The notes beneath the pieces were generated by a model, which was not told the origin of the DNA, made no database searches, and worked only from the letters and a program-made list of their open reading frames with translations. DNA of 60,664 nt. Source: Thermoplasmata archaeon (GTDB taxonomy: Archaea > Thermoplasmatota > Thermoplasmata > Lutacidiplasmatales > UBA184). The first letter of the stretch is position 1. Each line of letters starts with the position of its first letter. The translations under genes and the position numbers were made by a program. This document shows, piece after piece, positions 1 to 60,664 of this stretch. Location of the stretch: positions 1,068-61,731 of the forward strand of contig JAKAYT010000005.1 of assembly GCA_021826685.1 (NCBI GenBank). Reading direction: 5' to 3'.

Positions 1-1071
1 GCCGCTTTTCACCTCGCGGTAGGCCTTGCTCTTGGCGACCTTGGCCTCGCGGATCCGAAGGATGCCCCAGTGCACGAACTCCGGACCCTTCACCTTCCAC
101 AGGTCCCACAGGAACCGCTCCATCCGGTCCTCGATGACTAGATCCTTGCCGCGTAGCACGTGAGTGATGCCGAGCTCGAGGTCGTCGACGGCCCAGGAGA
201 ATTCCAGCATCGGCCAGACGCGGTAGCGGTGGCCCACGCGCGGGTGGTCGAGGTCGCTGAGCCGGAAGAGGATCCGGTCGCGGAACGCCGGGTCGGGGTC
301 CTGCATGTCCGTGCGCAGACGCAGGACCGCCGACCCGACCGCAAACTCGCCGGCGAGCATCCGGTTCCACTCCCGCATCGTTTCCTCGGTGGTCTGGTCT
401 CGCTCTGGGCAAGCGCGGCCCGCCGCGCGATTCGCTCGAAGGAGGTCGGCCGGACAATGGCAGACATAGGCGCCCCCGGCCTCGATGGTCCTCAAGGCCC
501 ACGGATAGAACGCACCCACTCGATCGGACTTGTAGTACACCGCGTCCGGGCGGACTTGGGCGAGGTCGAGGTCCCCGCGGATGATGTCGTAGAACTCGGA
601 CTCTACCTTCTTCTCTTCGGACCCCGGGGTGTCGTCGAAGACCAGGAGAAGCCGGCCCGCGTACCGCTTCCGATAGTGATCGTTCGCGTAGATCATCCGG
701 GCGTGTCCGATGTGGAGCGCACCGCTCGGGAAGGGGGCAAGACGGAGCACGACCTCCCCGGGGCCGGCACCCGGCAGGTCCGGAAACTCCGCGCCGTGAT
801 CCGCCGACGTCGCGCGGGGCGCGCGAGCCTCGGGTCCTCCGAGCGCGGCCAGAGCATCGGCCCGGGCGCGCGCGTCCATCCCCCCAATCTCGGCGACGAC
901 CCTATCCGCCTCCGCGCGAACCTCGCTCGCGCTCGATCTCAGCGACGCGTCCTGGCTGAGGAGGCGCGCCACCACCGGGCCCGAGCGCGGAGCGTCGCCG
1001 TGCTCGATGGCGTTCTCGAGCGCGATCCGACGTAGCCGGATCCGTACCTCCGGGGGAATCGGCACGAGCAC
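1..1071 (-). CDS. gltX: Glutamyl-tRNA synthetase, archaeal type (3' part runs off the window)
   Basis: Manual translation gives VVLRLAPFPSGALHIGHAR (HIGH motif), WPMLEFSWAVDDLELGITHVLRGKDL and EFVHWGILRIREAKVAKSK. GTG start at 1071 or 1065. Not in the ORF track. Confidence 0.95.
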   Translation of the reverse strand, partial: MLVPIPPEVRIRLRRIALENAIEHGDAPRSGPVVARLLSQDASLRSSASEVRAEADRVVAEIGGMDARARADALAALGGPEARAPRATSADHGAEFPDLPGAGPGEVVLRLAPFPSGALHIGHARMIYANDHYRKRYAGRLLLVFDDTPGSEEKKVESEFYDIIRGDLDLAQVRPDAVYYKSDRVGAFYPWALRTIEAGGAYVCHCPADLLRANRAAGRACPERDQTTEETMREWNRMLAGEFAVGSAVLRLRTDMQDPDPAFRDRILFRLSDLDHPRVGHRYRVWPMLEFSWAVDDLELGITHVLRGKDLVIEDRMERFLWDLWKVKGPEFVHWGILRIREAKVAKSKAYREVKSG

Positions 1072-1088
1072 CAACCAGCGGCGAGGCG

Positions 1089-1904
1089 TTAAAGGAGTTC
1101 GCGCGGGGAGGAGATCTCTCCCCGGGGAGGGGGCGAAGCGGGCCGGTCACTCCGGGCGGAGGCGGCCAGCGCTTCCGAAAGGGTCAGCTCCCCCCGGAGG
1201 ACGCGATGGGCCACGGAGCGAGGAATCGTGATCCGGCCGCCACTCCCGATGCGACTCAGTCGCTGGAGGTTGGCGACCTCCCCCTCCGTGACCGTCGTCG
1301 GGATCGGAGCGTAGACATCCCGGCCCTCGGTCACCGCGATCCGTCGGGCAGCGAGCATGTCACGCGGCCGGCGATGGCCGCGCGGGGTAGTCCCCTGCTC
1401 GTCGACGAGCTCAACGCGACGCCGTCGCTCGAGAAGCCCGTTCACGATGCGGTTGCGCGAAGGCGGGTCACCGGAGCCCACGCGGTACCGGATGGAACGA
1501 GTCGGGAAGCGGTGGCGCAAGTGATCCGCGAAGCGTACGCTCGCCTCGGGGGACTCCAGCACGCCTTCCCCGACGAAGGAGTTCCCGCTCATGACCGCGT
1601 ATCCCGGGCGCGGGCCAGGATCGACGCCCACGATCAGCTCCGGTGCGCCCGTCGGTGCTAAGAGCGCGTCCCCCACCGCGGCCCAGAGGGCGTGACGGTC
1701 CCCTCCCTCGGGCACGGGCAACACTCGCACGTGATCGACGAGCGGGGCCTCGCGCGGGGTGGTAATGACCGCGGCCACCCGGTCCGGAATCCGATCGCCC
1801 GGAAGCAGGCTCACGCAGGGGATCTTGCGCTCCCGCAGCGCTCCCGCGATCTCGCTGTAGAGCGAGGGGTCGCGGGTGACCAGCGCCACGCAACGAGGAG
1901 CCAA
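1089..1904 (-). CDS. Hypothetical protein with an RNase H-like (YqgF/RuvC-type) segment
   Basis: Contains LIVGVDPGPRPGYAV, resembling the first RNase H-fold strand. TTG start at 1904 chosen from an AT-rich box at ~1930-1938; the ORF extends to 1946. Confidence 0.6.
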   Translation of the reverse strand: MAPRCVALVTRDPSLYSEIAGALRERKIPCVSLLPGDRIPDRVAAVITTPREAPLVDHVRVLPVPEGGDRHALWAAVGDALLAPTGAPELIVGVDPGPRPGYAVMSGNSFVGEGVLESPEASVRFADHLRHRFPTRSIRYRVGSGDPPSRNRIVNGLLERRRRVELVDEQGTTPRGHRRPRDMLAARRIAVTEGRDVYAPIPTTVTEGEVANLQRLSRIGSGGRITIPRSVAHRVLRGELTLSEALAASARSDRPASPPPRGEISSPRELL

Positions 1905-1956
1905 CGGCCGGTAAACCGGAACAACGGCCATATACTTTGCGCGCAACTTCCTCGTC

Positions 1957-2283
1957 GTGACGGTCTGCCTTCACTGCGGAACACTGGGAGAACCGGGGGC
2001 TTTGTTCTGCACGAAATGCGGATACACGCTGCCGCAGACCGGGACCGCTGCGGCGCCCGCCCGGCCGCCCTCGCTGGGGCCGTCTTCGCTTCCTCCACCG
2101 GCCCCTCCGGGACCCGGTTCCGCTCCCGTGTACTACGCCGCACCTCCGCGAGGTTCGGGACCGACGCCCACCTATTCGAGCGTCTACGCCGGTCCTCCAC
2201 CCACTCCCTGCATCCGCTGCGGAACCCTCATTGCGCCCGGAGCGGTCTACTGCCCCGTATGCCAAAGCCCTCAGATCCCGTGA
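1957..2283 (+). CDS. Double zinc-ribbon protein with a Pro-rich linker
   Basis: CLHC..CTKC at the N-terminus and CIRC..CPVC at the C-terminus. Its stop overlaps the next start (GTGA). Confidence 0.8.
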   Translation: MTVCLHCGTLGEPGALFCTKCGYTLPQTGTAAAPARPPSLGPSSLPPPAPPGPGSAPVYYAAPPRGSGPTPTYSSVYAGPPPTPCIRCGTLIAPGAVYCPVCQSPQIP

Positions 2284-2708
2284 GATCGGGCCGTCGTGGG
2301 CGACGGACCGCCGCGATGGTCCGGATCGCCCGAGAGCGGATCGACGATCTGTTCGGCCTCGCGGAGCAGGAGTCCCAGCGAGGGGAGCTGGAGCTGGCCC
2401 ACCGATACGTCGTGCTCGCCCGGGAGATCGGCGCTCGCTACAACGTTCGACTGCTCCCGGAGTATCGAGAGATGTACTGTCGGGGCTGTTCGACCTATTG
2501 GGTCGAGGGCCGGACCGTCCGCACGCGGTTGCGCCCGGGCCATCGGGTCCGCACCTGCCTGCGGTGCGGACGCGCGCGACGGAGCCGAATTCGGCGGACA
2601 CCGGCGATGGTCGTAGAGTCCACCCTCGAGCGGCGAGCCCCCGCGACCTTCCAAGGCGCCATCCTCGTCGGAGGCGACGAGGACGAACCCCGCCCAGAAC
2701 GACCTTAA
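2280..2708 (+). CDS. rnp4: RNase P protein subunit Rpp21 (Rpr2/Snm1 family)
   Basis: IARERIDDLF..A, RYVVLAREIG.RYNVRL, YCRGC...TCLRCG. Start is GTG 2280 or ATG 2316. Confidence 0.9.
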   Translation: MRSGRRGRRTAAMVRIARERIDDLFGLAEQESQRGELELAHRYVVLAREIGARYNVRLLPEYREMYCRGCSTYWVEGRTVRTRLRPGHRVRTCLRCGRARRSRIRRTPAMVVESTLERRAPATFQGAILVGGDEDEPRPERP

Positions 2709-2733
2709 CCCGGAGCCGTTCCCCTACGGACGA

Positions 2734-2816
2734 GCCGGGGTGGCCGAGCGGCCAAAGGCGGCAGACTCAAGATCTGCTCTCGCAGGAGTTCCCAGGTTCA
2801 AATCCTGGCCCCGGCA
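2734..2816 (+). tRNA. tRNA-Leu(CAA), CCA not encoded
   Basis: Acceptor GCCGGGG/CCCCGGC, anticodon arm GCAGA-CTCAAGA-TCTGC, long variable arm, T-loop GTTCAAAT. CTTAA box ~30 nt upstream. Confidence 0.97.
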
Positions 2817-2834
2817 CTCTGCCCAGCCCGTGTC

Positions 2835-3098
2835 CTAGTAGACGCTCGAACGATGCGCGAACCGAGTGAAGATGATCGTCGACCCCTCGCGCTGGTAGAT
2901 CCCCCGAAACTTGCCGACACGCAATCTCCACATCCCCTTCAAGCCTCTCAGAGGACGGATGTCCAAGCCGGGACGGGCGCGACCGGGGGTTTCCTGGAGT
3001 AGGGCAATGGCCGCCGCGAATCATCGCTGGGTTTCCCGGTCGAGCCTGTCGAACTCCCTCACCGCGCTCTTCGTGAGACGAACTTCGAAATCGCTCAC
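2835..3098 (-). pseudogene. RelE/ParE-family toxin with an in-frame TGA at codon 26
   Basis: VSDFEVRLTKSAVREFDRLDRETQR*FAAAIALLQETP...DIRPLRGLKGMWRLRVGKFRGIY...FAHRSSVY. The stop is at 3021-3023. Confidence 0.85.
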
Positions 3099-3101
3099 GA
3101 C

Positions 3102-3314
3102 TCAGAGCTTGCGCCGACTTCGGACGGCCTCCCAGGAGACCGTCTCCTCCTCCCGGAGTCGCCGAAGATGTTCCTGGATGAAGGAATCGGGGGGAATCTC
3201 GTCCATCATCTCGTTCAGCACATCGTCGTACGTCGCCCCTCCCGTCTTGTAACTCCTCAAGCGACGGAGGGTGTCTCCTTTCACTGGCACCGTGGTGAGG
3301 GAGATCGCCATCAA
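3102..3314 (-). CDS. Putative antitoxin (RHH-like) paired with the RelE pseudogene
   Basis: 70 aa, TTVPVKGDTLRRLRSYK...YDDVLNEMMD...VSWEAV; ends 3 nt before the toxin start. Confidence 0.75.
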   Translation of the reverse strand: MMAISLTTVPVKGDTLRRLRSYKTGGATYDDVLNEMMDEIPPDSFIQEHLRRLREEETVSWEAVRSRRKL

Positions 3315-3551
3315 TGCATTCCATGGTGTCCACGTTCTTAACGTTCGTGATGGGAGTCAGAGTTCACGAGGTGTTGGAGATCAGACCCATTGGCTGCGCG
3401 GATCCGGGCCAAGGCTCGAACTTTTCGGCCATGCATGGCCCTGGCGGGCCTCTGTCCCGTCGCAGCACTGGCGGAGAGAGGCGTACCCTGCGGCAGCTCC
3501 GCGAGGAGCGGGGACGGCTCGCGTCTCTGTCGACCCGCTGGATGCTGCGGG

Positions 3552-3821
3552 TCAGAGCCCATACGCCTCGTCGTGGTGCGCGAGACGTAGCAATCTCACC
3601 GTTCTGCGCCCGACGGCGGGCTCGAAGAGGAGCACGAACGAGCCACCGACGTGGACACGACGGACACCTTGGAGCGGGGCTCGCAGGGGTTTGTAGTGCA
3701 AGGGCGCTTCGCGAAGCTGCGCGATCTTGGTATCGACCGCGTGTCGCAGGCCGGCGTTCCGGCTGCACAACCTCCGGTAGTCTTGCTCGAACTCGGCCGA
3801 AACCTCGAGGTTCCAGCTCAC
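3552..3821 (-). CDS. RelE/ParE/YafQ-type toxin
   Basis: YKPLRAPLQGVRRVHVGGSFVLLF...LAHHDEAY; overlaps the upstream antitoxin by 4 nt. Confidence 0.85.
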   Translation of the reverse strand: MSWNLEVSAEFEQDYRRLCSRNAGLRHAVDTKIAQLREAPLHYKPLRAPLQGVRRVHVGGSFVLLFEPAVGRRTVRLLRLAHHDEAYGL

Positions 3822-4054
3822 TTCGGAGACTCCAGCAGTTCCGCCGGCGACCGAATCGCTCGGAACGGACCGCGTCGAACTCGCTGGAGACCTTCCACGA
3901 ACTCGGGCCGAAGGGCCGGGTCCAGAATCCTCTCCTCATAGGCCGCCACGATGGCTTCGATGGCCTCGTTCTTCCCGCGAAGCCCATCTCGGGCCTTGAC
4001 GACGTTCACAATCCGGTTGGCGTGCTCCGACAGGTCGACGACTGCCTTCGGCAT
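3818..4054 (-). CDS. Antitoxin, DUF2683-like
   Basis: MPKAVVDLSEHANRIVNVVKARDGL..K.EAI....YEERILDPALRPEFVE matches my recollection of this archaeal family; translationally coupled to the toxin. Confidence 0.75.
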   Translation of the reverse strand: MPKAVVDLSEHANRIVNVVKARDGLRGKNEAIEAIVAAYEERILDPALRPEFVEGLQRVRRGPFRAIRSPAELLESPK

Positions 4055-4418
4055 AGCTTCGAATAACTTGAAGTATCTCTAGACTATAAGGTCGATTCTC
4101 TCGAACGAACCCGTGGATGGCCCCGATGCCTACCGTCGAGGGTCCGCGCCGGCGGGACCGACGAGATCCGGAGCGGAGACGGAACTGGAAGTCCGCTCCA
4201 ATGTCCCAACATCGAAGTTTCGGCCGTTGCGTGACCCCGGCACTTCGCGAACGTGGGTAGGTCCGTCCCGCCGACCGTTCAGAAGCGGGGCCGTCGAGAC
4301 CGATTGGGAGGGGCCAGACCTCGATGCGGCCGGCAGCGTCTCCCACGCGATGGTCCTGTAGCCCCATCGAGGGCGCCGGGACTTCGATCCCGATCGGGGC
4401 ACCGAGCACTCAGGTCCG

Positions 4419-5189
4419 TTACGTTCCCGCCCGCAAGCGTACCGGATCCCATGCGATGAACCTCGCCGTGCGGGGTCGGTCCGTCCCGGAGGGATCCGCC
4501 AGGAACTCCGCCCGGAGGCGCCGGAGGATCTCGCCGTGCACTTCGGGCGGGATGTGACCCCCTCCGATCATCTCCGCGGCCCATCGGGAAAGTCGCTCGT
4601 CCGTGTTCTCCCCCGGAGCCCTGGACAAGGGGACTACATGTACGGCCGTGGGAGAGGCCATCGCGGAGAGGTCCTCCAATGTATACCGGTAGCGCTGGCC
4701 GCGCTCCGGTACTGGATATCCCATTTCCGCCGCCAGCTCTACGTAGCGGGCGCGTCGTAGGCGCCACGCTTCCGGGGGGCTCCGCTCGAGCCACTCGGGG
4801 AGTTGCACCACCACGTGACGGCGGGCTACCCGACCCAACTCCCGGAGCGCCCGGGAGGCATCCGGGAGGAGCTGGAGGACGTGGGCCATGAACGCTGCAT
4901 CCACCGACCGGTCGGCGAGCGGAAGGTGGAACAGGGTCGCCCGGACCAGGTGGGGGACCCCCTTCGCGCGCGCCCGTCGCATCATGCCGAGAGAGAGGTC
5001 GATCCCGATGACCTCGAACCCGTGCGAGCGCAGCGGCGCGGCGAACCGACCCGTGCCCACCCCCGCGTCGAGCACGGTCCGGCATCCCGAGAAGAGTGCG
5101 GTCAAGGCCCCGAGCTCTCCTTCGGAAGGTCGGGGGCGGGTCTCGTCGTAGATCGGGGCGATCCGGTCGAATTCCACTTCTTCGGGCAT
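4419..5189 (-). CDS. Class I SAM-dependent methyltransferase
   Basis: FDRIAPIYD..R, VLDAGVGTGRF, GIDLSLGM, LPLADRSVDAA. ATG at 5189. Confidence 0.9.
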   Translation of the reverse strand: MPEEVEFDRIAPIYDETRPRPSEGELGALTALFSGCRTVLDAGVGTGRFAAPLRSHGFEVIGIDLSLGMMRRARAKGVPHLVRATLFHLPLADRSVDAAFMAHVLQLLPDASRALRELGRVARRHVVVQLPEWLERSPPEAWRLRRARYVELAAEMGYPVPERGQRYRYTLEDLSAMASPTAVHVVPLSRAPGENTDERLSRWAAEMIGGGHIPPEVHGEILRRLRAEFLADPSGTDRPRTARFIAWDPVRLRAGT

Positions 5190-5215
5190 CGACGTGGGAG
5201 GAGAACCCTCGCGCT

Positions 5216-6313
5216 TCACGCTTGCGAGTCCTGAGGTTTCGCCAACGATCCATCGACCGGCGTCGCCCGCATCGGGAGGTAAGACTCGGAGAGGCGGCCC
5301 ACGATCGGCACTCGCGCTCCACAGGCCTTGCAGCGATTCTCCGAGTCGAGGTACCATCCTTGGATCGCGAAGCCGTAGCGCCGGACCACCATCGCCCCGC
5401 ATTCCGCGCAATACGTATGCTCGAGCGGATGGCCCCAGACGTTCCCGAGGTAGACGTAGCGAAGCCCCTCGGCGCGCGCCGCCGCGTGGAGCCGTTCGAG
5501 GGTTTCGATGGGCGTCATGGGCAGGTCCATCATCTTGTAATCGGGATGCCAGCGCAAAAGATGGAACGGCGTGTCCCGGCCGAGTCGGTCTCGGACCTCG
5601 CCCGCCAGTACTCGAAGCGCCTCGATCGAGTCGCCGGCCCGAGGGACGATGAGGTCCGTCACTTCGACGTGGACCCCTCCTTGCTTCAGCCCCTCCATCG
5701 TGCGGAGGATCGGAACGTCGTCCTTCGCCGCGATGTATTTGCGCAGGAAGCCCGCCTCACCGCTTCCCTTGAAGTCGACACTCACGGCGTCCAATCGTCC
5801 GGAAAGCGCGGAGACGGCCTCCGGCGTCATGTAGCCGTTCGTAACGAAGTTCGCGAAGAGTCCCCGCCGGCGCGCTTCCTTCATCACATCCCGGGCGTAC
5901 TCGATGAAGATCGTCGGTTCGTTGTACGTGAACGTGACGCCTTGACAACCGTAGCGCACGGCTTCGTCTACAGCTCGTTGCGGGGACAGGGACCTCCCTA
6001 CGATATCGCGCTCTTGGGAGATCTCCGCGTTCTGACAGTATTGGCACCGCCAATTGCAACCGACGGTTCCGATCGAGTACACGCGACTTCCCGGGTGAAA
6101 GTGGGAGAGCGGCTTCTTCTCGATGGGGTCGACCTGGACCGCCGCGGCCTTCCCGTAGGTGAGGAGCTCGAGCCGCCCGTGATGGTTCTTGCGAACGAAG
6201 CAGAAACCGTGCGAGCCCTCCGGGATAACGCAGTATCGAGCGCATGCGGTGCAGCGGACCTTGCCGCCGGGCAACGGTTCGAACAAGGTGGCCGGGTGTC
6301 CCGCGACGCTCAT
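5216..6313 (-). CDS. amrS: Radical SAM enzyme of the AmmeMemoRadiSam (AmrS, PflA-like) type
   Basis: CTACARYC..C.VR, DPIEKKPL.HF.PG, GCNWRCQYCQN, FTYNEPTI, YLGNVWG, YCAECG. Confidence 0.85.
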   Translation of the reverse strand: MSVAGHPATLFEPLPGGKVRCTACARYCVIPEGSHGFCFVRKNHHGRLELLTYGKAAAVQVDPIEKKPLSHFHPGSRVYSIGTVGCNWRCQYCQNAEISQERDIVGRSLSPQRAVDEAVRYGCQGVTFTYNEPTIFIEYARDVMKEARRRGLFANFVTNGYMTPEAVSALSGRLDAVSVDFKGSGEAGFLRKYIAAKDDVPILRTMEGLKQGGVHVEVTDLIVPRAGDSIEALRVLAGEVRDRLGRDTPFHLLRWHPDYKMMDLPMTPIETLERLHAAARAEGLRYVYLGNVWGHPLEHTYCAECGAMVVRRYGFAIQGWYLDSENRCKACGARVPIVGRLSESYLPMRATPVDGSLAKPQDSQA

Positions 6314-6406
6314 CCCGGAATCAAGGTCCGGCCCGCGACATAAGCTCGCGCTCGCCCGCGCGGGTGCGTCCAAGGGTTGATGTTGCGGGTTGCCTCCCGG
6401 ACCGAC

Positions 6407-7807
6407 ATGTCCGAACACCCCTCGCCCGCCCTAGACGCGGAGCGAGTGGAAGCGCGCCTACGCGCACGGCTCGAGCCGGAGCCGGAACTCCTTGCCCGTC
6501 TCGCGGAGGTACGGGCCAACCTCGTTCGGGCGGTGGGTCAGGCGGCGCGAGAGCGGAAGAGCCCCCTCTCGCGCGCCCTGATCGCGGGGAGCGCGGCGCG
6601 CGGAACATTCCTCAAGGATCGCCTTGATGTCGACCTCTTCATGCTCTTTCCTCCGACCCTCTCACGGGAGGAACTCAGCCACCACGGACTCGGGCTTGCC
6701 GAGGCGGTCCTGACCGCGCCCGAACGCCGGTACGCGGACCATCCCTACCTGCGAGGGTCCTTCCAGGGGTTCACGGTCGACGCCGTGCCCGGCTACGCGG
6801 TAACGGACCCCTCGCATCCCCTCTCGCCGGTGGATCGCACCCCCTTTCACGACGAGTACCTGAGGGCGCACGAGACTGCCGCGATGGTCGCGGACGTTCG
6901 TGTTGCAAAGCAGTTCCTCCGTGGGCTCGAGGTCTACGGATCCGAAGCCCGGACGCAAGGCTTTTCGGGCTACCTGGTCGAGCTGCTGGTACTTCAGTTC
7001 GGTGGTTTTCATGCGCTTGTCGAGAGCGCGCGGACCTGGCGGATTCCCGCGCGCATCCGGCCGGCCTCCGAAGACCCTCCGCGCCTACCCGAAGAGGTCG
7101 CCCTGATCCTCGCCGACCCCGTGGACCCGCATCGTAACGTCGCGAGCGCTCTGTCGCGCCGGAACTTGGCCCTTTTCGTTCTCGCCGCCGACGCCTACCT
7201 CGCCGAACCTTCCGAGAACTGGTTCCGAACTCCTGCCAACCCGATGCTCACGCGCGCGGATGCCTTGGTTCGGGTGGCCGACCGCGGCACCGCGGTCGTG
7301 GTCGTCGAACTCCCGCGACCTTCGCTCGTGGACGATACCCTCTATCCCCAGATCCGCAAAGCCCAACGCGCTCTGGCGGAGGAGGTGGGTCGCGCGGGAT
7401 TCACCGTGCTCGGCTCGGCCAGCGCGGCCGGCGTGAAGGGCGTGCTCGTGGCCCTCGAGGTAGCGAGCGGGACGCTCCCGGCGGTCCGCCTCCAAGATGG
7501 GCCTCCCGTCGGGCTCGATCGCGTCGGAAGCTTTCTCGAAAAGTGGACCCACTCCGGCGCGCGGGTGCTCCAGGGGCCGTACGTGGACGAGGACGGCCGG
7601 CTGGCCGTCGAAACGCGGCGACCCGAGCGCGAGATCGTACCGACAATCCAACAGCTGCTCCCGCGCCTCTCGCTCGGGAAGAACCTCACGCCCGGCGTGC
7701 ACACGCTTCCTCCCGTTCGCCCGTTGGCGGATCAACCGGACTCGCCGGAGCTCGATCGTGTGCTCACCGAGCTGTTCGGTAAGCACCTGCCTTGGCGTCG
7801 GAGTTGA
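6407..7807 (+). CDS. cca: CCA-adding enzyme (archaeal class I)
   Basis: GSAARGTFLKDRLDVDLF, YADHPY, DAVPGY, SPVDRTPFH, GFSGYL.ELL, DPVDPHRNVASA. Confidence 0.95.
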   Translation: MSEHPSPALDAERVEARLRARLEPEPELLARLAEVRANLVRAVGQAARERKSPLSRALIAGSAARGTFLKDRLDVDLFMLFPPTLSREELSHHGLGLAEAVLTAPERRYADHPYLRGSFQGFTVDAVPGYAVTDPSHPLSPVDRTPFHDEYLRAHETAAMVADVRVAKQFLRGLEVYGSEARTQGFSGYLVELLVLQFGGFHALVESARTWRIPARIRPASEDPPRLPEEVALILADPVDPHRNVASALSRRNLALFVLAADAYLAEPSENWFRTPANPMLTRADALVRVADRGTAVVVVELPRPSLVDDTLYPQIRKAQRALAEEVGRAGFTVLGSASAAGVKGVLVALEVASGTLPAVRLQDGPPVGLDRVGSFLEKWTHSGARVLQGPYVDEDGRLAVETRRPEREIVPTIQQLLPRLSLGKNLTPGVHTLPPVRPLADQPDSPELDRVLTELFGKHLPWRRS

Positions 7808-7816
7808 GCGTCCCGC

Positions 7817-8185
7817 TCAGAAGTGCGCGACAATGTCGCTGAGCATGAACCAGATCGCGAGCCATCCGAAGAAAACAACCGCCATCAGTCCGGCCCAGTC
7901 CCCGCGGGTGTAGACGTGCGATCTCGGATGGAGCGCGTTCACGAGGGGGTAGACCCCGATCAGCCCGGCGAAGCCGATCACCACGCCGACCTCCCAGGGC
8001 AGGGAAGCGGCCGTGACCGCCCATGCCGCGATGCCCAACACGACCGCAAAGAGGCCCGCCACGACCATCCCGAGCGTGACCTCGTACTCCTTCAGGACGA
8101 ACGCCTTCTCGTCAAACACCGGGAACTGGAACGACGGCTCGGCCGGAGTTTCATCGGCCGACTTGGGCCGTACCTTCTTCGCCAT
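7817..8185 (-). CDS. Small hypothetical membrane protein (about 3 TM helices)
   Basis: FQFPVFDEKAF followed by three hydrophobic segments. Confidence 0.7.
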   Translation of the reverse strand: MAKKVRPKSADETPAEPSFQFPVFDEKAFVLKEYEVTLGMVVAGLFAVVLGIAAWAVTAASLPWEVGVVIGFAGLIGVYPLVNALHPRSHVYTRGDWAGLMAVVFFGWLAIWFMLSDIVAHF

Positions 8186-8190
8186 GGGGT

Positions 8191-9111
8191 TCAGCGGTCC
8201 CGACCGAGATGAGCACGCTCAAAAAGCTCGTCGGCTCGATAGGAGCTGCGCACGAGCGGGCCGGATGCCACCCCGGCGAACCCCCGGTGCCGGGCCTCCT
8301 CGGCCCAGCGATCAAACTCCTCGGGAGGCACGAAGCGCGCCACCGGAAGGTGGGCCACGGTGGGGCGCAGGTACTGACCAAAGGTCACCAAGTCCACCCG
8401 GGAGCTCCGGAGGTCGTTCAGCGTGGTGCCGACCTCGGCGTCGGACTCCCCCAGGCCGAGCATGATCGAGCTCTTGGTCACGAGGTCGCGGGGGCCGAGC
8501 TCCTTAGCCCGCGCGAGGACCTCGAGGCTGCGGTCGTAGGCGGCGCGCCGATCGCGCGCTCGACCGCTCAGCGATCGAACGGTCTCGATGTTGTGCGCGA
8601 GGACCTCGGGGGGGTCGCGTAGGACGGTGCGGAGCGCGGATGCGGATCCCCCGAGGTCCCCGATCAATAGCTCGACCCGGACCCCCGGAGCCCGCTCGCG
8701 CAGTTCACGAACGGTGCGCGCCATGTGCGTCGCGCCCCCGTCGGGAAGATCATCCCGGCATACCTGCGTGAGGACGACGTAGCGCAGGCCACTGTGCGCG
8801 ACCGCCTCCGCCACCCGCGCCGGCTCGTCGCGATCGACGACCCCCCGGGGCCAACGAGTCTCCACAGCGCAGAAGCCACAGCGACGGGTGCACTCGGTGC
8901 CCAGTAGCATGATCGTCGCCGTGCCGGCGGACCAACACTCGGCGAGGTTCGGGCAACGCGCCTCGCGGCAGACGGTGCCGAGATGCAGCCGGTCGAGCGT
9001 CGACCGTAGGTCCGCGTAGCGAGGGCCACTCGGGGGCTGCGTGCGAATCCAGCGCGGAAGCGTTGGCCGGTCGGGAACGACCGGAGCCCCCTCCATCGGC
9101 GTTGCAATCAC
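8191..9111 (-). CDS. lipA: Lipoyl synthase
   Basis: CX4CX5C (CREARCPNLAEC), CX3CX2C (CTRRCGFC), HNIETV, GQYLRP, PLVRSSY. Confidence 0.97.
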   Translation of the reverse strand: MIATPMEGAPVVPDRPTLPRWIRTQPPSGPRYADLRSTLDRLHLGTVCREARCPNLAECWSAGTATIMLLGTECTRRCGFCAVETRWPRGVVDRDEPARVAEAVAHSGLRYVVLTQVCRDDLPDGGATHMARTVRELRERAPGVRVELLIGDLGGSASALRTVLRDPPEVLAHNIETVRSLSGRARDRRAAYDRSLEVLARAKELGPRDLVTKSSIMLGLGESDAEVGTTLNDLRSSRVDLVTFGQYLRPTVAHLPVARFVPPEEFDRWAEEARHRGFAGVASGPLVRSSYRADELFERAHLGRDR

Positions 9112-9160
9112 GGCCGCTCGACCGGGGTGGCCCGTTTATGCTTTGCCGACGGCCGGTCCC

Positions 9161-10309
9161 TCAACGGCGGGAGGCGGGGCCGTGCCCGAGACGCTCTTCG
9201 ATGAGCGTCGCCAGATAGCTTGCCGGCATCTCGTCCATGCTCACCTCGGCCGACGTACCGCTCGGCCCAACCTCGAGGCCGATTAGGCCCGCACGATCGA
9301 GCTCCTTCAGCGTTCGCCAGAACGTCGTGCGGCTCACGGTCTTTTCCTGGAACTCCTCCAGCAGCCCCGCATGGGTCTCGCGGAGCTTCTGGCTCGAGAT
9401 CGTCGCTCCTTTGCGTCGCAGGGAGCGCGCGAGCGCCAAGAGCACGGTAAGGCCCTGCGTCGACAGCCCTTCGAGCTGGCTTTCGGAAACGGTCGGGTAG
9501 ATCGATCCCTTCGCGGCCCGGACGTCTTCGGATGCGATGGTCTCGCGCCCGGCCTCCTCGGCCGAATGGGCGGCGCTGCCGAGCAGCTCGAGGGCGAAGC
9601 GCGCGTCCCCGTTCGGCGCGGCGATCCGCGCAATCTGGCCCAGCACCGAGGGATCGTAGCTGCCGGGGCGCAACGCGAGCTCGGCTCGGGCGCTCAGAAT
9701 GTCGGTCAGCTGATCGCGGGTGTAGGGCGCGAGAGCGATCCGGTGGGTCGGGCCGAAGCTCGAACGGCTGGCCGGGTCGAGGTACGGGAAGAGGTCGTCC
9801 GGCGCGATGAGGATCAGCGAGATCGAGCCCAGACCGACCTCGGCGGCGCGGCTGAGGAGGTAGACGATCTTGGTCTCTTGACGAACGAGCGCTCCGGCCT
9901 CGTCGAGTACGACGAGATAGTGGCGCGGGTGCCGCCGCACGCCCTGCTCGAAGACATCGAGCATCTCCGATAGGCTGTAACCACGGTCGGGCAGGTGGAC
10001 TTCAACAGCCCGAAGCAGGTCGAGCGCGACCGTCCGATCGCTGGCCCGCCGCCACGCATTGATGTACACCGTCTTCACGGGCGCCGGCCCGATCCGACCC
10101 TGGCGCTCTAGGTCGCTTCCAAGGCGCCGGGCGAGCGCGGTCTTCCCGCTGCCGATCCCGCCGTTGATCTGCAGGTGGAAGGGGACGCCGTGCGACAGCG
10201 ACTCTCCGTACCGGCGGGTCAGCCGCTGAAGCTCCGCGCTGCGGTGAACCAGCTTCGGTGGGAGGAAGTTCGGATCGAGGGTCTCCTCGTGCAGCAGGAT
10301 TCGGCTCAC
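9161..10309 (-). CDS. cdc6: Cdc6/Orc1 AAA+ protein
   Basis: LDPNFLPPKLVHR..E, Walker A GGIGSGKT, Walker B VVLDE, F.PYT..QL..IL..R, GDARFALELL, winged-helix C-terminus. Confidence 0.9.
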   Translation of the reverse strand: MSRILLHEETLDPNFLPPKLVHRSAELQRLTRRYGESLSHGVPFHLQINGGIGSGKTALARRLGSDLERQGRIGPAPVKTVYINAWRRASDRTVALDLLRAVEVHLPDRGYSLSEMLDVFEQGVRRHPRHYLVVLDEAGALVRQETKIVYLLSRAAEVGLGSISLILIAPDDLFPYLDPASRSSFGPTHRIALAPYTRDQLTDILSARAELALRPGSYDPSVLGQIARIAAPNGDARFALELLGSAAHSAEEAGRETIASEDVRAAKGSIYPTVSESQLEGLSTQGLTVLLALARSLRRKGATISSQKLRETHAGLLEEFQEKTVSRTTFWRTLKELDRAGLIGLEVGPSGTSAEVSMDEMPASYLATLIEERLGHGPASRR

Positions 10310-10348
10310 GTTCGGATCCTCGTGCGCCCGCAACCGGGGTGCGGGATA

Positions 10349-11002
10349 TCAACCTCGCGGCCCGGTAAAGCGGGACGCGCCCGCGCGCAGGATGGTCCGA
10401 GCGATCTCTTCGGCGAGGGTCCGTGCCGGCACGCGGGCCTCGAAGCGGCGCCAGTTCGACTGACCCGCTAGGGAACGGTACGCCCATGCGACCCGACGGA
10501 GAGTCCGCCTTCGCTCGAGGGGAGCCCGGACCCGGCGGCGGCCCAAGCGGGCCAGGGCCGCGGAGACGGGAAGATCGAGCCAGACGACGAGGTCCGGTGC
10601 GACCGTCGAGTCCCGTTGGAGGGCGAGCAAGCGCCGATAGTCCGCCCGGGTGAGCGCGCTTCCCTGGTAGGCCATCGTCGACCAGAACGACCGGTCGCCG
10701 AGCACCAGCTCGCACTTCTTCAGGTCCTCCCGGAGCGTCGGAAGGGCGAGGTATCGATCGATCGTGAAGAAAATGGCACCGGTCCAGGGCGCAGCCACCC
10801 CGACCGATTGGGCGTAACGTCCCAGTGCCGGGTCCGACGGCTCGCGGCGAGTCCGCACCCGCCAACCGTTCCGTCTGAGGAGGCGGGCGACCCGCCGCTG
10901 GACCGTCGACTTCCCCGCTCCGTCGATCCCTTCAATCGCGACATAGAGCGCGCGACCGCGCTCAGTCAGGCGCCGCTTCGCTCGTCCCGTTCGGGGCTCC
11001 AT
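10349..11002 (-). CDS. tmk: Thymidylate kinase
   Basis: YVAIEGIDGAGKST, TRREPS, DRSFWST.AYQ, PDLVVWLD. The start may be CTG at 10969. Confidence 0.93.
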   Translation of the reverse strand: MEPRTGRAKRRLTERGRALYVAIEGIDGAGKSTVQRRVARLLRRNGWRVRTRREPSDPALGRYAQSVGVAAPWTGAIFFTIDRYLALPTLREDLKKCELVLGDRSFWSTMAYQGSALTRADYRRLLALQRDSTVAPDLVVWLDLPVSAALARLGRRRVRAPLERRRTLRRVAWAYRSLAGQSNWRRFEARVPARTLAEEIARTILRAGASRFTGPRG

Positions 11003-11841
11003 CCATACACCGCACGGATCGCTTCCTCAAAGGGGATACGCAACCGCTCGACCTGATCCGGCCGAGTCTCGGCGACCCACGCCGCGCGGCGAGGTATCGT
11101 GGCGAGGTCGAGGACCGCTCCCGGTCGCTTCGGATCGTCTAGGAAATCCGTCTCGAGGAACCACGGACCCTGTTCGAGCAGGACCTCCCCAACCAGCTCT
11201 CGCTTCGCGAGGTAGGACACGCTGATCCGCTCGGGAGACGGTGCGGGAAACCGTGCCCGCGCGTAGTGCTTCACGAGGCGGACCGGAGGGAGGCCCGCGG
11301 CGCGCGCGCGACGCCCGAGACGGGCGATCTCTTCGGCCGAGAGCTCTTCGCAATGGACGATCGCCGGGCAATCCGCGTCCCGGGCGACCGAGAGTGCGAG
11401 GTCGAAGAGGTCCTCGCTCGCGCGACGGACCCGGGGGTCGGCCACGTCGAAATGCGGGCGGCCGACCTCTCCGATCGCCACGGCTCGACGCTCGCGCACC
11501 CAGCGGCCGGCGAGCTCGAGTGCGGCGGTGTGCAATGCTATCGCCGCGGGCAGCCCGATCCGTTCGGTCGCCCCGATGAGGTCGACCGGGTACGGAGCCA
11601 CGACGCAATAGACCACGACCCCCGTATCGGCGCGGACCCGGTGGGCCAGCGCCTCCGTCACTTCGAACTGGTGCTGATAGGCCCCCAGATCGAGCGGAAC
11701 GTCGGGGGCATAGTTCTGGGTCGCGAGGAAGAGGTGAGTGCCCCCCGCCGAGCGGAAGCGCGCCGCCGCCCGGACTCCTTCCCCGTGCGGCGAAAGGTGG
11801 CAGTGGTGATCGACGATCGGAAGGTCGACGGGTAGCGGCAT
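10966..11841 (-). CDS. TatD-family metallo-hydrolase
   Basis: IVDHHCHL, AIGEVGRPH, AIVHCE, LVKHY, LETDFLDD..RPGAV. Confidence 0.9.
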   Translation of the reverse strand: MPLPVDLPIVDHHCHLSPHGEGVRAAARFRSAGGTHLFLATQNYAPDVPLDLGAYQHQFEVTEALAHRVRADTGVVVYCVVAPYPVDLIGATERIGLPAAIALHTAALELAGRWVRERRAVAIGEVGRPHFDVADPRVRRASEDLFDLALSVARDADCPAIVHCEELSAEEIARLGRRARAAGLPPVRLVKHYARARFPAPSPERISVSYLAKRELVGEVLLEQGPWFLETDFLDDPKRPGAVLDLATIPRRAAWVAETRPDQVERLRIPFEEAIRAVYGWSPERDERSGA

Positions 11842-11864
11842 TCCCGCGCCCGGGCGCGCCCACC

Positions 11865-12410
11865 CTACCGGAGGAGCCCGGCGCCCTGGAGCTCTTTGGT
11901 GATCTTCTTGACCGCGACCTCGACGTCCGAGGGCTTGCGTGCGCCGGTGCAAACGAGCTTGCCGCTCCCGAACAACAGCACGACGACGCGGGGCTCGTCG
12001 ATGCGGCAGACCAGCCCCGGGAACTGCTCGGGCTCGTACTCGACTCGGTCGAGTCCGAGAGTGACGGCGATCGCGTTGAGGTTGATCTCGCTCTCGAGGT
12101 CCGAGCTCGCGACGATGTTCTGCACCTCGATCTTCGGGTGCATGTTGATCTTCTGCCCGCCCTTGCGGATCTGCTGAGAGACCGTGGCGATCGAGTCCTC
12201 GACCTCTTTCATGCTCTTCGCCCCGGTGCAAACGACCTTTCCCGAGCGGAACAACAGGATCGCGGTCTTCGGCTGCTTCAAACGGTAGATCAGACCGGGG
12301 AATTGCTCCGGTTCGTACTCGGCTCCGTCCAGCCCGAGCGCGATAGACTGTAGGTCCAGTTCGTCTCCGAGGGAGGTAGAGGCTACGACGTTCTCGATTC
12401 GGATCTTCAC
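11865..12410 (-). CDS. tbp: TATA-box binding protein
   Basis: Two repeats of IxNxVAS...YEPEQFPGL..R...P....LLF.SGK.VCTGA. Confidence 0.98.
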   Translation of the reverse strand: MKIRIENVVASTSLGDELDLQSIALGLDGAEYEPEQFPGLIYRLKQPKTAILLFRSGKVVCTGAKSMKEVEDSIATVSQQIRKGGQKINMHPKIEVQNIVASSDLESEINLNAIAVTLGLDRVEYEPEQFPGLVCRIDEPRVVVLLFGSGKLVCTGARKPSDVEVAVKKITKELQGAGLLR

Positions 12411-12431
12411 GATCGAACCTCTCGCGCGAGG

Positions 12432-12461
12432 TATTTAAGCGCATACTTAAGCCTTTTTAAA
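12432..12461. promoter_or_regulatory. Cluster of three TATA-like boxes between tbp and the putative ncRNA
   Basis: TATTTAAG (12432), TACTTAAG (12444) and TTTTTAAA (12454) in otherwise very GC-rich DNA. Confidence 0.6.
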
Positions 12462-12811
12462 GCCGGCCGAGGTGTGCGCGACGCCGATCTCCCCGCAGAG
12501 ACCGCTCGAGCGTGAGATCCCCGTGACAGGCGTCGGGCGAACTGACATCCCGGCGCGGGAGGGAAATGGACCGGCCCGAGCCGGGCCGCCGCCGAGCTAG
12601 ACGAGAACGTGAGAGGGGCGCAAGCAGTCTACGGAGCGGTCGGCGGAACACGCATGCCTCCCATCCAACGGTGGCCGTCAAGCGGGGCCACCCAGCACCG
12701 AGTGCCATCAAACAGGTCCGCCGGGATGGAAACCGCCGAAGGTATTCGAGCCCCAAGGTTCCGTCACGGGCCTAGCCTACGGACCGGACGGACCGCGGGG
12801 TTCGGCCCGGC
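12462..12811 (+). ncRNA. Putative structured ncRNA of ~350 nt, identity unresolved
   Basis: No credible ORF, upstream TATA-like box, paired ends and a mutually compatible set of nested helices (see findings). Confidence 0.5.
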
Positions 12812-12819
12812 CCACGCGG

Positions 12820-13392
12820 CTATCCCGTTCCCGGTCGCAGCGCGAAAAGATCCAGAAGCGCGTTGCGAGTGAATCCCCAAACGACGTGCCCCTCGTACAC
12901 CGTGGCATCGACGTCACGCACGCCGGCTTCCGTCCGCTCGGGCACCCGTTCCCTCCGGGCGAGGACCGAGCGGGGCATCCAGAAGATCCCGGCGATCTCC
13001 TCCGGGCTGGCAATGCGGGGAGCCCGAGCCGTCACGGAAAGGGGAGCCGCGAAGATCGCGATGGGTAGGCGGCTCGCGAATGCCCACCCGATCCGGACGA
13101 ACCGGGGAGGGGTCGCGAAATCTTCGGGCCCCAGCCCGACCTCCTCCTGGGATTCGCGCACGGCGGTCTCCTCGAGCCCGGTGTCGGCCGGGTCGTATCT
13201 TCCGCCCGGCAACCCGATCTGGCCCGAGGCCCGGTCGCCGACGCGTTCCGTTCGCCGGATGAGCAGAACCTCGGGCTCATCGCCGCGATCCCGGAGAACG
13301 GCGAGCACCGCCGCGCGCGCGATGTCCGCAGGGATGTGGCCACCGACCGGATAGCGCGCGAGGACGGCGGCCGTCGGCGACGGTGAGCTCAC
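12820..13392 (-). CDS. Nudix hydrolase, CoA-pyrophosphatase (NudL/PCD1)-like
   Basis: AAVL, LLIRR, SGQIGLPGG, ETAVRESQEEVGL (Nudix box), VWGFT. Confidence 0.9.
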   Translation of the reverse strand: MSSPSPTAAVLARYPVGGHIPADIARAAVLAVLRDRGDEPEVLLIRRTERVGDRASGQIGLPGGRYDPADTGLEETAVRESQEEVGLGPEDFATPPRFVRIGWAFASRLPIAIFAAPLSVTARAPRIASPEEIAGIFWMPRSVLARRERVPERTEAGVRDVDATVYEGHVVWGFTRNALLDLFALRPGTG

Positions 13393-13565
13393 TGCTGCCA
13401 GTCGTAGGCGACCTTCGATCGCGTCAGGCGTTGGTCGACACTATGCTCGGGTTGGTTCTCGACCCAGCGCTCTAGCTTCGCCACATGCTCTCGGAGGGTC
13501 GCGACCTGCGCCTCGAGCTCCCGGACCCGGTCCTCGAGAGGTTTCGTCCGGACGTCAGCAGCCAT
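13389..13565 (-). CDS. 58-aa coiled-coil small protein
   Basis: MAADVRTKPLEDRVRELEAQVATLREHVAKLERWVENQPEH...; heptad pattern and GTGA overlap with the Nudix start. Below the ORF-track cutoff. Confidence 0.7.
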   Translation of the reverse strand: MAADVRTKPLEDRVRELEAQVATLREHVAKLERWVENQPEHSVDQRLTRSKVAYDWQQ

Positions 13566-13601
13566 CGGGGGTACACGGGGGTAGCGGGAGATAATCGTTC
13601 C

Positions 13602-14429
13602 CTACGCGCTCGGGGGGGGCGGGCTCCCCTTTTCGACCTTCTCGACCTGCTCCCGGATGGCGTCCGCCGTCTCCTGGGGCTTCTCGATGGGCATCATGTG
13701 GCCCGTATCGCGATACAGGCGCAGTTCCGAACCGGGAATCGACTGCCGGAGGAACCGCCCGTGCGACGGATCGATGACTACATCGCTCATCCCCTGCAGA
13801 ATCAACGTCGGAACTCGGAGGCGCGCGAGCTGACCGCGCATGTCGAAGCGAGTGAGCTGGTCGGCCCATCGGATCACGACCCCGACCTTCGGCTCGGTGA
13901 ACTGCCGATGCATCCGATCGACGATTTCGAAGTGGGCCTCGGCCCAGTCCCGGTCGTAGAGGTCCTTGATGAGTCGCAGCATCAGGCCCTCATCTCCTCC
14001 CTCGCGGAAAGCGGTCTGCCAGCTCTGGATGATTTCCTTCGTGTGAGGGTCGCAGTAGGCCGCTCCGTTCACGAGCACGAGGCTCTTTACGCGGCCCGGG
14101 TGTTCATGGGCGAGGCGCAGGGCGAGGAAGGCGCCGGCGCTCAGCCCGACGACGTGCACGGGATGGGGAGCCCGCTCGGTCCGCTCCATGATGAGTCGAA
14201 CGAGGTCGGATACCATCTCCTCAATCGAAAACGTGGAGTTCGGCGGCATCGGCGAGCGTCCATGGCCGCGAAGGTCGGGGGCGATGACGTGGAGATCGGG
14301 GCTCAGGCGCTCGATGACGTCGGCCCAGATCGAGTGGTCGCCGCCCAAACCGTGGAGCAGGAGCACGGTCGGTCCGTTTCCGCTCTCCCGGGCGAACAGT
14401 TCGGCCGGGGCAGGGTGGTTCGCAGCCAC
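13602..14429 (-). CDS. Alpha/beta hydrolase (enol-lactonase-like)
   Basis: VLLLHGLGG, DLRGHGRS, nucleophile elbow GLSAG, GHMMPIE. Confidence 0.9.
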   Translation of the reverse strand: MAANHPAPAELFARESGNGPTVLLLHGLGGDHSIWADVIERLSPDLHVIAPDLRGHGRSPMPPNSTFSIEEMVSDLVRLIMERTERAPHPVHVVGLSAGAFLALRLAHEHPGRVKSLVLVNGAAYCDPHTKEIIQSWQTAFREGGDEGLMLRLIKDLYDRDWAEAHFEIVDRMHRQFTEPKVGVVIRWADQLTRFDMRGQLARLRVPTLILQGMSDVVIDPSHGRFLRQSIPGSELRLYRDTGHMMPIEKPQETADAIREQVEKVEKGSPPPPSA

Positions 14430-14521
14430 GTCCGAGGGACCGAGGTGCGATATTTACCGACTTGGTGAGGCACCCTGGACCAGCCGCTCGGCTAAATACA
14501 GGGAACAGAACTCCCCGGACG

Positions 14522-15148
14522 ATGGCGCGCGGGGTGATGCTCATGAGCGGTGGGATCGACTCGCCGGTCTCGCTGTACTACCTCCTACGCCAGGGTCACG
14601 AGATGGTCTGCGTTCACATGGACAACCGACCGTTCACCGACGATTCCCCGCTGGAGAAGATCGTCGATCACCTGAAGGTCCTGCGAGAGCGTTCTGGCCA
14701 GCCCCTCCCGCTCTACGTCGTTCCGCACGGTCCGACCCAGATTACGCTCATGCGGCAGACCGACCGACACGTGGGTTGCGTGATGTGCCGACGGTTCATG
14801 TGGCGGTCCGCGGAGCGGATCGCGGTCAAGGAGAACGCTTCCTTTATCGCCACGGGCGAAGCGCTCGGACAGGTCGCCTCCCAAACGCTGAGCAACATGC
14901 GGACCGCGACCGCGGCCGTCCAGCTTCCGATCGTCCGCCCGCTGATCGGTTTCGACAAGGCCGAAGTCGAGACCGTGGCCCGCGCGATCGGCACCTATGA
15001 GATCTCGATCCGACCGGGGGTCTGCTGTCAGGCCGTCCCCGACCGGCCCGCTACCCGCAGCAACCTCATCCAGATTGGACGGGAAGAGAGCCGGATCGAC
15101 GTCGAGGCGATCCTCGATGATTGCCTCCGCAACACCGTCGTGATGTGA
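14522..15148 (+). CDS. ThiI-like PP-loop sulfurtransferase, catalytic domain only
   Basis: SGGIDSPVS, CVMCRR, TGEALGQVASQTL.N, RPLIGFDK.E, YEISI..GVCC. 208 aa with no N-terminal THUMP domain. Confidence 0.85.
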   Translation: MARGVMLMSGGIDSPVSLYYLLRQGHEMVCVHMDNRPFTDDSPLEKIVDHLKVLRERSGQPLPLYVVPHGPTQITLMRQTDRHVGCVMCRRFMWRSAERIAVKENASFIATGEALGQVASQTLSNMRTATAAVQLPIVRPLIGFDKAEVETVARAIGTYEISIRPGVCCQAVPDRPATRSNLIQIGREESRIDVEAILDDCLRNTVVM

Positions 15149-15218
15149 GACGGGCTCCAGCCGCCCGGCCGCCGGGTTGGAGCCAATTCCAAATAGGAGG
15201 CCCGAGCTCGGCGGCTCG

Positions 15219-15605
15219 ATGTCGGAGCCCCGAACCTCATCCTTGAGGACCGCGATATCCCTCGGAATTCTCGGGGGGATCGTCTACCTCTTGGTAGCGC
15301 TGGTCGTTTTCATCGTCGGGGCCGTGTCGGTCTTGGTAGGGGTCCCGTCGGCCCTACCCCTCTTTGGCACGGTCGCGGGTCTCGTGATCGTCGGAGTCCT
15401 CGCGATCGTCTTTTCCATCCTGCTCCGCCGCCAACCCGAGCTCGCTCTCTTTTGGGGGATCCTGCTCGTGGTGCTCGCCCTGCTGAGCCTTTCGCTCGAG
15501 TTCGGTGGGTTCGTCGTAGCCTTCCTGCTGACGTTGGTCTCGGGGATCCTCGCGATCAGCGACAAACTGAGCCCCATGGTCACCGCGAGCGAGAAGACCG
15601 AGTAA
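15219..15605 (+). CDS. Small membrane protein (DUF6114-like)
   Basis: About 4 TM helices ending in GGFVVAFLLTLVSGILA. Confidence 0.65.
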   Translation: MSEPRTSSLRTAISLGILGGIVYLLVALVVFIVGAVSVLVGVPSALPLFGTVAGLVIVGVLAIVFSILLRRQPELALFWGILLVVLALLSLSLEFGGFVVAFLLTLVSGILAISDKLSPMVTASEKTE

Positions 15606-15648
15606 GGCGGTCGAGGACCTCAACTAGTTCGGACGATAGTCGAACTCC

Positions 15649-16059
15649 GTGAGCGGAACGGTCGCGGTGGGGCCGGAGTACCCGAAGGTCGCTTCGGCCC
15701 TCGCGCTGGCCGGGGGCCTCCTGGTCGCGGTGGTCGGCGGGGTGGAGCTCACGGCGTTCTCGTCGGTCGATCCCCTCGCTTCGCAGATCCCCGGGTGGCT
15801 GGGGGTGGGTCTCGCCTCCAGTGGCATCGCCACCGGAGCCGCGATCGTCGCCCTTTCGCTGGCGCTCCGCTACCGCCCTCGCCGCTACGCGATCTGGGGG
15901 GGCCTCCTGATCCTTCTGGCGATCGTCAGCCTGATCGTCGCCGCCGGAGGGTTGTTCGTGGGGTTTGTGCTTGCGATGGTCGGTGGCATTGCCGCGCTGG
16001 TGTGGACGCCTTCCTGGGAACGCCCTGCGAGTCCCCCGACGGAGCCGACGTCGCCATGA
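15649..16059 (+). CDS. Small membrane protein, tandem paralogue (DUF6114-like)
   Basis: Same layout, ending in GGLFVGFVLAMVGGIAAL. Confidence 0.65.
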   Translation: MSGTVAVGPEYPKVASALALAGGLLVAVVGGVELTAFSSVDPLASQIPGWLGVGLASSGIATGAAIVALSLALRYRPRRYAIWGGLLILLAIVSLIVAAGGLFVGFVLAMVGGIAALVWTPSWERPASPPTEPTSP

Positions 16060-16352
16060 CGCCGGAGCGATCGCTGCTCGAGCGCCCGCCCTACGATGCG
16101 GTGCGGCTCTGTGCCACGAAGGGCGCCTTCGAGGCGATCCCGCAGCGACCGACGCGTCTCGACCTCGTTCGGGTCGCTCGTCGACTCTCCGCCTCCGGCC
16201 TGGATGTCACGGACGCGCGGGTGATCCTGATCGTTCGGACCGACCCCGAGGTCACCGTGAGCCAGGACGGACGGATCCTCGTCAAGACGCTCGATGCCGA
16301 GCGTGCCCAACGAAGCGTCGATGACCTCTGGAGCCGTATCACCCATGCGTAA
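16056..16352 (+). CDS. 98-aa hypothetical protein
   Basis: ATGA overlap with the previous gene. EVTVSQDGRILVKT resembles the C-terminal domain of some ThiF/MoeB proteins (weak). Confidence 0.7.
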   Translation: MTPERSLLERPPYDAVRLCATKGAFEAIPQRPTRLDLVRVARRLSASGLDVTDARVILIVRTDPEVTVSQDGRILVKTLDAERAQRSVDDLWSRITHA

Positions 16353-16409
16353 CCCTCGAGCGTGGACTTAAGCGGCCGACGGGATTTCGTACGAGTGGAG
16401 GCGAGGAGG

Positions 16410-17564
16410 GTGCGCGAGACGTGGGTGATCGGCGCGGCATCGAACCGCTTCGGCAAGATGAAGGAGTCCGGCCGCGAGGCGGCCACGGAAGTCGGGCTCG
16501 CGGCGATCGAGAGCGCAGGGATCGAGCCCCGGCAAATCGGCCACACCTTCGTCGCGAACGCGTTCGGCGTCGCCGAGCACCAGGCGCACGTCGGGCCTCT
16601 CATCAACACGGGGCTGGGGATCCCGGAGGTCCCGTCGGTCACGGTCGAGTCGGCCTGCTCGAGCTCGAGCGCGGCGCTCCACGAAGCCTACGTTCACGTG
16701 GCCGGCGGCTTCTGCGACTTCGCTTTGGTCGTTGGGGCGGAGAAGCTCTCGCATCTCGATACGCTCGCGGCCACGAGCTACTTCGCGATCGGTGCCGACT
16801 ATCCGTTCGAGGCCAAGAACGGGGCGACCTTTCCGGGCCTCTACGCGACGCTCGCCAACGTCTACCAGCATACCTACCGCACGACGCCCGAGATGTTCGG
16901 CTCGATCGCGGTGAAGAACCATGCGAACGCGGCGCTCAATCCGCACGCGCATTTTCAGAAGGCCATCACGATGGAGACCTACCTCGGTTCGCCGATGATC
17001 GCGAGCCCGCTGCGCCTCTACGACTGCTGCCCTTTCTCCGACGGCGCGGCCGCCGTGGTCGTTGCGGCCAAGGAGGCCGTTCCCCACCCGGTACGAGAGC
17101 CGCTCGTCGTGCGCGCCAGCGCTCGGGCGGGCTCCATCGCGGACATGCACGACCGGCCGGACCTGCTCGGTTTGCCCGCCGCCCGGGCCGCCGGAGCTGC
17201 CGCATTCCGGCAGGCGAAGATGGGACCCGAGGACATCGACTTCGCCGAGGTCCATGATTGCTTCACGATCGCCGAGGCTCTGGCGCTCGAGGACCTGGGC
17301 TTCTTTCCCAAGGGGGCCGCCGCCCGGGCGTCGCTGGACGGAGCTACCGCGCGCGACGGCAAGTTCCCGGTCAATCCCTCCGGCGGGCTGAAGGCGAAGG
17401 GGCATCCGGTCAGCGCGACCGGGGCCTCCCAGGTCGTCGAGATCTTCGAGCAGTTCAACGGCCTCGCGGGTGGGCGAAGCGTGCCTCACGCCGAGGTCGC
17501 ACTCGCGCACAACGTTGGAGCAACGGGAGGGTCATGCTCCGTGCACATCTTCTCCCGTCGCTAG
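16410..17564 (+). CDS. Thiolase (archaeal acetyl-CoA C-acyltransferase)
   Basis: VESACSSSS, PLRLYDCCPFSDGAAA, AEVHDCFT, NPSGGLKAKGHP..ATG, HNVG; GGAGG RBS before the GTG. Confidence 0.95.
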   Translation: MRETWVIGAASNRFGKMKESGREAATEVGLAAIESAGIEPRQIGHTFVANAFGVAEHQAHVGPLINTGLGIPEVPSVTVESACSSSSAALHEAYVHVAGGFCDFALVVGAEKLSHLDTLAATSYFAIGADYPFEAKNGATFPGLYATLANVYQHTYRTTPEMFGSIAVKNHANAALNPHAHFQKAITMETYLGSPMIASPLRLYDCCPFSDGAAAVVVAAKEAVPHPVREPLVVRASARAGSIADMHDRPDLLGLPAARAAGAAAFRQAKMGPEDIDFAEVHDCFTIAEALALEDLGFFPKGAAARASLDGATARDGKFPVNPSGGLKAKGHPVSATGASQVVEIFEQFNGLAGGRSVPHAEVALAHNVGATGGSCSVHIFSRR

Positions 17565-17575
17565 ACCGGGCCGAC

Positions 17576-17992
17576 GTTTCAAAGGGGGGGATTACCAGGA
17601 CCGAAGAGCTGCCCCATGCAACGCACTCCATCGTCGAGTACGTCCACGGGTACGAGGAGGACCGGACTCTACGGGGATTCCGGTCGAAGAAGTGCGGTTT
17701 CGTCACCGCAACATGGTCGTTGCGCTGCCCGCGGTGCGGGGAGAAGGACCTTACCGAAGTCGCCCTCTCGGGAACGGGGAAGGTGGCCGCGTACACGGTC
17801 CAGACCGTGCCGAGCGACGAGTTCCTGAACGAGGCTCCGTATGCCTACGTCGTGGTCGACCTGGAGGAGGGCGGCCGTATCACCGGCTGGATGCCGGAGG
17901 TGCGGGCCGAAAAGGATCTTGCGATCGGCGACCAGGTGCACTTCGTCGCGAGCTACAAGCCCGGAGTCCAGTTCGCGAAGGGCGGGACGTAG
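17576..17992 (+). CDS. DUF35/ChsH2 zinc-ribbon plus OB-fold thiolase partner (start uncertain)
   Basis: KCG.....W..RCPRCG, GTGKV.AYTV, PYAYVVVDLEEG. No ATG/GTG/TTG in frame after the thiolase stop. Confidence 0.85.
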   Translation, partial: VSKGGITRTEELPHATHSIVEYVHGYEEDRTLRGFRSKKCGFVTATWSLRCPRCGEKDLTEVALSGTGKVAAYTVQTVPSDEFLNEAPYAYVVVDLEEGGRITGWMPEVRAEKDLAIGDQVHFVASYKPGVQFAKGGT

Positions 17993-18004
17993 GGGGATCC
18001 GATC

Positions 18005-19732
18005 ATGGCCGGCGCGACCGAATGGACGGATGCCCAACGGTTCTGGCTGGCGCATTATCCTCCGAACGTCGCCCATCACGTCTCGATCCCGGAGGTCTCC
18101 CTCCACGGGCTCGTGGCCCGGGCCGTCCGCGCGCATCCGGACCACACCGCGCTCGTCTACTACGGGCGGCGCTACTCCTACGAGGAGTTCTGGCGTGAGG
18201 CCGGCCGGTTCGCGGAGCAGCTCCGGTCCGACGGGGTCCGACCGGGGGATCGCGTCGCGTTGTACTTGCCGAACTCGCCGCTCTACCCGATCGCACTTTT
18301 CGGGATCCTGCGCGCCGGTGCGATCGCCGTCCAGATTTCTCCACTCTACTTGGGCGACGACCTAGTGACGCTCCTGCGGGACAGCGAGCCGTGCGCGATC
18401 GTCACGCTCGAGATCCTCTACCCCAACCTCGCTCGGTCGCGTGCGCAGTACCGCGTCCCGAGGGCCTATGTCGCGCGATTCCGCGATTTCTATCCCGGAT
18501 TCGCTCGCCCGTTCGTCAACCGTGTACTCCGTCGTCATGGCCGCTCCACGGACTTTCCGACCGACCCGGAGGTCGTTCCGTGGACCATCGTCCGGCGGCG
18601 GGATGGCCGGTCCTTCGCCGATGCCGACGTGAATCCCGCGACCACGGTCGCGGTGCTGCAGTACACGGGAGGGACCACCGGGACCGCGAAGGCGGCGATG
18701 CTCTCCCACCGGAACCTGATCGCCAACGTGGTCCAAGCCAACACTTGGAATGTGCGCCGCCGCGCCGGGGACGAGATCATCCTCACCGCGATCCCCCTCT
18801 TCCACATCTACGGTCTGACGGTCGGCCTCTTGCTCGGGCTGACCGAGGGGGACACGGTCGTCCTCCAGACTCAGCCCAACGTCCCCGAACTCCTCAAGCT
18901 CATCCGACGCTACCGTCCGACGCAGTTCCCCGGAGTGCCGGCCCTCTACAGCGGCCTCTTGCGAGATCCGAGGATCAAGCAGTACGATCTCCGTTCGATC
19001 CGATTCTGTCTCAGTGGATCCGCCCCGCTCCCGGGCGAAGTTCAGAAACAGTTCGAAGCGCTCACCGGCGCGGCGCTCATCGAGGGGTACGGGCTCAGCG
19101 AGACGAGCCCCGCGACGCACGTGAACCCGGTCGACGGAGATCGACGGGCCGGATCCATCGGTCTCCCGCTGCCGGACACGGACGAGAAGATCGTCGACCT
19201 CGAGACCGGAACCCGCGAACTCCCGATCGGCGAGGAAGGGGAGCTGGCCGTTCGGGGACCGCAGGTCATGCTCGGCTACTACCGGCGCCCGAGCGAGACC
19301 GCGCTCGTGCTCCAGAACGGGTGGTTCCGTACGGGGGACGTCGCGCGGCTGGACGCCGACGGTTTCGCCTACATCGTCGATCGCATCAAGGACATGATCA
19401 ATGTCGGCGGGATGAAGGTGTGGCCGCGCGAAGTGGAGGAGGTCCTCTTCCAGCATCCGGCGGTGCAGGAGGCCGCAGCGGTCGGCGTCCCGGACCCGGA
19501 CCTCGGCGAGGTGGTGAAGGCCTTCGTCGTTCTGAAACCCGGAGCGACGGCGACCGGCGCCGACCTCACCGCGTTCGTGCGCGCGCACCTGGCCCATTTC
19601 AAGGCGCCACGATCGGTGGAATTCCTCGACGCGCTTCCGCGCACGGGGGTCCAAAAGGTCCTGCGTCGCGTGCTGCGAGCCCCGACCGCCCCGGCTCCGG
19701 CGGACGGGCCGGCGCCGACCCGCCCGGACTAA
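18005..19732 (+). CDS. fadD: Long-chain fatty acid-CoA ligase
   Basis: QYTGGTTGTAK, PLFH, EGYGLSE, WFRTGD, DRIKDMI, PREVEEVL. Confidence 0.93.
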   Translation: MAGATEWTDAQRFWLAHYPPNVAHHVSIPEVSLHGLVARAVRAHPDHTALVYYGRRYSYEEFWREAGRFAEQLRSDGVRPGDRVALYLPNSPLYPIALFGILRAGAIAVQISPLYLGDDLVTLLRDSEPCAIVTLEILYPNLARSRAQYRVPRAYVARFRDFYPGFARPFVNRVLRRHGRSTDFPTDPEVVPWTIVRRRDGRSFADADVNPATTVAVLQYTGGTTGTAKAAMLSHRNLIANVVQANTWNVRRRAGDEIILTAIPLFHIYGLTVGLLLGLTEGDTVVLQTQPNVPELLKLIRRYRPTQFPGVPALYSGLLRDPRIKQYDLRSIRFCLSGSAPLPGEVQKQFEALTGAALIEGYGLSETSPATHVNPVDGDRRAGSIGLPLPDTDEKIVDLETGTRELPIGEEGELAVRGPQVMLGYYRRPSETALVLQNGWFRTGDVARLDADGFAYIVDRIKDMINVGGMKVWPREVEEVLFQHPAVQEAAAVGVPDPDLGEVVKAFVVLKPGATATGADLTAFVRAHLAHFKAPRSVEFLDALPRTGVQKVLRRVLRAPTAPAPADGPAPTRPD

Positions 19733-20922
19733 ATACCGCGCGCGAGCAGGTCGCGCGAGACCACGAGGCGCTGGATCTCGTTGGTCCCCTCGAAGATCTC
19801 GCTGATTCTCGCATCGCGGTACGCGCGCTCGATCGGCGTTCCCCGGATGTAGCCCAGCCCGCCATGGATCTGGAGCGCCTCGTCGATGACCTCGCTCGCC
19901 CACTCGGAGGCGAGGCACTTGACGATCGCGGCCTCGCGGGTCTTGTCCTGCCGCTCCAGGCGCGACCACCGGGTGGGATCGTGGCCGAGAGCATCCTGAC
20001 GCGCCGCCGCGTGGTAGACCATGAATCGGAGGGCGTGAATCTTCATCGCCATATCGGCGAGCTTGAACTGGATGACCTCGTACTCGCTGATCGGGAGCCC
20101 GAACTGCGTTCGGTTCTTGGAGAACTCGATCGCCTCGCGCGTCGCGGCCTCCATCCCACCGAGGGACGCAGCACCGAGCGAAACGCGACCCACGTCCAAA
20201 GCGGTCATCGCGACGTGGAAACCCTTGCCGACCTCTCCGAGTACCGCGTCCGCTCCGACGCGCACGTGGTCGAGGATCAGTTCGGCGGTGGAGGTACCGT
20301 GGAGGCCCATCTTCTTCTCGCAGCGCCCGACCCGGAAGCCGGGAAGGTTCGTGTCGACGAGGAAGGCGGTGACGCCTCCGTTAGGCCCGAGCTTCACGTT
20401 GTTCGCTGCCATTACGATAACTGTGTCGGCCTCTCGGCCGTTCGTGCAGTAGAGCTTCGTCCCGTTCAGGACCCAGCCATCGCCGTCCGGCTCGGCGGTC
20501 GTATGGACGGCACCGGAGTCGGATCCCGAGCCGGGTTCGGTCAAGCTGTAGGCCAGAAGTTTCTCTCCCTTCGCGGCCGGAACGAGCCACTTTTTCTTCT
20601 GGGCCTCGCTGCCGTAGTAGAGCAACGGCGTCGTTCCCAGCGAGGTGTGAGCCCCGACGATCGTTCCGTGAGACGCGTCGACCTTGCCCAGCTCCTCCAA
20701 AAGGATGCAGTAGCCGACCTTGCCAAGACCGAGTCCCCCGTACTCCTCGGGGACCGGGACTCCGAAGTACCCCTCTTCCTGCATCCGATGGACGGTCCCA
20801 CGGGGGAACTCCTCCCTTTCGTCCATCTCCCCCACGATGGGTGCCACCTCCTTCTGGAGGAAGGCGCGCACCGCGTCCCGGAACGCCTCCTGGTCGGCGG
20901 TGAACGAGAACTCGAACGGCAT
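19729..20922 (-). CDS. Acyl-CoA dehydrogenase
   Basis: YSLTEPGSGSD, KKMGLHG, R.QFG.PI, ALQIHGGLGY, YRDARI..IFEGTNEIQR. Confidence 0.96.
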   Translation of the reverse strand: MPFEFSFTADQEAFRDAVRAFLQKEVAPIVGEMDEREEFPRGTVHRMQEEGYFGVPVPEEYGGLGLGKVGYCILLEELGKVDASHGTIVGAHTSLGTTPLLYYGSEAQKKKWLVPAAKGEKLLAYSLTEPGSGSDSGAVHTTAEPDGDGWVLNGTKLYCTNGREADTVIVMAANNVKLGPNGGVTAFLVDTNLPGFRVGRCEKKMGLHGTSTAELILDHVRVGADAVLGEVGKGFHVAMTALDVGRVSLGAASLGGMEAATREAIEFSKNRTQFGLPISEYEVIQFKLADMAMKIHALRFMVYHAAARQDALGHDPTRWSRLERQDKTREAAIVKCLASEWASEVIDEALQIHGGLGYIRGTPIERAYRDARISEIFEGTNEIQRLVVSRDLLARGI

Positions 20923-20924
20923 CG

Positions 20925-21710
20925 CTAGGCCCCCGGGAACCTGGGCGGGCGGCGCTCCACGAACGCCGCGAGCCCTTCGGGAAGGTCCTTCCCGGGAAGG
21001 ACCTCGGTGCGGAAGAGCTCAGACTCGAGCGCGAGCCCTTCGGCGAAGGGACGGTCCTGGCCGCCACGAATCGCCCGTTTGGCGGCCTGCACCGCTATCG
21101 GGGAGTTCTGTGCGATGGTATGCGCGAGGTCGCGCGCGGCTCGGAGCTCGTGACCGGCGGGGACGGTCTTGTTCACGAGACCGATCCGCAGTGCCTCCGC
21201 CGCGCCGATCATCGCGCCGGTGAACACCAGTTCCTTCGCCTTCGCGGCCCCGACCAACCGCGGCAATCGTTGGGTCCCTCCGTAGGCCGGTATCAGGCCG
21301 AGCTTGGTTTCCGGCGCCCCGAGCTTGGCCGACTCTCCGGCGATGCGGAGATCGCACGAGAGCGCGAGCTCGAGCCCCCCCCCGATCGCAAGGCCATTGA
21401 CCGCCGCGATCACGGGGGTCGCAAGGTTCTCCAATCGAGCAAAGGTCTCGAGCCCCTTCGCGACCACCTGAGGAGCCTGGGTCATGTCCATCGCGGCCAT
21501 CTCCTTCACGTCAGCGCCGGCGCTGAAGTACTGGCCGTCCCCCGTCACGATGACGACCCGGGAGCGCCGGTCGGATCCGATCGCCGCCACGTGTTCGCCG
21601 AGCGCCGCGATGAGCGACGTGCTCAACGCGTTCACGGGAGGGTTCTTCAGCACGAGGATCTCGACCCCGTCTTCTTCGGTCTTGCGCCCGATCAGTTCGG
21701 AGGATGCCAT
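20925..21710 (-). CDS. Enoyl-CoA hydratase/isomerase
   Basis: FSAGADVKEM, A.GGGLELALSCD, PE.KLGLIP..GGTQRLPR. Confidence 0.95.
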   Translation of the reverse strand: MASSELIGRKTEEDGVEILVLKNPPVNALSTSLIAALGEHVAAIGSDRRSRVVIVTGDGQYFSAGADVKEMAAMDMTQAPQVVAKGLETFARLENLATPVIAAVNGLAIGGGLELALSCDLRIAGESAKLGAPETKLGLIPAYGGTQRLPRLVGAAKAKELVFTGAMIGAAEALRIGLVNKTVPAGHELRAARDLAHTIAQNSPIAVQAAKRAIRGGQDRPFAEGLALESELFRTEVLPGKDLPEGLAAFVERRPPRFPGA

Positions 21711-21821
21711 GGGAGCCTCTACGGGCGGACGCGCCCCCGCCGCTTAAGCGAGCCGCTGGACGCTGGCCCTCGCCAAGGGTTTTGAAAGGCCCGGGCTCGA
21801 CGTCGGCACAGGAGTGACCGT

Positions 21822-22481
21822 GTGACGGACGAAGCAGCGGACGAAGGCAAGACCCCTCTGTCCCGCGGCGCGGAAGCGTCGCTCCGACGGGTCGAGTGGA
21901 TGGGACTCGCCGCCATCGCGAAGGAGCGGGATGCGAAGGGGTATCGCCCGAAAGCCCTGGACCAGCGGCTGCGCACCGAGCGGACCCGCGCCGAGGTGCG
22001 CCTGTTGGTCGAAGCGCGCCGGCTCGGCGTGCGAACGCCGATCGTCTACGACATCGATCTCGCCCGCCACCGTCTGATCATGGAAGAGCTCCCGGGCTCT
22101 ACCCTGCGCGCCTGTCTCGAGGATCCCGGCTTCGACCCGGAGGCGCTGCGCGCCATGGTTCGCTCGCTCGGGGTCGCGCTCGGTCGGCTCCACGCGGGCG
22201 GGATCGCGCACGGGGACCTCACGAGTTCGAACGTGCTGTTCCCGGAGGGCCCGAACGGCCCCGCCGCGCTGATCGATCTCTCGATGGGGACCCGTAACGC
22301 CGGCGTCGAGGAGCTGGGTATTGACCTCCACCTGGTGGACGAGGACCTGAGGGCGCTGTCGCCGAAGGGCGAGGCGCTCCTGAAGGAGTTCTTCGCAGGA
22401 TACGCGGAGGGGAACCCCACGAGCCACACCGAGGTTCGTGCGCGCGCGCGGGAGATCCGCGCGCGGATGCGCTACGTCTGA
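21822..22481 (+). CDS. bud32: KEOPS kinase Bud32, stand-alone
   Basis: GAEA, KER..KGYR...LD.RLR..RTR.E, HGDLTSSN, IDLSMG. Confidence 0.92.
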   Translation: MTDEAADEGKTPLSRGAEASLRRVEWMGLAAIAKERDAKGYRPKALDQRLRTERTRAEVRLLVEARRLGVRTPIVYDIDLARHRLIMEELPGSTLRACLEDPGFDPEALRAMVRSLGVALGRLHAGGIAHGDLTSSNVLFPEGPNGPAALIDLSMGTRNAGVEELGIDLHLVDEDLRALSPKGEALLKEFFAGYAEGNPTSHTEVRARAREIRARMRYV

Positions 22482-22499
22482 CCCGGAGCGACGGTCGGC

Positions 22500-23987
22500 C
22501 TAGCCGCCCCGTGAGATCCGGTCCAATCCTGCGAGCAGCGAGGACGGAAGCTCTTCGACGATATCGGTCGCCATCACGCCGAAGCTCTTCCGCCCCGCGG
22601 CGCGGATGCCCGCGTCGCCCACCCAGAAGGTTCCGAGACGGGCCGCGTGCAATGGGGGAAGACCCTGCGCGAGCAGGCTCGCCAGCGTTCCCGCGAGGAC
22701 GTCCCCGACGCCCGAAACCGTCTGGGCGATGTGATGATGGTAGTTCTGGATCGCCACTTGCCCGTCGGTGACGATGTCGGGCTCTCCTTTCACGACGAGC
22801 AGGATGCCCCGCTCGCGCGCCACACGCTGCGCTCCATCGATCTGCTCGGACAGGGGGCGCGCCGCGTCCCCACCGAATACCCGCGCGTATTCCCCCGCGT
22901 TGGGCGTCGCGACGAGCGAGCGCCCGGTCCACACGCCTCGGCCGACGACCTCCAGCGCGTCGGCGTCGACCACGACGGGGAGCTGCGCAGGCAGCTCGCG
23001 GAGGAGCTGCTCGACCGCGGCGAGGGTCCCGGGGGAGCGGCCCGCGCCCATGCCGATCGCGATGGCCTTCGAGGGAGCGGCGCGCACGAAGGAGAGGATC
23101 CCCGCCACGTCGTGCGGGGAGAACGCCTCCGTGCCTATCCCCCGAACCACGAGGTTCGGGCTGAACGCCTGGATCCGCTCCGCGGCGTCCTTGGGGGCGA
23201 GGACGGTAGCTCGCTCCGCTCCGGTCCTCAGCGCCGAGAGGGCTGCGAGCGCGGGAGCACCCGAGTACGGACCCCCGCCGATCACGAGGATCCGGCCCGC
23301 GCGGCCGCGCCCGCGGCGCAGGGTGACCGGCCGATAGAGGACGAACTCGCCGGGTCCGGTGCGCAGCCAAGCCTCCGCCGGAATCCCGATGTCGCGGAGG
23401 ACGAGTTCGCCGCAGCGGGCCGGGGTCATCCCCTCTTTGAGGGCGGAGAGCGCGACGGTCCACTGGGGCCTCAGCGCATCGGGACCTCCGAGTCCCGTCG
23501 GTTCGTCGATCGAGAGGATCGGGACCCCGCTCGCCTGGATCGCGGAGACCGCGGAGCCGTACGGGGCGCGAAGAGCCCCCGACTGCCCGGTCCCCAGCAG
23601 CGCGTCGATGATCAGGGGGAACCGGCGGAGGTCCTCCGGGGTCGGGACACCGAGATGCACCGGCGCGTGACGCTCGATGCGTTCGAAGGACCGGCGGGCC
23701 GTGCGGGAACGGATCTCCGAGGCCGGCCGGACGAGCCATATCTCGGGAGCATACCCCCATTGCGCGAGGTAGTGGGCCGCCGAAGTGCCGTCGCCTCCGT
23801 TGTTCCCCGTTCCGGCGACGATCGCCACCGGCGCCGGCGCGGAGGGGAGATGCTTCGCGGCCTCCTCGGCCACCGCCCGCCCGGCGTTCTCCATCAGGCC
23901 ATCGATTGTGACCCCGAGCGCGACGGCGTTCTCTTCGATGACCGAGCTCTCGACGGAGGAGAGCGGTCGGCGGTCGGTGGGCCACAT
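22500..23987 (-). CDS. nnr: Bifunctional NAD(P)HX epimerase/dehydratase
   Basis: LMENAG, GTGNNGGDG, IIDALLGTG, YSGAPALA, VVDADAL, TPNAGE, GDVLAG. Confidence 0.95.
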   Translation of the reverse strand: MWPTDRRPLSSVESSVIEENAVALGVTIDGLMENAGRAVAEEAAKHLPSAPAPVAIVAGTGNNGGDGTSAAHYLAQWGYAPEIWLVRPASEIRSRTARRSFERIERHAPVHLGVPTPEDLRRFPLIIDALLGTGQSGALRAPYGSAVSAIQASGVPILSIDEPTGLGGPDALRPQWTVALSALKEGMTPARCGELVLRDIGIPAEAWLRTGPGEFVLYRPVTLRRGRGRAGRILVIGGGPYSGAPALAALSALRTGAERATVLAPKDAAERIQAFSPNLVVRGIGTEAFSPHDVAGILSFVRAAPSKAIAIGMGAGRSPGTLAAVEQLLRELPAQLPVVVDADALEVVGRGVWTGRSLVATPNAGEYARVFGGDAARPLSEQIDGAQRVARERGILLVVKGEPDIVTDGQVAIQNYHHHIAQTVSGVGDVLAGTLASLLAQGLPPLHAARLGTFWVGDAGIRAAGRKSFGVMATDIVEELPSSLLAGLDRISRGG

Positions 23988-23991
23988 ACGC

Positions 23992-24423
23992 TCAGGTCGC
24001 GACGGGCGGGTTCGGTTCGCTCTCCGTCGTGGAGAAGATGTCCATCGTCGGGGGGAGGAGCTTCCTTCGAGAAAGGTACTGCGATTGGGTCCGGCTGTAC
24101 CGGAACAGGATGTCGGCCTTTCCCTCCTGAAAGCCCCACGGGCGAACGATCAGCAGATCGCCCTCGCGGATCCACATCTTCTTCTTCATCTTCCCGGTAA
24201 TCCGACCCATCCGGGAGACGGAATCCTCGCACATGACGCGGATGCGCGCCGCCCCGAGGAGCTGGCGGGCTATCGCGAACGTTTCGCCCCGGTTGCGTCG
24301 CGGGAGCGGAAGGCGGCCCACCTCCTCCCCCCCTTCGACGACCTCAACGGTAGGGGATGGCGCGGCGACGGGCTCCTCCGCCGCCGGTGGGCGGGGCTCG
24401 GGTTCACCCTGGTTCTCGGCCAC
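23992..24423 (-). CDS. eif1a: Translation initiation factor aIF-1A
   Basis: RLPLP, QLLGAARIRV.C.D...R..RI.GKMKKKMWIREGD..IV.PW.FQ..KADI..RY. Confidence 0.95.
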   Translation of the reverse strand: MAENQGEPEPRPPAAEEPVAAPSPTVEVVEGGEEVGRLPLPRRNRGETFAIARQLLGAARIRVMCEDSVSRMGRITGKMKKKMWIREGDLLIVRPWGFQEGKADILFRYSRTQSQYLSRRKLLPPTMDIFSTTESEPNPPVAT

Positions 24424-24509
24424 AAAGCACCGAGTCGAGCGGCCTATTTAGCAACGGGGCGCCGGACCCCGGCCGCTGCGTCCGCGAACCTAACGACGGA
24501 ACCGACGGG

Positions 24510-25355
24510 TTACTCGGGTCGAAAGACCTTCTTCGGATTCTCTTCCAGGATCGCTCGCTGGACATCGGCCGGCAGGCCGAGCGCCCGGAACGCCTCGAAG
24601 TTCGTGCCCAGGTCCCGGACACCCGGACCCGGCCAATCGGTGCCGAAGATCGCTTTGGAGGCGAACTCGGCGAGGCGGGGCAGGTAGCTCGGTAGTCGGC
24701 CGGGTGGGATGCCCGAGAGCTCGAGCCAGACGTTCGGGAACCTCCGGGCGAGGAAGAGCGCCTGCTGCATCCAGAACGGTCGGCCCGCGTGGGCGAGCAC
24801 GATCGTGAGCTGTGGGAAGTCGACGGCGACGTCGTCCACGTGGAGCGGGTCTCCGAACCGGTTGCGCGCCTGCGGGAACACGGAGGTCCCCGTGTGAAAG
24901 ATCACCGGGATGTGAAGTTCCTCGGCCGTCGCGTAGATCGCGCGCAGGCGGGGATGCGGGCGACCCTCGAGGTAGTCGTTCGGATAGAACAGTTGGTGCG
25001 GCGGATGCAGCTTGATCGCTCGGATGCCCATCTCGCGGACCATCCGCGTGATCTCGCGTTTCGGATTCGGATGATCCACCTCGATGCCACCGGAAGGGAT
25101 CAGACGGGCCGGATCCGCGCGCGCGTAGCGGGCGGAGAACTCGTTGACCCGCTCGGTGTAGCCGATGACGTTCCGGCTGAGATAGTTGATGATGACGGCC
25201 CGCTCCACCCCCGCGCGATCCAGTATCTCGAGGAACTCCTTCGGGTGCTCGATCACGCGGCGGAGCTCGGGAGTGCCCGCGCCCAGCATCGCGATCGATT
25301 CCGGCCGCATCTCGTCCAGGGGGCTGAGGTGCACGTGACAATCTGTCGCTCCCAT
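24510..25355 (-). CDS. Amidohydrolase-2 family metal-dependent hydrolase/decarboxylase
   Basis: DCHVH, IKLHP, IFHTG, LAHAG, FGTDWP. Confidence 0.9.
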   Translation of the reverse strand: MGATDCHVHLSPLDEMRPESIAMLGAGTPELRRVIEHPKEFLEILDRAGVERAVIINYLSRNVIGYTERVNEFSARYARADPARLIPSGGIEVDHPNPKREITRMVREMGIRAIKLHPPHQLFYPNDYLEGRPHPRLRAIYATAEELHIPVIFHTGTSVFPQARNRFGDPLHVDDVAVDFPQLTIVLAHAGRPFWMQQALFLARRFPNVWLELSGIPPGRLPSYLPRLAEFASKAIFGTDWPGPGVRDLGTNFEAFRALGLPADVQRAILEENPKKVFRPE

Positions 25356-25450
25356 CGGCGCCTCCAACGATGCAGGACGGATAGCGGCGCCGCTCCGACC
25401 GCCCGACCCCACGCTTAATTTGGATGCTTCCGTGTCGAGGAAGGGCGCGG

Positions 25451-26752
25451 ATGTCGGAGGATTTCGATGTGATCGTGGTCGGGGCCGGAATGGCCGGCTC
25501 GGCCGCCGCGATCCGGCTCGCGCAAGCCCGGGCGAACGTGCTCCTGGTCGAACGGTCTCCCGAGGCGGGGGCGAAGAACCTCTCGGGAGGGGTCCTATGG
25601 GGCCACGACCTCGGCCGGATCCTCCCGCACTGGGCGGACGAGATGCCCGTCGAGCGGCACGTCGTGCGCAAGCGCTTCGGCCTCCTCTCCGCGGAGGGGG
25701 CGGTTTCCATCGACCTCGAGGACGAGCGGTGGAGGCGGGCGCCCTACGGGGCCCATACCGTCCTTCGAGCGCGCACCGATGCCTGGCTCGCTCGCGAGGC
25801 CGAGAAGGCGGGGGCGACGGTTGTCTCGGGGGTCCCGGTCGAGAGGCTTCTCTGGGAGGGGACCACGGTCCGCGGAATCGTGCAGGACGGTGCGGAGATG
25901 CGCGCCCCGGTGACGATCGTCGCGGACGGCGCGAACTCCCGCCTCTCCCTCGGCACGCCGATCCGCCCGGAGGCGCGGCTCGACGGGGCCGCGACGGAGC
26001 TCGGGATCAAGGAGGTCTACGCTCTCCCGAGCCGAACGATCGAGGAGCGGTTCCACCTCGGGCCCAACGAGGGCCACGCCGAGGAGTGGGTCACCGGCAT
26101 CTTCCCCGAAGGGATCATGGCCGGAGGCTTCCTCTACACCAATCGCGACACTCTCAGCCTGGGGCTCATCGTCAACATCGGTTCGCTCTTCGGGAACCAT
26201 ACCGCCTCGCATGACCTGATCGAACGGTTCAAGCTCCATCCGGCGATCCAGAACCGGCTCGCCGGCGCGGAGCTCGTCGAGTACGGAGCGAAGCTGATCA
26301 GCTCCGGTTGGGCGAGCCGCCCGAGGGCGTTCTCGGGCGCGGGTTGGATGATCGTGGGGGACGCCGCCGGCTTCGTGTTCTCGAACGGGATTGTAATCCA
26401 GGGCATGAACTACGCGATCCGCTCCGGGCTCGAGGCCGCGGAAACCGCCCTCGCCGCTCGGGCCGCCCGCGACGCTTCGGCGGCCCGCCTTCAGGAGTAC
26501 GACCGGCGCCTCGAGACCAGCGGTATCCTCGGAGACTTCCGCGACTTCGCTCGGATGGACCGCGTGAAGTGGAATCCCCGGATCTACACCGCCTACCCTG
26601 CGTTGGCGGTCGAGCTGTTCCACGCGATGATGAGCGAGGACTCCCAGCCGAAGAAGACCGTGCGCAAGATCTTCAAGGAGGTCCGCAAGCGCTCGGGCGT
26701 GTCGACGACGGCGCTGCTGCACGACGGCGCGGACGTCGCCCGCTACCTCTAG
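25451..26752 (+). CDS. fixC: FixC-like flavoprotein (ETF:quinone oxidoreductase type)
   Basis: DVIVVGAGMAG, GAKNLSGG, ADGANS, GGFLYTN..TLSLG, VGDAAG, GMN.AI.SG. Confidence 0.9.
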   Translation: MSEDFDVIVVGAGMAGSAAAIRLAQARANVLLVERSPEAGAKNLSGGVLWGHDLGRILPHWADEMPVERHVVRKRFGLLSAEGAVSIDLEDERWRRAPYGAHTVLRARTDAWLAREAEKAGATVVSGVPVERLLWEGTTVRGIVQDGAEMRAPVTIVADGANSRLSLGTPIRPEARLDGAATELGIKEVYALPSRTIEERFHLGPNEGHAEEWVTGIFPEGIMAGGFLYTNRDTLSLGLIVNIGSLFGNHTASHDLIERFKLHPAIQNRLAGAELVEYGAKLISSGWASRPRAFSGAGWMIVGDAAGFVFSNGIVIQGMNYAIRSGLEAAETALAARAARDASAARLQEYDRRLETSGILGDFRDFARMDRVKWNPRIYTAYPALAVELFHAMMSEDSQPKKTVRKIFKEVRKRSGVSTTALLHDGADVARYL

Positions 26753-27738
26753 TTCGCCGGAAGTCCCCGCACTTTGCGGACCTCGCGCGTCAGTGCGGGC
26801 AGGATCGTCAGCGCGTCGCCGACGAGGCCGTAGTCCGCGACCTTGAAGATCGGCGCGCTGGGGTCGGTGTTGATCGCGACGATCGTGCGAGAGCTGACCA
26901 TCCCCACGACATGCTGGATCGCCCCGGAGATCCCGACTGCGATGTAGAGTTGGGGAGAGACGGCGCGCCCGGTCTGTCCGACTTGGAAGGAGGTGGGGCG
27001 CCAACCGGCATCGGTGACCGCGCGCGACGCTCCGACCGCAGCGCCAAGCGATTGGGCCAGCTCCTCGATGAGATGGAAGTTCTCCGCGGCGCGCATCCCG
27101 CGGCCTCCCGACACGACGATCGTCGCGTCGGACAGCGAAGGACCCGATCCCGGCTCCGCCGGAGCTAGCGACCGTCGTCGCGCAGCCCCCTCCGTCACGG
27201 GTATCACGGAGCGATCAAGCGCGTGCACCGTCGGGGTCCCCGCCGAGGCCGCCGCCTCGGCGAACGCGTGCGGGCGCAGCGCAATGACCGTGCGAGGGCC
27301 GACGAGCCGACGACTCTCGGTCGCTCGTCCTCCATAGACCGGTCGGCGGACGTGGACCTCTTCGGGGCCGGTGATCGCGACCTCCGTCACCCCGGTCGCA
27401 GCGGCCGCGCCCCAGCGCACGGCCAGCCGACCGGTGACGTCCCGACCGAACGTCGTTCCTCCGAGCAGGACGAGGGCGGCCCGGCTCTCGTCCGCAGCGT
27501 GGGCGGCCAAGGCGGCGACGGCGCCGCTCGTAGCCGCCTCGGGCGGCACATCGGCCATCCAGACCTCCTTCAATCCGAACGAGGCGAGCGCTTCGAGCGC
27601 CGACGGTCCGCCCATCGTCACCGCCGCGACCGATCCGTCGGACCCGGCGAGGGTCCGGGCAACTCCGATCGCTTCCTTCGTGGGGCCGGTCAGGAGGCCG
27701 CCGCTCGTCTCCGCGAGGACAAGGACCGTCGGCGTCAT
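26749..27738 (-). CDS. etfA: Electron transfer flavoprotein alpha subunit
   Basis: VVSGGRG, VGASR, QVGQTG..V.P.LYIA.GISGAIQH, AIN.D..APIF..ADYG. Confidence 0.96.
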   Translation of the reverse strand: MTPTVLVLAETSGGLLTGPTKEAIGVARTLAGSDGSVAAVTMGGPSALEALASFGLKEVWMADVPPEAATSGAVAALAAHAADESRAALVLLGGTTFGRDVTGRLAVRWGAAAATGVTEVAITGPEEVHVRRPVYGGRATESRRLVGPRTVIALRPHAFAEAAASAGTPTVHALDRSVIPVTEGAARRRSLAPAEPGSGPSLSDATIVVSGGRGMRAAENFHLIEELAQSLGAAVGASRAVTDAGWRPTSFQVGQTGRAVSPQLYIAVGISGAIQHVVGMVSSRTIVAINTDPSAPIFKVADYGLVGDALTILPALTREVRKVRGLPAN

Positions 27739-28526
27739 GGGAAGACCTTCGCCTCCTCTCGCAGAAGCCGTACGAGCTTTTCCGCCGCTTCCTCCGGCGT
27801 CTTGAACTCGATCATCTTCGCTCCCGTCCTCGGCGCGGGGAGCTCGAACTTCTCACCGATCGAGCGGGGCTTTGCCTCTAGCGCCAATGCTGTCGAGGTC
27901 GTCGGCCAGTCGACCTTGAGGATCGGGGCTTTCCGGGACTTGAGGATGTTCGGCAGCTTCGCCGAACGAGGGTCGTTCCAGGCTTGCTGGAGCCCGACCA
28001 CGCAGGGGAGCGGAGCCTCCCACTGTTCGACGCCCGCTTCGGTCGGACGTAGGAACGTAAGGCCCGAGGGGCCCGAGGATCGGAGGTCCGTCACATATCC
28101 GAAGCTTGGGATACCGAGCAGCTCCGCGATCGCTCCCGGGACGATCCCTTCCTCGTCGTCGCCGGCCTGTTTTCCGCCGAGCACCAGGTCGTGGGGGACC
28201 GTTTGGAGCGTGGCGGCGAGCGCCCGGGCCGCGAGGACCGGATCGTCCGAACCTTCCGGGGGCCCCTCGACCCACGTAGCCCGGTCCGCCCCGAGGGCGA
28301 TCGCCGCGCGCAGGGTCTCCTCGCACCGAGCCGGGCCGAACGAGACCGCGTGCACACTCGAGCCCGGGAGGCTCTCCTTCAGGAGGAGGGCCTGCTCGAC
28401 CGCGGACTCGTCGTAGCCCGCCAGCACGAACTTGATCCCTTCCGGCTCCGGTCCGCGGCCGTCGGGGGTCGCCCGCAATCGGCTCTCGGCCTCGGGGATG
28501 GGCTTGATCAGGACGACGATCTCCAC
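27735..28526 (-). CDS. etfB: Electron transfer flavoprotein beta subunit
   Basis: DE.AVEQAL.LKE, LR.AIALGAD.A, GKQAGD, PR..KLP.I.K..K. Confidence 0.93.
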   Translation of the reverse strand: MEIVVLIKPIPEAESRLRATPDGRGPEPEGIKFVLAGYDESAVEQALLLKESLPGSSVHAVSFGPARCEETLRAAIALGADRATWVEGPPEGSDDPVLAARALAATLQTVPHDLVLGGKQAGDDEEGIVPGAIAELLGIPSFGYVTDLRSSGPSGLTFLRPTEAGVEQWEAPLPCVVGLQQAWNDPRSAKLPNILKSRKAPILKVDWPTTSTALALEAKPRSIGEKFELPAPRTGAKMIEFKTPEEAAEKLVRLLREEAKVFP

Positions 28527-28541
28527 GGGCCGTGTCCTCCG

Positions 28542-29690
28542 CTAACCGTACTGCCGCAGGAGCTCGCGCGCGGTCACGATGCGTTGGATCTCGTTCGAGC
28601 CCTCGTAGATCTGGGTGAGCTTGGCGTCGCGCATGAGCTTCTCCACCGGGTAATCGCGCATGTACCCGTATCCGCCGAAGATTTGGATCGCCTCGTCCGC
28701 GACGCGCAGGGCCGCATCCGAGGCGAAGCACTTCGCGATCGAGCTCTCGAGCGTGCTGGGGTGCCCGTGGTCGATGCTCCACGCGGCGTGCCAGGTCAGC
28801 AGGCGCGCCGCGTGCACCGCCTGGGCCATGTTCGCGAGCTTGATCTGGATCGCCTGATGCTCGGCGATCGCCTTGCCGAACGACTTGCGCTCGAGGCTGT
28901 AGCGCGCCGAGTGGTCCAGAGCCGCTTGGGCGATGCCGGTCGCGAGAGCGCCGATCGGCGTCCGGGTCTGGTCGAGCGTGCGCATGGCGATTGAGAAGCC
29001 GTCCTGCTCGCTCCCCAATCGCTGCGTACTGGGGATCCGCACCCCCTCGAACCGGATCGTGCTGGTCGAACTCGCCCGGTGGCCCATCTTGTCCTCGTCC
29101 TTCCCTCGGACGATCCCCGGGGCATCGCCCGGAACGATGAAGGCGGCGATCCCCTTGGATCGCAGGCTGGGATCGAGCGTGGCGAAAACCGTGAACAACG
29201 ACGCGTGCGGGCCGTTGGTGATGAAGCACTTCTCCCCCGAGAGCACGTACCCGTCACCGTCCTTGCGCGCGCGCGTCTGAAGTCCGGCCGCGTCGGAGCC
29301 GCCCCCCGGTTCGGTGAGACAAAACGACGCTAGGTGATACTCGGCGCAGAATGGGGTCAACCAACGGGACTTCTGCTCGGCCGTCCCGCCGAGCAGGATC
29401 GGCTCCAGCGCGAGACAGTTCGCGATGATCGACGTGGTCATCCCACCGCAGGCGTAAGCGAGCTCCTCGACGATCAGGCACTGCTCCAGCGCGCCGAGAC
29501 CGCTGCCACCGTACTCGGTCGGGACGTTCAGATTCATCAGGCCGAGCTCCCATGCCTTGCGATAGATCTCCTCAGGAAACCGGGCGGTCTTGTCGCACTC
29601 GGCGGCTTTGGGGGCCATCTCGGCGCGGGCAAACTTGCGGGCGGCGTCTCGGAGGCTCTCCTGCTCCGGCGTCAAAGAAAAGTCGGGCAT
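28542..29690 (-). CDS. Acyl-CoA dehydrogenase (second copy)
   Basis: [48 protein letters not shown]. Confidence 0.96.
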
Positions 29691-29793
29691 GGTGGAGGAC
29701 GACGCCATCCACCGACCTAGCCTATTTCACTCACGCGGGTCCCGCCCCGTTCTGAGCCGAAACGTGTTAAGCCCTCGTTTCGCTCGCGAGTTC

Positions 29794-30564
29794 GTGCCGG
29801 AACTTCGTCCGAGTTCTCCGTCCCGCGCGGCGCTGTCGCGCCCTCCGGCCGAGATTCGGGTGGGCCGTTACGCTCGGATCGACCATGCCCGGGCGCGGCG
29901 CATCGGTGTCCCGGAGATAATCTTGGCGGAGGGAAAGAGCGACGAACACCTCGCCGGGATCCTCTGGGAGCTGCAGCGTCGCGGACTCGGTGCCCTCGTC
30001 TCTCGTCCCACGCCGCGCCAGCTCCGTCGCCTGGAGCGCGAGGTGCGTAAGGGGCTGCGCGTGAGGTCCGCCATGGGAAACCGGGTCGTGCGCCTCTCGG
30101 GCCCGTTGGGGATCGAGCCGATCGATGCGACCGTCGCGCTCGTCGCGGCGGGCACGAGCGACGTGCCGCTGGCCGAGGAGTCGCACGCGATCCTCGTCGA
30201 GCTCGGCGTTCGATGCGTCACCGCCTACGACGTCGGCGTAGCCGGTCTGCACCGTCTCGTGCGCGCCCTTCGGGTCCTCGAACGCCGCTCGCCCGCGGCA
30301 TACGTCGTCTTTGCCGGAAGGGAAGGGGCCCTGCCCACGGTCGTATCGGGGCTCGTGGCGGCCCCCGTGCTCGGGGTTCCGGTCTCGGTCGGCTACGGGC
30401 GGGGAGGGCAGGGAGAGGCCGCGCTGAATGCGATGCTTCAGTCGTGCGCGCCCATCGCGGTCGTGAACATCGATGCGGCCGTCCCGGCCGCCCTATGGGC
30501 GGCGCGAGTCGCCCGACAGCGCTCCCGGGCCTCCGTCCGGGCACGAGGCTCCGTCGGCCGGTAG
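29794..30564 (+). CDS. larB: LarB-like carboxylase (PurE/AIR carboxylase-related)
   Basis: D..R.RRIGVPE....EGK, AGTSD, DVGVAGLHRL, AGREGALP.VV.GL, PVSVGYG, AML.SC...VVNID. Confidence 0.88.
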   Translation: MPELRPSSPSRAALSRPPAEIRVGRYARIDHARARRIGVPEIILAEGKSDEHLAGILWELQRRGLGALVSRPTPRQLRRLEREVRKGLRVRSAMGNRVVRLSGPLGIEPIDATVALVAAGTSDVPLAEESHAILVELGVRCVTAYDVGVAGLHRLVRALRVLERRSPAAYVVFAGREGALPTVVSGLVAAPVLGVPVSVGYGRGGQGEAALNAMLQSCAPIAVVNIDAAVPAALWAARVARQRSRASVRARGSVGR

Positions 30565-30627
30565 GTCCGCGGGCGGCGCCTTCGGTCCGGGCAAGGGCTT
30601 TTGAGAGGCGGGGAGCCTTGCGCGGGC

Positions 30628-31527
30628 GTGCCGAGCCGCGCGTATCTCTCCGAAGAGGCGATCCAGGAGGAGCGGGAGACCCGGGATCGCCTCCGCGAGA
30701 TCGACGGAAAGATCCGCCTGCTCCGCGATCGCCGCCTCGCGCTCGTCGATCGAGTACGAGAGCTGAGCGCGGAGCAAAAGGCCCTGTTCGACACCCGCCA
30801 GATCCCCCAAGAGAAGGTCGAACGCCTGCACGAAGAGCACCGGGCGCTCGGCCGAGCCCTCGCTCAGCTCAAGTCCGAACGCGACCGGGCCCGCTCCCGT
30901 CTGGACGAAGCCGTCGCCCGGGCGCGGGAGATCCGCGCAGAGGTCAATCCGGCGGAGCGCGTGCGCCCGGAGCGGATCCGCAAGGAGATCGCGGACCTCG
31001 AGGCCCACCAGCAGACGAACGCGCTCAGCCTCGACGAGGAGAACGCCCTGATCGCGCGCCTGCGCGAGCGTACCAAGCTCCTCAAGGAGGTGGAGGCGCG
31101 AGAGGCCGTCCTCGCCGAGCACGAGAAGAAGCGTCGGGACGCCGAGGCCGCCGTGAAGGCGGCGCGGGAGGAGGTCCAGACCCGGACGCAAGACCTCGAG
31201 AAGGCACGGGTCGAGCGGGACCGGAAGATGGACGAGATACGTTCCGAGCTCGTCCGCGCGGGCTCGGTGGTCGCCCAGATCCGCGAAAAGGCCGCGGCTC
31301 GGAGGGAGGTCATGCAGAAGCTCGATGCCCTCGGGCGGGAAATGGCGGCGCTGGAATCCGAGGGGCGACGGCTATGGCTCGCTTCAAGAGACCGCCAGCA
31401 AGAAGCGCGTGCGGCGGCGCGCGCCTACGGTCCCGGGCGATCCCGGTTGGGAGGATCCCACCCGCCGGATCGCACCGACCAGAAGCTCGAAGAACTGCTC
31501 AAGCGCGGAAAGGTAACGCTGAGCTGA
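30628..31527 (+). CDS. Archaeal long coiled-coil protein (COG1340-like)
   Basis: E/R/K/L-rich heptads, LE..QQT..LS..EE..LI..L, C-terminal KLEELLKRGKVTL. Confidence 0.8.
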   Translation: MPSRAYLSEEAIQEERETRDRLREIDGKIRLLRDRRLALVDRVRELSAEQKALFDTRQIPQEKVERLHEEHRALGRALAQLKSERDRARSRLDEAVARAREIRAEVNPAERVRPERIRKEIADLEAHQQTNALSLDEENALIARLRERTKLLKEVEAREAVLAEHEKKRRDAEAAVKAAREEVQTRTQDLEKARVERDRKMDEIRSELVRAGSVVAQIREKAAARREVMQKLDALGREMAALESEGRRLWLASRDRQQEARAAARAYGPGRSRLGGSHPPDRTDQKLEELLKRGKVTLS

Positions 31528-31552
31528 GGTCGGCGCGCCGGTCGCGATCCGC

Positions 31553-32488
31553 CTAGGCACCGGCGGGGAAGATGTCTACGACCGTGATGTAGAATTGGAG
31601 AGGCTCGCCGTAGATCTCGTTGTTGAAGTTCCACGTCATGACCCCGGTCGTCCAGTCGATCGAGCTGACGATGAACTCGCTCGAGCTGCAGACCGTCGGC
31701 GCGTTGCCCGGTAGCCGGCCGAGCACGGTACCGGCTTGGCCGGTGGTGAGCGTGCTTGTCAGCGTGATGTTGCCGTTGGAAATGGCGGTCACGGCGTACG
31801 GAAGCTCGAGCGCGACGACGCGCTGGCCCACGCTCACGAGGCTCTGGAAGCTGACCGAGGTCGAGTTGGCGCTGAGGATGTACTCCATCCAGCCGTACAC
31901 CTGGTTCGGGAACGTCGTCCCCGCCCGGGCGGTCACATTCGGGTAGTCGGCCCGGAACGTCCCGAGCGGCACGGTGGAGTCGATCGGGACCGTGAGCACA
32001 AGCGGCTCCGTGGTGAAGCAGGACGGTCGCGCCGGTCCGTAGGCGAGGTTGACCGGGATCGTGACGATCCGAGTCTGGTTCCCCGTCATCCCGAGGATCC
32101 CCTGCCAGAAGCCGGTGATCACCGTGCTGAACGTGTAGTTCCCGAACACGTAACCGTTGGTCGGTGCGGTGGGCCCGACGTGGACGGGGAGCACCGTGTA
32201 GTTGCTCTCGCTACCGCGGGGCACGTACTCCAGGGACTTCGGATACGTCGCGTTGTTCTGATACACCGAGTACAGTGACGTGTCGAAGACCTTTCCTTGC
32301 TGGGGTCCGGAGGCGAACATCCCGATGTAGTTCACCGTCACGTTGTCGCCCTCGGTCACGGTCTTCACACTGTGCGGGGTGTGAGTCGGGAGGACGTAGA
32401 CGGAGACCACCGCGGCCGCGCCGCCCGCGGCGATGACGATGACGGCGACGAGGACTACGAGGGGCCAAACGGATCGTTTTGCTGCCAT
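31553..32488 (-). CDS. Membrane-anchored FKBP-type peptidyl-prolyl isomerase
   Basis: N-terminal TM helix, GDNVTVNYIG, GKVFDTS, VITGFWQGILGM, IP...AYG, C-terminal FNNEIYGEPLQFYITVVDI. Confidence 0.8.
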   Translation of the reverse strand: MAAKRSVWPLVVLVAVIVIAAGGAAAVVSVYVLPTHTPHSVKTVTEGDNVTVNYIGMFASGPQQGKVFDTSLYSVYQNNATYPKSLEYVPRGSESNYTVLPVHVGPTAPTNGYVFGNYTFSTVITGFWQGILGMTGNQTRIVTIPVNLAYGPARPSCFTTEPLVLTVPIDSTVPLGTFRADYPNVTARAGTTFPNQVYGWMEYILSANSTSVSFQSLVSVGQRVVALELPYAVTAISNGNITLTSTLTTGQAGTVLGRLPGNAPTVCSSSEFIVSSIDWTTGVMTWNFNNEIYGEPLQFYITVVDIFPAGA

Positions 32489-32646
32489 GGGTGCCGGGGG
32501 ATGGACTCCGGGGGTCAGTTCGTCGCTGGTCTCGTCATGGATTCGGAGAGACAGGTGCTCATCATTCCCCCGCCGCCGAGCCGCGCACTGATATAAATGC
32601 GTACATGGTCGGGCGCCGGGTTCTTATCCAACCTCCCGGACGAACG

Positions 32647-33150
32647 ATGCCCGAAAGCCCCGCGGTTCACATCGAACGGCTGCGGACGGAGGAGCTTCCA
32701 CCCTACCTCAACCGGCTCATCCCGGAATACGCCCAGGACCACGTCCGCGACGGCTCGTGGACCCCCGAGGAGGCCGAGGGCCGCGCTCGAAGCGAGGTCG
32801 AAAGCCTTCTTCCCCACGGCGTCGACACCCCGGACCACTACCTCTTCGCGATCCGTGCGCAGGGGGAGGACGTGGGACGGATCTGGTTCGCCCGACGGCA
32901 GGATGCCGGAGGACGCCCGTATGCGTTCGTTTACGACCTGCTCGTGTACCCCCAGCACCGACGCCACGGTTATGCCGAAGCGGCGATGCGCGCGATCGAA
33001 GCGAAGGTCCGGGAGCTGGGGCTCGAGCGGCTCGCGCTCCACGTCTTCGGCGCGAACGCGGGCGCGATCCGACTGTACCAGCGCCTCGGCTACACGACCA
33101 CGAACATCCTGATGGCCAAAACGGTGCGTGCCGGAACTAGGCGCGCCTGA
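32647..33150 (+). CDS. GNAT acetyltransferase
   Basis: FVYDLLVYPQHRRHGYA, LALHVFGANAGAIRLYQRLGY. Confidence 0.92.
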   Translation: MPESPAVHIERLRTEELPPYLNRLIPEYAQDHVRDGSWTPEEAEGRARSEVESLLPHGVDTPDHYLFAIRAQGEDVGRIWFARRQDAGGRPYAFVYDLLVYPQHRRHGYAEAAMRAIEAKVRELGLERLALHVFGANAGAIRLYQRLGYTTTNILMAKTVRAGTRRA

Positions 33151-34054
33151 GTCGGCCGACGATCGGTTCTTCCACGACCCCGTCCTCCTGGAGTCGATCG
33201 AGCAATTCCTCCGCCATCTCGGCGGAGAGTCCGTGCTCCGCGAGTCGTTGGACCAGCTCCTTGAGATCGGCGTAGCCGTCGCTCGAGTTGTCCACCAACT
33301 CATCGAGAACATCCAAGAACGCCGATTCGTGGGCCCGTTCTTCTGCGGACGGGGCGGCGCGCGGGACCGCGGCGGGAGGCTCCGAGGACGTGATCCTCAC
33401 GTGGGTCGGCGTCGGAGTGGGCGGGGGGAGCACGGCGTGCGCCCCTTCCACGACCTCGAGCACACCCTTGAGCGCGGCCCGATAACCCGCCCGGTCCACC
33501 GTAGGGTACCTTCGAACGGAGTCTCGAGCCGCCCGAACCCACACCGTCGGCGCGCCGTCGAACCGATCGTCGGGGAGGTTCGGGTCGGTCGCGAGCCGCC
33601 CCACCAGTTCGAGCCGGTCGAACGATTGAGAAAGCGCATCGGCGTAGAGGGCGCGCAGCGTGAGTTCGTCGATCGTGCGGAGGCTCTCCGCGCGCACCGA
33701 GATGTATGCGGTCCCGTCGTTCCCGCGGTACAAATGGACCTTCCCTACGACCATCGCGGTCCGGGGGCCCTGCACCGATTGCAGCTGGGCCATGGCTCGA
33801 GGCTGGAATGCCCCGGCCGTGACCGAGATCGTTCCGGTAGGGTCGACCAAGCGGGCGCGCCAGAACGGCTGCGCGGGATCCTTGCCGATCGTCTCGGGAG
33901 AACTCAGAGTGCCGGCGAGGAGGACCCGGTTCATCCGGGCTCCGTACGGGGAGAGGAGGTACGTCGCGGCCCGCTCGCCGGTGCCGCGTTCCTCGTGCAT
34001 CGCGGCGTTCAGCTCGGCCGCGAACGTGCGCCACGCCGGCTCACGCAGCGCCAC
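33137..34054 (-). CDS. RPA-associated OB-fold protein (RPA2/RPAP-like) with a C-terminal helical domain
   Basis: REPAWR.FA.E, YLLSP.GA..NRV...G.L, RARLVDPTG, AG.FQP.A, V.VR.E; overlaps the 3' end of RPA. Confidence 0.85.
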   Translation of the reverse strand: MALREPAWRTFAAELNAAMHEERGTGERAATYLLSPYGARMNRVLLAGTLSSPETIGKDPAQPFWRARLVDPTGTISVTAGAFQPRAMAQLQSVQGPRTAMVVGKVHLYRGNDGTAYISVRAESLRTIDELTLRALYADALSQSFDRLELVGRLATDPNLPDDRFDGAPTVWVRAARDSVRRYPTVDRAGYRAALKGVLEVVEGAHAVLPPPTPTPTHVRITSSEPPAAVPRAAPSAEERAHESAFLDVLDELVDNSSDGYADLKELVQRLAEHGLSAEMAEELLDRLQEDGVVEEPIVGRLRRA

Positions 34055-35261
34055 GACCGGCCTCCCATCGGTTCCGGAGCTCCTTCGCGCGCGGGTCGAG
34101 CTCCACGCCCACACGCTCCACGGACTCCGGATACAGGTTCAGACCGAAGTCGTCGGGGAACACGCGGCCGCGGGCGCGTAGCCGCAGCCCCACTACCTCG
34201 TCCGCGAGGCTCGACTCGAGCAAGGACGGATCGGGCGAGCGGCGCAGGCGCTCGAGCGCTTCGTCCAGCGTGACCCCCCACAGGGCTTCCGTCATCGGGC
34301 GGTCTACGTTGAGCGTGACCGTGCTAGTACCGTCGTCGAGGACCAGCCGGGCCCGAAGGTCCGCGACCCCCTTCACCGCGCCGTGCTGCGAACACAGACC
34401 CCCCGAGACCGGGCGTCGGCACGTGGGGCACCGGTAGACGAGACCGCTCGGTGGCAGGAGCGCCACCACCAATCCCTCGACGACGGCCGACTCGCTTCCG
34501 CCGGCCGCCTCGAGCCGCGCGAGCGATCGCGGAGCCGAAGGCAGAAGTGCCTCGATCGGGGGGAGCCGACCCGGATCGATCCGCGCGACGATCGAGGTCT
34601 CGTCCAGAACGAGTTGGGGTCGGCCCCGGAACGTGCGCACGTAGGCTCCGGCGATCCGGATCGCTTCGTTCGAGGCGAGATGGAAATCGCTCCAGGAGCT
34701 GAACGCGACCAACCCCGTTCCGTCGCCCAGTATCCCCTCGTACACCTGTCGTTGTTCGGCGCCGACGGTGACGGCCTTAGGGCCCACGCGCAGCACCCGT
34801 GCCTCGAGCCGAAAGCCTTCGGACCGGCTCTGAAGTTCGGAGATCGTACGGAACGGCACTTCCTCCGAGTCCACCTTCGGGAGGTCGGCCGGCCCCGCCG
34901 GAGCGACCCGCGTGCGGAACGAAAAGCTGACCTCGGGTCGTCCTTGGTACTCTCGCACCTGGACGTTCTGGGCCCGGATGATCGTCCCCCGGTCGACCTC
35001 GTCGTTCGGAGGTTCCCACCAAGTGAACCGGACCGAGGCCGTCCCGTCGCTCAGAAGTCCGGTAAGAAACGATCGTCGCCGGCCGTCGGTCGGCCGCGAG
35101 TACTCCCGGCGTTCGACCGAAACGATGCGAGCGACGATCTGGACCGGGACGTCGCTGACGCGCAGGTCCTTCAGTCGAACTTCGACCGGCTCGCTCGACG
35201 GAGATCCTTCGATCACGGTGGGCTCCCCGGTCGGAACGGGGTCCCCGATAAAAGCCGGCAC
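34041..35261 (-). CDS. rpa: Replication protein A (tandem OB folds plus zinc finger)
   Basis: G.L.DGT..V.FT.W, G.LGD.TG...FS.W, CPTC...CSQH, DLR.R.VLDDGT. Confidence 0.9.
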   Translation of the reverse strand: MPAFIGDPVPTGEPTVIEGSPSSEPVEVRLKDLRVSDVPVQIVARIVSVERREYSRPTDGRRRSFLTGLLSDGTASVRFTWWEPPNDEVDRGTIIRAQNVQVREYQGRPEVSFSFRTRVAPAGPADLPKVDSEEVPFRTISELQSRSEGFRLEARVLRVGPKAVTVGAEQRQVYEGILGDGTGLVAFSSWSDFHLASNEAIRIAGAYVRTFRGRPQLVLDETSIVARIDPGRLPPIEALLPSAPRSLARLEAAGGSESAVVEGLVVALLPPSGLVYRCPTCRRPVSGGLCSQHGAVKGVADLRARLVLDDGTSTVTLNVDRPMTEALWGVTLDEALERLRRSPDPSLLESSLADEVVGLRLRARGRVFPDDFGLNLYPESVERVGVELDPRAKELRNRWEAGRGAA

Positions 35262-35373
35262 CCAGGCAAGGAGGCTGCCGGCCGGAGGAGAGGACCCGAA
35301 TCATCGCTCGGGGGAGCCACGGGAGCCTTGGCCGTCCTTGGAAGGTATATCCGCTCGAGCGTCTCGCGAACCG

Positions 35374-36234
35374 ATGGCCGCGCCGTTTTCCGACCGTGCT
35401 CGCCGAATTCCGGCGGAGGTCGGGTCGCTGTTGTGCGTGGGCCTCGACCCGGATCCGGAGCGGATCCCGCGTTCGGTGGGTCCCGGCGCCTCGGCGAGAA
35501 CGCTCCGTCGGTTTCTCGACGGCGTCGTCGGCGCGACCCGGCCCTTCGCGTCCGCCTACAAGTTCCAGCTCGCTTCGTACTTCTCCTACGGGGCCGACGG
35601 TTTCGATGTGCTCGAGGAGACGGTCCGAGCGATCGGCCCGGACCGGATCCGGATCCTAGACCTCAAAGCGAACGACATCCCCAACACGATGCGTCTGTAC
35701 CACGACGGAATCTTCGATCGTTTCGGCTTCGACGCGATCACCGTAACGCCCTGGATCGGATGGGACAGCCTCGGGCCATTCACCGACGACCCGACCCATG
35801 GGGTCTACGTCGTGGCCCATTCCTCGAACTCGGGATGGCGAGCTCTCCAGGGCCGGCGAAGCTCCGGCCCCCCAGCGTGGATCGAAGTCCTGAACCGGGT
35901 TCGCGCGCTCGCGCGTCGGTCCCACAACGTCGGCGCGGTCGTCGGCGCGACGTACCCCGCGGCCGTAGCCGAGGCGCGCCGGCACTTGGGCGACGGCGTT
36001 CCCTTGCTGGTTCCGGGGGTCGGGGCCCAGCGCGGCGCGCTCGAACGATGCGTGCGCGCGGGCATCGATCGGGGCCGACGGTCCCTCCTCATCAACGCCT
36101 CCCGCAGCATCCTCTACGCGAGCGGGGGCGCCGGATGGGCGCGCGCATGCGCGATCGAGGCAGAACGTCTCAACTCGAAGATCGAGGCGGCGCGTTCCGT
36201 AGCGACTCGTACAGCGCGACGATCTGCCGCGTGA
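35374..36234 (+). CDS. pyrF: Orotidine 5'-phosphate decarboxylase
   Basis: LCVGLDP, AYKFQ, ILDLKANDI.NT, VGAVVGAT.P, LLVPGVGAQ.G, LINASRSILYA. Confidence 0.94.
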   Translation: MAAPFSDRARRIPAEVGSLLCVGLDPDPERIPRSVGPGASARTLRRFLDGVVGATRPFASAYKFQLASYFSYGADGFDVLEETVRAIGPDRIRILDLKANDIPNTMRLYHDGIFDRFGFDAITVTPWIGWDSLGPFTDDPTHGVYVVAHSSNSGWRALQGRRSSGPPAWIEVLNRVRALARRSHNVGAVVGATYPAAVAEARRHLGDGVPLLVPGVGAQRGALERCVRAGIDRGRRSLLINASRSILYASGGAGWARACAIEAERLNSKIEAARSVATRTARRSAA

Positions 36235-37318
36235 TGGTCGCGACCCCGTAGCGCTCCTGAGCGCGAAAACGGCCGGCCGCGCCCATCCTCTGGGCGGCCT
36301 CGCGATCGTCCAGCAGCCGCTGGACCTGCCGCGCGAAGTCCTCCGGTATCATCGGATGGGCGAGGAGCCCCTCCCGTCCCTCCTCGATGACCTCGCGCAC
36401 CCCGGGCATGTCCGCGATCACCACCGGGAGCCCGGCCGCCATCGCCTCGGCGATGGCGAGGCCAAACCCTTCGAGCCGGTTCTGCGAGGGATATACGAAC
36501 ACGTCCCCGAGGGCGAGGTAGCGCGGGAGCTCGCCATCGCCGACGTGGGTGAGGAAGCGTACGCGCCCGGCAACCCGCAACCGGCGGGCGAGCGAAGCGA
36601 GCGCCGGAAGGTTCGGGCCGGATCCGATGACGAGCATCGTGACGTCCTTGGGAAGGAGGGACAGCGCTCGGATGCCGGTGTCGAATCCCTTGTGCGGAAC
36701 GAGGCGGCCGGTGAACACGAGGATGCGCCGGTCGGAGAGACCGAGCTCCTGGCGGAGCTCCTCGACGTGAGCCGGAGTGCGGTACAGCTCGACGTCCACG
36801 AGCGAGGGGACGACGTCGATCGCGCGGTTTCGCAAGTTCGCGGACGTCTGCCCGTAGCTCTTCGTGTGGACGATGATACGATCGGCGACGCGCAGGACTT
36901 GCGGGAGCATGACCCGCTCGAACGTGGACGTGAGGAGCCGTCCCCAGGGGCCGGGAAGGTAGAGATCGCAGTGGTAGGTGAGGACGACCGGCGGATGTCC
37001 CGGCCGTAGCCCTCGCGCGGCGAAGTACGACGTGAGCGGTGGGGGGTAGTGCAGGTGGACGATGTCGGCCGAAAGGGTGCGCAGCACTTTTCCGACCCGC
37101 GGGTCGATTGGGGTGTTGAACAGGACACCGCGGACCGGCACCCGCACGACGTGGACGCCGTCGAGCACCTCCGCAGCGGGAAGTTCCGGATCGTAACGGC
37201 TGGTAAGCACGGTGACCTCGTGCCCTTCCCGGACGAGCTCGGTGGAGAGCCGACGAACGTGGGATTCCACTCCCCCCGGGTGGGGAACGTAGAAGGGGCA
37301 GACCTGGACGATCTTCAT
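36170..37318 (-). CDS. Glycosyltransferase family 4
   Basis: GGVE.HV..L, FTGRL..HKG, PSQNRLEGFGL...EAMA.G.PVV. Confidence 0.95.
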   Translation of the reverse strand: MKIVQVCPFYVPHPGGVESHVRRLSTELVREGHEVTVLTSRYDPELPAAEVLDGVHVVRVPVRGVLFNTPIDPRVGKVLRTLSADIVHLHYPPPLTSYFAARGLRPGHPPVVLTYHCDLYLPGPWGRLLTSTFERVMLPQVLRVADRIIVHTKSYGQTSANLRNRAIDVVPSLVDVELYRTPAHVEELRQELGLSDRRILVFTGRLVPHKGFDTGIRALSLLPKDVTMLVIGSGPNLPALASLARRLRVAGRVRFLTHVGDGELPRYLALGDVFVYPSQNRLEGFGLAIAEAMAAGLPVVIADMPGVREVIEEGREGLLAHPMIPEDFARQVQRLLDDREAAQRMGAAGRFRAQERYGVATITRQIVALYESLRNAPPRSSS

Positions 37319-37375
37319 CGAGAACGAGGTCCGACGATACCCCGTGCGGGGCGGGCGATCCCCATGATCCTCGCC

Positions 37376-38320
37376 CTAGGCTTCGGCGGCCCCGGGGCGG
37401 CGCGCCACGGGAGGTTGGGCCTCGCGTGCCTGGAGTAGCTCGTTCGGAGGCAGCTGGCGCACGTCGATGCCGTGCATCGGGGCTCCGAGTCCCTCGGAGA
37501 CCCGTGCGAGAACTTCGGGTTGATCGTAATGCAGCGACGCCTCCACCACGGCCCGAGCGATCTTGGCGGGCTGCTCGGACTTGAAGATGCCACTGCCGAC
37601 GAAGATCCCATCGACCCCGAGCAAGCGGCAGAGCGCCGCGTCCGCAGGCGTCGCGATTCCGCCGGCGGCGAAGTTGACCACGGGAAGGCGTCCGAGCCGG
37701 CGGACCTCCTCGACGGTCGCGACGGCCACGCGCTCGCGCTTCGCCCACCGTGCCAGGGAGGCCCGACTCATCTTCCGGACTTGGGCGACCTCCTGGTTGA
37801 CCTGGCGTATGTGACGGACGGCTTCGATGACGTTACCGGTGCCCGCCTCGCCTTTCGTCCGGATCATCGCAGCTCCCTCGTCGATGCGACGGAGTGCTTC
37901 GCCCAGGTTGCGGCAACCGCACACGAACGGGATGGTGAACGCGTGCTTGTCCACATGATAGAACGGGTCGGCCGGGGTGAGAACCTCGGATTCATCGATC
38001 ATGTCGACGGCGAGCGCTTCGAGGATGCGAGCCTCGGCCGTGTGACCAATCCGGCACTTCGCCATCACGGGGATCGAAACCTGGTTCTGGATCTCGCGGA
38101 TCTTCGCGGGGTCGGCCATGCGCGCCACTCCGCCCTCCGCGCGGATGTCGGACGGAACCCTCTCGAGCGCCATGACCGCGACCGCGCCCGCCTCTTCGGC
38201 AATGCGGGCCTGCTGGGCGTTCGTGACGTCCATGATTACCCCGCCCTGCTGCATCCGCGCGAACCCGCGCTTGAGTCGCTCGCTCCCAAGGCGGAGCCCT
38301 GCAATCGACGGCTGGCCCAT
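37376..38320 (-). CDS. pdxS: PLP synthase lyase subunit
   Basis: [68 protein letters not shown]. Confidence 0.97.
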
Positions 38321-38469
38321 TTTCAGCGCCCGAGAGCTAGCGAGCGATGGGGCGTATAAGAGCGCATCCGAGCGGGAGACTGGCTCCGCTAAGTTCGGTG
38401 CGGGACGGCCGAGAACTCCGCCGGGAGGGCTACCCCGCAAGCTCAAATGCCCGCTCTCGGTGACTGAAT

Positions 38470-38561
38470 CGGTAGGGGGAGCTGTGAACCGGCTGAGAGG
38501 ACGGGCGTCGCCCGTCGACCCCTGGAACCTGCACGGGGTAATGCCCGCGAAGGGAACGCTA
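38470..38561 (+). promoter_or_regulatory. TPP (THI-box) riboswitch
   Basis: GGGGAGC...GCTGAGA...ACCCC..GAACCTG..CGGG-GTAATG-CCCG-CGAAGGGAA, directly upstream of a thiamine ABC transporter. Confidence 0.9.
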
Positions 38562-38604
38562 TGCACGGGCTAAGACGACTCTCCGCCGGTTCCCGGCGGG
38601 GCGA

Positions 38605-39789
38605 GTGACGTCCGGCACGACCCCGCCTCTTCGTCGGGCGCGATTGCGCCGTCCCGGTCGATTGGGAACTGCTCTGATCGCGGTCGCCATCGCGCTGGTC
38701 GTTATCGTCGCGAGCCTCGCACTCTATTACTCCTACGCGGGGGGCTGCGCGGGCACAGGGGCGAGCGGAAACCCGGGCGAACCGACGATCACGATCTACA
38801 CGTACTCGAGTCTGCTCGGCGGGCCGTGCTGCACCAGCGGGACTCCGGCGGCCGGAGTGTTCTCGAACTTCTCGAGCGAGTACCACGCCCGAGTCCAGGT
38901 CGACTGCCAGAGCGGGAACCTCGTCAGTACCCTGTACGAACAGCGGAACAATCCTGCCGCGGACCTTGTGATCGGCCTCGATGAAATCACCGCGCCGCAG
39001 GCCGAGGCGCTCGGCCTTCTCCAACCGTACAGCGACCCGGCCGACCTCGCGCACATCAACTCCTCTCTGGTCGCGGCCATCTCCACGGACGGGGAAGTCA
39101 TCCCGTATGAGTATGGGTACCTCGCGATCGACTATACGAACGCGTTCTACAACGCCACGGGCGGCGCGGTCGCGAACTCCACGTTCGCCGACTTCGCCGC
39201 GAACGCATCGTGGGCGCGCCAGCTCGTCTACGAGGATCCCACGACCTCGATCACCGGAGAGGAGTTCCTGGCCTGGGAGGTGCTCTACTACGAGTCCGTC
39301 CTCCACGAGAACTGGACAACGTTCTGGTCGAAGGTCCTTCCCTACGCCACCGCCGCCCCGGACTGGAATACGGCGTTCGGTGAGTTCGGGGCCCCCTACT
39401 CCATGGTCGTGAGCTATACCACCGACCCGGCCTACGCGACCTACTACGGCCAGGGAGGCACGTTCAACTCGACCGTCACGAGCGATAACGGGACGCTCTA
39501 CGGCTGGAAGACGATCTACGGGATCGGGATCGTCAAGGGGTCGCGCCACGTCGCGCTGGACAACGAATTCATCCACTACTTCCTCAGCGGGAGCGTGCAG
39601 GGCCAGCTGCCGCTGACCGAGTGGGAGTACCCGGCCAACGAGACCGTGCCGCTGCCGCCCGTCTACGCACAGTCCGATCTGATCCCTCCGTCCTCGATCC
39701 ACGCGCTGAACTCCGCGCTGACGCCGAACGAACTCGCGACCAACATGACCGGGTGGCTGGCCACATGGGAATCGCTCGCGAGCGCGTAG
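38605..39789 (+). CDS. thiB: Thiamine ABC transporter substrate-binding protein
   Basis: N-terminal TM anchor, ITIYTYSS, ADLVIGLD, PYEYGYLAI.Y, DP.TS..G..FL, VVSYTTDPAY, F.LS..VQ..LP..EW.YP. Confidence 0.92.
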   Translation: MTSGTTPPLRRARLRRPGRLGTALIAVAIALVVIVASLALYYSYAGGCAGTGASGNPGEPTITIYTYSSLLGGPCCTSGTPAAGVFSNFSSEYHARVQVDCQSGNLVSTLYEQRNNPAADLVIGLDEITAPQAEALGLLQPYSDPADLAHINSSLVAAISTDGEVIPYEYGYLAIDYTNAFYNATGGAVANSTFADFAANASWARQLVYEDPTTSITGEEFLAWEVLYYESVLHENWTTFWSKVLPYATAAPDWNTAFGEFGAPYSMVVSYTTDPAYATYYGQGGTFNSTVTSDNGTLYGWKTIYGIGIVKGSRHVALDNEFIHYFLSGSVQGQLPLTEWEYPANETVPLPPVYAQSDLIPPSSIHALNSALTPNELATNMTGWLATWESLASA

Positions 39790-39800
39790 CGCGCCCGCGC

Positions 39801-41423
39801 TTGGGAGAAGCGGGCCTCCTGATCCCGATCCTCCTGTTCGTCCTCCTCTTCGCCTTGGTCCCGGTCGCTCTCCTGTTCGGGGGCGGGTGGGTCAACGGGG
39901 GTGGAGCGGTCGGTCTCTACGACACCGTGTGGCGTGAGGCGACCAACCGGGCGTCGCTGTACAACTCGCTGGAACAGGGCGCGCTGAGCGCTCTGGTCGC
40001 GTTCGGGGTCGGCTATCCCGCCGGGATATTCCTCGCCCGCTACGCCTTCCCCGGCCGGACCGCGGCCCGCAGCTTCCTGCTCCTTCCTTTCCTTCTCCCC
40101 ACCGTGGTCGTGGTCGTCGGGATCCTCGACCTCTTCGGACCCGGTGGGACCATCTCGAGCGCGGTCCCGACCCTCGCTTGGTTCGGGGAAGGAGTGCCCG
40201 GGATTGTGCTGGCCAACCTGGTCTTCAACGTGCCCCTCGTCGTGCTGTACACCGCGCTCGGCTGCGAGAGCGCCTCCGGCGACCTGGAAGAGACCTCCCG
40301 GACGCTCGGTGCATCTCCCGCCCGCGTCTACCGGGACGTCTGGGCCGGACCCTCGTTGATCGGCGCGGCCGTGGGCGTCGTGCTGACGTTCGTCTTCGCG
40401 GCCCTCGCGTTTGCCTCTCCCCTCATGATCTGCGGACCCCGATGCTACACCCTCGAGGCTCAGGTATACGCGCTCAGCTCGACGTTCCTCGAGCCTACGG
40501 CCGCGAGCCTGCTCGCGCTTGCGGCCGTGTTGATCCTGCTCGTGCCGATCGTCGTCTACGTCCTGCTCGCGAGCCGTCTGCGGGAACGGGGCTCTCGGGG
40601 CCCGATCCGCCCGCAGAAGCTCTCCCGCTCCGGTTGGATCGGCCCGGCGTTCGCGATCGAAGCTTCCCTGGTCTTCGCCGGGATCGCGATCGTTCTCTTC
40701 ACGGTCCTGGCGCGATCGCTCTGGCCGGCGCCCGGGGGCGCGTTCGGAGCGGGCTGGTCCGATCTTGTCTCGTCCCGGACCACGGCCACCTTGGGCATCC
40801 CGATCGGGAACGTGATCGTCAACACGTTCGGGTTCGCCGTCTTCGCCGCGGCGGCAACGTTCGTCCTCGTGCTGCTCGCGGCCTTCGCCCTGCGCCACCG
40901 GCCGCGGTGGGAGGGGAGCGTGAGCACCTACCTTTTCCTCCCACTGCTCGTATCCCCCGTCCTGCTCGCATTCAGTCTCGCCGAGTTCTGGCGCCCCCTC
41001 CTCGGAGGGGAGTCGACGGTCTGGGTACTGATTGGGGTCTCGCAAGCGATCCTCGCCCTGCCGTTCGCGCTGCAGAGCGTGCAGGTTCCTCTCTCGGGAC
41101 TCTCCACGGCACCTTCCGAGGCGGCCCAGAGCCTCGGCGCGAGCCGATGGACCGCGTTCTGGGACGCGGATATTCCCCGGATCCGCAACGGGATCGTGAC
41201 CGCGGGCCTCTTCGCGTTCGCCATCGGCCTCGGCGAGTTCACCGCGACCTACTTCCTCTACACGCCTCCGTTCACGACCCTGAGCGTCGCCGTCTACACC
41301 CTCCAGCGGGAGCGGTTCAGCGACGCGACCGCCGGGGCCGCCGCGCTCCTCCTGGTCGTGAGCCTGGCGGTGTTCGCGATCGTCCTAGGGATGGGAAGAT
41401 CCCGGGAGCGAGCGCATGCCTGA
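39801..41423 (+). CDS. thiP: Thiamine ABC transporter permease (start approximate)
   Basis: Two permease halves with LEETSRTLGAS and EAAQSLGAS (EAA loops). Confidence 0.9.
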   Translation: MGEAGLLIPILLFVLLFALVPVALLFGGGWVNGGGAVGLYDTVWREATNRASLYNSLEQGALSALVAFGVGYPAGIFLARYAFPGRTAARSFLLLPFLLPTVVVVVGILDLFGPGGTISSAVPTLAWFGEGVPGIVLANLVFNVPLVVLYTALGCESASGDLEETSRTLGASPARVYRDVWAGPSLIGAAVGVVLTFVFAALAFASPLMICGPRCYTLEAQVYALSSTFLEPTAASLLALAAVLILLVPIVVYVLLASRLRERGSRGPIRPQKLSRSGWIGPAFAIEASLVFAGIAIVLFTVLARSLWPAPGGAFGAGWSDLVSSRTTATLGIPIGNVIVNTFGFAVFAAAATFVLVLLAAFALRHRPRWEGSVSTYLFLPLLVSPVLLAFSLAEFWRPLLGGESTVWVLIGVSQAILALPFALQSVQVPLSGLSTAPSEAAQSLGASRWTAFWDADIPRIRNGIVTAGLFAFAIGLGEFTATYFLYTPPFTTLSVAVYTLQRERFSDATAGAAALLLVVSLAVFAIVLGMGRSRERAHA

Positions 41424-42381
41424 GGTCCTGTTGCGCATCGACCGGCTCGAGGCGGTCGTCGACCGGCTACCGGTCCTCCATGGGATCGATCTCGAGTTGG
41501 GCGAGGGGGAGTTCCTCGCCCTGATGGGTCCCAACGGTAGCGGCAAGACGACGCTGTTGCGCTGCATCGCCGGGCTCGAGTGGCCGTCGGCCGGGCGGAT
41601 CGTGCTCGCGGGCCGCGACGTCACCGATCTTCCCGCGAACCGCCGCGGCATCAGCCTGCTTCTTTCCGAGGCCGCGTTGTTCCCGAACCGCACGGTGCTC
41701 GAGAACGTGGCCTACGCCCCGCTCGTCCAACGCCGTTCGGAGGCCGAAGCGCGAGAGATCGCTGCGGAGGCGTTGGCCGCGGTTCGGCTGGAAGGGTTCG
41801 AGGGCCGACCGGGGTACGCGCTGAGCATGGGGGAGCGGCAGCGAGTCGCTCTTGCTCGAGCGATCGCCGCGCGCCCGCGCGTGATCCTTCTGGACGAACC
41901 CTTCGCTGCGATCGATCCCGAGGTTCGCGGGGAGCTCCGCGGCGACTTCCGCCGCGCGCTCGCCTCCCGCGGGATCAGCTCGATCCACGTCACGCACGAT
42001 CGGGAGGAGGGACTGTTCCTGGGGGACCGCGTAGCGGTGATGCTCGAGGGTCGGATTCGCTCGCTGGGGTCGCCGGCGGAGCTGCTCGCCGACCCGCGTT
42101 CGGCAGCGGTGGCGCGGTTCCTCGGCTTCAACGTCCTTCCCGAGGGAGGGGGGGTCGTGGCGGTCGACCCGGCGGACACCGAATTCGTCGATGCGGCTCC
42201 GGATCGGTTCTCCGCGCAGATGCTGGCGGCGGGGACCGTGGGACGAGAATCGGTCGGGATCGCCCGAGGAGAATCGGGAGAACGGATCGAGGCTCGGGCA
42301 GCGCTCGATCACCCCTGGCCGGCCGCGGGGTCGACCATTGGGGTCCGTTGGACGAGGACCCGGCGAGTAGCCTCGGAGTGA
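41416..42381 (+). CDS. thiQ: Thiamine ABC transporter ATPase
   Basis: GPNGSGKT, LSMGERQRVALAR, LLDEPF, HVTHD. Confidence 0.9.
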   Translation: MPEVLLRIDRLEAVVDRLPVLHGIDLELGEGEFLALMGPNGSGKTTLLRCIAGLEWPSAGRIVLAGRDVTDLPANRRGISLLLSEAALFPNRTVLENVAYAPLVQRRSEAEAREIAAEALAAVRLEGFEGRPGYALSMGERQRVALARAIAARPRVILLDEPFAAIDPEVRGELRGDFRRALASRGISSIHVTHDREEGLFLGDRVAVMLEGRIRSLGSPAELLADPRSAAVARFLGFNVLPEGGGVVAVDPADTEFVDAAPDRFSAQMLAAGTVGRESVGIARGESGERIEARAALDHPWPAAGSTIGVRWTRTRRVASE

Positions 42382-42819
42382 GCGGGCCGCCCCCACCCTC
42401 CCTCGGGTTCCCAGCGGGCCGCTGGGCCGCCGAGCGCTCCGGACCGCCTTACGAGGAAGGCAGGACCGACCGTCCCGTGCTCGCTGGTCCCTACGCCGAT
42501 GGCCTCCGACCCTCCCCGGAATCTCGGATCCCGCATCATCGGACGGAGATGCCCGATGGAAGTGACGGGGAAACCCTCCCGGGCTCAGCCTCTTCCGTAC
42601 CCGGTGGGTTCGATCGGCGCGGACGATCCAATCGGTCGACGGTCATCTCGTTACGAATCGGACCGAACCCGTACGGAGATCGACGGACCGGACCGACGCT
42701 CCAGGGTTCCTCGGGCGCGTGGGTGCGCCGGGGCTCACGTCCGGAGGGCCTTCTCGGGCCGACCGCGATCCCGAGAGCGTGCCCGCAGACCCCAAGAAGG
42801 TGCGGGGACTCTCCCGTTC

Positions 42820-45501
42820 ATGAGCCCCCTATCCGACCCCCTCCACGTCACCGAAAAGGTCGAGCTCGGTCGCGAGGACGCCACCGTCTACCGTCTGGAC
42901 CGCCTCCCGGGCATCGACCCTCTCAAGCTGCACGCCCGCCCGCTCACGGTCCGCATCCTCCTAGAGAATCTGCTCCGCCACTTCGATCCCCAGCGCACCG
43001 ACCCGGCGCTGGTGCGCGCGCTCGCGCAAGGGGAGCCGCTGCCGGAGAACGCCGAGATCCCGTTCTATCCCGGCCGCATCCTGCTCCAAGACTTCACCGG
43101 TATCCCGGTTCTGGTCGATCTCACGACCCTTCGCAGTGCCGCCCATCGGGCCGGTGTCGCGGCGACGAAGATCAATCCCGTCGTGCCGGTCGACCTGATC
43201 GTCGACCATTCGGTCCAGGTCGATAGCTACGGCTCGCTGCGCTCGCTCGCCACCAACCTCGACAAGGAGTACGAGCGGAACGGAGAGCGCTACCGATTCC
43301 TCCAGTGGGCGAAGGACGCCTACCAGAACCTGCGGATCGTGCCGCCCGGGAACGGCATCTGCCACCAGGTCAACCTCGAGTTCCTCGCCTCGGTCGTCGC
43401 CTCCGTCGCGTCGGACGGGGACCGGATCGCGTACCCGGACACGCTCCTCGGGACGGACTCGCACACCACGATGGTCAACGGCCTCTCCGTGCTGGGGTGG
43501 GGGGTCGGAGGGATCGAGGCCGAGGCAGTCATGCTCGGCGAGCCGTACTTCCTCGGCGAGCCCCGCGTGATCGGGGTGGAGCTCACCGGACGCCTTGCCC
43601 AGGGGATCACGGCCACCGATCTCGTCCTGACGATCACGCACCGGCTTCGCGAGAAGGGGGTCGTCGACATGTTCGTGGAGTTCTTCGGGCCTGGGGTCCG
43701 CGAGCTTTCGGTGCCGGACCGGGCCACGATTGCGAACATGTGTCCGGAGTTCGGGGCCACGGCGGCGATCTTCCCGATCGACGAGTCCACGACCAACTAC
43801 CTGCGCGGCACCGGCCGGGACGAGTCGCACATCCATACGGTCGAGACCTACGCGCGGTTGCAGGGGCTCTGGGGTACGCACACGAGGGGTCAGCTCGACT
43901 TCGATGACACGCTCACGATCGATCTCTCGAAGATCGTTCCGACGATCGCCGGACCGAAGAACCCGGCCGAGTCGGTGCCCCTTACCGAGGCGCCGCAGTC
44001 CTTCGGGAAGGCGCTTGCCTCCTACCGGCAGGGCCATCCGACGTCTCCCCCCGGTCCCGCGACGCCCCCGGTCCGCGATGGCGACGTCGTCATCGCGGCG
44101 ATCACAAGCTGCACGAACACCTCGAACCCATCGGTCATGATGGGTGCGGGCCTGATCGCGAAGAAGGCGGTCGAGCTCGGACTGAAGGTGCCGCCGTACG
44201 TCAAGACGAGCCTCGCGCCGGGCTCGAAGGTCGTGACCGCCTACCTGGAGCGGGCCGGACTGCTCGACCCTCTGGAGAAGCTCGGCTTCGACGTGGTCGG
44301 CTACGGCTGCACCACGTGCATCGGCAATTCCGGGCCGCTGCCCGACCCGATCGCGAAGGAGATCGTGACCCACGACACGTTCGTCGCGGCCGTTCTGAGC
44401 GGGAACCGCAACTTCGAAGCCCGCATCCACAACCTGGTCCGGGCGAACTACCTCGCGAGCCCGATGCTCGTCGTGGCCTACGCGCTCGCGGGACGGATGG
44501 ACGTCGACCTCACCCGGGAGCCGATCGCGCGGCGCGCCGACGGCTCGTCGGTCTACCTGAAAGATCTCTGGCCGACCGGGGAGGAGATCGCACGGCTCGT
44601 CGAGGCCGACCTCGATGCGGCGATGTTCCGCGCCAAGTATCGGGAGATCGAGGTCGGAGATGTCCATTGGGAGTCCCTCCATGCGCCGAAGAGCGAGATC
44701 TACCCGTGGGACCCCTCGTCGACGTACCTCGAGGAAGCGCCGTACCTGACGCTCGGGCCCCCGCTCTGGCCCCGGGATGGGGTCCTGACCGAGGGGGCCC
44801 GGGTCCTCGCGGTGTTCGGCGATCAGATCACGACCGACCACATCTCTCCCGCCGGCGAGATCCCCGAGAGCTCTCCCGCTGGCGCGTTCCTCAAGAGCCG
44901 CGGGATCGCGGTCGCCGAGTTCAACACGTACGGAACGCGCCGGGGCGACCACGACGTGATGATCCGCGGAACGTTCGCGAACGTTCGATTGAAGAACCAG
45001 CTCGTCGCCCCGAAGGAGGGCGGATACACGCGTCTGTTCCCGAGCGGCGAGACGACGACGATCTTCGAAGCGTCCGAACGCTATCACGCGACGAAGACCC
45101 CCCTCATCGTCCTCGCGGGAAAGAGCTACGGCCAGGGCAGCTCGCGAGACTGGGCCGCGAAGGGCCCGCGCCTTCTCGGGGTCGGCGCCATCATCGCGGA
45201 GTCCTACGAACGGATCCACCGCGCGAACCTAGTGGACATGGGGGTCCTGCCGCTCTCGTTCGTCGACGGAGGGGGCTGGGCCTCGCTCGGCCTGACCGGC
45301 GCGGAGACATTCGCCCTTAGGCTCGCGCGCGGGGCCGAGCTCGCTCCGGGAGCGCGCGTCCGGGTGACCGCGACGTCGCCGGACGGCCGAGAGCGAACGT
45401 TCGAGACCCGCTGCGAACTCCACTCCGCCATCGAGCTCGACTACTATCGGGCCGGCGGGATCCTGCCGTACGTGATGCGCGAACGCTTCCACGTCGGCTA
45501 A
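42820..45501 (+). CDS. acnA: Aconitate hydratase A
   Basis: LLQDFTG, DHSVQVD, GICHQVNLE, DSHTTM, ITSCTNTSNP, GYGCTTCIGNSG, TTDHISPAG, GSSRDWAAKG. Confidence 0.98.
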   Translation: MSPLSDPLHVTEKVELGREDATVYRLDRLPGIDPLKLHARPLTVRILLENLLRHFDPQRTDPALVRALAQGEPLPENAEIPFYPGRILLQDFTGIPVLVDLTTLRSAAHRAGVAATKINPVVPVDLIVDHSVQVDSYGSLRSLATNLDKEYERNGERYRFLQWAKDAYQNLRIVPPGNGICHQVNLEFLASVVASVASDGDRIAYPDTLLGTDSHTTMVNGLSVLGWGVGGIEAEAVMLGEPYFLGEPRVIGVELTGRLAQGITATDLVLTITHRLREKGVVDMFVEFFGPGVRELSVPDRATIANMCPEFGATAAIFPIDESTTNYLRGTGRDESHIHTVETYARLQGLWGTHTRGQLDFDDTLTIDLSKIVPTIAGPKNPAESVPLTEAPQSFGKALASYRQGHPTSPPGPATPPVRDGDVVIAAITSCTNTSNPSVMMGAGLIAKKAVELGLKVPPYVKTSLAPGSKVVTAYLERAGLLDPLEKLGFDVVGYGCTTCIGNSGPLPDPIAKEIVTHDTFVAAVLSGNRNFEARIHNLVRANYLASPMLVVAYALAGRMDVDLTREPIARRADGSSVYLKDLWPTGEEIARLVEADLDAAMFRAKYREIEVGDVHWESLHAPKSEIYPWDPSSTYLEEAPYLTLGPPLWPRDGVLTEGARVLAVFGDQITTDHISPAGEIPESSPAGAFLKSRGIAVAEFNTYGTRRGDHDVMIRGTFANVRLKNQLVAPKEGGYTRLFPSGETTTIFEASERYHATKTPLIVLAGKSYGQGSSRDWAAKGPRLLGVGAIIAESYERIHRANLVDMGVLPLSFVDGGGWASLGLTGAETFALRLARGAELAPGARVRVTATSPDGRERTFETRCELHSAIELDYYRAGGILPYVMRERFHVG

Positions 45502-45583
45502 GGGGCTTGCGGGACGAGCAACGCGATTCGGCACTCGACCCCCAACAAAGATAGCCTCGCACCCCGTGCCTTGGTTCGGTCCT

Positions 45584-46231
45584 ATGAAGGAGATCGAGTC
45601 GGTCATCCGCGCGCGCCACCTGTTGCGGCATCCGTTCTACGTCGCCTGGTCCTGCGGCGAGGTGGAGCGCTCGACCCTCCAGGAGTACGCGGGCCAGTAC
45701 TACCAGTTCGAGAGGAACTTCCCGCGCTACGTCGCGGGCGCCTACGCACGTCTGACGGACCCCGCAGCGCGACGGAGGCTCCTAGAGAACCTTCAGGACG
45801 AGGAGGGTAGGAATCCCACGCACCCCGAACTATGGCTGCGCTTCGCCGAGGCGATCGACGTCCCGCGCTCGCGCGTCCGCGCGGCGCGTCCAACGGCCGG
45901 CACGCAGCAGCTGCTCGCGAACTACGAATCGCTCGCGCTCGACGCGACCGCGCCCGAGGCGCTGGCCGCGCTCTACGCCTACGAATCGATCTTTCCCGAG
46001 GTCGCGGCGGAGAAGGCGCGCGGCCTCGCGACGCACTACGGCGTCCGCTCCCGTCGCGCGCTCGAGTTCTTCCGCGTCCACGCCGAGGCCGATGTGGCGC
46101 ACTCCGCGGCGGAACGGACCGTGCTGCGCACCGAGATCGCCCGCTCGAACGCGGCGCGTCGGGCGGCGCTTCGCGCGACCGAGCGCACGGTCGGGGCCTG
46201 GTGGCATTTCCTAGACGCGTTCGCCCGCTGA
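45584..46231 (+). CDS. CADD/CT610-family heme-oxygenase-like dimetal protein (putative pABA synthase)
   Basis: HLLRHPFYVAW, YAGQYY, FPRY, LLENL.DEE....H..LW, LYAYE......EK..GL, HAEAD..H. Confidence 0.85.
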   Translation: MKEIESVIRARHLLRHPFYVAWSCGEVERSTLQEYAGQYYQFERNFPRYVAGAYARLTDPAARRRLLENLQDEEGRNPTHPELWLRFAEAIDVPRSRVRAARPTAGTQQLLANYESLALDATAPEALAALYAYESIFPEVAAEKARGLATHYGVRSRRALEFFRVHAEADVAHSAAERTVLRTEIARSNAARRAALRATERTVGAWWHFLDAFAR

Positions 46232-46252
46232 GCCGGGGAACGGGACCCCCTC

Positions 46253-48013
46253 TCAGAAGGGCGAGCGGTACCGCGGCTCGGGCGTCGCGGGGGGTCCGCG
46301 CCGGCGGCGGCGCAGGTTGTACACGATCACCAGCCCCGCTGCGGCGAGGACGAACGCGATCGTCCCGAAGATGAGCAGGCTCGTGCTAGCGGTACCGGCC
46401 GGGGGCGGCGTTGTGAGGCGCACGGCGAACGTCGTGTCGAGGAGGAGGGAGAGCGGGACCGACACGCACACGGTCCCCGGGCCCGAGAGGGCGGTCGGCA
46501 CCGAGGTCCATGCCGAGCCACTCCAGTACTCGGGGAGGGACGCGCTGTCGACTCCGGAGACCGTGAAGCAGGCCCGCGCGGTGCCTGCACCCGGAGGGCT
46601 CACGGCGACGTTGAAGTACGAGGCGTTCGCGAACGGCGTCGGGAAGGCGTCGGTCGGGGGGGCCGAGAGCACCTGGGTCACGACGAGCAAGGGCTGGGCA
46701 TCGGAGACGCCGGAGAGCGTCACGTTCAGGCGCGTGAGCAAATTGAGCGCGGCGGCGTCGCCGTTCGCGGGCACCACGGTCACGCTGGAGACGAGGCGCG
46801 CGTTCCCGGGTAGTTCCAGCACCCGGGCGTCGAGCGTGTCCGCCATCCACACGCCGAGCGTCGTCGGATCGTAGGCGACCCCGGCGGTCCCGTTCAGCGA
46901 GCCGGATCCGGCCGGACCCGAAGCGTTCGTGGCGAGGGTGGGCTGGCCGGCGACGTACGTCGCCGCCTCGCCGTCGACGATCGGCAGCCCGAACCGAACG
47001 ACGCGATTGTTCGCCGTGTCGGCGACCCAGATCGTCGACGCCGCGCCAAGGGCGATCCCGCCCGGATCGTCGAGCCCCGAAGGACCCGAGCCCGGTCCTC
47101 CCGAGTATAGGTTCGTCTGCCCGAGGACCCCGACGGCCGCCGCTCCGGATGCGCTCGGAGCCGGATAGGCGAGCACACGGTCGTTGCCCGTGTCCGCGAC
47201 GTAGACCGTCCCATTCGCGGCGACCGCAACGGAGGCCGGGCTCCGCAGGCCGGACGGCGAAGTCGCCGGTATCGAGGCCGCGAAGGTCTTCTGCCCGAGC
47301 ACGAGGCTGGCCGCCTCGTCCCCCGAGAACGGGGGCGCGAACTCTAGGAGGCGATTGTTCCCGGTGTCGGCGACCCAGAGATCGCCGTTCGGGGCGACCG
47401 CGACGCCCGAGGGATCTCGCAACTGGGTCGCCGAAGTGCCCGAGCTGTTGGCGGTCAGATTGGGCTGGCCGATCGCCCGGGTCGCGGCCATCCCGGTCCG
47501 GAACGGAGGCACGAACTCGAGGATCCGGTTGTTGCCGGCGTCCGCCACCCAAAGGTCGCCACGGGCATCGAAGGCGAGGGCGACCGGGTCGCGGAGTCCG
47601 GTTGCCCCGCCCGAGGGCGCGCCGGAGGTGAAGTTCGTCTGTCCGAGGACGAGGCGCGCGGAGATCCCCGGATAGAACGGGGGAACGAACTCCAGCACGC
47701 GGTTGTTGCACGAATCGGAGACCCAGAGGTTGCCGCTCGCATCGACCGTCGCGTCGCGGGGTCCGCACAAAGTAGCGGCCGTGGTACCGGGGCCCGTCCG
47801 GTTGAAGTTCGGCTGGCCGAGAACTACTGAGGCGTTCGGGCCGGCGGTGGTCGAGCCGGCGGGGAAGCTCGGGGAGGTCGTCGGCAAGGCCGGCGAAGGG
47901 ACGGCGGAGGAGATCCCGGTCGCGCCGAACGGAATCCCGCTGAGAAGGATCGAGAGCCCGAGGGCGGCCGCGACCCAAGCGCGGCGGCGTGCTCGGAGGC
48001 AAGATTCGCTCAT
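46253..48013 (-). CDS. Secreted NHL-repeat beta-propeller protein with a C-terminal membrane anchor
   Basis: Signal peptide, six repeats of (V/A)(L/I/A)GQ...P..V(A)....LWVAD..NNR, then a TM helix and RRRRR. Confidence 0.88.
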   Translation of the reverse strand: MSESCLRARRRAWVAAALGLSILLSGIPFGATGISSAVPSPALPTTSPSFPAGSTTAGPNASVVLGQPNFNRTGPGTTAATLCGPRDATVDASGNLWVSDSCNNRVLEFVPPFYPGISARLVLGQTNFTSGAPSGGATGLRDPVALAFDARGDLWVADAGNNRILEFVPPFRTGMAATRAIGQPNLTANSSGTSATQLRDPSGVAVAPNGDLWVADTGNNRLLEFAPPFSGDEAASLVLGQKTFAASIPATSPSGLRSPASVAVAANGTVYVADTGNDRVLAYPAPSASGAAAVGVLGQTNLYSGGPGSGPSGLDDPGGIALGAASTIWVADTANNRVVRFGLPIVDGEAATYVAGQPTLATNASGPAGSGSLNGTAGVAYDPTTLGVWMADTLDARVLELPGNARLVSSVTVVPANGDAAALNLLTRLNVTLSGVSDAQPLLVVTQVLSAPPTDAFPTPFANASYFNVAVSPPGAGTARACFTVSGVDSASLPEYWSGSAWTSVPTALSGPGTVCVSVPLSLLLDTTFAVRLTTPPPAGTASTSLLIFGTIAFVLAAAGLVIVYNLRRRRRGPPATPEPRYRSPF

Positions 48014-48069
48014 TCGAACTCTCCGCCGGCCCCAACAGGGCCGGGGTCTTTTCCCTTGTTGTCGGCGGA

Positions 48070-48453
48070 CTAGACCCGACCGCCGTGCTCGCGACCTCCA
48101 GGAGGCGGGCGCCTAGAGCCGCGGTAGGCGACCGTGCGATGGCCCACGCGGGTCCGAACGTGGGGGATCGCGCACTCGAGCGTCCCTCGAGGGATGGGCA
48201 GCTTTCGGCGGTACGCACTACCGAACACCGGCCGATGAAGTTCTTCGGCGCTCGCGCGGGCGGGCATGCCGACGCGTGCCCCGATGCCCGTCAACTCCAT
48301 GCCCCGTCTCGCGAGCGACTTCGAGATCCTTCCGGTTCCGACGCTGCTCTAGAGAGTCCACAGAATCCCGTCGCGCGCGCCTTTCCCGCGTGCAAACCGT
48401 TCGACGAGGAGTTCATCTGCCCGCTCGGGATACCACGTTTGGTGGTCGCGCAT
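48070..48453 (-). pseudogene. Degraded class I SAM methyltransferase
   Basis: One frame reads WYPERADELLVERF...GILWTL*SSVGTGRISKSLARRGMELTGIGARVGM...KLPIPRGTLECA. In-frame TAG at 48349-48351. Confidence 0.45.
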
Positions 48454-49068
48454 GAGCCTAGCGTGGGTCCCTCCCATTCCCCTCGCGCCCGGCACCGAAG
48501 GACCGGACCGATTGCGGGATCAGACCCCGGTCTACGTTCGTAGGGTGCGGCCGGGCGATACGGCACAGATCGACGACCTCGTTACCCGACTGAGTACCGA
48601 GTCGATCGAGGAGCGCTATTTCTCCCCCATTGCCCGGGAGTCCGTGATCGCCGAACTGCTCCAACCCGACGACGTGACCCACCGCCTGTCTCTCCTGCTC
48701 TATCGCGAGCTACCGGAACGCACCGAGGTACTCGGACAGGGAGAGTACACCCGGGACGGTCCTCGCTCCCCTTCCGCCGAGGTCGCCTTTCTGGTTGCCG
48801 ACGCCTATCAGGGTAGGGGAGCCGCGTCGATCCTCCTGACCCGGCTCGCACGATCCGCGCGCGACCAGGGGATCCAACGGTTCCGGGCGATCATCCTTCC
48901 GGAGAACCTGAAGATGCTGGACGTGTTCCGCGGGAGTGGGTTCCCGTGCGCGGTCGAACGGAGGACCGACCACGTGGTCGTCACCTTGGCCATCGCGGAG
49001 GAGCCGCACCCCTCCTACGCGGCCCTCGCGACTCCGCCCGCTCGCGTCGGCGCCCAGAGACCCGTTGA
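48452..49068 (+). CDS. GNAT acetyltransferase of the Pat/acyl-CoA-synthetase-associated type (3' end uncertain; the ORF reads on to 49732)
   Basis: LS.ES...RYF, AEVAFLVADAYQGRG.AS.LL..L...AR..GI.RF.A..L.EN..ML.VF..SGF. Confidence 0.75.
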
Positions 49069-49103
49069 GACAAGGATATCCCACCCGGGGATACGGCCGG
49101 ATT

Positions 49104-50081
49104 GTGCACGTACCTGCCCGCGTCCGTCGGTTCCTCACGGGCCCAAGGTCCGATCCGAGCGTCCGTCGGCGCTTCTATCGCGAGGTCGAAGGACGCTCGG
49201 CCGGGAGCCCCGAGGTCCGCGCCGCGATGCGAGCGATCGGGCGGAGAGGTTGGGCCGCCAACCTACTCTCCTTCCAGGGCCGCGACGGCCATTGGACCAC
49301 ACCCGGTTCGACTCCGGGGGAACTGTACGTTCCGAAGTACGTCGCGACGAACTGGATCGCGATCGTTCTCGCGGATCTCGGCGTCCCCGCGTCGGATCCG
49401 AGAGTCCGGAAAACGGCCCGTCTGATCATCTCCCGCTGGAGCGGCCCCCAGGGGGATCTGAGCGGTCGATCCGGAGAGATTTGCGTGACGGGCAACGCCG
49501 TGCGCACGCTGATCCGCTTCGGTTATCTCGACCATCCGGCGGTCCGTCGTTCGATCGACTGGATCGTACGAACGCAGAAGAAGGACGGGGGTTGGCACTG
49601 CTTCCCGTCCCGGGTCGGGACGCTGGACGGATGGGAAGGACTGGCCGCGCTCGCGGAGATCCCCGAGGGCCAACGGAGCGAGGCGGTGACCCGCTCGATC
49701 GAACGCGGGGCGGAGTTCTTCCTCGAGCGTAACCTCGTGCGCGAGGGCCCGGTGCCCTACGAGCCTTGGATGAGGATCCACTACCCGAACCACTACTACT
49801 ACGATATGCTCGTGGGCCTTCGGATACTGACGCGCCTCGGCTACGGGCGCGACCCTCGCCTACGGCCCGCGCTAGATTGGTTGCGAACGAAGCGTTCCCC
49901 CGACGGAACGTGGGCGCTGGATGCCGCTCATCCGGACCTCGACCCGAAAGGGGCCGGTTACTCCCTTCGCCGAATCGTGTTTCCGATGATGCTCGAGCCG
50001 CTGCACGAGCCCAGTCAATGGGCGACCGTGGAAGCGCTCAGCGTGCTCGCCCGCGCCGAAAGAGGATCGCGCCGATCGTAA
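49104..50081 (+). CDS. Prenyltransferase/squalene-cyclase-repeat (alpha/alpha barrel) protein
   Basis: QW-like repeats QGRDGHW, QKKDGGW and RSPDGTW; YVPKYVAT.W; YYYD.L.GL..L. Confidence 0.8.
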   Translation: MHVPARVRRFLTGPRSDPSVRRRFYREVEGRSAGSPEVRAAMRAIGRRGWAANLLSFQGRDGHWTTPGSTPGELYVPKYVATNWIAIVLADLGVPASDPRVRKTARLIISRWSGPQGDLSGRSGEICVTGNAVRTLIRFGYLDHPAVRRSIDWIVRTQKKDGGWHCFPSRVGTLDGWEGLAALAEIPEGQRSEAVTRSIERGAEFFLERNLVREGPVPYEPWMRIHYPNHYYYDMLVGLRILTRLGYGRDPRLRPALDWLRTKRSPDGTWALDAAHPDLDPKGAGYSLRRIVFPMMLEPLHEPSQWATVEALSVLARAERGSRRS

Positions 50082-50178
50082 GACATCCCCGGCCCGGGAT
50101 TCGTTGTCCCCGGGAGAGCGGCGGCCGCGCGAGCGGGAGGTCCAGAGCGCATGAGAAGCGGGGCCGAACGGGGAAGCG

Positions 50179-51564
50179 CTAGCCGAACAGGGGCATTCGG
50201 GAACGCTGCGTGCCGGACCGGGGGATCATCAGGACCGCCACGGCGGCCGCGACGCCGAGCACAATCATCGCAGCAAAGCCGATCGAGAGGTGGGCGTACT
50301 CGTTCGCGATGATGAGCCCGACGATCAATGGGCCGATCGCCATGCCGCCTCCGCTGCCGAGGCCGAAGACCAACGAGTTCGCGAGGCTCGCGGAGCGGGG
50401 ATCCACGTACTCGGCCGAGAGGGACATCAGCAGCGGGAACGCACTGAACGTGAAGAAGCCGGTGAGGAACAGGAAGGCGACGGCGGGCGCGCCGCCCACG
50501 AGGAGGAAGCCCAGCGTGCTCAACGCGGATCCGAGCGAGGTCACGCTGAGCAGCCGGCGGATGTCGATCCGGCTCGCCAGCGCGCCGAAGAACGGTTGGC
50601 CCAGGATTCCTCCGAGGTAGAGGATCGTCACTTCGATCCCCAGCGGCGCACCGGGCCACAAAGGTCGAACGAGCTGCAGGTACGTCGGAAGGAACGCCAC
50701 GACGCCGAAGGTGGCGGCGGAACGCACGAACGCGATGGCGGCCAAGGTGACGATGCCGAGCGTGAAGGCCTGACGGGCGGCCGGTACGCTGCGCGTGCCC
50801 GCCGCCGGTAGGTTCGCCGGTCGTCGGCCAGGCCCCGAAGACGCGACGACGGCCGAGGCCGCGATTCCGATGGCGGCGAACGCCAGCACCGCGGAGTTGT
50901 CCGTGATGATGAGCCCGATGAGGAAGAAGAGCGAGGGGTAGAGCGCACGGCCGACGCTTCCGATCGCGCCGTTGATCCCGAGTGCCGTCCCCAGTTGGCG
51001 ACGGTCGAAGCCGGCCTGCAACAGCGACGCGCCGAGGGGATGGTAGAACGAGCTCCCGAACCCCACTACAAAGGCGGCGATGATCGCGGCCGCGAACCCG
51101 GCCGAACCCGAAACCAGGACTAGGGCGACGTAGAAGCCTCCCATGCCGGCCCCGAGGATGGCCAAGCCGAGCGCCATGAGCTCCAAGGGCCGGCCCGAAC
51201 GATCCGCCCAGTGCCCGACGTAGATACCGAGCAGCGACGAGGCGGCGTAGTACACCACCAGCATCGCGGTGATCTCGAACGGGGAGGCGGCTCGCCCGCT
51301 CGCGAGGAGCGTGGCGACCACCGGCACGAAGAAGACCGTGCCGTCGTTCACGAAATGGCCGATGCTGGTCAGCACGAGGAGGCGACGACGGGCCGTCGAG
51401 AGATCCGGGGCGGGATCAGATCCGGGCGGCCCTCGGTTCGTGCCGGGCCGAACGGGGGTGTCGATGGCGTTCGCGCCGCTCGGGTCGGAGAGGTCCGGCG
51501 CTCCGACCGCGGACGGGCGCGCGCGCTCGGGGGTTCGCTCACGTTCCGCGTGTACCGAGGTCAT
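50179..51564 (-). CDS. MFS transporter (Fsr-like; start uncertain)
   Basis: LTSIGHFVND, G..ADRSGR, G.GSSFYHP, LG.NG..GSVGRA, about 12 TM helices. Confidence 0.9.
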   Translation of the reverse strand: MTSVHAERERTPERARPSAVGAPDLSDPSGANAIDTPVRPGTNRGPPGSDPAPDLSTARRRLLVLTSIGHFVNDGTVFFVPVVATLLASGRAASPFEITAMLVVYYAASSLLGIYVGHWADRSGRPLELMALGLAILGAGMGGFYVALVLVSGSAGFAAAIIAAFVVGFGSSFYHPLGASLLQAGFDRRQLGTALGINGAIGSVGRALYPSLFFLIGLIITDNSAVLAFAAIGIAASAVVASSGPGRRPANLPAAGTRSVPAARQAFTLGIVTLAAIAFVRSAATFGVVAFLPTYLQLVRPLWPGAPLGIEVTILYLGGILGQPFFGALASRIDIRRLLSVTSLGSALSTLGFLLVGGAPAVAFLFLTGFFTFSAFPLLMSLSAEYVDPRSASLANSLVFGLGSGGGMAIGPLIVGLIIANEYAHLSIGFAAMIVLGVAAAVAVLMIPRSGTQRSRMPLFG

Positions 51565-52233
51565 CGGTGCGGCGGCCGGCCCATGCGCGTCGACCCGCGA
51601 TACCCGGCCCCGGAGGCACGGACGGCGGCTCTGCGTTCCCCGAACCATCCATGAACGCGGGCCGAACGGCGAGATTCCTTCGTCCCCGGCGCTCGCTTCC
51701 TCCCGGGAGAACCGCTCTGCGCCGCCGGCCCTGCCGGTGAGCGGCTCGGCGACAACCTCCGAATCCCGGGTCATCCGGACTAGGTCCTCTCGGGTCCAGA
51801 GACGTCCGCCGTTAAGAGGCGATAGGTCGTTTTCTCGCTCTGCGGTCCGGTTCGGGGCAGGACGGAGGCCGAGGCGCGTCGACGGGCTCGGGCCAATGGT
51901 CTTTCCCGCGAAGCCGGGGGCGCTCGATCCGACCCGCGGATCGGCCCAATCCAATTCCCGGGAAGGAAAGCCTCTATCCACTCAGAGATTGTCGGATGCA
52001 CCGCGGATCTCGATCCCGGCTCTCCCGGTGAGCGCGTCGGAGCCGATGGTCCAGGTAGGGCGGAGGGCGACGTTCGCGCGCATCGTCCACCACCCCGAGA
52101 TCGGGTACGACAGGTACGAACCTGCGGGGTAGACCGGTCGAGAGCGAGAACCGGCCCACGGCAAACGTATCTTAAGCCGCCGTCCGTTCGACCCGGGCCG
52201 GCCCTCGGCTTCCTAGCGAAGAGAACCGGCCAG

Positions 52234-55200
52234 GTGTCCCGGATGGCGAGCAACACCGGCGCGTGCGGGATGGACCGGCCCGGGTTCGGAAGCTGTGGAC
52301 CCGACACGGTCGCATCGGGCTCGGAGGAGATCGCGGGACCGCCACGGCCCGCCCCCGGGAGTCGGAGCGGGCGTCGCGTCCACGTTCGCTCGATAGGGAC
52401 GGGACCCCTTGCGATCGGGGTCGTCGCGATGATCGTCCTAGTTTCCTTTCCGTTGGGTACTCTCGCTTCCACCGCTCTCGATCCACGAACTTCGGCCGGG
52501 GTTCCTACGCCGCTCGCAGCGGCCACGAGCAGCGCCGGCAATGTGATTGCGGGTTACGTCTGCCTGAATGTCGTCCCGGCGGCGAGTGCCGGTGGGTGCG
52601 GGGCCGAGCCGCCCCTGGTCAACGACACGGTCTGCCTTTCGCCGTGGTCGGACTTCTCTTCGAGTCAGCCTCTCGTCTGGCCGAACGACTCCACGCCGTG
52701 TCCCGTGGGGACTCAGACCGACTCCGCGGGCGCGTTCTCCCTCGGGTACGGAAACGAGACCGGTTCCGCGGTCCTCTGGTCGGTCAATGGGTCGACCTAC
52801 AGCGGCGCGTTCGCGTTGCTGTCGCTGGGCAACGGATCGAGGGAACAAGACCTAACCGCCAGTCCGTACGCCGCCCAGTCGACGCGGACGTACCTGCTTC
52901 CGGGGTACTCCAACCTCAGTCGATACGCGGCGAATCACAACGGTCCCTGGTCGTACTGCGCCCCGGGGGATGGGGGCATCTGCGGCGTGCAGGTGCCAAT
53001 CCTCTCGTGGACCCAAGACGGCGCGTTCTACGTCAACCGGACCGACGAGCTCGTCTTCGACTCCTTTGCCAACCAGAGCGTGACGGCGATCGCCCCCTGG
53101 CTGCCGCTGTACCAGAACCTGATGTTCTATCAGGGGACCGAGAACACCGAGTGGACGACGACCGACGGCTCCTGGATCTACACCTACGGGTGCCCGACCT
53201 CCTGCGACTCGAATTCGCCCCTCGAGTTCTATGCCGTGAACGTGACCACGGGACGCACGTTCTCCCATACGTTCGCGGGCGTTACCGAGTCGTCCGTGAA
53301 CCGGAACGGCCAGGTGCAGATGATCGGGGAGGATGGGAACCACTCCGTCGTGGTCCTGGAGGCTTCGAATGGGGGCGCGGGCGCCACGTTGTACGCCTGG
53401 AACCTGTGGAATGGCACCCAGTGGGTCTTGGGGAGCCTGCCGTATTTCGAGGCGAACAACAACTTCTGGGTCGATGCGTTGAACTCGTTCATCGACGTCG
53501 AGGCGCAGGACAGCCCGGCGGACGTGGCGAGCCAGTGGGAGCTCGTGGGACCGGCGCCCGGCACGTCGGTCGAGGAGGTGGCCAGCGTCCAGTACTACTC
53601 GGGGTACACCATCAATGGGGTCGATTGGGGCGGTTACGACGTCACCACCCACGAGGTCGCTTGGGACTCGGAATGGATGACTGTGGTCTACCAGCTTCGC
53701 TGGAGCCCCGCCGACGGCACGTTCGTCCTCGGCTCCCTTCGCGAGCGGTGGCTCCCCGTCGACCCCTCCGGCGACCAGTTGTACAACGGTCAGCCCTGGA
53801 TCCCATACCCCGTCTCCTCGGAGCACCGGAGCGAGGTCGTCGCGGGCGGTTGCGTACCGAACATGGGCGTCGCCGCGTTCGGCAACGACAGCGTCGGGGT
53901 CGATCCGTTCACGGGGACCTTCTGCGACTCGAACGTAACGTGGTGGAGCCTCGGCTTCGTGAACACGAGCGCGGGGGCGGGGTACTGGATGGGGGGACCG
54001 CCCCCCTGGTCGGTCGAGAACCAGTTCTACAACAGCTCCTATGGGATTCTCACGCTCTCCACGAACTGCCGCTCCGCGTGCTCGATCAACGGGGAAAACG
54101 AGGCTTCGCAAGGCACCGTGAAGTATGTCTATCCGACCGCGGGCCCTGAGTTCCCGTTCCCCGCCACGTCTTCCCTCGCGGAGCCGACACCCCCGGGGCC
54201 GGTGACCGGGCTCGCCGTGGAGCGCTCGACGAACCGGCTCGTTTTCTTCTGGGAACCTCCCAGCTCGGGCACGAACCCGCTCCTCAACTACACGCTGTAC
54301 TGGCGGATCGGCTCCACCCCCGGGCAGAGCGAGAACCTCCTCCCTTCGAACCACACCTTTACCCTCGCCCTGCCGGGCCTTCGCAACGCGAGCGAACTCG
54401 AATACGGCGTGCAAGCCTGGAATCTGCACGGAGGAGGGCCGGCCGCGCTCCACGAAATCCGGCTCGTGGGCACCCCGGTCGACTTCTCCGAAAGAGGGCT
54501 GCTGAACGGCACCCTTTGGGGCGTTTCCTTGGGCGGGACGACGTACACTTCCTCAAGTCCTGCGCTGTCCCTCTTCGCACTGAACGGCGCCTACCCCTAC
54601 ACGATCAGCGCGGTCTCGGGATGGCACCAGGGGACCCTCCCATACTCGGGCACGATCACGGTCAACGGAACTCCGGTGGACGAACCAACACTGGCCTTCA
54701 CCCCGGTCACGTACGAGGTGACGTTCAAGGAGAGCGGACTCCCGACGGGAACGAATTGGTCGGTGATGCTCGGGGGAGCGAAGAAGAGCTCTTCCACGAG
54801 CACCGTGACCTTCACCGAGCCGAACGGGAGCGATGCCTACACCGTTTCGGACGTACCGGGATGGCACCAGACAGCGTTAGCCTACTCCGGAGCGATCACG
54901 GTGAACGGGGCATCGGTCGCAGAGCCGACGCTGACCTTCGACCCAGAAGCGTACCCGGTCACATTCGCCGAGACGGGCCTGCCCCGGGGGATGGAGTGGT
55001 ACCTCAACCTCACCGGAGGTCCGTCGTTTCGCTCGACGACGGGCGCGATCGCATTCACCGACCCGAATGGGACGTACCGCTACGCGGTCGGGAGCGACGG
55101 GAGTTACACGGCGGCGGCCCCGGGCGGGATGCTGACGGTGGACGGGGCTCCGGTGGGGGCGTCCATACCCTTCGTTAGAACCTATGGGCTTACGTTCGTC

Positions 55201-55584
55201 CGTCCGGCCGGGACGCCGACGGCGGCGTTCTGGACGATCTACGTGAACGCGACGACGGCGTCCGCAAGTGTCTCGGAGCTCGGGAGGCACTGGCCATCGG
55301 ACATCGTCCGCAGCACTACCGCCAACACGCTGACGGTCTTCGTGCCGAATGGGACGTATGATTACGCGATCACGGTTTCTGGGATGCCCGCGTTGACGGC
55401 CCAAGGGACCGTGACCGTACGGGGATCGCCGGCCCAGGTGAATCCTCCGCCCTCGCCCTGCAGCCCGGTCTTGGGACTCTGCGCCCCCACCGGCTACGGC
55501 GTTCTCGCCGTAGTGCTGATCGGGGCACTGAGCGCGATCGGAGCCGTAGCGCTCGTTATCCGGCGGCGTCGGCCCCTACGTTAG
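52234..55584 (+). CDS. Large cell-surface glycoprotein: uncharacterised N-domain, FN3 domain, thermopsin-type Ig-like repeats, C-terminal TM (start may lie ~40-150 nt downstream)
   Basis: Signal-like segment, many NxS/T sequons, FN3 pattern PGPV.GL...FW.P....Y..YW...Y.VQA.N..G, repeats V.F.E.GLP.G..W.V.L, TM helix then RRRR. Confidence 0.88.
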   Translation: MSRMASNTGACGMDRPGFGSCGPDTVASGSEEIAGPPRPAPGSRSGRRVHVRSIGTGPLAIGVVAMIVLVSFPLGTLASTALDPRTSAGVPTPLAAATSSAGNVIAGYVCLNVVPAASAGGCGAEPPLVNDTVCLSPWSDFSSSQPLVWPNDSTPCPVGTQTDSAGAFSLGYGNETGSAVLWSVNGSTYSGAFALLSLGNGSREQDLTASPYAAQSTRTYLLPGYSNLSRYAANHNGPWSYCAPGDGGICGVQVPILSWTQDGAFYVNRTDELVFDSFANQSVTAIAPWLPLYQNLMFYQGTENTEWTTTDGSWIYTYGCPTSCDSNSPLEFYAVNVTTGRTFSHTFAGVTESSVNRNGQVQMIGEDGNHSVVVLEASNGGAGATLYAWNLWNGTQWVLGSLPYFEANNNFWVDALNSFIDVEAQDSPADVASQWELVGPAPGTSVEEVASVQYYSGYTINGVDWGGYDVTTHEVAWDSEWMTVVYQLRWSPADGTFVLGSLRERWLPVDPSGDQLYNGQPWIPYPVSSEHRSEVVAGGCVPNMGVAAFGNDSVGVDPFTGTFCDSNVTWWSLGFVNTSAGAGYWMGGPPPWSVENQFYNSSYGILTLSTNCRSACSINGENEASQGTVKYVYPTAGPEFPFPATSSLAEPTPPGPVTGLAVERSTNRLVFFWEPPSSGTNPLLNYTLYWRIGSTPGQSENLLPSNHTFTLALPGLRNASELEYGVQAWNLHGGGPAALHEIRLVGTPVDFSERGLLNGTLWGVSLGGTTYTSSSPALSLFALNGAYPYTISAVSGWHQGTLPYSGTITVNGTPVDEPTLAFTPVTYEVTFKESGLPTGTNWSVMLGGAKKSSSTSTVTFTEPNGSDAYTVSDVPGWHQTALAYSGAITVNGASVAEPTLTFDPEAYPVTFAETGLPRGMEWYLNLTGGPSFRSTTGAIAFTDPNGTYRYAVGSDGSYTAAAPGGMLTVDGAPVGASIPFVRTYGLTFVRPAGTPTAAFWTIYVNATTASASVSELGRHWPSDIVRSTTANTLTVFVPNGTYDYAITVSGMPALTAQGTVTVRGSPAQVNPPPSPCSPVLGLCAPTGYGVLAVVLIGALSAIGAVALVIRRRRPLR
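54460..55200 (+). repeat. Internal ~240-nt (~80-aa) tandem domain repeats in the surface protein
   Basis: For example cgggatggcaccag..tactc.gg..cgatcacggt.aacgg recurs at ~54618 and ~54857. Confidence 0.8.
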
Positions 55585-55854
55585 CGACCCGGACCCCCAC
55601 CGATAGACTCGGCGCCTTCTAGGACGGGCGACGGCCCGTAAGCTCCACCCGTGCCGGCGTGGCCTCGGCGGCCGTAGGAGCCGGCCGGGCCCACCCCTTC
55701 GCGGACGCCATCCTCCGAGCGGGACACTACGAACTGAAGCGCCGGAAACGTGAGCGCGGAGCCTTTCCCGCGGGCCTCTTCGGGGATCCGCGCGCTCATC
55801 ACCGTCTCGCCCAGGGGCGACGGCGGGACCCGGGTGTTCGATCGGCTGGGTCAA

Positions 55855-55961
55855 CGCCCGTGCTGGGATTCGAACCCAGGTCTGAGGCTCCGCAGGCCTC
55901 TAGGATAATCCATTGTAGCGGGTCGGGAGACGCTCCCGCCCCGTAGCTACCCCACACGGGC
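55855..55961 (-). tRNA. tRNA-Arg(GCG) with a 32-nt intron in the D-loop (55913-55944)
   Basis: Acceptor GCCCGUG/CACGGGC, anticodon arm GAGGC-CUGCGGA-GCCUC, T-arm CUGGG-UUCGAAU-CCCAG. Removing the insert restores a 75-nt tRNA. Confidence 0.93.
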
Positions 55962-56090
55962 ACCCGGTGTTTGCTCGCCGACGGCGCGGCGAGCGAGCGA
56001 AGCCCCGTATAAAACAGCGTACCGAGTCTCGGAGTCTCGCTCTCCCAGAATTTATAGCGGCCTCGTTCCCTCGCGCCGAGAGCGGCATCG

Positions 56091-57407
56091 ATGACAGGGT
56101 CACGAGGCGAGGATCCGTGGGAGCAACTCCGCTCGCTACCGAAGGGCCAGGACATCGAGGTCACCGATGCGGAGGGTCGACGCTGGGTCGGGACCGTGAT
56201 CCCTCACCACGAATTCTCGGGCGATCGCATTCTACAGATCAAGCTCGAGAGCGGATACAACGTCGGACTTCGCATCGGCCCGGGGGTCTCCTACCGACTG
56301 CGCTCCCCCTCCCGCTCCACGCCCCCTCCCCCCGAACCCCCATCCACGGACCGCCCGGCCGCGCCGGAGCGGGAGAGTGTCACGTTGCTGACGACCGGCG
56401 GCACCATCGCATCGCGCGTCGATTACGAAACGGGGGGGGTTCGTCCGGTCAAGACCGAGTCCGAGCTCCTGGAGTTTTATCCGGATCTCGACGCGGACGG
56501 CCCAGTCCATGCCCTGCCGGTCCTCGACCGCCTCAGTGAGAACATCGTGCCGGAAGACTGGGCGGTGCTCGCGGAGGCCGTGCGAGGATCGTTCGCGGCC
56601 GGCAGTCGCGGCGTGGTCATCGCCCACGGAACGGACACCCTCGGTTTCACGGCGGCCGCGCTCGCCTACCTCCTTCCGCGCCTTCCGGGTCCGGTGGCGC
56701 TGGTGGGCGCCCAACGATCTCCGGACCGACCCTCCTCGGACGGGCGCTCGAATCTGCAAGCCGCCGTTCGGCTCGCTCGCTCGCGCGAGTTGGGAGAGGT
56801 CGTCGTGGTCATGCACGCCGGCCTCTCCGACGACCGGTTCGCAATCCATCGGGGAACGCGGGTCCGCAAGATGCACTCGACGCGGCGCGACGCGTTCCGG
56901 AGCCCGACGGACGGCCCGCTGGGATACGTCGACGCGAATACGGTCCACTGGGTGCGGCCGCCACGGGCCCCGCACCATGGCCCCCCCACCGTGGATGGGC
57001 CGCTCGACCCGAGCGGAGCGCTGCTCTGGTTCTATCCCGGACTCTCCCCCACCCGCGCGGAAGCGTTTGTGCAGGGCCATCGTGGAATCGTCCTAGCCGG
57101 GACCGGTCTCGGTCACATCGCGGAATCGCATCTCGATTGGATCCGTCGCGCGGTCGACCGAGGCACGGTCGTGGCCATGACGACTCAGTGCCTCGCCGGA
57201 GCGGTCGACCCGTACGTATACGCTACCGGACGGGACCTCGTGCGCGCGGGCGTCACCTACCTCGGCGACCTGCTGCCCGAAACCGCTTACGTCAAGCTCC
57301 TCTGGGCGCTTGGCCACGAGCACGCGGCGGAGGGCGTCCGGAAGAGACTGCTCACGCCCACGGCCGACGACCTGTCCGAACGACGGCGCCCCGAGGAGTT
57401 CGAGTGA
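56091..57407 (+). CDS. gatD: Glu-tRNA(Gln) amidotransferase subunit D
   Basis: IKLESGYNVG, TGGTIASRVDY.TGGV, HGTDT, GAQRS.DRPSSD, RKMHS.RRDAF, D.LPETAYVKL.W.L. Confidence 0.97.
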   Translation: MTGSRGEDPWEQLRSLPKGQDIEVTDAEGRRWVGTVIPHHEFSGDRILQIKLESGYNVGLRIGPGVSYRLRSPSRSTPPPPEPPSTDRPAAPERESVTLLTTGGTIASRVDYETGGVRPVKTESELLEFYPDLDADGPVHALPVLDRLSENIVPEDWAVLAEAVRGSFAAGSRGVVIAHGTDTLGFTAAALAYLLPRLPGPVALVGAQRSPDRPSSDGRSNLQAAVRLARSRELGEVVVVMHAGLSDDRFAIHRGTRVRKMHSTRRDAFRSPTDGPLGYVDANTVHWVRPPRAPHHGPPTVDGPLDPSGALLWFYPGLSPTRAEAFVQGHRGIVLAGTGLGHIAESHLDWIRRAVDRGTVVAMTTQCLAGAVDPYVYATGRDLVRAGVTYLGDLLPETAYVKLLWALGHEHAAEGVRKRLLTPTADDLSERRRPEEFE

Positions 57408-59272
57408 AAGCCGGGCTCGAGGTGCACCAGCAATTGCGCACGGGCAAGCTCTTCTGCCGATGCCCGTGCGAGTTCTCGGAGACCGTTACCGGAACGTTCG
57501 TCCGGCGACTCATCGCGGCCGGAGGAGAGGATCGCTCGATCGATCCCGCGGCCCGTTTCCAAGCCTCCCGTGACCTCCTCTTTCGTTACGAGGTGACTCC
57601 GAGTTCGTGCCTGGTCGAGGCCGATGAGGAGCCCCCGCGCCCGCTCGACCCGGAGGCCCTAGAGACGGCGCTGATCGTCTCGCGCATGCTCGGCGCGCGC
57701 GTGGTCGACGAGATCGAGGTCATGCGGAAGATCGTCGTCGACGGATCGAACACGTCCGGGTTCCAGCGAACGGCACTGATCGCGGTCGACGGAGCGTTGG
57801 AGGTCGACGGGCGACGAATCCCAATCGACTCGATCTCGCTCGAGGAGGACGCGGCGCGCAAGACCGCGGAGGCTCCGGGCGAGGTCACCTACCGCCTCGA
57901 CCGCCTCGGGATCCCGCTCCTCGAGATCGCTACGGCCCCTCAGATCACCAGCGGCCGCGAGGCTCGGGCGGTGGCGGAGGAGATCGGCGCCCTCTTGCGC
58001 GCGACCGACCGCGTCCGTCGCGGCATCGGCTCGATCCGCGAGGATCTCAACGTCTCCGCGGAGGGCGGCCGACGCATCGAGATCAAGGGGGTACAGGAGC
58101 TGCGATGGATCGAGCAGTACGTCGAAACGGAGGTCGAACGGCAGCAGTTGCTCCTCGGGATCCGCGATACGCTCCGAAGCCGTGGGGCGACGGCACCCTC
58201 CGGCGCTGCGGCCGTGCTCACCGATCTCTTCGAGTCGGTGATGGAAGGGCCGCTCGCCCCGCGGGGGGGTCGGGCCCGCCTCGTCTTCGGCATGGCCCTG
58301 CCGGGGTTCGGAGGGCTTCTGAAGTCCCCGCCCGGAAGCTCGGAACGACTGGGCCGAGAGCTCGCGGACCACGCGCGGGCGTTCGGCCTCGCCGGGATTC
58401 TCCACTCGGACGAACTGCCCGGGTACGGCATCGATCGGGACCGTGTGACCCAGGTGCGATCGCGCCTGAAGCTCGCTCCCGACGACGCATTCGTGCTGCT
58501 CGCGGACACTTCCGAGGCGCGCGCCCGCGCTGTCGCGCAATCGATCGCGCAGCGCGCCGCTCAGGCGATCGAGGGGATCCCGGGTGAGACCCGGGACCCA
58601 CTGCCCGAGGGACGCACCCGCTACTCGCGCCCGATTCCCGGCCGGCACCGGATGTACCCCGAGACGGACATCCCACCGATCCCCATCGACGTGGCCGATC
58701 TCGCTCGCGCCGACGCGTTGCGGCCCGAGCGCCCGTCGGAACTCCGTGGGCGGCTTGCGCGCGAGTACGGCCTTCCGAACGACCTCGTCCGGCAGCTCGT
58801 CGCCGCCGGCGAGGCTTCTCGATTCGAGCTCCTCGCGAAGCGCGGTCACACCGCGACGTTGGTGGCGCGTCTGTTGACACAAGATGTCCCCTCGATCGAG
58901 GGCGACCCCGCCTCGACGACCGTCGAAGTGACGACCGATGCGCTCGATGCCGTGCTTCGGGCGAGCGAGCGCGGCACCTTCGCGAAGGAAGGGATCCCCG
59001 CCGTGCTGCGAGAGCTCGCACTCGGAGCGCGCGACGTAGCGACCGCCGCCGAACGCGCGGGTCTCTCGGGACTGAGCGACGATGAGTTCGAAGGGATCGT
59101 CCGCGAGGTGGTGGAGCGAAATCGGGCGCTCGTCCACGAGCGAGGCACGGAGGCGTTCCAGCCCCTGATGGGCGACGTGATGAAGGTGGTCCGGGGCCGG
59201 CGGGACGGGCAGGAGGTCGCGCAACGCCTTCGCCGCGCGATCGAGCGGGCCCGATCGGAGCCGAGCGCGTAG
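57404..59272 (+). CDS. gatE: Glu-tRNA(Gln) amidotransferase subunit E
   Basis: KAGLEVHQQL.T.KLFC.C, CLVEADEEPP, MRKIVVDGSNTSGFQRT, RGIGSIREDLNVS, RMYPETDIP; GTGA overlap with gatD. Confidence 0.97.
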   Translation: MKAGLEVHQQLRTGKLFCRCPCEFSETVTGTFVRRLIAAGGEDRSIDPAARFQASRDLLFRYEVTPSSCLVEADEEPPRPLDPEALETALIVSRMLGARVVDEIEVMRKIVVDGSNTSGFQRTALIAVDGALEVDGRRIPIDSISLEEDAARKTAEAPGEVTYRLDRLGIPLLEIATAPQITSGREARAVAEEIGALLRATDRVRRGIGSIREDLNVSAEGGRRIEIKGVQELRWIEQYVETEVERQQLLLGIRDTLRSRGATAPSGAAAVLTDLFESVMEGPLAPRGGRARLVFGMALPGFGGLLKSPPGSSERLGRELADHARAFGLAGILHSDELPGYGIDRDRVTQVRSRLKLAPDDAFVLLADTSEARARAVAQSIAQRAAQAIEGIPGETRDPLPEGRTRYSRPIPGRHRMYPETDIPPIPIDVADLARADALRPERPSELRGRLAREYGLPNDLVRQLVAAGEASRFELLAKRGHTATLVARLLTQDVPSIEGDPASTTVEVTTDALDAVLRASERGTFAKEGIPAVLRELALGARDVATAAERAGLSGLSDDEFEGIVREVVERNRALVHERGTEAFQPLMGDVMKVVRGRRDGQEVAQRLRRAIERARSEPSA

Positions 59273-59273
59273 C

Positions 59274-60008
59274 ATGCTCCGCTCGCGCGAGCCCCGGGTG
59301 CGGTCCTCCGCCGCTCTCAGCGCGGTCGTGACCGACGTCGACGGAACGCTCACCGACGCGCGGCGTCGGCTCGACCCGGAAGCTCTCGCAACGATCCACC
59401 GGCTCGGCGAACTGCGGGTACCGGTGATCCTCGCGACCGGTAACGTTCTCCCGGTCGCGCTCGGGCTCTACCGTTCCCTTGGCCTCACCACTCCGATCGT
59501 TGCGGAGAACGGGGGACTCCTCTACCTACCTACGGAGAGCCGGGTGCTGCGCCTCGCCGACCCGTCGGTGGCGCTCCGAGCGTTCCGCCGCCTCCGCCGC
59601 GCGAAGCTCCCGGTGCGACGGCTATTCACCGACCGCTGGCGGGAGAGCGAAGTGGCACTGGACACGAGCGTCCCCATCTCGCGGATCCGCCGGGCCCTGC
59701 GCGGATTCCCGATCCAGGTCGAGGGAACCGGGTTTGCGATCCATCTGATCGAGCCCGGGGCCGGCAAAGCGCCCGCGCTGGCCCGCGCGCTGCACCCTCT
59801 CGGCCGAACCCTGGCCGACTGCCTGGTTCTCGGCGACGGGGACAACGACGTGGAGATGCTCCGCGCGGCCGGTTGGGCCGTGAGCTTCCCGAACGGTAGC
59901 CGCGCCGCGCGCGCCGCCGCCGACTACGTCACGCGGGCGAACTTCGCCCAGGGTTTCGTCGAAGGCGTGAAATCGGGCGGACTCCTTGACCGTCGTCGTT
60001 CGAGGTGA
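59274..60008 (+). CDS. HAD-superfamily phosphoglycolate phosphatase (archaeal TA0175 type)
   Basis: DVDGTLTD, LATGN, AENGG, K, GDGDND. Confidence 0.9.
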   Translation: MLRSREPRVRSSAALSAVVTDVDGTLTDARRRLDPEALATIHRLGELRVPVILATGNVLPVALGLYRSLGLTTPIVAENGGLLYLPTESRVLRLADPSVALRAFRRLRRAKLPVRRLFTDRWRESEVALDTSVPISRIRRALRGFPIQVEGTGFAIHLIEPGAGKAPALARALHPLGRTLADCLVLGDGDNDVEMLRAAGWAVSFPNGSRAARAAADYVTRANFAQGFVEGVKSGGLLDRRRSR

Positions 60009-60014
60009 AACCGG

Positions 60015-60179
60015 ATGCTCTCGACCCCGTGCGTCCGCTGCGGAGCTCCTGCGAGTAGGAGCTGCCCGTTCTGCGGCCGGAGCTTCTGCGGCAAGTGTTG
60101 GCCGGACGGCTCCGGCCCGTGTCCCGTTTGCCGAGCCTCCCGTTCCCTCGGGGATCGGTCGGCCGACCGGCTCGCCTAA
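60015..60179 (+). CDS. 54-aa Cys8 zinc-finger microprotein
   Basis: MLSTPCVRCGAPASRSCPFCGRSFCGKCWPDGSGPCPVCR...; GAGGTGA RBS upstream. Below the ORF-track cutoff. Confidence 0.8.
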   Translation: MLSTPCVRCGAPASRSCPFCGRSFCGKCWPDGSGPCPVCRASRSLGDRSADRLA

Positions 60180-60523
60180 GGCAGCTTGCCCCGCGAGTAG
60201 TCGTAGCCCGGCAGGACGAAGGGACCGCGGGGCTCGGATCGGCCGAGCGCGATCAGGACCGCTCCGAACGCGCCGGCGAACAGTCCAAGGCCGAAGAACG
60301 CCCAGGCGTAGTATCCCAGGTGGGGGAATATCCGTACCCAGATGAGCGGGAGACCGGAGCTCGGCGCGATCGCGTGCAGGAAGAGGTTGACGATCACGCC
60401 GAAGCCCCAGCCGAGGACGATCAGCGTGACCCCCGCCGCCTGCCAACCGATCCGCTGGTCGGCCCCGTAGTCTTGAGGAGGGGTAGCGGGAGAGTCCTGG
60501 TGGTCCGCCACGGGCGCGTTCAC
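60176..60523 (-). CDS. Small two-TM membrane protein
   Basis: Two long hydrophobic segments; ends in PFVLPGYDY. Confidence 0.7.
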   Translation of the reverse strand: MNAPVADHQDSPATPPQDYGADQRIGWQAAGVTLIVLGWGFGVIVNLFLHAIAPSSGLPLIWVRIFPHLGYYAWAFFGLGLFAGAFGAVLIALGRSEPRGPFVLPGYDYSRGKLP

Positions 60524-60664
60524 AGGAGCACCGGCCTATAGGGGTTGCTGACGAGCCGCCGCCCCCCCCCACGGCCCGGCGGGGGCCGGGAGGGGGTTCG
60601 TCCCGCTGGGGGGCGCGAAGCCTCAGCGGTCGGTGCGACGGCGGCCGACCAATACGACTACATT

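Follow-up and report, generated by a model that had tools for sequence, protein, structure and literature searches.

A relaxed D-loop intron in the tRNA-Arg(GCG) gene of a Thermoplasmata lineage and its conservation among relatives

Reviews hold that euryarchaea with an α4 or α′2 form of the endonuclease EndA have strict canonical tRNA introns only, and that an enzyme must have a specificity loop to remove relaxed ones. The locus described here raises the question of whether a Thermoplasmata tRNA-Arg(GCG) gene carries a relaxed intron, how long its lineage has kept it and what form of EndA would remove it. The gene lies in a 60,664-nucleotide stretch of DNA (hereafter the window), in which a first-pass annotation had proposed, from the sequence alone, a 32-nt insert in the D-loop of the tRNA. 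Several metagenome-assembled genomes (MAGs) from mine drainage, tailings and sediment, assigned to an uncultured Thermoplasmata archaeon, contain the contig of the window; these MAGs, together with the GatD relatives described below, support the Thermoplasmata lineage that the annotation had assumed.

Archaeal EndA is documented to act on relaxed HBh′, hBH and BHL motifs and on introns of the D-loop (PMC5829648, PMC3239211, PMC4090602). A full-text literature search found no paper linking tRNA introns with Thermoplasmatota or Methanomassiliicoccales, and introns are nowhere mentioned in the paper that defined Lutacidiplasmatales (GC about 69%). The kind of intron is known already, and for this archaeal group it is unreported in the literature searched. 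Taken together, the results make it very probable that the locus is a functional tRNA-Arg(GCG) gene with its own promoter, whose precursor would contain an old 32-nt D-loop intron removed by EndA cleavage and ligation.

The interrupted tRNA-Arg(GCG) gene

The gene occupies positions 55855–55961 on the minus strand as a complete pre-tRNA body of 107 nt in which CCA is not encoded, as recognized by sequence reading, by ARAGORN on the spliced form and by 44 complete orthologues beside gatD. Read from 55961 to 55855, the minus strand is GCCCGUGUGGGGUAGCU[ACGGGGCGGGAGCGUCUCCCGACCCGCUACAA]UGGAUUAUCCUAGAGGCCUGCGGAGCCUCAGACCUGGGUUCGAAUCCCAGCACGGGCG, where the bracketed 32 nt correspond to 55913–55944. 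The 5′ exon, GCCCGUGUGGGGUAGCU (55945–55961, minus strand), covers tRNA positions 1–17 in the segments GCCCGUG UG GGGU AGCU and is invariant in 47 of 47 loci. The intron, ACGGGGCGGGAGCGUCUCCCGACCCGCUACAA (55913–55944, minus strand), lies between positions 17 and 17a. The 58-nt 3′ exon (55855–55912, minus strand; positions 17a–73) consists of the segments UGGAUUA UCCU A GAGGC CUGCGGA GCCUC AGAC CUGGG UUCGAAU CCCAG CACGGGC G, with the anticodon GCG at 55891–55893 (minus strand) as assigned by ARAGORN.

Removal of the 32 nt yields a regular 75-nt tRNA-Arg(GCG) cloverleaf in ARAGORN. Its acceptor stem has 7 bp, its D-loop AGCUUGGAUUA is 11 nt long, and the anticodon and T stems have 5 bp each. The insert and the 75-nt product proposed by the first-pass annotation are both exact. 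A canonical tRNA is interrupted and excision of the insert restores its cloverleaf, as in archaeal EndA-type introns. The minus-strand interval 55855–55961 is confirmed as a genuine tRNA-Arg(GCG) gene with a D-loop intron.

The predicted exon–exon junction, at which ...GGGGUAGCU is joined to UGGAUUAUCC..., can be compared with intron-less tRNA-Arg(GCG) genes found in contigs of public runs, which belong to other organisms of the same habitats and have lower-GC flanks. These genes agree with the window from 55854 up to exactly 55912, beyond which they read AACTACCCCACTCGGGC, an uninterrupted 5′ exon. Their D-loop, AGUU-UGGAUUA, has the same length as the predicted spliced form, AGCU-UGGAUUA. 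The predicted junction is thereby independently supported through these homologues. An intron-less allele with the flanks of this organism was not found in the contigs of four DNA runs. The metatranscriptome contig matching the gene (three metatranscriptome runs) comes from another, intron-less organism and says nothing on splicing here. As a separate observation, relatives with divergent intron versions occur in mine-drainage and sediment samples (runs X2, X6 and X10, matching window 55883–55962); they have 6–11 differences and small indels within 55913–55944, and one of them reaches a contig depth of 767 (run X10).

A TATA-box-like element, TTTTATA, is located at 56008–56014 (minus strand), about 50 nt upstream of tRNA position 1, and 8-mers resembling CTTTTATA are found 49–58 nt upstream in 43 of the 47 orthologous loci. 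In six genes of the window, CGC and CGU account for 149 of 300 arginine codons, and about half of the sampled arginine codons therefore depend on tRNA-Arg(GCG), which appears to be an essential tRNA.

Other features of the window were noted in passing. An uninterrupted tRNA-Leu(CAA) at 2734–2817 (plus strand) is detected by ARAGORN and Rfam (56.7 bits); not every tRNA gene here has introns. A TPP riboswitch aptamer match at 38465–38573 (plus strand) barely exceeds the Rfam gathering score (55.2 vs 54.3 bits). Downstream of the tRNA, a 1116-aa open reading frame (52234–55584, plus strand) gives a weak fibronectin type III match only. It differs among the MAGs sharing the contig, being 1113 aa in some and split into 348 and 754 aa in two (L002 and L005), which suggests strain-level variation in a surface protein.

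A relaxed splice motif and its conservation

In the proposed structure of the precursor (all positions on the minus strand), G12 U13 A14 G15 of the 5′ exon (55947–55950) pair with CUAC near the 3′ end of the intron (55915–55918) to form a central 4-bp helix H. On one side of this helix, C16, U17 and the first intron base, A, form a 3-nt bulge (55944–55946), with the predicted 5′ cut after U17, between 55945 and 55944. The bulge is followed by an intron hairpin (55919–55943) supported by covariation, which consists of the outer helix h′ (CGGG/CCCG), a G-A mismatch, a CGGGAG/CUCCCG helix and a CGU loop. On the other side, the 3′ splice region A-A/U17a (55912–55914) has a predicted cut between 55913 and 55912, two bases beyond helix H. 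This 3′ site is a loop rather than a 3-nt bulge because it has no flanking helix: G18 and G19 face G11 and G10, and a pairing partner sought upstream of G12 by sequence reading was not found. Formation of the D-stem pairs G10:U25 and G11:C24 would give a second 'bulge' of 11 nt instead of 3.

The two predicted cuts (U17/A and A/U17a) are both placed two nucleotides beyond the 4-bp helix on opposite strands, as in BHB geometry. The strict hBHBh′ form, which is the substrate class of α4 and α′2 enzymes, has an outer helix at the 3′ site, and this is absent here. What is present is one bulge with both flanking helices and a second site in a loop at symmetric distance; with one full bulge and an open 3′ site, the motif falls in the relaxed HBh′/hBH (bulge–helix–loop) class (PMC5829648, PMC3239211, PMC4090602). 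The GUAG/CUAC helix, the CUA bulge, the CGGG/CCCG outer helix and the unpaired AA/U 3′ site described in the first-pass annotation were all seen, and its assignment of a non-canonical D-loop site with a relaxed motif stands on the 3′ site without an outer helix and on the 5′ bulge with a covarying helix. A strict BHB in another register was also sought and none was found; the 5-bp register GUAGC/GCUAC leaves the D-loop 2 nt too long relative to the intron-less homologues.

The conservation of this structure was followed through gatD, the divergent neighbour of the tRNA gene, which served as a synteny anchor. gatD (56091–57407, plus strand) encodes Glu-tRNA(Gln) amidotransferase subunit D with the Pfam domains GatD_N, Asparaginase and Asparaginase_C, and the next gene is gatE (GatB_N and GatB_Yqey); both neighbours are archaeal. 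A scan based on GatD alignment, with one genome per species, provided 47 Thermoplasmata loci (L007–L053) whose GatD proteins are 51–83% identical to that of the window, including those of Ca. Lutacidiplasma silvani and UBA184. A complete tRNA-Arg(GCG) gene is located divergently upstream of gatD in 44 of the 47 loci, and all 44 are interrupted at the same site. Two further loci end at a contig edge with the 5′ exon still visible, bringing the total to 46 species-level relatives.

The exons are nearly fixed in these loci. Although the tRNA search pattern was loose, specifying the anticodon loop and the T-loop only, every match has the same 17-nt 5′ exon, and the 3′ exon varies in only five columns in the 42 distinct orthologues. 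The introns are 30–35 nt long, with 42 distinct sequences among 45 genes. In the 42 distinct pre-tRNAs, the proposed structure is 95.7% paired, compared with 40–46% when partners are slid by 1–3 columns; changes on both sides of a pair are seen in seven of the nine intron-hairpin pairs, and the covariation score was reached by none of 500 shuffles. The bulge-closing pair of the outer helix is C:G in 42 of 42. Helix H is 99.4% paired, and its changes are restricted to the intron side and are wobble-compatible (U:A to U:G opposite U13 in 19 sequences and G:C to G:U opposite G12 in two). In the same 42 orthologues, C16, U17, A(−2) and U17a never change; the first intron base is A or U, and the base separating A(−2) from U17a varies freely.

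By this distribution the intron is old: the common ancestor of a clade with at least 46 species-level lineages would already have had it and passed it on by vertical descent. Beside the gatD loci of Methanomassiliicoccaceae and other outgroups, tRNA-Arg is absent, and synteny beyond the clade is therefore uninformative.

Thermodynamic folding gave a z-score of −3.98, and none of 200 shuffles folds as well. Minimum free energy (MFE) folds of the isolated D-arm region often favour a competing exon–exon helix, and the full 4-bp central helix is obtained in 16 of 42. The competing helix is unsupported because it needs a pair between intron base 1 and U17a, which is broken by the change from A to U at base 1 in six sequences. 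The enzyme would need to select or induce the BHB-like conformer.

In the mechanism proposed for this gene, transcription from its own TATA-box promoter would produce a precursor with the 32-nt D-loop intron, in which pairing of G12–G15 with the CUAC near the 3′ end of the intron would create the 4-bp helix, flanked on one side by the 3-nt bulge (C16 U17 N) and the stable GC-rich hairpin and on the other by the open 3′ part of the D-loop. EndA would dock on the bulge, helix and hairpin and cut after the second bulge base (U17/A), while its second active site would cut the symmetric A/U17a bond. The halves might then be joined by an RtcB-type ligase, giving a normal 75-nt tRNA that would read CGC and CGU. 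In this scheme the gene, the exact insert, the motif with its conservation and covariation, the promoter element and the codon demand are observed directly; the EndA step, the precise positions of the cuts, the joining of the halves and the form of EndA at work are inferred.

The form of EndA in Thermoplasmata

Cluster-II Euryarchaeota, including Thermoplasmata, have been reported to encode exclusively α′2 EndA, and only the (αβ)2 and ε2 enzymes remove relaxed introns (Kaneta et al., PMC5829648). The same rule of architecture and specificity is stated for euryarchaeal introns in general (PMC4090602, PMC4033280). In published assays, α′2 enzymes cut relaxed motifs poorly; the Archaeoglobus fulgidus α′2 enzyme cuts the D-loop HBh′ intron of Methanopyrus kandleri mostly at the bulge only (PMC5829648).

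With five EndA sequences as phmmer seeds, no EndA was detected in any six-frame ORF of the window or of the gatD loci. The family was accordingly sampled more widely with the Thermoplasma acidophilum EndA sequence, assembled piecewise from PDB alignments, as the seed, which led to homologues of the Methanomassiliicoccales type and to others from Thermoplasmata. When 1.84 billion representatives were searched with a profile, 359 proteins were returned at E ≤ 1e-30, and the best 150 listed are mostly about 320–390 aa long; a further search of the family returned 660 proteins at E ≤ 1e-20. Ten endA genes that were looked up all have PF02778/PF01974, nine of them showing the pair twice and one (L221) once; another locus, L207, has a truncated gene. 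Complete endA genes encode 335–394 aa. The two-repeat Pfam layouts and the lengths indicate a predicted single-chain α′2 form in the sampled Thermoplasmata EndA proteins, high-GC ones among them, which come from assemblies other than the MAGs shown to carry the intron. In a tree, 28 of the 34 GC-rich EndA sequences are placed in one 37-member group.

The region in which a specificity loop would reside was compared by aligning 16 C-terminal catalytic repeats with those of Methanocaldococcus jannaschii, A. fulgidus, an A. fulgidus construct with an engineered Crenarchaea-specific loop (CSL; 3P1Y) and an ARMAN-type enzyme. From the [FY]G motif to the LxLSLxE helix, the Thermoplasmata proteins have 5–6 residues, as in narrow-specificity enzymes; in the same interval, the engineered CSL adds 10 residues and the ARMAN loop several. 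It is plausible that the lineage uses a plain α′2 enzyme. A scan of metagenomes with a three-motif EndA DNA pattern gave 120 loci, mostly of haloarchaeal, Archaeoglobus-like, methanogen or ARMAN type; the pattern demanded H or Q before the catalytic Lys motif, where T. acidophilum has S, and any Thermoplasmata EndA gene with S at this place would consequently have been missed.

Several side observations concern the endA genes themselves. At L208, L209, L212–L214 and L219, endA and a convergent TFB (TFIIB) gene are adjacent or at most one gene apart, with gar1 following in L208, L209, L212 and L213; in L210 and L218, endA is instead found after purL–purQ. These neighbourhoods (TFB, gar1 and purL–purQ) could help to locate endA in fragmentary MAGs. 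One EndA from a Thermoplasmatota MAG (P0204) has a low-complexity insertion of five tandem EEKRP units in the N-terminal subdomain of the catalytic repeat, which is absent from the 15 other aligned sequences. Another (P0184) bears the source label 'Halobacteriales archaeon'; in the tree it clusters with the GC-rich EndA clade of Thermoplasmata, and its source bin is probably mislabelled.

Two explanations of how the intron is removed can be considered. The first is that this order-level, Lutacidiplasmatales-like clade relies on an ordinary loop-less α′2 EndA to splice the relaxed intron efficiently, which we regard as a serious but tentative proposal that may well prove wrong. The second concerns the enzyme and not the intron: a broadened-specificity EndA, whether an extra enzyme of (αβ)2 or ε2 type or an α′2 enzyme with a new specificity element, might remove the intron, in which case the lineage obeys the rule that associates relaxed introns with broad enzymes. 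The first-pass annotation had also thought of a relaxed-specificity EndA. That rule is well documented (PMC5829648, PMC3239211), and the acid-mine communities of this organism also house ARMAN archaea with an ε2 enzyme (PMC3239211); against this second explanation, all sampled Thermoplasmata-type EndA relatives are single-chain, two-repeat proteins of about 335–390 aa, and all 16 sampled catalytic repeats resemble the M. jannaschii and A. fulgidus enzymes in having 5–6 residues at the CSL/ASL site. A broadened enzyme is thus possible but somewhat doubtful.

Known systems resemble the present intron in different respects. [quoted passage not shown] It differs in the tRNA concerned, in the intron position (20b/21, against 17/17a here) and in its (αβ)2 enzyme, as opposed to the α′2 form reported for Thermoplasmata; moreover, it concerns one species in which splicing was proven by RNA-seq, whereas the present intron is known from the genes alone in 46 species. 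The intron at 59/60 of pre-tRNA-Cys(GCA) in ARMAN-2 (Ca. Micrarchaeum; PMC3239211), also an acid-mine-drainage archaeon, has the same relaxed arrangement (hBH, or bulge–helix–loop), with a single bulge next to a 4-bp helix and the other site in a loop, but it is a T-loop intron, and the enzyme is a three-unit ε2 EndA with an ARMAN-specific loop whose cleavage was shown in vitro. In Thermoproteales and other Crenarchaeota, as related in later papers (Marck and Grosjean, 2003; Sugahara, 2008; via PMC4090602, PMC4033280), transplantable BHB-type sites are likewise found outside 37/38, including in the D-arm; there, by the same accounts, the enzyme is an (αβ)2 EndA with a Crenarchaea-specific loop and many introns are young and mobile, whereas the intron described here is fixed and old within an order-level clade.

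Annotation, alternative readings and significance

The expectation of the first-pass annotation that standard tools may miss this gene held for both programs used. The Rfam tRNA model is silent at its gathering score; at a permissive threshold it gives 25.4 bits, below the cut-off of 29, and covers the 3′ exon only. ARAGORN in its default mode makes a wrong, truncated 69-nt call at 55855–55923 (minus strand), whose start is in the intron and whose acceptor stem is mismatched, and with the -i option it forces a false anticodon-loop intron. tRNAscan-SE 2 in archaeal mode looks for non-canonical introns by default (PMC8450103), and the gene may therefore be found by this program.

That neither ARAGORN nor Rfam recognizes the whole gene speaks for a disrupted pseudogene, with decoding left to another, intact tRNA-Arg(GCG). 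This reading is strongly disfavoured and has a very small probability, given that the exons are essentially invariant in the 44 complete orthologues while the intron and flanks diverge freely, that the promoter element is conserved and that the intron structure is kept by compensatory changes. Scarcely any credence can be given to retention of the 32 nt in a mature tRNA with an enlarged D-loop hairpin. The insert parts U17 from G18–G19, which must reach the T-loop; its sequence is free to vary except at exactly the BHB-like features, and it ends at positions with endonuclease geometry. The normal 11-nt D-loop of the intron-less homologues also argues against retention. Recent acquisition of the intron by this strain, which the first-pass annotation had put forward, is contradicted by 46 species-level relatives, with GatD as little as 51% identical, in which the gene is interrupted at this very site by introns that are divergent in sequence and homologous in layout. 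The probability of a recent acquisition is practically nil.

The preferred reading, a functional tRNA-Arg(GCG) gene with an old D-loop intron, has practical consequences. ARAGORN-based pipelines would log this tRNA as a defective gene, and it would be missed (Rfam) or mis-called (ARAGORN) across the whole clade, which affects the tRNA counts used for MAG quality and studies of codon usage. The intron is also a stable marker of the clade, and its covariation record is well resolved.

For the biology of the lineage, the interest of the finding lies in the archaeal group and in the question of its EndA enzyme. A relaxed D-loop intron held for so long in an apparently essential Thermoplasmata tRNA offers a direct test case for the rule that ties euryarchaea with α4 or α′2 enzymes to strict introns. 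If the clade does splice this intron with an ordinary loop-less α′2 enzyme, the accepted rule that tolerance of relaxed, non-canonical introns goes with the architecture or specificity loop of EndA would not be general; either α′2 EndA would broaden its specificity in another way, or a helper (a cofactor protein, a modification or the tertiary fold of the tRNA) would present the second site to the enzyme.
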